Shown one piece after another: positions 1-32,000 of a stretch of DNA of 32,000 bases. The stretch is from Alkanindiges sp. WGS2144 (GTDB lineage: Bacteria; Pseudomonadota; Gammaproteobacteria; Pseudomonadales; Moraxellaceae). Within the stretch, counting starts at the first letter, position 1. Each line of letters starts with the position of its first letter. A program made the position numbers and the translations under genes. The DNA lies in assembly GCF_043950625.1 (NCBI RefSeq), contig NZ_CP171007.1. One strand, written 5' to 3'. The notes below the pieces were generated by a model, which was not told the DNA's origin, searched no databases, and saw only the letters and a program-made list of their open reading frames with translations.

Positions 1-361
1 TGGCATTTAGATAACAGGCCAGCGTACCCATCAGGGTTTTACCTTCACCGGTACGCATTTCGGCAATCTTGCCTTCATGCAAGGTCATACCACCGATGAG
101 CTGTACATCGTAGTGGCGCATGCCCAGTACTCGCTTTGCCGCTTCACGGCATACGGCAAAAGCCTCTGGCATAAGCTTATCCAGGCTTTCTCCCTGCTGG
201 TAACGCTGTTTAAATTCGGTCGTTTTATCGGCCAGTTCAGCATCACTTAATGCCGAAATCGTCGGTTCCAGTGCGTTAATGGCTTCAACACTTTTACGCA
301 TTCTTTTGAGCTCGCGCTCATTTTTAGTACCGAAGATCCCTCCGATAAAACTTGCTAACAT
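1..361 (-). CDS. secA: Preprotein translocase ATPase SecA, N-terminal fragment; the gene continues past the left edge
   Basis: Hand translation from the ATG at 361-359 gives [120 protein letters not shown]. This is the conserved SecA N-terminus, including MRTGEGKT. It is missing from the ORF track because it runs off the window. Confidence 0.93.
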
Positions 362-794
362 GGAATAAACTCTCAAATACCCTGATTTAGATAACAGCTT
401 TATTTTTGCCTGTTGGCTATTATGGTGACAGCGTCGATAAGTGCAAGTGCTATATGACAAAGAATCGTTAAAAAGGTAATTTTATCGCTATAAATTAATG
501 CGCTTAAGGCAAACCATTTGCTCTTTTTTTAAGCAGATTTTATCAAAAAAAACTGTGAACTGCTTATTTTGGAGGTGAATTCCGGACCAGCAAGTTATTG
601 AACGGTGGTTTGTCGTAACTGCGCTCAAGACGGAATTTAAACCTTATAATCAACTAACCCGGTTGAATTCCCGCTTTATCTACAAAAATGATATACAATT
701 GAAAAAACATTGCTTTTCATTTATCAGTATTTAGGTGCATAGTAGGACAGATTTTTTAATTGCTCTGCGCAACTGACAACAAAGGAGTACAAAG

Positions 795-1436
795 ATGACC
801 ATTCGTTTAGGTGATATCGCCCCTGATTTTGAGCAGGATTCTAACGAAGGCACAATTAAATTTCATGAATGGCTGGGCGATAGCTGGGGTGTTTTATTTT
901 CCCACCCGGCTGACTATACCCCTGTGTGCACCACTGAGCTGGGTCTGACTGCAAAATTAAAAGATGAATTTGCCAAGCGCAATGTAAAAGCGATTGCCTT
1001 ATCAGTAGATGATGCTGAATCGCACAAAGGCTGGATTGGCGATATTAATGAAACCCAGAACTGCCAGGTGAATTTTCCGATTATTGCCGATGCGGACCGC
1101 AAGGTATCTGAACTGTATGGCTTTATTCACCCTAATGCCAGCGATACCTTAACCGTGCGCTCCCTGGTCGTGATTGACCCGAACAAAAAGGTTCGCTTGA
1201 TTATTACTTATCCAGCTAGCACTGGCCGTAACTTTAACGAAATCCTGCGTGTGATTGACTCCCTGCAATTAACTGACAACTATAAAGTAGCCACCCCAGG
1301 TAACTGGAATCAGGGCGATGACGTGGTAATTGTTCCTTCCATTACTGATGAAGAAGAACTAAAACAGCGTTTCCCCAAAGGCTATAAAGCCATCAAGCCT
1401 TATCTACGCATGACCCCGCAGCCTGATAAAGCTTAA
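795..1436 (+). CDS. 1-Cys peroxiredoxin (Prx6/LsfA-like thiol peroxidase)
   Basis: 213 aa. It carries the peroxidatic motif FSHPADYTPVCTTELG and a Prx6-type C-terminal region. An AAGGAG Shine-Dalgarno lies 6 nt upstream of the ATG. Confidence 0.9.
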   Translation: MTIRLGDIAPDFEQDSNEGTIKFHEWLGDSWGVLFSHPADYTPVCTTELGLTAKLKDEFAKRNVKAIALSVDDAESHKGWIGDINETQNCQVNFPIIADADRKVSELYGFIHPNASDTLTVRSLVVIDPNKKVRLIITYPASTGRNFNEILRVIDSLQLTDNYKVATPGNWNQGDDVVIVPSITDEEELKQRFPKGYKAIKPYLRMTPQPDKA

Positions 1437-1446
1437 TTTCAGCTTT

Positions 1447-1484
1447 AAAAAACACGCTCAGGCTTTACTTGAGCGTGTTTTTTA
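1447..1484. terminator. Rho-independent terminator, probably bidirectional, between convergent genes
   Basis: Stem acacgctca (1452-1460) pairs with tgagcgtgt (1470-1478). It is flanked by an A-run on the left and a T-run on the right. Confidence 0.75.
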
Positions 1485-1583
1485 TGCCAGATAAAAATAG
1501 TTGGTTTTATTTTGCACAACAGGCTTGCTGATCAGGGAATACAAGCCAGTATGAACGGCAATCACCATAAATATGGCAGGCGG

Positions 1584-2966
1584 TTAATTTTGTTCTGGTG
1601 GCTGCCAGTCAATCACCCAGGCATGCTTGGCATTTAAGCTGTCATCCCTGGCGACCTGACTACGTAGTGCATCCGCAGCGGCGCGGCCTTTTTCCGGCCC
1701 TACCATTACCCGTACGCCTTTGGAAGTCTGGCTGGTTTTAGCCTGATAGCCTTTGGCACGTAGCTTGGCAACCATGGCATCAGCGTTGGCCTGATTCGCT
1801 GCAATGGCAATCTGTACCATCCAGGGTTTGGTATCACCTTCCAGAATCGCCCGGCCGCGCTCTTCTTCCAGTTTCTTCCTGGCAGCCTGTAGCTCCTGCT
1901 CTACTGTTTTGGACTGGGCAAGCTGCTTTTTCTTTTCGTCGTCTGCCTTGCGTTGGGCAAGCAATGCTTCTTCTTTCTTCAGTTTAGCTTCTGCCTCTGC
2001 TTTTTGTTTAGCCAGCAATTCTTCCTGCTTTTTGGCTTCTTCTGCCTTGCGTTTGGCTAACAACTCTTCTTCTTTCTTACGCTTGGTCTCTTGCTCGGCT
2101 TTACGCTTGGCCTGTAGTTCCTGATCTTTTTTCAGTTTGGCTTCCTCTTCAGCCTTACGTTTGGCGAGTAGCTCCTGTTCTTTCTTTAGTTTAGCCTCTT
2201 CCTCAGCCTTACGCTTGGCTAAAAGCTCCTGCTCCTGTTTACGCTTCGCTTCCTGCTCGGCTTTCTGTCTGGCCAGAAACTCAGCTTCTTTTCTTTTGGC
2301 TTCCACTTCAGCTTTATGCTTTGCCTCAAGCTGCTGGCGTTCCTTTTCCAGTTTTTCTGCCTGGGATTTTTGCAGGGCAAGTTTTTCAGCACGCGCCTGC
2401 TCGGCTTTTTCACGGGCAAGGATAGCCGCCTGCTCGGCTTCCTGACTAGCTTTTTGCGCCCCATCGGCACGTACGTTGGCCTGTGCTGCCAGCCGCTCTA
2501 TTTCGGCACGCTGGGCAGCTGTTTTTTGTTGCATATCATCATCAATTAATTCTGGTGGCAAAGAATCAGAGCTCATGGCCTGGGCATCCAGTCTTGCCTG
2601 TCGCTTGACCAGCTGGGCAGCATATTCCTCGGCGGCACGACGCGCTGCATCTGCCTCGGCCTTTTGCTGTAAGGCCAGATATTCAGCTGTTTTGGCCTCC
2701 TGCTCTGCCACTAGTTTTTCCCGCTGGGCACGCTGTTTTTCCAACAGGCGGCGTTCGGTTTCCACATCAATGGCCAGAGGCTGCAAACGCCCGGTATTAT
2801 CAGCAGCCTGTACAGATTGATCCACGCTCGATACAGCAGACGGTGAAGAGGCTGGCAGGGTTAGCGCCTGTTCTCCCTGCCCCCTTAATAACAGCGCTGC
2901 CAGCAGGGCACCGCCCCCCAGCAATACAACGCCGCCCATCCAACGCTGTTTATTATTCATTGCCAT
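1584..2966 (-). CDS. SPOR-domain cell-division/peptidoglycan-binding protein (DedD-like) with a long K/E/A-rich repeat region
   Basis: An N-terminal TM segment (WMGGVVLLGGGALLAALLL) is followed by ~300 aa of KRKAEEEAKLKKEQELLA-type repeats and a C-terminal SPOR-like domain (WMVQIAIAANQANADAMVAKLRAKGYQAKT...VRVMVGPEKGRAAADALRSQV). It lies directly downstream of folC, as dedD does in E. coli. The start is ambiguous: ATG at 2966, or ATG at 2960, which forms an ATGA overlap with the folC stop. The track start at 3014 would overlap folC by 58 nt. Confidence 0.8.
   Translation of the reverse strand: MAMNNKQRWMGGVVLLGGGALLAALLLRGQGEQALTLPASSPSAVSSVDQSVQAADNTGRLQPLAIDVETERRLLEKQRAQREKLVAEQEAKTAEYLALQQKAEADAARRAAEEYAAQLVKRQARLDAQAMSSDSLPPELIDDDMQQKTAAQRAEIERLAAQANVRADGAQKASQEAEQAAILAREKAEQARAEKLALQKSQAEKLEKERQQLEAKHKAEVEAKRKEAEFLARQKAEQEAKRKQEQELLAKRKAEEEAKLKKEQELLAKRKAEEEAKLKKDQELQAKRKAEQETKRKKEEELLAKRKAEEAKKQEELLAKQKAEAEAKLKKEEALLAQRKADDEKKKQLAQSKTVEQELQAARKKLEEERGRAILEGDTKPWMVQIAIAANQANADAMVAKLRAKGYQAKTSQTSKGVRVMVGPEKGRAAADALRSQVARDDSLNAKHAWVIDWQPPEQN
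1950..2300 (-). repeat. Imperfect in-frame tandem repeats, period 54 nt (18 codons), roughly 6 copies, inside the SPOR gene
   Basis: Units 2131-2184 and 2185-2238 align at about 41 of 54 nt by eye. The protein shows reiterated KRKAEEEAKLKK(E/D)QELLA units. Confidence 0.7.
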
Positions 2967-4243
2967 ATTGCTGAGGACTCCCAAACTGCCTCTAAGGTGT
3001 GAAATGATCCGCACACCAGGATAATATCTTGTGGTTGACTATGTGCTAAAGCAGCCATAAATGCTGCTGTGACGCTATCATATTCATTTGCCGGGGCATT
3101 GTGAACTGCTTTACGCAGTTGGGATAAACTGGCCGCACGCTCCCCACTTAATGGTGCAATATACCAGTGCTTGACCACCGGCTTGAGTAATGCGGCTACG
3201 CTCTCAATGTCCTTGTCAGCCAGCATGGAAAATACCAGATGAACTGCACCAGTTGCTGCGCTACGCTGACGGAATAATTCCAGCTGCTTAAGTAAAAACA
3301 GCACCCCATGCGTATTATGAGCCACATCCAGAATAATACTGCGCTGGTCAAACTGCCGTATTTCAAAACGTCCAGCAATCCGTGCCTGTGCCACGCCCTC
3401 ACGTAACGCCTGTTCACTGACCGACCTAATGCCCACCAATACCGCACTGATAGCCGCTGCTACATTTACCATGGCAAGCTGTGGCAATGGTAAAGATAAG
3501 GTACAAGCCGGACTGGCATAATAAAAGTTTGAATCCTGATACTGCCAGTGATAATCACGCCCGCCGACAAACAACTGGCATTGTAATTGTTCAGCCTGCT
3601 CGGTAATGGCTGCGGGTAGCGGGTTTTCTGAAAAAACCACTGGAATACCGGCGCGCATGATTCCGGCTTTTTCAAAGGCAATTTTTTCAATGCTGTCGCC
3701 CAGCCAGTCGGTGTGATCAAGCCCAATATTGGTAATGACTGCCACATTGGGATCAATCAGATTGACTGCATCCAGACGCCCGCCCAAGCCGACTTCCAGC
3801 ACCCAGATATCACAGTTGTGCTGTTTAAAGATTGAAAAAGCTGCCAGCGTAGTGGCTTCAAAAAATGACAGGCTGAGCTGACAGGCAAGCCGTGCCTGCT
3901 CTACTGCATTAAATGCTGCAATCAGGCTTTGGTCATCAACTTCAACACCATTTAACTTGATACGCTCATTAAAGCGATAAATATGTGGCGACTGGTATAA
4001 CCCCACCTGATATCCCGCTGCCTGATAAATGGCGGCAATGGTGGTAGTGGTTGAGCCTTTGCCATTGGTACCAGCCACAGTAACTACATGAGCATCGGGC
4101 TTTAGCAGTTGTAAATGTTCGGCAACCGGACGGATGCGCTCAAGCCCCAGGTCAATGGCCGTGACATGAATGCTGTCCCAGTAATCCAGCCAGTGTTGCA
4201 GCGAGGACGTGGTGCTGGGTGGGCTTATTTTTACTTTCATCAA
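2957..4243 (-). CDS. folC: Bifunctional folylpolyglutamate synthase / dihydrofolate synthase
   Basis: 428 aa with a Mur-ligase-type P-loop (VAGTNGKGSTTT). The accD-folC-dedD-like synteny supports the call. Confidence 0.9.
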   Translation of the reverse strand: MMKVKISPPSTTSSLQHWLDYWDSIHVTAIDLGLERIRPVAEHLQLLKPDAHVVTVAGTNGKGSTTTTIAAIYQAAGYQVGLYQSPHIYRFNERIKLNGVEVDDQSLIAAFNAVEQARLACQLSLSFFEATTLAAFSIFKQHNCDIWVLEVGLGGRLDAVNLIDPNVAVITNIGLDHTDWLGDSIEKIAFEKAGIMRAGIPVVFSENPLPAAITEQAEQLQCQLFVGGRDYHWQYQDSNFYYASPACTLSLPLPQLAMVNVAAAISAVLVGIRSVSEQALREGVAQARIAGRFEIRQFDQRSIILDVAHNTHGVLFLLKQLELFRQRSAATGAVHLVFSMLADKDIESVAALLKPVVKHWYIAPLSGERAASLSQLRKAVHNAPANEYDSVTAAFMAALAHSQPQDIILVCGSFHTLEAVWESSAIWQ

Positions 4244-4251
4244 GCATCCCT

Positions 4252-5151
4252 TTATGGCAGGTTCATGAGCTTGGCAATCAGTCGCTGTATGGTGTCCTTG
4301 AGCGCATGTCGGTGCACAATCTGGTCAATAACACCATGCTCCAGCAGGAACTCGGCACGCTGAAAAGGTTCCTGCAACACTTCACGCACGGTTTGCTCAA
4401 TCACTCGCTTACCGGCAAAACCTACCATGGCTTTGGGTTCAGCCAGATGAATATCCCCCAACATAGCCAGTGAGGCCGTCACACCGCCATACACCGGATG
4501 CGTGAGCACCACAATATAAGGCAAGCGAGCCTGCTTAAGGCGCTCAACAGCAGCGGCAGTACGTGCCATCTGCATCAGGGAAATCATGCCTTCCTGCATA
4601 CGGGCACCCCCTGAGGCAGCAAAACAAATTAGCGGTTGCTGCAATTGGATGGCTGTTTCAGCGGCCAGTACAAAGCGGTCACCCACCACCGACCCCATGG
4701 AGCCGCCCATAAATTCAAACTCAAAAGCGCACGCCACCATGGGAATAGCGCCAACCAGACCCTGCATGACCAGTAAGGCTTCGGTTTCATTGGTCTGTTT
4801 TTGTGCCTTGGCCAGACGCTGTGGATAGGGCTGGCTATCGACAAAACCTAGTGGATCTTTTGGACTAAATTCCTGCCCCAGCTCACATTCCACCTGATCA
4901 AAAAACCAGTTGAGACGGTCACGCGCTTTCATACGCAAATGCTCATCACACTGCGGACAGACATAGGCATTAAAAGTCATGGCCGTACGGGTAACCATTG
5001 AATGACACTCAGGGCACTCAATGGTTGGCTCGGTGTACAGCGACATTGGCCCTTGTGGATAGTCACGTGGACTCACCCCGGGCACCGGACGTTCTAGCCA
5101 GGGGGTTGAGTCGGCTTTTTCTATGGCAGGTTTATTAGATTTTGAGGTCAT
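4252..5151 (-). CDS. accD: Acetyl-CoA carboxylase carboxyltransferase beta subunit
   Basis: 299 aa. It has the N-terminal Cys4 zinc ribbon (CPECHSMV...CPQCDEHLRM) and a carboxyltransferase domain (GGSMGSVVG, ASGGARMQEG). Confidence 0.93.
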   Translation of the reverse strand: MTSKSNKPAIEKADSTPWLERPVPGVSPRDYPQGPMSLYTEPTIECPECHSMVTRTAMTFNAYVCPQCDEHLRMKARDRLNWFFDQVECELGQEFSPKDPLGFVDSQPYPQRLAKAQKQTNETEALLVMQGLVGAIPMVACAFEFEFMGGSMGSVVGDRFVLAAETAIQLQQPLICFAASGGARMQEGMISLMQMARTAAAVERLKQARLPYIVVLTHPVYGGVTASLAMLGDIHLAEPKAMVGFAGKRVIEQTVREVLQEPFQRAEFLLEHGVIDQIVHRHALKDTIQRLIAKLMNLP

Positions 5152-5951
5152 ACCAGTTCATCGAGCGCTGCCCGAAGCTCCTTGATTTTGCTCACCGCCA
5201 GTTGATGGGCAACATCAGCCGGATTTTCACCAAAAGGCTGTACCAGCACAGTACCCACAATCACCCCGTCCGCCACGCTACCCATTTTTTTGGCAGTCTG
5301 TGCATCACGAATACCAAAGCCCACCCCGACCGGCAATGTGGTTTGTGCTTTTACCCGGGCAATCCGCTCTGCTGCCTCGCTGGTATCCAGTGCGCCGGAG
5401 CCTGTCACGCCTTTTAGGGATACATAATAAATAAAGCCACGCGCCTGCTTGATCACATGCTGAATACGTGCATCGGTTGAGGTCGGTGCCAACAGGAAAA
5501 TAGGATCAAGCTGGTATTGTTTTAAAATAGCATCCAGCTCCCCGGCTTCCTCTGGGGGTAAATCCACCAGCAGCAGGCCATCCACTCCGGCTTCGCTGGC
5601 ACGTTTGGCAAAAGTTTCATAGCCAATAATTTCCAGCGGATTTAAATAGCCCATCAGCACCACTGGTGTGTCTGCGTCTGTCTTGCGAAACTCAGCCACC
5701 ATATCCAGCACATCCAACGTGTTGGTACCGCCAGCCAGTGCCCGCTCGGCCGCCAGCGCAATCACCGGCCCATCTGCCATAGGATCCGAAAATGGCAGGC
5801 CGATTTCCAGTACATCCACTCCTGCTGCCACTAGATCATGCAGTAATGGCACGGTAACCGCCGGTGTAGGGTCACCTGCCATAATGTAAGATACCAGTGC
5901 TTTTCGACTGCTGTTTTTTAAGGACGCAAAACGCGCTGCAAGACGTGACAT
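5148..5951 (-). CDS. trpA: Tryptophan synthase alpha chain
   Basis: The protein from the ATG at 5951 (MSRLAARFASLKNSSRKALVSYIMAGDP...) matches TrpA (EIGLPFSDPMADGPVI, YYVSLKGVTG). Its stop overlaps the accD ATG in an ATGA at 5148-5151. The 25-codon upstream extension in the track is probably not translated. Confidence 0.92.
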   Translation of the reverse strand: MSRLAARFASLKNSSRKALVSYIMAGDPTPAVTVPLLHDLVAAGVDVLEIGLPFSDPMADGPVIALAAERALAGGTNTLDVLDMVAEFRKTDADTPVVLMGYLNPLEIIGYETFAKRASEAGVDGLLLVDLPPEEAGELDAILKQYQLDPIFLLAPTSTDARIQHVIKQARGFIYYVSLKGVTGSGALDTSEAAERIARVKAQTTLPVGVGFGIRDAQTAKKMGSVADGVIVGTVLVQPFGENPADVAHQLAVSKIKELRAALDELV

Positions 5952-6144
5952 AGCTATTTTTTCTGTATTCCCATAAAAGTACGATTCTAGCCTGAAATGA
6001 AGCCTTTCAACAATCGGGCAGTGCATTTAGGCAACTGGTTTGTATTGCCTTCATTTAACAATTTTTTGGTTCTTTTGGCATGAATGGCTTTGGTATTTGG
6101 CCTTAAATTGCTTAATATCGGCAAAAATTTATATTAAGCCCTCT

Positions 6145-7476
6145 ATGACTGCTTCTTCTGCCCGTTTTAGCGCCCTATTACCGATTTTGCTTTTTCTGGC
6201 ACTATTTTTGGGCAGTGGAATTTATTACACCCTGCAAGGCACAGAATTTGCCTTTTATCAGCTCAAGGCGCCTGTTGCCGCGCTCCCTGCTATTGTGCTG
6301 GCGATCCTACTCAACAAAAAAACCATCAATGAGTCCATTGAGCGCTTTTTGCAGGGTGCTGCCCATCCCAACATTATTTTGATGTGTATGGTGTTTATGC
6401 TGGCCGGCGCGTTTGCCAGTGTGAGCAAGAGCATTGGCAGTGTTGATGCCACCGTGCAGTTTGGCTTGCAGCTGATCCCATCCAGCCTGGTGTTGCCTGC
6501 CCTGTTTGTCATTTCAGCCTTTATTGCCACTGCCATGGGCACGTCTATGGGTACTATTGCCGCCTGTGCGCCAATTGCAGTCGGATTTGCCAGTGCAACC
6601 GGCATGCCTACCCCACTGGCGCTTGGTGCTATTTTGAGTGGTGCCATGTTTGGCGACAACTTATCCATGATTTCTGACACTACCATTGCTGCTACCCGTA
6701 GTCAGGGCGTGAGCCTGCGCGACAAATTCCGCATCAATATCTGGATTGCCCTGCCCGCAGCAATTATTTCCTGCCTGATCTTTATGCAGTTTAGTCAGGG
6801 TACACACCAGCCGGAAGTACAACCGCTATCCAGTTGGCTAATAGCGCCCTATCTGGCGGTATTTGCGCTGGCCTTCACCGGACTGCATGTGCTGGCCATT
6901 TTGATCATTGGTATTGTGCTGGCTGGGGTCATGGGGCTATGGCTTACCCCTGCCTATCATCTTACCAGCCTCAATACTGCCATTTATGCAGGCTTTGTTG
7001 AGCTGTTTGAGATCATGCTGCTATCGTTGTTTATTGGCGGCCTTTCCCAGCTTATGCACGATCAGGGGGGTATGCGCTGGCTGGTGAATGCTATTTTGTC
7101 CCTGACCCGCAAGCTAAAAATGAGCGGTAAACGCGCTGGGGAGTTTGGTATTGCCTTGCTCACAGTGACTGTCAACCTGTTTGTGGCCAACAATACAGTG
7201 GCTATTATTATTGCGGCCGATGTTGCCAAAGACCTTGCCATTGAGCAAATGGTCGATTTAAGGCGTTCTGCCAGCTATCTGGATATTTTTTCCTGCGTGG
7301 TACAGGGATTAATTCCTTATGGCGCACAAATCCTGCTGGCCAGTGCCATTGGCAAGGTATCTCCCCTTGCATTAACAGGCACCACGTATTACTGCTGGGT
7401 TTTGGGGATAGTGGCAATTTTAAGCATTATTTTGCAATATCCACGTCTAAAAACGACTACCCTGCCGCACGCCTAA
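6145..7476 (+). CDS. NhaC-family Na+/H+ antiporter-like membrane transporter
   Basis: The protein is polytopic and hydrophobic, with motifs typical of the NhaC/Na_H_antiporter family (GTSMGTIAACAPIAVGFA, MFGDNLSMISDTTIAATR). I chose the ATG at 6145 (MTASSARFSALLPILLF) over the TTG at 6040. Confidence 0.7.
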   Translation: MTASSARFSALLPILLFLALFLGSGIYYTLQGTEFAFYQLKAPVAALPAIVLAILLNKKTINESIERFLQGAAHPNIILMCMVFMLAGAFASVSKSIGSVDATVQFGLQLIPSSLVLPALFVISAFIATAMGTSMGTIAACAPIAVGFASATGMPTPLALGAILSGAMFGDNLSMISDTTIAATRSQGVSLRDKFRINIWIALPAAIISCLIFMQFSQGTHQPEVQPLSSWLIAPYLAVFALAFTGLHVLAILIIGIVLAGVMGLWLTPAYHLTSLNTAIYAGFVELFEIMLLSLFIGGLSQLMHDQGGMRWLVNAILSLTRKLKMSGKRAGEFGIALLTVTVNLFVANNTVAIIIAADVAKDLAIEQMVDLRRSASYLDIFSCVVQGLIPYGAQILLASAIGKVSPLALTGTTYYCWVLGIVAILSIILQYPRLKTTTLPHA

Positions 7477-7557
7477 TTTTAGAAGATGCTTTGTTTTTTA
7501 ATAGCAGCAATGACACAATATTGCGCAAAATTTTTGCTAGTCACGGTATGAAACAAT

Positions 7558-8226
7558 ATGAGTCAGGACAACTGGACAGCGGTAGACGAGTATTTAGAAG
7601 ACCTGTTTATGCCTGCTGACCCCTCGCTTGAGCATGCCCTACAGGCTACTGCGGATTGTGGCCTACCACCGCATCTGGCAGTATCCAATTTACAAGGCAA
7701 ATTTTTGCAAATGCTGGCACAGATTCATGGTGCCAAAAAAATTCTGGAAATCGGCACGCTGGCTGGCTATAGCACCATCTGGCTAGCACGGGCTTTGCCA
7801 AAAGATGGCAAGCTGATCAGCCTGGAAGCGGTGCCGACCAATGTAACGCTGGCACGTAAAAATATCGAGTTTGCCGGGCTATCGCATCTGGTTGATATTC
7901 ATGCAGGTAAGGCACTGGATGTTTTTCCTGATATTGAACAATCTGGTATTGCGCCCTTTGATTTTATTTTTATTGATGCCGATAAATCCGGCTACAAGGA
8001 TTATGTAGACTGGGCATTAAAGCTGTCACGCAAGGGAACTGTAATTATTCTGGATAATGTGATCCGTGGCGGCGGTATTGTTAATTTTGACAACAACACT
8101 CGCACCATGCGCGGCCTGCGTGAATATTTCGAGCATCTGGCTCAGCAGGAAAAGCTCACCAGCACCACTTTGCAAACAGTTGGCTGCAAGGGACATGATG
8201 GGTTTACCTTGGCAGTAGTGCTTTAA
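7558..8226 (+). CDS. Class I SAM-dependent O-methyltransferase (caffeoyl-CoA OMT-like, Methyltransf_3)
   Basis: 222 aa with a SAM-binding motif (ILEIGTLAGYSTIWLA) and FIFIDADKSGY, as in family 3 O-methyltransferases. Confidence 0.8.
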   Translation: MSQDNWTAVDEYLEDLFMPADPSLEHALQATADCGLPPHLAVSNLQGKFLQMLAQIHGAKKILEIGTLAGYSTIWLARALPKDGKLISLEAVPTNVTLARKNIEFAGLSHLVDIHAGKALDVFPDIEQSGIAPFDFIFIDADKSGYKDYVDWALKLSRKGTVIILDNVIRGGGIVNFDNNTRTMRGLREYFEHLAQQEKLTSTTLQTVGCKGHDGFTLAVVL

Positions 8227-8303
8227 GAGGTAATTTCGTTATAGTAAAGCCCTTCAAAAATGGACTTTATTTTCCAGTTTCGCTCTAAGCACCTTGTTAT
8301 CAA

Positions 8304-9293
8304 TTACCATTTGGCATAATGCTGCTCCAGCAAACCCATCTGTGGAGAAATTTCAATCCAGCTGTCATTGTATTGAATTCTGCCAGAAATAAAACTTACC
8401 CACTGGCTAAACTGGCTGGCTACCACAATAAAGTTCTTTGATTCATGTCGTCGCCATGCGGTCTTTACCTGTAAATCCACACGGCCATCAGCACTAAATA
8501 TACGCCATTGATCTGGTGCTATTTGCTCAAATAACACCGGTGGTAACTCACTGATTTTGCCATCCAGCCATAGCGAATTTTCTGTAGAGAAAGTTTCATT
8601 TACTCCAGTTGCCAGATTAATACCCAAACGTTGCCCCTGCTGGTCAACACCGGACAATGACAACCAGTGCCAGGCTGTTTCAGGGCGCAACATGCCACAA
8701 GTTTCGTCAATAGCAGCCATAAAGCGCTGCTCACCCAGGTCAATGGATTGCCGTTTAAAGCAAACACTGCCTTGCGCAGCTAGCGTGGCTTGCTTTTGGG
8801 TAAACGTCCAGCCAGAAACCCCGGTGGGCGTACACAATGCCAGCGGCTCTACCCCGTTAGTGCTAATGGTTGCATTAAGCAGCTCTTTTTGGCCTTGCTG
8901 AACCAGCACGCGACGTATGCCCCACTCTTTTTTAATCTGGATTAAAAATCGGCCTTTCTTAAAAAAAGTAGTGCCAATCTGGTGACTACAAACATGGGTA
9001 TTTTTCGCAAAGGCCTGCAAATAAGAAAACTCACGCACCTGACCACTGTGCTGGTCATGACAATAAAAAAAACCATGCCCTACCCAGCCTAAATCCACCA
9101 CGGCCAGACCTATCATATAGCGTTCATTGTTTAAACTAATAAACTGAAACTGCTTAAAGTGCAGGTTTTTGGTCAGGCCGGTAATGGAGCGTTTAAAAGG
9201 CGTTTGATAATTAAACTGCTGAATATCAATGCACTGGGGGGCCTGCTTAAAACGGCCATATTGTGGCTTACCCCTTTCAAATAAATGCTTCAT
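8304..9293 (-). CDS. DUF2804-like protein of unknown function
   Basis: 329 aa. The segment KQFQFISLNNERYMIGLAVVDLGWVGHGFFYCHD resembles, from memory, the conserved core of DUF2804 proteins. No catalytic motif is recognised. Confidence 0.55.
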   Translation of the reverse strand: MKHLFERGKPQYGRFKQAPQCIDIQQFNYQTPFKRSITGLTKNLHFKQFQFISLNNERYMIGLAVVDLGWVGHGFFYCHDQHSGQVREFSYLQAFAKNTHVCSHQIGTTFFKKGRFLIQIKKEWGIRRVLVQQGQKELLNATISTNGVEPLALCTPTGVSGWTFTQKQATLAAQGSVCFKRQSIDLGEQRFMAAIDETCGMLRPETAWHWLSLSGVDQQGQRLGINLATGVNETFSTENSLWLDGKISELPPVLFEQIAPDQWRIFSADGRVDLQVKTAWRRHESKNFIVVASQFSQWVSFISGRIQYNDSWIEISPQMGLLEQHYAKW

Positions 9294-9321
9294 TTTGTCT
9301 CATCCTTGTACGGCAATATGC

Positions 9322-10341
9322 TCAGGAATCCTGATCCTGCTGGCCACGTCGCTGCTGAAACGGCGTGCTGCCTGTCCAGCGTTTATAAGCACGGGTAAAT
9401 GCACTCTGGTCAGAATACCCGATCAGTTGGGCAATATCACTCAAAGGCACCTGCTGATGCAAGTATTGTTTGCATAATTGCTGACGCACCTCATCCAATA
9501 ACTGCTGAAAGCTGACCTGGCGTTCGTTAAGGCGCCGCTGTAGCGTTCGGCTGCTTAGATGTAACTGCCCAGCCAGTTGTGCTAGCGTCGGCTCTCCCTG
9601 CTGACACAGCTGCACCAGATGACGCTGTACTTGTTGCAAGAAACTATCACTGTCTGGCAAATGCTGAAGCGCCTGCTCAGCCTGTTCCTGCAAAATATTC
9701 AATAAGGCCTTATCTGGCTTTTCTATTGGCACTTTTAGATTAGGAGCCGGAAAAGACATGATGTTCAAAGGCTGGTTAAAATGCACCGGACAGCCAAAAA
9801 ATTTTTCATAAGTCTCAAGCTGCCCTGTCAGCGGGTGGGCAAAATGAATATGGTTAAGCGGTAAATTTCGTCCGGTAAGTTGCACACTAAACCTACGCAT
9901 ATTCGCCATACCCAGCTCAAGCAAAATGCCATCACTGGAAGGCGGCGGCCACAATAGCTCAATATTGCCACCTGTCTGCTGAATGCTCATTTGATCAAGA
10001 TCATTAATAATCAGCCTGCCATAGCGCTTTAGCCGCAACAGTGCCTCGGCCAGGTTATCGCAGGCATGGAGCAAATAACCCAGCACCCCCAGATGCGCCG
10101 TACTGACATGCATGGCAATATCCAGCCCTACCTGTGGTCGATCAAGATAAATAGCCAGCTGCCGCAAGATTTTTTCAAACTGCAATGAGGGCACATGGCT
10201 CACCTGCTGTGAGGTACATGCAGCACTGATTAATGCCAGTTGCTCACTATCAAACACATCAGATAATGCAATTTGCTGGTGCTGCATAAATTGCACCATT
10301 AACTGCAACTGGGTAATACTAACAATGGAATTTGAACTCAT
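9322..10341 (-). CDS. AraC-family transcriptional regulator (N-terminal ligand-binding domain plus C-terminal double HTH)
   Basis: The C-terminus (LAQLAGQLHLSSRTLQRRL...IAQLIGYSDQSAFTRAYKRWTGSTP) is a typical AraC/XylS HTH. I chose the ATG at 10341 (MSSNSIV); the track start at 10377 is a TTG. The gene is divergent from the hydrolase gene at 10417. Confidence 0.85.
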   Translation of the reverse strand: MSSNSIVSITQLQLMVQFMQHQQIALSDVFDSEQLALISAACTSQQVSHVPSLQFEKILRQLAIYLDRPQVGLDIAMHVSTAHLGVLGYLLHACDNLAEALLRLKRYGRLIINDLDQMSIQQTGGNIELLWPPPSSDGILLELGMANMRRFSVQLTGRNLPLNHIHFAHPLTGQLETYEKFFGCPVHFNQPLNIMSFPAPNLKVPIEKPDKALLNILQEQAEQALQHLPDSDSFLQQVQRHLVQLCQQGEPTLAQLAGQLHLSSRTLQRRLNERQVSFQQLLDEVRQQLCKQYLHQQVPLSDIAQLIGYSDQSAFTRAYKRWTGSTPFQQRRGQQDQDS

Positions 10342-10416
10342 GGCGTGATTTGTATAAAAAATGGCGAAAGCTGTCAAAACTTTCTACCATAAAAAACCAA
10401 TACTGTATGCATCAAT

Positions 10417-11322
10417 ATGAAAAATGAGGTCATTCCGATGAATGCGCCATTAAATGCTCAGTATGCAGCCGACATACAGGTACGAAAAAATCTGGACTTT
10501 CAGCTTGAACAGCATATGCCCCGGTTCTGGTTTGGCGGGCACCCATTTAAGACTCGCGTGTTTGACGCCTTAAGTCTGACGTTTCCGGATGGCGAACGTT
10601 ATTTTATTAGTAGCATACGGATGTTTCGTGACCAGATTAGCGACCCTGATTTACAGGCACGAGTAAAAGATTTTATCCTGCAAGAAGCCCAGCACGGTAT
10701 TGCCCACGACAAAATGAATAAGCTCATGATTGAACAGGGTATGCCGGTACATGACATGCTTAAGCTTTTAAATGAACATTTTAATTTTGTATTAAAACAC
10801 CGCAGCCCGGAATACAACATTGCCATGACAGCGGCGGCTGAGCACTTAACGGCATTAATGGCTGAGTGTTTTTACTCCAAAAAAGAAACTCTGGCAGAAG
10901 TTGATCCCTATGTGCGTGCACTATTTGCCTGGCATGCCATTGAAGAAATGGAACATCGCGATGTGGCGTTTGACGTGATGAAAACCACTTCTGATACGTC
11001 CTATTTATTGCGGGCTTACGCACTGGCAATGACCAGTGTGTTGATGTTTGGTCTGACCTTATACCGCACTAACGTGATGCTAAAAGCGGATGGCTTTGGC
11101 CCATTAAAGCGTGCCAAACTGTTTGCTCAGGGTGTGCCCTGGCTCATTGGTAAAAAGGGCGTACTTAGCAGCATGAAAAAGCCATATCTAGACTGGTTCA
11201 AACCAGATTTTCATCCTAGTCAGCATCCGGTTCTGGCTCAATATCCAATCTGGGTAAAAACGCTCAAGGAAACTGGCGACCCCATTAAGGCTGGGCAGGC
11301 GCTATGGGAAGCTGGAAAATAA
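10417..11322 (+). CDS. Predicted metal-dependent hydrolase (PF10118-like)
   Basis: 301 aa. His/Glu-rich motifs (QEAQHGIAHDKMN and WHAIEEMEHRDVAFDV) and the N-terminal PRFWFGGHPFKTRVFDALS resemble this family. An alternative start is the ATG at 10438. Confidence 0.6.
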   Translation: MKNEVIPMNAPLNAQYAADIQVRKNLDFQLEQHMPRFWFGGHPFKTRVFDALSLTFPDGERYFISSIRMFRDQISDPDLQARVKDFILQEAQHGIAHDKMNKLMIEQGMPVHDMLKLLNEHFNFVLKHRSPEYNIAMTAAAEHLTALMAECFYSKKETLAEVDPYVRALFAWHAIEEMEHRDVAFDVMKTTSDTSYLLRAYALAMTSVLMFGLTLYRTNVMLKADGFGPLKRAKLFAQGVPWLIGKKGVLSSMKKPYLDWFKPDFHPSQHPVLAQYPIWVKTLKETGDPIKAGQALWEAGK

Positions 11323-11332
11323 TTAAACAGAG

Positions 11333-11362
11333 CAAGGACGGCACAAGTTGTCCTTGTTTTTC
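11333..11362 (+). terminator. Rho-independent terminator after the hydrolase gene
   Basis: Stem caaggac (11333-11339) pairs with gtccttg (11350-11356), followed by tttttctt. Confidence 0.7.
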
Positions 11363-11409
11363 TTATAAAAATATAACCATAACAAGCATTTTGAGAAATT
11401 AACCTATGA

Positions 11410-11557
11410 TACGTGAGCTGCCTACATGGCAGTTAACTGAATATGAGCTTAGTCAATGCTTTGGATTTATTTCTAAGCTGCCTACATGACAGTTAACTTT
11501 TCCGGCTGATAGGCTTTAATCACCCCATCTTTCTAAGCTGCCTACATGGCAGTTAAC
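11410..11557 (-). CRISPR. Isolated type I-F-like mini-CRISPR array: 3 repeats (28 nt) and 2 spacers (32 nt)
   Basis: The repeats lie at 11410-11437, 11470-11497 and 11530-11557, an exact 60-nt period. Read on the minus strand, the consensus is GTTAACTGCCATGTAGGCAGCTTAGAAA, with a CTGCC/GGCAG hairpin and a CTTAGAAA 3' end as in canonical I-F repeats. The leader-distal repeat (11410-11437) is degenerate in its last 7 nt. Spacers in crRNA sense are GATGGGGTGATTAAAGCCTATCAGCCGGAAAA and TAAATCCAAAGCATTGACTAAGCTCATATTCA. Confidence 0.9.
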
Positions 11558-11652
11558 GAGTTTTATCTATTTACCCAATCAAAAAATAGTTGTTTGTAAT
11601 CTATTAATTTTTATAAGCTTTTAAAGAACATAAAAAATATTGGTTAAAACGA
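11558..11652 (-). promoter_or_regulatory. Candidate AT-rich CRISPR leader
   Basis: This 95-bp A/T-rich tract lies between the DUF1543 stop and the intact first repeat. Its position and composition fit a leader. No promoter was mapped. Confidence 0.45.
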
Positions 11653-12147
11653 TCAGCCAATTACCAAATAAGTATTCTCAAACTCAACACCCAGATGGCT
11701 TCCCTCCACCAGATGCACATACTGTCCGGCCACCTGATCAACCAAAACACAGTCGTCCAGTTCAAATGCCGCATCAATGTGAGGCTTATACCAATCAGGA
11801 TCAAAGTGCTTTTTAGCCTTGGCACGGGCAGTTTTTAAATCCGGTGCAACCACTAAAAAATAACAGTGCGCCTCACCAAACACCTGTCGGATATAACCGC
11901 CCAGATTAATAAAATATAACCTGGGCGATCCTTTGGTGACAGGATGCCCTTTTAGTTGCACCCGATATTGCTCAATGCCGTCAATCGCCATCCATGCATC
12001 AACATGCAACCCCTTGGCACGGCCAAACCACTGCTCACGCAGTTGATCATGGGTAACCTCTAGCGAGTCACCACTGACAAACACCACATCATGTACTTCG
12101 ATATTGGCTGAATCGTGTTTACCACCTAGCATCACAGCATATAACAT
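11653..12147 (-). CDS. DUF1543 domain protein of unknown function
   Basis: MLYAVMLGGKHDSANIEVHDVVFVSGDSLEVTHDQLREQWFG... matches my recollection of the DUF1543 N-terminal signature. I chose the ATG at 12147, which has a GGAAGG Shine-Dalgarno, over the GTG at 12168. The start is 24 nt downstream of the trpB stop. Confidence 0.65.
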   Translation of the reverse strand: MLYAVMLGGKHDSANIEVHDVVFVSGDSLEVTHDQLREQWFGRAKGLHVDAWMAIDGIEQYRVQLKGHPVTKGSPRLYFINLGGYIRQVFGEAHCYFLVVAPDLKTARAKAKKHFDPDWYKPHIDAAFELDDCVLVDQVAGQYVHLVEGSHLGVEFENTYLVIG

Positions 12148-12171
12148 AGACCTTCCGCGCCACTTCACTGA

Positions 12172-13431
12172 TTAATTAATTTCAATGCCGTCCAGTTTGG
12201 CTACGGTCATCAAATCCTTATCACCGCGGCCAGATAAGCACACAATAATACTCTGCTCAGGGCTCATGGTTGGCGCCAACTTGGTCACATACGCCAGGGC
12301 ATGCGAGCTTTCCAGCGCTGGAATAATTCCTTCTATACGGGTCAGGTCACGAAACCCGCGTAAGGCTTCTTCATCATTGATAGGCATGTATTGCACGCGC
12401 TGCATGTCTTTTAGGAAACTATGTTCAGGCCCTACACCGGGGTAATCCAGACCCGCAGAAATACTATGCGTTTCAATAATCTGACCCTGGTCATCACTCA
12501 TCAAATAGGTGCGGTTGCCATGCAGTACGCCTACCCGACCGGCGTTTAATGGTGCTGAATGCTTGCCTGATTCAATCCCATAACCGGAGGCTTCAACACC
12601 ATACATTTTAACCCCTGCATCATTCAGGAAGGGATAAAACAGTCCCATAGCATTACTACCCCCGCCTACACACGCTACCAGCGCATTAGGCAGTTTGCCG
12701 GTCATATCCAGAATTTGCTGGCGGGCCTCGCGGCCAATAATAGATTGAAAGTCACGTACTAGCTGTGGATACGGATGCGGTCCTGCCACTGTACCAATCA
12801 CATAGTAGGTACTATCTACATTGGTTACCCAGTCACGCATGGCTTCATTCATGGCATCTTTTAAGGTCTTGGAGCCGCTGTTAACCGCCACCACCTTGGC
12901 TCCCAACAGGCGCATGCGGTATACATTCATGGCCTGACGCTTTACGTCTTCAGCGCCCATATAAATGACACACTCCAGCCCCAGTCGCGCTGCAATGGTT
13001 GCTGTTGCCACGCCATGCTGCCCGGCACCGGTTTCTGCAATAATGCGGTTTTTACCTGAAAGCTTAGCCAGCAGCGCCTGCCCGATGGTGTTATTGACCT
13101 TGTGGGCGCCGGTATGGTTTAAATCTTCACGCTTTAAATAGATCTGTGCACCGCCCAGTTCCTTAGTCCAGCGCGTGGCATGGTACAGCGGGCTTGGACG
13201 CCCCACATAATGCGCCATGTCATGGTCAAATTCACGCAGGAACTCTGGATCATCCTTCATTTTAAAATAAAGCTTTTCCAGATCCTGCAAGGCAGCCATG
13301 AGTGTTTCAGACACAAAACGGCCACCAAATTTGCCAAAATGACCACTTTGGTCGGGAAAATTAAAATAATTAACGCTGGGCACCTCTGTAGATGAATTGT
13401 CATTTACATCACGGTTTACATCATTAGCCAC
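12172..13431 (-). CDS. trpB: Tryptophan synthase beta chain
   Basis: 419 aa with the PLP-lysine motif HTGAHKVNN, plus GGGSNAMG and [14 protein letters not shown]. The GTG start at 13431 has an AAGGAG Shine-Dalgarno 6 nt upstream and overlaps the end of trpF by 8 nt. Confidence 0.95.
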
Positions 13432-14092
13432 GCTGGACTCCTTGCATAAATTTATAGATCAACTGCTGATCCTTAATACCTTTATCTTTACGATCAGTGC
13501 CTGTTTCTACCCCACCGCTGACGTCAACGGCATAAGGGCGGGTCTGGGCAATTGCATCTGTGACATTATCTGGGGTTAAACCACCTGCCAAAATAAGTGG
13601 AACGGATAGCTCCAGCTGTTGTGGCCAGCTATTCCAGTCAAAAGTCTGACCGGTGCCTCCCTTTAATTGTGGGTGCCAGGTATCCAGCAAAATGGCACTT
13701 GCCCCGGCCTCACGGTACTGCTCAATCAGCTCAGCGATGTTGGTATCCGGTTTGACTGCCAGTGCCTTGATCCAGCGACGGCGGGTTTGTCTGCCTATTG
13801 CCGCACATTGCTCAGGGCTTTCATCACCATGTAATTGCAATATATCCAGGGGCACCTCGGCCAGCACCTGTTTTATTTCATTAATATTGGCATTTACAAA
13901 TAGCCCTACCACCTGCACAAAAGCCGAAACAGCACCTGCCAGCTCTTGCGCCTGCCCAATGCTGACTGCACGCGGGCTGGGTTTATAAAACACCAGTCCA
14001 ATCGCGTCGGCACCACAGGAAACCGCACTTTGCACGTCCTGCACGCGGGTTAATCCGCAAATTTTTACCCGCACATGCGGCAGCTCATTCAT
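13424..14092 (-). CDS. trpF: N-(5'-phosphoribosyl)anthranilate isomerase
   Basis: 222 aa, beginning [33 protein letters not shown], with GGTGQTFDW and AVDVSGGVE. This is a typical TrpF and is coupled to trpB. Confidence 0.92.
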
Positions 14093-14339
14093 TTTACTTC
14101 AGTGCTCTGTACATATTAGATAGATTAAGCGCAGAAAATTGACCATAAGAACTAGCAGTACATTGTAAAGCAAAACGCTGCAAGAAAAACTCCCCACAGC
14201 TCACTAATCCCGTAAAACATCAACCCATGCTTGCCACAATGTTCTCACGACGCTTTGCAAGAAGCAGCCAAACTCAATGCCTTTCCTCCATAACGTAATA
14301 AATTGCAACAAAAACTTAACACTACTATACTGCGTCCGC

Positions 14340-14535
14340 TTTGGGTGCCTAAACAGGCGTTTGTTTTATTTTAAAAACAGATGGGAAGCTGGTGAGAATC
14401 CGGCACTGCCCCCGCAACAGTATGTGTTTGATATTCAATAAGCCAGCTTCTGGCAGCCACTGCTTAGCTTTAAGTGGGAAGGTCATTGAATCAGGTCATG
14501 GGACCCGGCACAAGTCTGGAGACCGACTCAAGGCT
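14340..14535 (+). promoter_or_regulatory. Cobalamin (B12) riboswitch in the btuB leader
   Basis: The core GGGAAgctGGTGagAAtCCggcaCtGccCCCGCaACaGTa (14383-14423) matches the conserved cobalamin-riboswitch core. A B12-box-like AGTCTGGAGACCGAC lies at 14513-14527. The element is immediately upstream of a btuB homolog. Boundaries are approximate. Confidence 0.85.
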
Positions 14536-14584
14536 TTTTATAACCCTAATGCATTCACGTGGGGTGAATGTCCTGGAGCACAGC

Positions 14585-16465
14585 ATGTCCCGTATTTTTA
14601 TGCCGTCTGTACTTACAACGGCCATATTATCTGTTTCAACTACATCGATTTCTACTGCTCATGCCGCTGATACACTTCCAGCCGCCAATCCGGCTCTGCC
14701 GACTATAGTGCTCACTGCTGGTAAAACGCCTGAGTCGATTGAGCAAGTACCTGCCCGGATTTCCGTGATTGATGAAAAAACCATCCAGCAATCACCTATT
14801 GCCGATTTAGGCCAGCTCTTGCAACGTGAAGCTGCCTTAAATGTGGTACAAAGCGGCGGAATTGGACAAATTACTTCTATTTTTACACGCGGTACTAATT
14901 CCAACCATACCCTGCTGCTAAAAGACGGTGTACGACTAAATACCGGCTCACAGCATGTGGCCAGTCTTCCTTTTCTGGATTTGACTGATATTAATCGCAT
15001 TGAAGTATTAAAAGGTCCGGCCTCCGTACAATATGGCTCAGATGCGGTTGGTGGTGTCGTGCAACTCATTACTGAACCACCTAAAAGCCAGCGTTTTTTC
15101 ACCACACTGGAAGCAGGTGATCAGCAAACCTATAAAACCATTTTAGGCGCTGATCTGGTTCAGGAGGATGCTTATTTACAGCTACGCGGACAGCGTCTGG
15201 AAAGTGATGGTTCACCTGTGACCAATGCCCCGGAAGCCAAAAATGCCGGCTTTGACCAAAAAGGCTATAGCGCAAAAGGTGGTATTGATAATGCCCAGTA
15301 TGCGCTAGGTGCTGAAATTTCAGAAAATAAAGGCACTAGCGATTACGATCTGTTCGGCGCACCAACTTCACAGGATTTCTTAAACCGGACATTAAATCTG
15401 ACAGGTCGTTACCAGCTCAATGAACAGTTGGCGGTTGCTGCCCGTTATTCCCGCTTTGAAGATCAGCTTACCCAAAATGACCTGACCTATCTGTATGACT
15501 ACAGCGACTGGCAAAATCCGGTATTGCTAGGTAGTGAGATTGACTATACCAATACAGACCGTCAGGAAGGTGACCTCAACCTGAAATGGGATTTTACTGC
15601 AAACCAGAATGTACTGGCTGGTGCAACCCTGCTGTCTACCAAAATTGATAGCCTGAGCTCAGGCACGCAGTATCGTAAAACACTAGACAGCTTTGGCTAC
15701 TATCTACAACACCAGTATCAGGCAGAAGGCGTTAGCACACAAGCTGGTATCCGTGTAGAAGACAGTGAGCAGTTTGGCACCCATACGGTTGGGCAACTGG
15801 CTGGTCGCTTACAGATTGCACCTCTGACCAGCATTTATGCCAATATAGGCACGGCCTTTAAAGCCCCATCAGGTAATGACTTATATGGCTATGGCGGTAA
15901 CACTGATCTAAAGCCGGAAGAAAGTGCTTCTTATGAACTTGGCCTTGACCATCAATTAACCAGCACGCTGAATGCTTATGCGTCAGTATACCGTACCAAT
16001 ATTAAAAACCTGATTAACCCTGACCCTGTCACCTATCAGATGGTCAATATTGACAAGGCCAGCTTAACAGGTGGCGAAGCTGGTTTAAAATGGCAGCAGG
16101 ATGCCTGGTTTGGCAGCGCAGAATATGCCTATGTCCAGCCTAAAGACAAGGCAACCAGGGAAGACTTGTCACGCCGTCCACGTCAGATTGCTACATTAAC
16201 GGGCGGCTGGGATAACACGGTTTATGGCCTAAGCGCCTCGCTGGTAGCCAAAAGCCGCTCCGACAATAGCGCTTATGATGATATAAAAATCCCTGGTTAT
16301 TTGAGTGCTAATGTGAATGCGTTCTGGCAGGTTGATCAGCACGTCAGACTATTTACCAACCTTAAGAATATTACTGACACCAAATATAAAACTGCCTATG
16401 GTTCAGGCGCTTATTATATTGCCTCTCCTCTTCTGGTTACTGCTGGTATTACCTTAAGCTATTAA
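14585..16465 (+). CDS. btuB: TonB-dependent vitamin B12 outer-membrane transporter
   Basis: From the ATG at 14585 (GGAG Shine-Dalgarno) the protein reads MSRIFMPSVLTTAILSVSTTSISTAHA, a signal peptide. A TonB-box-like PTIVLTA follows. The plug motifs GGIGQITSIFTRGTNSNHTLLLKDGVRLN and LKGPASVQYGSDAVGGVVQLIT closely parallel E. coli BtuB. The track start at 14474 would run through the riboswitch. Confidence 0.9.
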   Translation: MSRIFMPSVLTTAILSVSTTSISTAHAADTLPAANPALPTIVLTAGKTPESIEQVPARISVIDEKTIQQSPIADLGQLLQREAALNVVQSGGIGQITSIFTRGTNSNHTLLLKDGVRLNTGSQHVASLPFLDLTDINRIEVLKGPASVQYGSDAVGGVVQLITEPPKSQRFFTTLEAGDQQTYKTILGADLVQEDAYLQLRGQRLESDGSPVTNAPEAKNAGFDQKGYSAKGGIDNAQYALGAEISENKGTSDYDLFGAPTSQDFLNRTLNLTGRYQLNEQLAVAARYSRFEDQLTQNDLTYLYDYSDWQNPVLLGSEIDYTNTDRQEGDLNLKWDFTANQNVLAGATLLSTKIDSLSSGTQYRKTLDSFGYYLQHQYQAEGVSTQAGIRVEDSEQFGTHTVGQLAGRLQIAPLTSIYANIGTAFKAPSGNDLYGYGGNTDLKPEESASYELGLDHQLTSTLNAYASVYRTNIKNLINPDPVTYQMVNIDKASLTGGEAGLKWQQDAWFGSAEYAYVQPKDKATREDLSRRPRQIATLTGGWDNTVYGLSASLVAKSRSDNSAYDDIKIPGYLSANVNAFWQVDQHVRLFTNLKNITDTKYKTAYGSGAYYIASPLLVTAGITLSY

Positions 16466-16488
16466 TCACTTCACCCATACCGGACAAT

Positions 16489-16528
16489 AAAGCTTCTGTT
16501 TGATATGAAGGCAGAAGCTTTGTTTTTT
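16489..16528 (+). terminator. Rho-independent terminator after btuB
   Basis: Stem aaagcttctg (16489-16498) pairs with cagaagcttt (16512-16521), followed by tgttttttg. Confidence 0.8.
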
Positions 16529-16580
16529 GCGGTAGCATCAAATTAATGGCATCATTTTAAAAATTTTAGGGCAACCTGCT

Positions 16581-17150
16581 ATGGGACACCGTTTAAGTAA
16601 AATTTATACCAAAACCGGCGATGATGGCTCAACTGGCCTTGGCGATGGCTCTCGTGTGCCCAAGGATGACCTGCGTGTAGACGCTTACGGCACGGTGGAT
16701 GAGTTAAATAGTTTTGTTGGCGTGCTGCGTGCCCAGCTTAATGTGGCCAGCTCACCCTTGCCCCATCAACTAGATGGCAACCTGAGCCGTATCCAGCATG
16801 AGTTGTTTGATCTGGGCGGTGAATTATGCATTCCCAATTTTATTCTGGTTAAGGCCGCAAGTATTGACAGGCTGGAACAGGAAATTGACCAGATGAATGC
16901 CAGCCTGCCCATGCTCAAGGATTTTATTTTGCCAGCAGGTTCACTGGCTGTATCCTATAGCCATGCCGCACGCAGCATATGTCGCCGTGCCGAACGACAA
17001 GTGTTTAGCCTAAGCCAGCGTGACGATAATATCTCACCACTTGCCCTACAATATTTAAACCGCCTGTCAGACTGGCTGTTTGTGGCAGCACGGCATATCA
17101 GCCGTGAAGATGGAGGCACTGAAGTGCTATGGCAAAAATCAGCTGACTAA
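16581..17150 (+). CDS. PduO-type ATP:cob(I)alamin adenosyltransferase
   Basis: 189 aa. IYTKTGDDGSTGLGDGSRVPKDDLRVDAYGTVDELNSFVG is the hallmark N-terminus of the PduO/MMAB family. Confidence 0.9.
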   Translation: MGHRLSKIYTKTGDDGSTGLGDGSRVPKDDLRVDAYGTVDELNSFVGVLRAQLNVASSPLPHQLDGNLSRIQHELFDLGGELCIPNFILVKAASIDRLEQEIDQMNASLPMLKDFILPAGSLAVSYSHAARSICRRAERQVFSLSQRDDNISPLALQYLNRLSDWLFVAARHISREDGGTEVLWQKSAD

Positions 17151-17163
17151 CTTTTCTCAATGG

Positions 17164-17904
17164 ATGAACAATATGCGTTTGATTGGCCACCGGGGCGCAC
17201 GTCATGAAGCGCCGGAAAATACCCTTGGTGGCTTTAGGCACATTATTGAACTTGGCCTAAAAGCAGTAGAGTTTGATGTACGCTTGCTGGCTGATCAGCA
17301 ACTGGCAGTCATTCATGACGATAATTTTTTAAGAACCTCCGGACTGGATCAATCTGTTGCCATGACCTCTGCTTTTCAGCTTGTGCATACAGATAACCGT
17401 GTGGGCTGGGATCAATGGCCACAGCCTGAACCAACGCCACTGTTAACGGATGTCTTAAGCCTGATTGAGCATTTTGAGCATATTGAGATAGAAGTCAAAG
17501 CCGTTAATGATGAGCAGCAGGCACAGGTGGTCGGACAAAAACTGCATCACTTGTTAGAAGGCTGGCAGGATCGGGTAAGCATTACCTCATTTGACCTCAA
17601 GGTATTACAAGCACTCAAAGAGCAGCAGTCTTCCTTTAAACGCGGCCTGCTGGTGGAATTACCCCTGGGCGAAGTCATCATTGATATTGCCAAACAGCTA
17701 GATTGTAGCCGCATTGGCCTGCGTGACCAGTTTGCGACCCAGGAACTGGTCAAAAAAATTCATGCAGCCCACATGCTGTGTAGTGTATGGACGGTCAACA
17801 ATATTGAACGTGCCCGGCAGCTAGCACAATGGCAAATTGATGGCCTGATCACCGATATTCCTACCCAGATGATTCAGGCAAATATCAAGGGCTGCATTGT
17901 GTAG
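17164..17904 (+). CDS. Glycerophosphodiester phosphodiesterase family protein (GDPD)
   Basis: LIGHRGARHEAPENTLGGF...VEFDVRLLADQQLAVIHDD carries the GDPD catalytic motifs. The start is the ATG at 17164 or 17173. The track start at 17080 overlaps the adenosyltransferase gene. Confidence 0.85.
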   Translation: MNNMRLIGHRGARHEAPENTLGGFRHIIELGLKAVEFDVRLLADQQLAVIHDDNFLRTSGLDQSVAMTSAFQLVHTDNRVGWDQWPQPEPTPLLTDVLSLIEHFEHIEIEVKAVNDEQQAQVVGQKLHHLLEGWQDRVSITSFDLKVLQALKEQQSSFKRGLLVELPLGEVIIDIAKQLDCSRIGLRDQFATQELVKKIHAAHMLCSVWTVNNIERARQLAQWQIDGLITDIPTQMIQANIKGCIV

Positions 17905-17916
17905 CTTACTTCCCGC

Positions 17917-18510
17917 TTAACGCCGCCGGGCAGTTAAAATCAGCTGGCCTTGCTGGTCATACAAAAACAGCATGTCCTGTTGCACCTGATAAGTCGCCAC
18001 TCGACTCAGCGCATCCATAATATCTGCCTCCTGCGCCAGTGCATTATCACAGCTCATATGGCCTGCAAAAGCCTGGAAGCGAATATTATTTGCTGACTCA
18101 GTCTCATAGCCACCACGCAAGGCATTACACCCGGTAGAACCCCAGACGCGCTGGGTAGCGGACTGTAAAAACAGATAAGGACGATTAACAAAAACCTGCG
18201 GATTTTTACTCTTGAGTGACACAATGTCCCAGTTGGTATCGGTTAATCCAGCAATACCTGTCTTTAAAGGTAGTGGCTTATAGCTGCTCTGGGCTGGACT
18301 GGCCGGGTGACTCACCTGTCCCTGAGCGACAGATACAGGTTTTTGCGTTACAATTTTGCCCGGTGGCGTACTTTGACACGCCGCCATGCTTAAGGTGCTG
18401 GTTAGTATAAAAACTTTTAGCCATGACCAGCATGTAGGACAATTTTCTTTTACAAAATAACTTGCAGTGCGCTTCAATTTGCTGCTCCTTTCTTGAGTAA
18501 ATTCAGTCAA
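17917..18510 (-). CDS. META-domain (HslJ-like) putative lipoprotein
   Basis: A lipobox-like LSMAAC is followed by a META-type pattern (GCNALRGGYE...IRFQAFAGHMSCDNALAQEADIMDAL). The start is uncertain: the track start is a TTG and there is no in-frame ATG upstream of the lipobox. Confidence 0.65.
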   Translation of the reverse strand: MTEFTQERSSKLKRTASYFVKENCPTCWSWLKVFILTSTLSMAACQSTPPGKIVTQKPVSVAQGQVSHPASPAQSSYKPLPLKTGIAGLTDTNWDIVSLKSKNPQVFVNRPYLFLQSATQRVWGSTGCNALRGGYETESANNIRFQAFAGHMSCDNALAQEADIMDALSRVATYQVQQDMLFLYDQQGQLILTARRR

Positions 18511-18686
18511 CTAACACAAGCCTCGGCGATTACAAAGAAATATTCTCAATTGTCCTTGTTAGACTAGTGAACACACATTATGGCGTGCTATGATGAGTAC
18601 AATTTGCGCATCAATTCAGCCATTATAAGTGAGCGACTGGTGCCGATCATGTACTCCCTTTTATCTGTTTTGTTGCGGAGCTTTTA

Positions 18687-19871
18687 TTGAACATGACCCC
18701 TTCCCCTGCTCGTCCTTCCATTAACTGGCCTGCAGTGCTGGTGTTGCTGGGTACGCCCCTGGCAGCGCTTATTTTAATTCCCTGGTATGCCTGGCACCAT
18801 GATTTTTCGCTGGCAGCCTGGATCAGCTTTGCAGTTTTTCTGGCCTGGAGTGGCCTTGGCATTACTGCTGGCTACCATCGCCTGTGGTCGCACCGTGCCT
18901 ATGAAGCCGCCTGGCCAGTACGTTTTGTTCTGATGCTGGGAGGAACGCTTGCCATACAAAACAGTATCCTGTTCTGGGCTTCAGGTCACCGTACCCACCA
19001 CCGTCATGTTGATCACGTCGATCTTGATCCCTATTCGGCCAAACGTGGCTTTTGGTACTCTCACATGGGCTGGATGCTACGCGACTATCGCAGTGGTACA
19101 CCGGATTATAAAAACGCTCCTGATCTGCTCAAAGACAAAATGGTCATGTTCCAGCATCGCTACTATGTGCCCATGGTACTGTTGACCAGCGTAGGCTTTC
19201 CGTTTGCGCTAGGCTTTATGGTAGGAGATGTATGGGGAGTAGTATTACTGGCTGGTCTGCTGCGCCTGATCATTAATCACCATGTGACCTTTTTCATTAA
19301 CTCACTATGCCACATGCTGGGCAAGCAGCCGTATACCGACGAAAACACTGCACGGGACAACTTCTGGCTTGCACTGTTTACCTGGGGTGAGGGCTATCAT
19401 AATTTTCATCATATTTTCCAGTACGATTATCGTAATGGCGTCAAATGGTGGCAATACGACCCCACCAAATGGTTAATTCTAGGCTTGTCCAAAGTAGGCC
19501 TGACCAAAAACCTCAAGCGTATTCCAGCCTTTACTATTCGTAAGGCCGAAGTTGCCATGAAGTTCAAACGGGCAGAAAAACATCTGGAAACCTACGGGCA
19601 TGATATGCATGAGGATATGGTGCACATCCGGCATAAAATTGCACAGGAATATGAAGCTTTCAGTCATACCTTAAATGAATGGGCCAAGCTCAAAGAACAA
19701 AGCCTGGAAGCCAAAAAGGCAGCCGTAGCGGAAAAATTCCATCGGGTTGATCTGCGCCTGAAAATGGAATTTCAGCTGATCGAACAGCGTATGCATGAAC
19801 ATAGTGACCGCATGGAAACCATGATGCTTAATTTAAAGCGTCATATTCGCCGTCAGTCCACACCAGCCTAA
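18687..19871 (+). CDS. Membrane acyl-CoA (delta-9-type) fatty acid desaturase
   Basis: 394 aa with three histidine boxes (HRLWSH, HRTHHRH, HNFHH) and N-terminal TM segments. Confidence 0.88.
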   Translation: MNMTPSPARPSINWPAVLVLLGTPLAALILIPWYAWHHDFSLAAWISFAVFLAWSGLGITAGYHRLWSHRAYEAAWPVRFVLMLGGTLAIQNSILFWASGHRTHHRHVDHVDLDPYSAKRGFWYSHMGWMLRDYRSGTPDYKNAPDLLKDKMVMFQHRYYVPMVLLTSVGFPFALGFMVGDVWGVVLLAGLLRLIINHHVTFFINSLCHMLGKQPYTDENTARDNFWLALFTWGEGYHNFHHIFQYDYRNGVKWWQYDPTKWLILGLSKVGLTKNLKRIPAFTIRKAEVAMKFKRAEKHLETYGHDMHEDMVHIRHKIAQEYEAFSHTLNEWAKLKEQSLEAKKAAVAEKFHRVDLRLKMEFQLIEQRMHEHSDRMETMMLNLKRHIRRQSTPA

Positions 19872-19893
19872 AGCCTTAAAATCGCTTTACTCG

Positions 19894-19931
19894 ATCCCGC
19901 CAGTGCATACCCATTTGGCGGGATTTTTTTA
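19894..19931 (+). terminator. Rho-independent terminator after the desaturase gene
   Basis: Stem atcccgcc (19894-19901) pairs with ggcgggat (19917-19924), followed by a 7-T run. Confidence 0.8.
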
Positions 19932-20001
19932 TGCCTTTGCCACAGACAAACACATGAAACTCTATTAGCATCAAACATCCACTGTTGTACTGAGCAAATT
20001 T

Positions 20002-21417
20002 GTGCAAATTGATAACCGTTACGCCACCCTGGATGAGCATTTGTTTCACCGCCAGCTACCAAGTCCGCTAAGCCAGCCCATTGCCGGGCACTTTAACAGG
20101 CAGGTTGCCGAGCAACTAGATTGGCCAGAGCAGTTAAACTGGGTAGAAGTGCTTGCCGGTCAAACAGTTCCAGAGGGTTTTGACCCACTGGCGATGGCTT
20201 ATGCGGGTCATCAGTTTGGTCATTGGGCAGGCCAGCTGGGTGATGGCCGTGGTTTGCTACTGGCCCAGGTGGTTGACCATCACGGCAACTTACAGGACTT
20301 ACACCTAAAAGGTGCCGGTTCTACACCCTACTCACGCATGGGCGATGGCCGGGCGGTATTGCGGTCGGTCATTCGTGAGTATCTGGCCGGTCATGCACTC
20401 AACCAGCTGGGAGTTGCCTCTTCCAATGCTTTAGGCTTTGTCAGCTCACACACACCGGTACAGCGTGAAACACTGGAGCGTGGTGCCTGCCTGCTGCGTG
20501 TCGCAGACTGTCATGTACGGCTCGGGCATTTTGAATGGATTAACCAGTACCAGCCCGAACTACTCAAAGAATTTACCAATAAAATGATCGACTGGTATTA
20601 TCCAGAATGTCATGAGGCGCAAAATCCAGCGCTATGCTTTGCCAAAACCGTTATCAATCGTACTGCCAAAACCATTAGCGATTGGCAGCTGGTTGGCTTC
20701 GCGCATGGCGTCATGAATACCGATAACTTGTCTATCACTGGCAGTACACTGGATTTTGGCCCGTTTGGTTTTATGGAGCGCTTTAACCCCGCCTGGATCA
20801 ATAACCATTCTGACCATACCGGACGCTACACCTATCAAAATCAGCCCAGTATTGCACACTGGAATTTATGGGTCTGGCTGGGACAATTATTGCCGTTGGG
20901 TCTTAAAAAAGAAGACTTGCAAGCTGCGCTAGCTGAATTTGAACCGGCATTTTTAAGCTACTATAGTGAAGGCATGGCCAGAAAACTGGGAATTGCCAGT
21001 GACCATCCACAAAGCTTTGAAACAAGTATGCAGTTTTTAACCATGCTGCAAACCGAAAAACTGGACTACACCATCAGTTTTAGACGCCTGATTGATAGCG
21101 CTGACTGGCAGTTATTACGCGATGACTGCATTGATACTGCTGCATTTGACCAGTTTATTGAACGCTATGAGCGACTACGCACTGAGTCGGGTATAGACAA
21201 TGCGCGAAAGCTCATGCAGGCCAGCAACCCGGTTTATATCCTGCGTAACCATATGGCACAACAGGCCATTGAAAAAGCAGAGCAAAACGACTTTAGTGAG
21301 GTAGATCGGCTGTACCAGCTGTTAGCTACGCCCTATACCCCTCAGCCAGATATTGAACAGCAAACCGACTGGCTGCCACCATTTGGTGAAGAAGTGGCGG
21401 TAAGCTGTTCTTCTTGA
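20002..21417 (+). CDS. selO: Protein adenylyltransferase SelO (YdiU/UPF0061 pseudokinase-fold AMPylase)
   Basis: 471 aa. MAYAGHQFGHWAGQLGDGRGLLLAQV, HLKGAGSTPYSRMGDGRAVLRS and HGVMNTDNLSITGSTLDFGPFGF are characteristic SelO motifs. The start is a GTG. Confidence 0.88.
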   Translation: MQIDNRYATLDEHLFHRQLPSPLSQPIAGHFNRQVAEQLDWPEQLNWVEVLAGQTVPEGFDPLAMAYAGHQFGHWAGQLGDGRGLLLAQVVDHHGNLQDLHLKGAGSTPYSRMGDGRAVLRSVIREYLAGHALNQLGVASSNALGFVSSHTPVQRETLERGACLLRVADCHVRLGHFEWINQYQPELLKEFTNKMIDWYYPECHEAQNPALCFAKTVINRTAKTISDWQLVGFAHGVMNTDNLSITGSTLDFGPFGFMERFNPAWINNHSDHTGRYTYQNQPSIAHWNLWVWLGQLLPLGLKKEDLQAALAEFEPAFLSYYSEGMARKLGIASDHPQSFETSMQFLTMLQTEKLDYTISFRRLIDSADWQLLRDDCIDTAAFDQFIERYERLRTESGIDNARKLMQASNPVYILRNHMAQQAIEKAEQNDFSEVDRLYQLLATPYTPQPDIEQQTDWLPPFGEEVAVSCSS

Positions 21418-21432
21418 ACTCATTTTTTAACC

Positions 21433-21463
21433 AAAAGGGCAGCTTGATATAGGCTGCCTTTTA
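21433..21463. terminator. Hairpin terminator between convergent selO and the response regulator gene
   Basis: ggcagc (21438-21443) pairs with gctgcc (21454-21459), with an A-run on the left and a T-run on the right. Confidence 0.6.
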
Positions 21464-21477
21464 GCTGCAATTTTAAC

Positions 21478-22158
21478 TTAGTTATCTTCATAATCAAAGC
21501 GATAGCCTACCCCATACACTGAATGAATCCACTCATGCTTGGTATCGGGATCAGCCACGTCGTTAATTTTACGGCGCAGGTTTTTAATATGGCTATCAAT
21601 CACTCGATCAGTCACCTCAAAGCTATCTGGGTTTAAATAATCCAGCAATTGCCCACGTGAAAAAATCTGTCCCACATGTTTTAGAAATAAAGCCAGCAAG
21701 CGAAATTCGGTTGGGGTCAAATTAATTGCCTTTTGCTTGTACCAGATACGCTGCTGTGACTCATCAATTTTAAATAATGCCTTTTGCGTAGGCTGACTAT
21801 GCGCACGACGCAATACTGCTTGCACACGTGCGACCAGCTCTTTGGGGCTAAACGGCTTACATACATAATCATCCGCACCCAGCTTTAACCCTAACAGCCG
21901 GTCAATTTCTTCAGTTAAAGCAGTCACCATAATAATAGGCACATTGGATACTTCGCGCAGTTTGCGGCAAATGCTCAACCCGTCCACGCGCGGTAGCATC
22001 AAATCCAGAATGACCAGATCCGGGTTTTCCTGCAAAGCAGCCTGCAATCCAGACTGCCCGTCATTATAAATTTCTACTTCATAATTAGCCTGCACCAGAT
22101 AGTCGCGGACTAATTCGGCCAGTTCCTGTTCATCTTCAATAATTAAAACTTTTGCCAT
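21478..22158 (-). CDS. OmpR-family response regulator (BaeR-like)
   Basis: It has a receiver domain (DLVILDLMLPRVDG, the phospho-acceptor Asp context) and a winged-helix output domain. EEIDRLLGLKLGADDYVCKPFSPKELVARV closely parallels E. coli BaeR. I prefer the ATG at 22158, which has better Shine-Dalgarno spacing; an ATG at 22164 is also possible. Confidence 0.88.
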   Translation of the reverse strand: MAKVLIIEDEQELAELVRDYLVQANYEVEIYNDGQSGLQAALQENPDLVILDLMLPRVDGLSICRKLREVSNVPIIMVTALTEEIDRLLGLKLGADDYVCKPFSPKELVARVQAVLRRAHSQPTQKALFKIDESQQRIWYKQKAINLTPTEFRLLALFLKHVGQIFSRGQLLDYLNPDSFEVTDRVIDSHIKNLRRKINDVADPDTKHEWIHSVYGVGYRFDYEDN

Positions 22159-22185
22159 TTTCATTCCTTCAGTTCATTGATGCAA

Positions 22186-23793
22186 TTATGGTTTGTCACT
22201 CACACTGTGAATCGGTAAACACAACGTGGTTCTAAGTCCACCCAGCGATGAATGGTCAAAGCTGATCTTGCCTCTGTGTGCGCTGGCAATTTGCTGCGAT
22301 AAGGCCAGGCCCAGCCCGCTGCCTCCTGTTGCCCGGTTACGCGAGCTATCAACCCGGTAAAAACGCTCACCCAGATGAGTGAGCTCTTCATCAGTAATGC
22401 CGGGCGGGCTATCATCGACATGTAGCTGCCAGTTTTCACCATTCAGGCTTACACTCAATTGCACCTGCCCTTCCTCATCGGTATAACGCCAGGTATTTTC
22501 CAGCAAATTGGCAATCACCTGCCGAATTCTATCGGGATCAATATTAAGTTCTATTTCCCGCTCAGGTGGTGTTAACACAACACTTAATTGCTTGGCAGAA
22601 AATTTTTCTGCAAAACTTTCAGTTTCCTGCAAGACAATCACCCAGGGATTACAAAGCCTGAAGTGACACTGCAATTGTCCAACATCTCCCTTGGCAAGTT
22701 CATTTAAATCTTGTACCAGTTTCTTTAAGCTAAGTACCTGACGCTTCATCCCTTCCAGATGTGAGGGAGTAGGCTGGCGTACCCCATCCTGCATGGCCTC
22801 AATTTGTGCCTGTAATACGCTAATTGGTGTTCTTAGTTCATGCGACGTGTCAGCGACCCACTGACGGCGTGATTGCTCATGCTGGTGCAAAATTCGGGAA
22901 AGCTGGTTGATGGCATGCGCCAGATCACCCAGTTCGTCATTGCGGTCAACCTTGATCTGCTGGTCATAGTTGCCTCTGGTCAGCTCGGAAGCGGCATCCA
23001 GCAAACGGCCAATAGGACGGCGGAACTGGGCTGCCAACAACAAGGATACCACCGCACTCACCAGAAAACAGCTCAATCCAATCCAGAGCAAATAACGACT
23101 TTGCGCCGAAAAAAAGTTGACCGATAAAGTATCTTCCGGATCAAGCGCAGGTTGTAATGCCAGATAGCCAATGATCTGCCCTTGCAATTTAATGGGGCGC
23201 TTTGCCAGATCACGACTCTCAACAGGTGGCAAGCCAGCAATATAGCGCTCATGCTGATCATATAAGGCCAGACGCTGACCCAAACCTAAACGATCCAGCC
23301 CTGGCATATGTGGTCGTACTTCATGCGGCACAGAGGGATCTTTTTGAAGAAATGACGACCCAATGAGTTCCTGCTCATCCATTAAAAATGGGGCAATACT
23401 CAGGGGAGGTACCAGATTGCCCACCTCCAGATAGGTGCCTACCGGAGAGCTACGACGTGCATAGCGATCCTCCAGACGACGCTTCAGGTTATAACGCAGT
23501 ACCAGTTCATATTGATAACGCAGCCAGCGGCGCTGTACCCGCTCTTCTGAAAGGCGGCCAGTTTTAGCGACCACCCGCATGGCTTCTTCCCAGCTACCAT
23601 AACGCTGATACTGATTTGCCAGACTGTCGACCAGCAAATCCAGACGTTGCATCTCCACACCGGCCACATAGCGGGAAAAGCCTTTTTGCATTGAAAAATG
23701 CAACATCAGCAGACCCACCAGGGAAATAACCAGCGTGGTGAGCAATACTGCAATAAATAAACGTGAGGCAATGGGAAGGCGTAATTTGCTCAC
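22186..23793 (-). CDS. Sensor histidine kinase (BaeS-like): two TM segments, a ~200-aa periplasmic domain, HAMP, HisKA and HATPase
   Basis: H-box VADTSHELRTPISVLQ, and a G-box region GGSGLGLALSQQIASAHRG. The TM segments are at about aa 10-32 and 235-258. The GTG start is at 23793. The gene lies upstream of the regulator, matching the baeS-baeR order. Confidence 0.85.
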   Translation of the reverse strand: MSKLRLPIASRLFIAVLLTTLVISLVGLLMLHFSMQKGFSRYVAGVEMQRLDLLVDSLANQYQRYGSWEEAMRVVAKTGRLSEERVQRRWLRYQYELVLRYNLKRRLEDRYARRSSPVGTYLEVGNLVPPLSIAPFLMDEQELIGSSFLQKDPSVPHEVRPHMPGLDRLGLGQRLALYDQHERYIAGLPPVESRDLAKRPIKLQGQIIGYLALQPALDPEDTLSVNFFSAQSRYLLWIGLSCFLVSAVVSLLLAAQFRRPIGRLLDAASELTRGNYDQQIKVDRNDELGDLAHAINQLSRILHQHEQSRRQWVADTSHELRTPISVLQAQIEAMQDGVRQPTPSHLEGMKRQVLSLKKLVQDLNELAKGDVGQLQCHFRLCNPWVIVLQETESFAEKFSAKQLSVVLTPPEREIELNIDPDRIRQVIANLLENTWRYTDEEGQVQLSVSLNGENWQLHVDDSPPGITDEELTHLGERFYRVDSSRNRATGGSGLGLALSQQIASAHRGKISFDHSSLGGLRTTLCLPIHSVSDKP

Positions 23794-24532
23794 CAGAAAG
23801 ACCCTTAAAAATACCTGCTAAACCATGCCCTGATTTAGCCCAATATGCAAGATATTGTTGCTTCATCTTTCCTTCAAAGTGTTTGCTTATCCTGTACTTA
23901 AGTGAGTTGGTGCACAGTTTTCCTACTATATCGTCATCCTGCTCTGGTATTGAAATTATATAACCACCTTCAAACTAATGAAGTGCTCTGCCCTGCTTCT
24001 AGCAAAGCCTTATGTAGCAGCACCCTCAACCTACACTGCAATTCAATCAGACCTGCATAGGCAAATTACAGCGTCAGGAAGTTACAATAAATCCACAAAA
24101 TGGCAAAGTCCTAATAGTGCCCTTCTTCCAGTCTGTCTTTAAAAACGTAAGAGCTGACTTGAAGACAGCTTTTTGCTCAGGATTTCATGCTTAAACATTT
24201 GAATGACCGGTTAAAGTGAGGTACAGCTAAGCTAAAGCAGCACTATACCTGATCCTTTGGCAAACACGCTATTTTCTATTATTTATCTGCCAGCATAGTC
24301 AGCAAAATCAACGCTATTTTTTACTTCATCAGGAAAAAAGCCGTTATAATGCGGTAATTTTTACAATGCTTGACTATTCAGTCATAAAATATGGTGGTAG
24401 CTCAACCCTGACTGAACCAAACTTGCATCCGCTTAAATTGACCCAATCTTTCATTGGGCGTAATACGTTCCATCAATTTATACTGCACAGTTGTGCCAGC
24501 ATTGATGTGATTTAGTTTTGAGGAAATAAAAC

Positions 24533-26332
24533 ATGCCACAGTACAAAGCACCGTTACGTGACATCCAGTTTGTAATGCACGAACTGCTGAATGCCGAACA
24601 GCACTATGACAAAATTTCTGCCTATGCTGGTACTAACCGTGAGCTAATTGATGGCCTCATCGAAGCTGCTGCTGATTTTTGTGAAAATGAACTATCACCT
24701 ATTAATCAGTCTGGTGATCAGGAAGGCTGTCATTATGAAGACGGCGTTGTAACCACCCCCAAAGGCTTTAAAGAGGCCTATCAAAAATACATTGAGCTGG
24801 GTTACCCCTCTTTGTCTGTGCCTGTAGAGCATGGCGGTCAGGGTTTACCGGGTTCTATTGGTAATGCCATTAGTGAGATGGTAGGTACTGCCAACTGGTC
24901 ATGGGGCATGTACCCTGGCCTGTCTCATGGTGCAATTCGTACCATCGAACATCATGGCAATGACCAGCAAAAAGAAGTTTACTTGAGCAAACTGGTTACT
25001 GGTGAATGGACTGGCACCATGTGCCTGACTGAATCCCATGCTGGCTCTGACTTAGGCATTATCCGTACCAAAGCCGAACCTAACGAAGACGGCAGCTATG
25101 CGATTACTGGTGAGAAAATCTTTATTTCTGCCGGTGAACATGACATGGCAGAAAATATTATCCATATCGTACTGGCACGTCTGCCCGGCGCACCGAAAGG
25201 CACTAAAGGCATTTCCCTGTTTATCGTACCCAAGTTTAACGTGAACGAAGATGGCTCTGTTGGCGAGCGTAACACTGTTCGGTGTGGTTCCATTGAGCAC
25301 AAAATGGGTATCCATGGCAACGCCACTTGTGTCATGAACTTTGATGCTGCCAAGGGCTTTTTAATTGGGCCAGAAAACCGCGGCCTAAACTGCATGTTCA
25401 CCTTCATGAATACTGCGCGTATTGGTACCGCCATTCAGGGCTTATCTGCTTCTGAAGGTTCTTTCCAAGGTGCCCTGACTTACGCGCGTGAGCGTCTGGC
25501 CATGCGCTCTTTATCCGGCCCTAAATGCCCGGAAAAAGAAGCTGATCCTATTATTGTGCATCCCGCCGTACGCAATATGTTGCTTACCCAAAAAGCATTT
25601 GCTGAAGGTGGTCGCGCACTGGTGTACTTCCTGTCCCAGTTTGCCGATATTGTTGAAGCTGGTGATGATGACGAAGAGAAAAAATACGCGGACAATATTT
25701 TGTCCCTGCTTACGCCAATTGCTAAAGCCTTCCTGACCGAAACTGGTTCTGAATCTGCCAAGCATGGGGTGCAGGTATTTGGTGGTCATGGCTTTATCAG
25801 TGAACACGGCATGGAACAGATTGTTCGTGATACCCGTATTGCCTGCTTGTATGAAGGTACTACCGAAATTCAGGCACTGGATTTGCTCGGCCGTAAAGTG
25901 CTACAAACTCAGGGCGCACTGCTCAAAGACTTCACCAAGATCATTCACAAGTTCTGTGAGGCCAACAAAGACAATGCCGACATGGCGGAATTTGTTGAGC
26001 CACTGGCTGCCCTGAACAAGGAATGGGGCGACCTGACCATGCAAATTGGTATGAAAGCCATGCAAAACCCAGATGAAGTGGGTGCTGCTGCGGTTGATTA
26101 TCTGTACTTCTCTGGTTATGTGACGCTGGCTTACCTGTGGGCGCGCATGGCTCTGGTAGCACAGGAAAAACTGGCCGGCGATACCACTGAAACAGACTTC
26201 TACAATGCCAAAGTGGTTACTGCCCGTTTCTACTTCAAGAAACTACTGCCACGCACCCGCTCACATGTGGATGTGATTGCAACTGGTGTAGAACCTTTAT
26301 TTGCGCTGGATGCAGAGCACTTTGCATTCTAA
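24533..26332 (+). CDS. Long-type acyl-CoA dehydrogenase (FadE-like, with N- and C-terminal extension domains)
   Basis: 599 aa. It begins MPQYKAPLRDIQFVMHELL and contains GTMCLTESHAGSDLG and GGHGFISEHGMEQIVRDTRIACLYEGTTEIQALDLLGRK (ACAD catalytic Glu context). Confidence 0.88.
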   Translation: MPQYKAPLRDIQFVMHELLNAEQHYDKISAYAGTNRELIDGLIEAAADFCENELSPINQSGDQEGCHYEDGVVTTPKGFKEAYQKYIELGYPSLSVPVEHGGQGLPGSIGNAISEMVGTANWSWGMYPGLSHGAIRTIEHHGNDQQKEVYLSKLVTGEWTGTMCLTESHAGSDLGIIRTKAEPNEDGSYAITGEKIFISAGEHDMAENIIHIVLARLPGAPKGTKGISLFIVPKFNVNEDGSVGERNTVRCGSIEHKMGIHGNATCVMNFDAAKGFLIGPENRGLNCMFTFMNTARIGTAIQGLSASEGSFQGALTYARERLAMRSLSGPKCPEKEADPIIVHPAVRNMLLTQKAFAEGGRALVYFLSQFADIVEAGDDDEEKKYADNILSLLTPIAKAFLTETGSESAKHGVQVFGGHGFISEHGMEQIVRDTRIACLYEGTTEIQALDLLGRKVLQTQGALLKDFTKIIHKFCEANKDNADMAEFVEPLAALNKEWGDLTMQIGMKAMQNPDEVGAAAVDYLYFSGYVTLAYLWARMALVAQEKLAGDTTETDFYNAKVVTARFYFKKLLPRTRSHVDVIATGVEPLFALDAEHFAF

Positions 26333-26345
26333 GCAGTCATAAACA

Positions 26346-26376
26346 AAAAGCTGGCGTCATGCCAGCTTTTTGTTTT
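26346..26376 (+). terminator. Rho-independent terminator between the two fadE-like genes
   Basis: Stem aaaagctggc (26346-26355) pairs with gccagctttt (26361-26370), followed by tgtttt. Confidence 0.8.
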
Positions 26377-26486
26377 AAAAGATAACCAATGTTTTAAATT
26401 TCTAGTGTAATACGTTTAAGCTGCGCTTTTGTTTTATAATGTGCCCAAATTTTTGACCCATTTTTATCCAGCTTTATAGGTGAACC

Positions 26487-28268
26487 ATGCCAATTTATAA
26501 CGCCCCACTCGCAGATATGCGCTTTGTACTCAACGACGTTTTTAAGGCTGAACAATTCTGGCAAAGCAACGCTGGTCTGTCTCACATTGACAGCGCGACA
26601 GTCGATGCCATTTTAGAAGAAATGGCCAAATTTGCCCAGAACGTGACCCTGCCGCTGAACCGTAGTGGTGATGAAGAAGGCGCAAAAATTGAAAATGGTG
26701 CCGTTACCACACCTGCTGGTTTTAAGGATGCGTTTCGCCAGTTTAGCGACGGTGGCTGGATTGGCCTGGGTGCGGATGAACAATGGGGCGGTCAGAGCAT
26801 GCCCAAAATGCTCACCGTTTTAACGGACGAGATGCTGTTTGCCACTAACCCGTCTTTTCAGTTGTATCCCTTGCTTTCTATTGGTGCTGGTATGGCATTA
26901 AACAGCTATGCCAGTGAAGAACAAAAGCAAACTTATTTGCCAAAAATTTATACGGGCGAATGGGCAGGTACCATGTGCCTGACCGAGCCGCATGCTGGCA
27001 CTGATCTGGGTATTATTAAAACCAAGGCTGAGCGTAACGAAGACGGTACTTACAACATCACCGGCACCAAGATCTTTATTACTGGTGGCGATCATGACCT
27101 CAGCGAGAATATTATTCACTTGGTATTGGCCAAAACTCCGGATGCACCAGCTGGTTCACGTGGTATTTCCCTGTTTATTGTGCCCAAGTTTTTAGTCAAT
27201 GAAGACGGCTCTCTGGGTGAGCGCAATCCGGTTGGCCCAGGTTCCATTGAACACAAAATGGGTATTAAGGCATCGGCCACTTGCGTGATGAACTTTGATG
27301 GCGCCAAAGGCTATCTGGTTGGTAAAGAAAACGAAGGGCTGGCTGCTATGTTCGTGATGATGAACTATGAGCGTCTGTCCATGGGTATTCAGGGTCTGGG
27401 CGCGTCAGAATTTGCCTACCAGAATGCCGCACAATACGCCACTGACCGTCTTCAAGGCCGTAGCGCCACTGGTGCCAAGCAGCCAGAGAAGCCAGCCGAT
27501 CCGATTCTGGTACATCCTGATGTACGTCGTATGCTATTGAATGTCCGCGCCACCAATGAAGCCTCGCGTGCCTTTGCGGTATATGTGGGTCAGCAACTGG
27601 ACATGACCAAGTTTTGTGATGACGCTGACACCACTAAAAACGCCAATGATCGCGTTGCCCTGCTCACCCCGGTTGCCAAAGCTTATTTAACCGATGTGGC
27701 GTTCCAGGCCACGCTGGATGCGCAAATGGTATTTGGCGGTCATGGCTATATTCGCGAATGGGGCATGGAGCAATGTATCCGTGACCTACGTATTTCCCAG
27801 ATTTACGAAGGCACCAATGGCGTGCAGGCGCAGGATTTGATGGGTCGTAAAGTGGTTAAAAACGGCGGTGCGTTTGTGACGACTTATCTGGCTGAAATTC
27901 GTGAATTTGCCAATGGCTTGTCCAGTGACCTGGACTTTATCAAGCAGGCCACGCTAAATGCTGCCGACAAGCTGGAAAAAGTAACCCAGTTTGTGATTGA
28001 AAAAGCAAAAGCTAATCCGGATGAAATTAATGCCGCAGCAGTAGACTATCTGCATGTGTTTGGCTTAACCAGCTTTGCTTATATGTTTGCCAAAATAAGT
28101 AGCGCGGCCAATGATAAATCGGGTGAATTTTATGCCAGCAAACTGAATCTGGCAAAATTCTTCGTAACCCGTATGCTACCCGAACTGGATGCCCGTGTTG
28201 CCAAAGTTCAGGCTGGTAGCGAAGTTGTGATGCAATTTAGCGCTGATTATTTCACTACTTATGCATAA
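26487..28268 (+). CDS. Long-type acyl-CoA dehydrogenase (FadE-like), a paralog of the upstream gene
   Basis: 593 aa with the same architecture: MPIYNAPLADMRFVLNDVF, GTMCLTEPHAGTDLG and GGHGYIREWGMEQCIRDLRISQIYEGTNGVQAQDLMGRK. Confidence 0.88.
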   Translation: MPIYNAPLADMRFVLNDVFKAEQFWQSNAGLSHIDSATVDAILEEMAKFAQNVTLPLNRSGDEEGAKIENGAVTTPAGFKDAFRQFSDGGWIGLGADEQWGGQSMPKMLTVLTDEMLFATNPSFQLYPLLSIGAGMALNSYASEEQKQTYLPKIYTGEWAGTMCLTEPHAGTDLGIIKTKAERNEDGTYNITGTKIFITGGDHDLSENIIHLVLAKTPDAPAGSRGISLFIVPKFLVNEDGSLGERNPVGPGSIEHKMGIKASATCVMNFDGAKGYLVGKENEGLAAMFVMMNYERLSMGIQGLGASEFAYQNAAQYATDRLQGRSATGAKQPEKPADPILVHPDVRRMLLNVRATNEASRAFAVYVGQQLDMTKFCDDADTTKNANDRVALLTPVAKAYLTDVAFQATLDAQMVFGGHGYIREWGMEQCIRDLRISQIYEGTNGVQAQDLMGRKVVKNGGAFVTTYLAEIREFANGLSSDLDFIKQATLNAADKLEKVTQFVIEKAKANPDEINAAAVDYLHVFGLTSFAYMFAKISSAANDKSGEFYASKLNLAKFFVTRMLPELDARVAKVQAGSEVVMQFSADYFTTYA

Positions 28269-28315
28269 ACTGATTATTCTGAATCTTTTTTAAGGTTTAG
28301 GTAGCCAGAACACAA

Positions 28316-28353
28316 AAAAGCCTGCTGATCTGATCTGACGCAGGCTTTTTTAA
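28316..28353. terminator. Probably bidirectional terminator between convergent genes
   Basis: aaaaaagcctgc (28316-28327) pairs with gcaggctttttt (28342-28353). Confidence 0.75.
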
Positions 28354-28394
28354 TGTTACGCAAAAACTGTGTATTCCAATAACCAGGCCGCTGT

Positions 28395-28742
28395 TTATAA
28401 TACCCTGATAATTCGATGATTATGGCTATTCACCTGGACAAATCGGCCATTAACCTTAAGCCATTGATGACCGCGTGGTGGCGCACTGAGCTTATATGCC
28501 TTCCAGTTATGCACCACATAACGTGGTGAATGATACACTACAGGCACATAATCACCCCGGCGCCATTGCTGCGCGGTATAGTGTTTATTGGGTTGTTTGT
28601 AGTAGTTGCGTGATTTGACCTGATGCTGCTGATTATGATAGCGGTTGTCATAATGCTTGGCTGGCGGATGTGCAAGAGAATTCAGGGATACTGTTGCCAA
28701 GGCGGTGGCTAGCAGGGTTTTCATCAATACATTGCTTTTCAT
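28395..28742 (-). CDS. RcnB/YohN-family small periplasmic protein
   Basis: 115 aa with a signal peptide (MKTLLATALATVSLNSLA). The C-terminal pattern GDYVPVVYHSPRYVVHNWKAYKLSAPPRGHQWLKVNGRFVQV is typical of the RcnB family. An alternative start is at 28724. Confidence 0.7.
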   Translation of the reverse strand: MKSNVLMKTLLATALATVSLNSLAHPPAKHYDNRYHNQQHQVKSRNYYKQPNKHYTAQQWRRGDYVPVVYHSPRYVVHNWKAYKLSAPPRGHQWLKVNGRFVQVNSHNHRIIRVL

Positions 28743-29004
28743 GATCTATTCATACCTGTTAAGTGACAAGCATTGCTGCTATACCTGCAATGTAAATGAT
28801 GCTTTGGGATAAACTGTGTATGAAGTTTAGTATTTAGCTGACTGCTCAAGCGCAACCTCAGCAATTCTCTTCACTTTTTGTTACAACAATGTCTAAAAAA
28901 CCACTTTATGAACCATGTCTTAAGCACTATTAAAACTACTCGTTGGTTTTAAATATCCCTGCGTTGGTCACAATACTTTTTTCTTGATTAATTATTGATA
29001 GTTT

Positions 29005-30519
29005 ATGACAATAAATGATGGTCAGGTCTTCGCGCGATCTGCGCAGTCTTCTGCTTTAGAAACGCGCTTTTCCCGCTTAAATAATGTTTCTTTTCATTTT
29101 AAAAAATCAGTTCAGCTTAATCTGATCGATAACCAAGCCAGTGCTGATGGACAAAGCGCCGAGCTGCAATATGCCCTTAATACCCTAAAGCAGATTGAGC
29201 ACAATGATAGCCCGGTCAATAGCCATGGGATTGACGTACTACCCGAATACCAATTTGTCAAACAGCTCATTGAACAGCAATTTCCAGTTATTTTTATGAC
29301 CGGCGGTGCTGGTACCGGCAAAAGCACTTTTATTCAATGGTTGTGTCGGCAGTATCGCGGCAAAGTATTGCTTGGCGCACCCACGGCAATGGCCGCTCTG
29401 AACGTCGGGGGAAAAACCCTGCATTCGCTATTTCAATTACCCCCCGGCTGGATTGTTAAACAGGACATCAAACAGGTTAAAAAACGCGAAGTCAAAAAAG
29501 CACAAGTACTGATTATTGATGAAATCTCCATGGTAACCTCCAACCTGCTGGACGGCATTAGTGCCTATTTACGTTTAAACCGGGGGGTTGATAAATCCTT
29601 TGGTGGCTTGACCGTGGTGATGGTGGGTGATTTATTCCAGCTACCGCCAGTAATTGATGAAAAAACCCGTGATTTATTTGTGCAGGTATACGGCAGTCCA
29701 AAATTTTATAACGCTCGCTGTTTAAAAAATACCGACTACTGTGCGATTGAATTGACCCACACCTATCGGCAAACCCAGCAGGATTTTGTACAACTACTGT
29801 GCAACATCCGGGAAGGACAGCATCTGGCAAGCAGTATTGATGAGTTAAACCAGCGCTGCCTGACTACAGGAAATCCACCGATTGGGGCGGTTTGGCTATC
29901 GCCGCGTAACAGTGAAGTTGAACAGAAAAACCAGTCTGAACTGGCCAAAATTGCCCTGCCCTTATTTATTTATACAGGCGAACTGACGGGTGAGTTTAAG
30001 TCAGACCGCCTGCCTTCGCCGCTACATTTAAAACTAAAAGTGGGAGCTCAAGTAATGTTTACTCAGAACGATCCACAGCGGCGCTGGCTAAATGGTACTG
30101 TCGGTCAGGTCACAGCACTGGATCAGGATAAAATCATGGTGAGCCTGCGCAGCACCGGAGAAAAACTGGCGGTAGAGCGAGTGGAATGGCTGGAATATCA
30201 CTACCAGTGGAATGCTACTAAACAGGAAATTGAGCGTATTGAAATAGGCAGTTATAGCCAGTTTCCGCTGGTGCTATCCTGGGCGATGACCATTCATAAA
30301 AGTCAGGGGCGCACCATAGACAAGGTGCATCTGGAGCTGGGCAAAGGCGCTTTTGAAACTGGCCAAACTTACGTGGCGTTGAGCCGCTGTCGCACTATGG
30401 AAGGGCTGTCTTTCTCGCGGCCTTTAAGGATAAACGATGTGTTTACCGACATAGAATCTACAGAATTTTATCGTTACTTACGTACCAAGAGTTTATTTAA
30501 TTATAAAAATAATATTTAA
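29005..30519 (+). CDS. Pif1-family (RecD-like SF1B) DNA helicase
   Basis: 504 aa. Walker A is GGAGTGKST and Walker B is VLIIDEISMV. The Pif1-signature-like segment is LLDGISAYLRLNRGVDKSFGGLTVVMVGDLFQLPPV. THTYRQ, MTIHKSQGRTIDKV and YVALSRCRT are also present. The first ~95 aa have no motif I recognise. Confidence 0.85.
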   Translation: MTINDGQVFARSAQSSALETRFSRLNNVSFHFKKSVQLNLIDNQASADGQSAELQYALNTLKQIEHNDSPVNSHGIDVLPEYQFVKQLIEQQFPVIFMTGGAGTGKSTFIQWLCRQYRGKVLLGAPTAMAALNVGGKTLHSLFQLPPGWIVKQDIKQVKKREVKKAQVLIIDEISMVTSNLLDGISAYLRLNRGVDKSFGGLTVVMVGDLFQLPPVIDEKTRDLFVQVYGSPKFYNARCLKNTDYCAIELTHTYRQTQQDFVQLLCNIREGQHLASSIDELNQRCLTTGNPPIGAVWLSPRNSEVEQKNQSELAKIALPLFIYTGELTGEFKSDRLPSPLHLKLKVGAQVMFTQNDPQRRWLNGTVGQVTALDQDKIMVSLRSTGEKLAVERVEWLEYHYQWNATKQEIERIEIGSYSQFPLVLSWAMTIHKSQGRTIDKVHLELGKGAFETGQTYVALSRCRTMEGLSFSRPLRINDVFTDIESTEFYRYLRTKSLFNYKNNI

Positions 30520-30566
30520 TATCAAACATATAGTTCAAAAAAGCAAATAAAGAAAAAGGTTGATAT

Positions 30567-30586
30567 TAATAATGATTCTCAATACA
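30567..30586 (+). promoter_or_regulatory. Candidate Fur box upstream of the TonB-dependent receptor
   Basis: taATAATGATtcTCAatAca matches about 13 of 18 positions of the GATAATGATAATCATTATC consensus. It lies ~90 nt upstream of the receptor ATG. Confidence 0.5.
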
Positions 30587-30677
30587 ATTAGCATCAATTT
30601 GTAATAATGCTGTATCGCATTGTAAACACCTTACGACGCAAGCTATTAACGGGGTTTTTATTTTGGAATCTTTACCA

Positions 30678-32000
30678 ATGAACTATATTGTGAGTCGCAA
30701 AAAAACCGGTCTGAAAAACGGAAAAACCATGCTGGCTTCCATGTTGTCGCTGGCTGCAGTACCTACACTTGCTGTAGCAGCAGATAGCACATCCGAAAGC
30801 GTATTACCGACGATACATATTACTGCCGAGCGTAGTGATTCTAGCAATAACCTCAAGGTTGACCAGTCTGCTAACAATAAATTTACTGCACCACTATTAG
30901 ATACCCCAAAATCTGTATCGGTTATTTCTAAACAACTGATTGAAGATACTCAAGTCACCACTTTAGCAGATGCTTTGCGTACAGTACCAGGGATTACTTT
31001 AGGGGCGGGTGAAGGTGGCAACCCAAATGGAGATCGACCATTTATTCGTGGGTATAACTCTGAAAGCTCCATATATACCGATGGTATACGTAACGCCACA
31101 TCGCAAAACCGTGAAATGTTTGCAGTTGAGCAAGTTGAGGTCACTAAGGGTTCTGCGTCTGCAATGGGTGGCGCAGGCACAACCGGCGGTAGCATCAACC
31201 TGATCTCTAAAGTAGCCAAAAGCGGCGACTTTTTAGAAGGCTCCGTGGCGGGTGGTACCGACAGCTACGCACGTATTACCCTGGATGCTAACAAAGATTT
31301 TGGCAATGGAATTGCCGCTCGTGTTGCTGTACTGGGTCATCAAAATGAAAAACCAGGTCAGTCAAATGGTACAGAATATAAACGTGCTGGTATTGCACCA
31401 AGTATTAGCTTTGGTCTGGATACACCTACCCGTGCGACGTTAAGCTATTACTATCTAAAAACTGATGATATGCCAGATTCAGGTATTCCATACCAATATG
31501 ACTCGGTCAAAAAGACAACTGTTGGTAAACCCATCAATGTAAAACAGGGGGTTTACTATGGTCTACAAGATCGCGATTTTCAAAAGCAAGAAAATCAGAT
31601 TGGTACGATCAAGTTAGAACATGACTTGACTGACACTCTCACCATTAGCAACACTGCGGTATACAGTAAATCAAATAATGATTATCTATGGACACAACCT
31701 GATGATTCAAAAGGTAATGTGCTCAATGATAAAGTTTGGCGTCGCATTAACTCACGTATCACTGATACCGACATTTTTACCGATCAACTGGCATTAACAG
31801 GTAAGTTCAATACAGGCATGCTCCAGCATAGCTTCAATGTGGGTGCAGAATATAGTGACCAGAAGTCAGATAAAGGGAATTATTTAACAACCTATCCTGG
31901 CTATGCTGATTCAACCACTGGGGGTTTTAACAGTGACTGTAAAATCAATGATGCTTGGTGCACCTCTTTAACCAATCCAAATACCAATACACCCTGGTTA
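30678..32000 (+). CDS. TonB-dependent siderophore receptor (Fiu/catecholate-type), 5' part; continues past the right edge
   Basis: Hand translation gives MNYIVSRKKTGLKNGKTMLASMLSLAAVPTLAVAADS...LPTIHITAE (TonB-box-like)...LLDTPKSVSVISKQLIEDTQVTTLADALRTVPGITLGAGEGGNPNGDRPFIRGYNSESSIYTDGIRN...VEVTKGSASAMGGAGTTGGSINLISK. The frame is open to position 32000, so it is absent from the ORF track. An alternative start is the ATG at 30729. Confidence 0.88.
   Translation, partial: MNYIVSRKKTGLKNGKTMLASMLSLAAVPTLAVAADSTSESVLPTIHITAERSDSSNNLKVDQSANNKFTAPLLDTPKSVSVISKQLIEDTQVTTLADALRTVPGITLGAGEGGNPNGDRPFIRGYNSESSIYTDGIRNATSQNREMFAVEQVEVTKGSASAMGGAGTTGGSINLISKVAKSGDFLEGSVAGGTDSYARITLDANKDFGNGIAARVAVLGHQNEKPGQSNGTEYKRAGIAPSISFGLDTPTRATLSYYYLKTDDMPDSGIPYQYDSVKKTTVGKPINVKQGVYYGLQDRDFQKQENQIGTIKLEHDLTDTLTISNTAVYSKSNNDYLWTQPDDSKGNVLNDKVWRRINSRITDTDIFTDQLALTGKFNTGMLQHSFNVGAEYSDQKSDKGNYLTTYPGYADSTTGGFNSDCKINDAWCTSLTNPNTNTPWL

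Follow-up and report, generated by a model that had tools for sequence, protein, structure and literature searches.

In a 32-kb stretch of Alkanindiges DNA (hereafter the window), three CRISPR-like repeats stand among housekeeping genes, and the first-pass annotation had taken them for a small type I-F array. This raises the question of whether the element is a genuine CRISPR array, how it came to lie apart from any cas operon and what it may still be able to do. We consider it probable that it is a genuine type I-F-family array at a long-standing, cas-remote Alkanindiges site, which has shrunk, most likely no longer acquires spacers and could supply usable crRNAs only together with a distant cas locus.

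Anatomy and setting of the array

The repeat search in the window revealed three repeats of 28 nt whose starts follow each other at 60 and again 60 nt. Two unrelated spacers of 32 nt lie between them, and the array reads on the minus strand. The repeats, the spacers and the features next to them are listed here.

10438..11322, plus strand: metal-dependent hydrolase gene (PF10118, by Pfam), convergent with the array; product 100% identical to a protein of Alkanindiges sp. WGS2144 (Moraxellaceae)
11329..11360, plus strand: hydrolase terminator, a strong hairpin followed by a U-tract (fold -18.4 kcal/mol, z = -5.9)
11410..11437, minus strand: repeat 3 (R3), terminal, GTTAACTGCCATGTAGGCAGCTCACGTA, CRISPR-DR4 24.3 bits
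11438..11469, minus strand: spacer 2 (S2), 32 nt, TAAATCCAAAGCATTGACTAAGCTCATATTCA
11470..11497, minus strand: repeat 2 (R2), GTTAACTGTCATGTAGGCAGCTTAGAAA, CRISPR-DR4 33.5 bits
11498..11529, minus strand: spacer 1 (S1), 32 nt, GATGGGGTGATTAAAGCCTATCAGCCGGAAAA
11530..11557, minus strand: repeat 1 (R1), leader-proximal, GTTAACTGCCATGTAGGCAGCTTAGAAA, CRISPR-DR4 37.7 bits
11653..12168, minus strand: DUF1543 gene (PF07566, by Pfam), on the same strand as the array and directly upstream of its leader; likely start codon at 12147

The minus-strand orientation, the repeat length and the hairpin were as the first-pass annotation had them, and each of R1 to R3 is predicted to form the hairpin, with CUGCC/GGCAG as its 5-bp stem and a loop of 5 nt. 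In a comparison with CRISPR-DR4 (RF01317), the Rfam family of type I-F repeats with a gathering score of 35, R1 scored above this threshold, R2 just below it and R3 also below it. The 28/32 periodicity at 60 nt and the score of R1 bear out the earlier call of a genuine type I-F-type array, and that the three-repeat element is a genuine CRISPR array appears to us virtually certain. R2 carries one C>U substitution in the 5' arm of the stem (GTTAACTGTCATG...), which had escaped the first-pass annotation and which turns one pair into a G-U wobble while pairing is kept; the hairpin energy is -5.5 kcal/mol in R2 versus -8.2 kcal/mol in R1. In R3 the hairpin is intact and, as already noticed in the first reading, the 3' end is degenerate: its final six bases differ (...GCAGCTCACGTA), and the 8-nt 3' handle (CUUAGAAA) found in R1 and R2 is lost. 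Since R3 is the terminal repeat, this loss is harmless to the crRNAs. By sequence, R1 has the stem, loop and handle that Cas6f cleavage and Cascade loading require, and R2 has them with one G-U pair.

That the element is not CRISPR at all, being instead a chance tandem repeat or part of a dispersed palindromic (REP-like) family, is a reading for which only the small copy number speaks. The exact 28/32 periodicity and the CRISPR-DR4 match over the gathering score contradict it. Moreover, when both strands of the 32-kb window were searched for positions matching the repeat at at least 20 of 28 bases, only the three arrayed copies were recovered, which rules out a dispersed family within the window. 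A homologous leader with near-identical repeats stands directly after cas6f in type I-F2 operons, and an array of 16 repeats occupies the same site in a sister species. This reading is thus already refuted by the periodicity, the CRISPR-DR4 match, the sister-species array and the repeats of the I-F2 operons, and its probability is close to nil. Neither S1 nor S2 has a second copy in the window at up to three mismatches, with zero expected by chance, and the exact window repeat was found neither in the genome collection (degenerate-pattern scan, 58 stretches) nor in the JGI metagenomes (0).

One 60-nt step past R3, at 11350-11377 on the minus strand, a further stretch starts with GTTA (GTTATATTTTTATAAGAAAAACAAGGAC). 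We do not claim it as a fourth repeat, as its match of 11/28 is non-significant and at least 12/28 is reached by 3.5% of all 28-mers; it may be a fully decayed one.

The array is flanked by the PF10118 hydrolase gene, whose terminator hairpin bounds the array region, and on the other side by DUF1543, trpB and trpF on the minus strand. The Pfam assignments agree with the placement between a hydrolase gene and trpFB-DUF1543 given in the first reading. No cas gene was detected in the window by tblastn with Cas1, Cas2/3, Cas7fv, Cas5fv and Cas6f together with the ORFs of three I-F1 loci, and PADLOC gave no meaningful match among the window ORFs scanned. The other ORFs of the window are housekeeping genes only, according to Pfam or to their synteny with the genes called in relatives. 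No Cas homologue therefore lies within 11.4 kb on one side of the array and 20.4 kb on the other, and the adjacent cas genes of a complete CRISPR-Cas locus are missing. The earlier statement that the 32-kb window is free of cas genes is in line with all four approaches, i.e. tblastn, Pfam, PADLOC and synteny. The transposition genes tnsABC and tniQ were likewise not found in the window.

Two features of the surrounding genes are recorded on their own account. A cobalamin riboswitch (Rfam RF00174, 67 bits) at 14326-14545 on the plus strand lies ahead of a gene for a TonB-dependent receptor (14474-16465), downstream of which a cob(I)alamin adenosyltransferase gene is located at 16581-17150. Besides, a gene of the Na+/H+ antiporter family (6040-7476, plus strand) sits between trpA and an O-methyltransferase gene; it is present in the window and in L071, one of the numbered related loci collected for comparison, and missing from L001 and L003.

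The leader and its counterparts beside type I-F2 operons

The 95-bp AT-rich tract which had been noticed in front of the first repeat is indeed present, and its alignment to other leaders revealed its nature as a truncated leader. Two features were assigned to it.

11558..11652, minus strand: truncated leader, 95 nt, 80% A+T (window 53%), from the leader alignment and motif positions
11597..11609, minus strand: degenerate distal IHF-like site AATTAATAGATTA, one mismatch to WATCAANNNNTTR, at -52 from R1

We aligned the 130 nt upstream of the first repeat of ten arrays, namely the window array and nine with intact leaders, six of them cas-adjacent (L022, L050, L061, L067, L068, L074) and three remote (L001, L003, L060). 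Remote and cas-adjacent leaders align over about 130 nt and share one order of elements. The upstream gene is followed immediately by CCAATATTTTT; then come the CTCTTTAAC block, the IHF site near -97 and the TTGGGT block, and YAANNNNYTGTTRT at -41 precedes a T-rich stretch that reaches the repeat. Of the nine intact leaders, five have the exact IHF consensus (AATCAATAAGTTA = WATCAANNNNTTR, or a fitting variant) at -97, that of the remote array L001 among them, and a sixth has it at -96. The IHF-like block YAANNNNYTGTTRT occupies -41 in eight of these nine, and the remote arrays L001, L003 and L060 all have it. Distal blocks with homology to the leaders of I-F2 arrays beside cas genes (CCAATATTTTTT, TTCTTTAAAA and TTGATTGGGTAAA) are retained in the window leader. 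In this leader TTGATTGGGTAAATAGATAAAACTC abuts R1 directly, so that 35-51 nt with the -41 block and the leader-repeat junction are missing and the distal blocks are shifted by about 45 nt. This repeat-proximal gap occurs in the window only, among the ten aligned leaders, and the combination of distal and proximal IHF sites and flanking motifs at fixed distances which makes up a complete I-F leader is lacking there.

The I-F integration complex needs two IHF sites and two inverted repeats in a leader of about 150 bp in order to dock the first repeat in Cas1 (bioRxiv 10.1101/2023.05.26.542337). Because I-F integration requires these leader motifs, the window array most likely no longer acquires spacers. 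The defect would probably block acquisition, by analogy with the biochemistry of Pseudomonas aeruginosa I-F1. The intact hairpins and handle had been taken to argue against advanced decay. This argument was not supported, given a leader without the 35-51 bp at the repeat, including the -41 IHF-like block, and the substitution in the R2 stem. As far as the sequence allows a judgement, the truncated leader, the R2 substitution and the small size argue for decay. The repeats alone do not prove it: healthy arrays, too, normally end in a degenerate repeat, and pairing survives the change in R2.

The closest cas-linked repeats were found in loci which we reached via the closest homologues of the Cas6f of Acinetobacter apis. 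Four of them (L067, L068, L074, L076) carry the operon cas1-cas2/3-cas7fv-cas5fv-cas6f, i.e. type I-F2, and arrays of 52-83 repeats after cas6f. The repeat of L068, L074 and L076, GTTCACTGCCATGTAGGCAGCTTAGAAA, is identical to R1 (GTTAAC...) at 27 of 28 positions and has the same unusual ATGTA loop; the repeat family thus sits beside type I-F cas operons elsewhere. The window array resembles the four I-F2 arrays in its 32-nt spacers, its homologous distal leader and this 27/28 repeat. Unlike the window array with its three repeats, truncated leader and missing cas genes, these arrays are large, follow cas6f and have complete leaders (-97, -41). The leader and repeat module of the window is a homologue of the leader and array that follow cas6f in I-F2 operons of Moraxellaceae.

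We also considered L067 and L068 as cas islands of Alkanindiges itself and rejected this, as their G+C content of 34-42% is below that of Alkanindiges loci (43-47%) and their Cas6f falls into a cluster with that of Acinetobacter bohemicus. G+C content and cluster members point to Acinetobacter-like rather than Alkanindiges hosts for L067, L068, L074 and L076. The searches with Cas6f and Cas1 proteins returned, among the best 120 matches each, Acinetobacter and Moraxellaceae entries only (at least 58% and at least 83% identity, respectively). In L067 (1-19410) and L068 (1-18057) the I-F2 operon and its large array lie on an apparent integrative island, with a DUF4236 gene, a methyltransferase gene and a gene for an HNH protein upstream of cas1 and with genes for an IstB-like ATPase, a DUF1376 protein and a phage-type integrase downstream of the array.

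The repeat family also occurs in two other mini-arrays of Moraxellaceae, each observed in an 8-kb locus. One has five repeats (L060:2424-2751) and lies between an aminotransferase-type regulator and HMG-CoA reductase; the other consists of one full and one partial repeat (L065:5440-5523) next to ThiF and a Tdi1-like gene. Both have housekeeping neighbours, and no cas gene was present among their larger ORFs scanned with Pfam.

The same site in sister species

The intergenic site between the hydrolase and DUF1543 genes was recovered together with an array in two sister species, in the same gene order and orientation. Where the hydrolase is 82% identical (the species of L001, L002 and the GTDB MAG locus L010), the array consists of 16 repeats (GTTTACTGCCGAGTAGGCAGCTTAGAAA) and 15 spacers, and its leader lies on the DUF1543 side as in the window; in L001 the repeats are uniform and the leader is complete. 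The species with a hydrolase of 79% identity (L003-L008, from several metagenomes) has a leader and one perfect repeat at the site. Neither sister species has cas genes within 10 kb on either side of the array site. The comparison of this intergenic locus across relatives, which the first-pass annotation had proposed, hence showed an array in two sister species with differing spacer content and none in more distant relatives, as no repeat was found at the site in those with a hydrolase of 69-75% identity (L070-L072).

Across the three species the site holds 0, 2 and 15 spacers and none of them is shared, i.e. spacers have turned over at this remote locus. Since the window and L001 have no spacer in common, acquisition continued after their lineages split. 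The stem and handle of the repeat are invariant in the three species, position 4 and the loop vary, and the repeats are 86-93% identical compared with 37-67% for the leaders. We infer that the site was already without cas genes when the three species split and that later spacers were supplied by proteins encoded elsewhere. The site would then have been a cas-remote, or isolated, array locus since before the three species diverged, at which adaptation machinery encoded elsewhere added the past spacers. In the lineage of the window the array would subsequently have been reduced to three repeats and two spacers, with the repeat-proximal part of the leader lost.

Three observations on the site stand beside this comparison. 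The stretch from the hydrolase gene to trpB (window 10438-13431) is variable among relatives; it holds DUF1543 and the array in the three species and, in L070, L071 and L072, unrelated ORFs without Pfam matches or a glycosyltransferase gene. At L003:10923-10950, and at the same site in L004-L008, the array is without spacers, with a complete I-F-type leader including the -41 block and a single repeat on six contigs. Finally, L006 and L003 are 99.7% identical over 2878 nt, two of the seven mismatches fall inside the 28-nt repeat, and the resulting L006 variant (GTTCACTGCCATATAGGCAGCTTAGAAA) also occurs in the I-F2 array of L068.

The sister loci also bear on the idea that a cas locus once stood at the very same position, that its cas genes were deleted in situ and that service in trans never took place. 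Beside cas operons the leader starts a few bases past the cas6f stop codon, and here it starts 10 nt past the stop codon of DUF1543, which makes a clean deletion of an upstream operon conceivable. However, the DUF1543-leader junction is common to the three species, and no cas fragment was found in any of them. Moreover, the unshared spacers (0, 2 and 15) imply that acquisition continued after the cas-less arrangement had arisen, and the more distant relatives L070-L072 lack the repeat at the site. We therefore regard a deletion in situ as very unlikely.

A non-canonical role as a regulatory or self-directed guide had been raised in the first reading; on this view the array would encode such a crRNA (CreA/CreR-like or gene-silencing) and would for this reason be kept far from cas. 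The invariance of the stem and of the 8-nt handle in three species while the leader diverges indicates that the locus does not evolve neutrally in the genus, and this would fit such a guide. The spacers, however, gave the idea no support. Their matches within the 32-kb window comprise at most 10 contiguous bases (14 with one mismatch) and those to 666 kb of related loci no more than 14 bases, both at chance level. Nor are the spacers conserved between species, as L001 has 15 different ones and L003 none, and the array lies neither inside nor beside a cas operon, unlike known Cre elements. Neither the spacer-target complementarity nor the cas-operon location typical of the CreA/CreR type was thus found in the window and the 666 kb of related loci, and we consider this role highly improbable. 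In being very short and having few spacers, the array is similar to the mini-arrays of type I-F3 CRISPR-associated transposons and to CreTA/CreR. Those have partly atypical repeats whereas the window repeats are typical, and unlike them the window lacks tnsABC, tniQ and cas genes and its spacers match no host attachment site or cas promoter.

The search for targets in phage and plasmid databases, which had been suggested earlier, yielded no protospacer for either spacer. BLAST searches with the array matched, among INPHARED phages and PLSDB plasmids, only the repeats of other I-F arrays. IMG/VR contained no protospacer of S1 or S2 (0 in searches with full spacers with every sixth base free, with 20-mers and with a 26-mer), and none was found for S1 in the JGI metagenomes either. 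Similarly, the spacers of the L001 array gave nothing significant against phages. This lack of protospacers is what one would expect in a genus sampled so sparsely, and it counts against a firm assignment of the two spacers to an immune origin.

Residual capacity and meaning of the array

No terminator is predicted between DUF1543 and R1, so that read-through transcription is possible, and a search of the residual leader revealed no consensus sigma-70 promoter. The array could be transcribed from what is left of the leader or as a read-through product of trpF-trpB-DUF1543, which lie on its strand. In both units, R1-S1-R2 and R2-S2-R3, the 8-nt handle stands upstream and a hairpin downstream of the spacer, and Cas6f could therefore cut out two normal crRNAs. 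The production of these two crRNAs of about 60 nt and their use in interference would depend on a compatible cas operon (I-F or I-F2) at another place in the genome, for which we see roughly even odds. If the genome has no such operon, the array would be an inert orphan remnant.

Type I-F repeats far from cas genes are known from Pseudomonas aeruginosa ATCC 10145, whose isolated I-F array CRISPR3 is experimentally active, lies 1.3 Mb from cas and has a leader homologous to those of the cas-adjacent arrays (PMC13142298). The window array is similar to CRISPR3 in its distance from cas, in its leader homologous to cas-adjacent ones and in a spacer content that varies between lineages, implying service in trans (PMC13142298). 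It differs in its host, Alkanindiges, in having only two spacers and in the loss of the repeat-proximal leader block; its closest cas-linked repeats belong to I-F2 (Cas7fv/Cas5fv) operons, unlike the I-F1 system of P. aeruginosa.

A fully functional array served in trans, in which a distant I-F or I-F2 operon uses the crRNAs and still adds spacers as for CRISPR3, would have this precedent of an active isolated array with a matching leader. It is also consistent with the sister array L001, which has 15 spacers, uniform repeats, a complete leader and no cas gene within 10 kb, and with the perfect R1 and the two intact crRNA units of the window. However, the window leader has lost the -41 block together with its junction to the repeat, the distal motifs no longer stand in phase, and the array is down to two spacers. 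Besides, no Cas6f named Alkanindiges was present among the best 120 matches to the Acinetobacter I-F2 Cas6f (at least 58% identity), which is weak evidence. Continued acquisition at the window array is accordingly unlikely, and a shrunken array that has most likely ceased to acquire spacers remains the reading we prefer.

Orphan remnants of type I-F arrays in genomes without I-F cas genes are familiar from the CRISPR3/4 situation in Escherichia coli. Similar to these, the Alkanindiges locus has a leader followed by a short array or by just one repeat, at a fixed housekeeping site, and its spacer number varies by lineage. The chromosomal site and the organism are different from E. coli, and the absence of cas applies here to the window only. 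Our literature search for Alkanindiges and CRISPR returned nothing relevant.

We also weighed a reading in which the hydrolase/DUF1543 site of Alkanindiges is kept as a "docking" array without cas genes, under selection owing to the coming and going of mobile I-F2 cas islands. Its basis is that a leader with one to sixteen repeats and an invariant stem and handle is found across species, and the integrase-flanked I-F2 islands of L067 and L068 would be examples of such mobile islands. Although we regard this as quite unlikely, incoming I-F2 islands would, if it were true, use the resident array at once, and the window array would serve as a memory bank in reserve rather than being junk.

On the preferred reading of a shrunken, cas-remote array, the window array is a CRISPR leftover of a commonplace sort rather than a new system. 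With it, the documented cas-remote type I-F arrays gain a further case, now from Alkanindiges, which points to no new mechanism. What the locus offers is a natural series at one site, made up of an array of 15 spacers, one of two spacers whose leader is truncated, and a single repeat behind its leader. This series could show which parts of the leader I-F2 adaptation needs and how arrays decay apart from cas.
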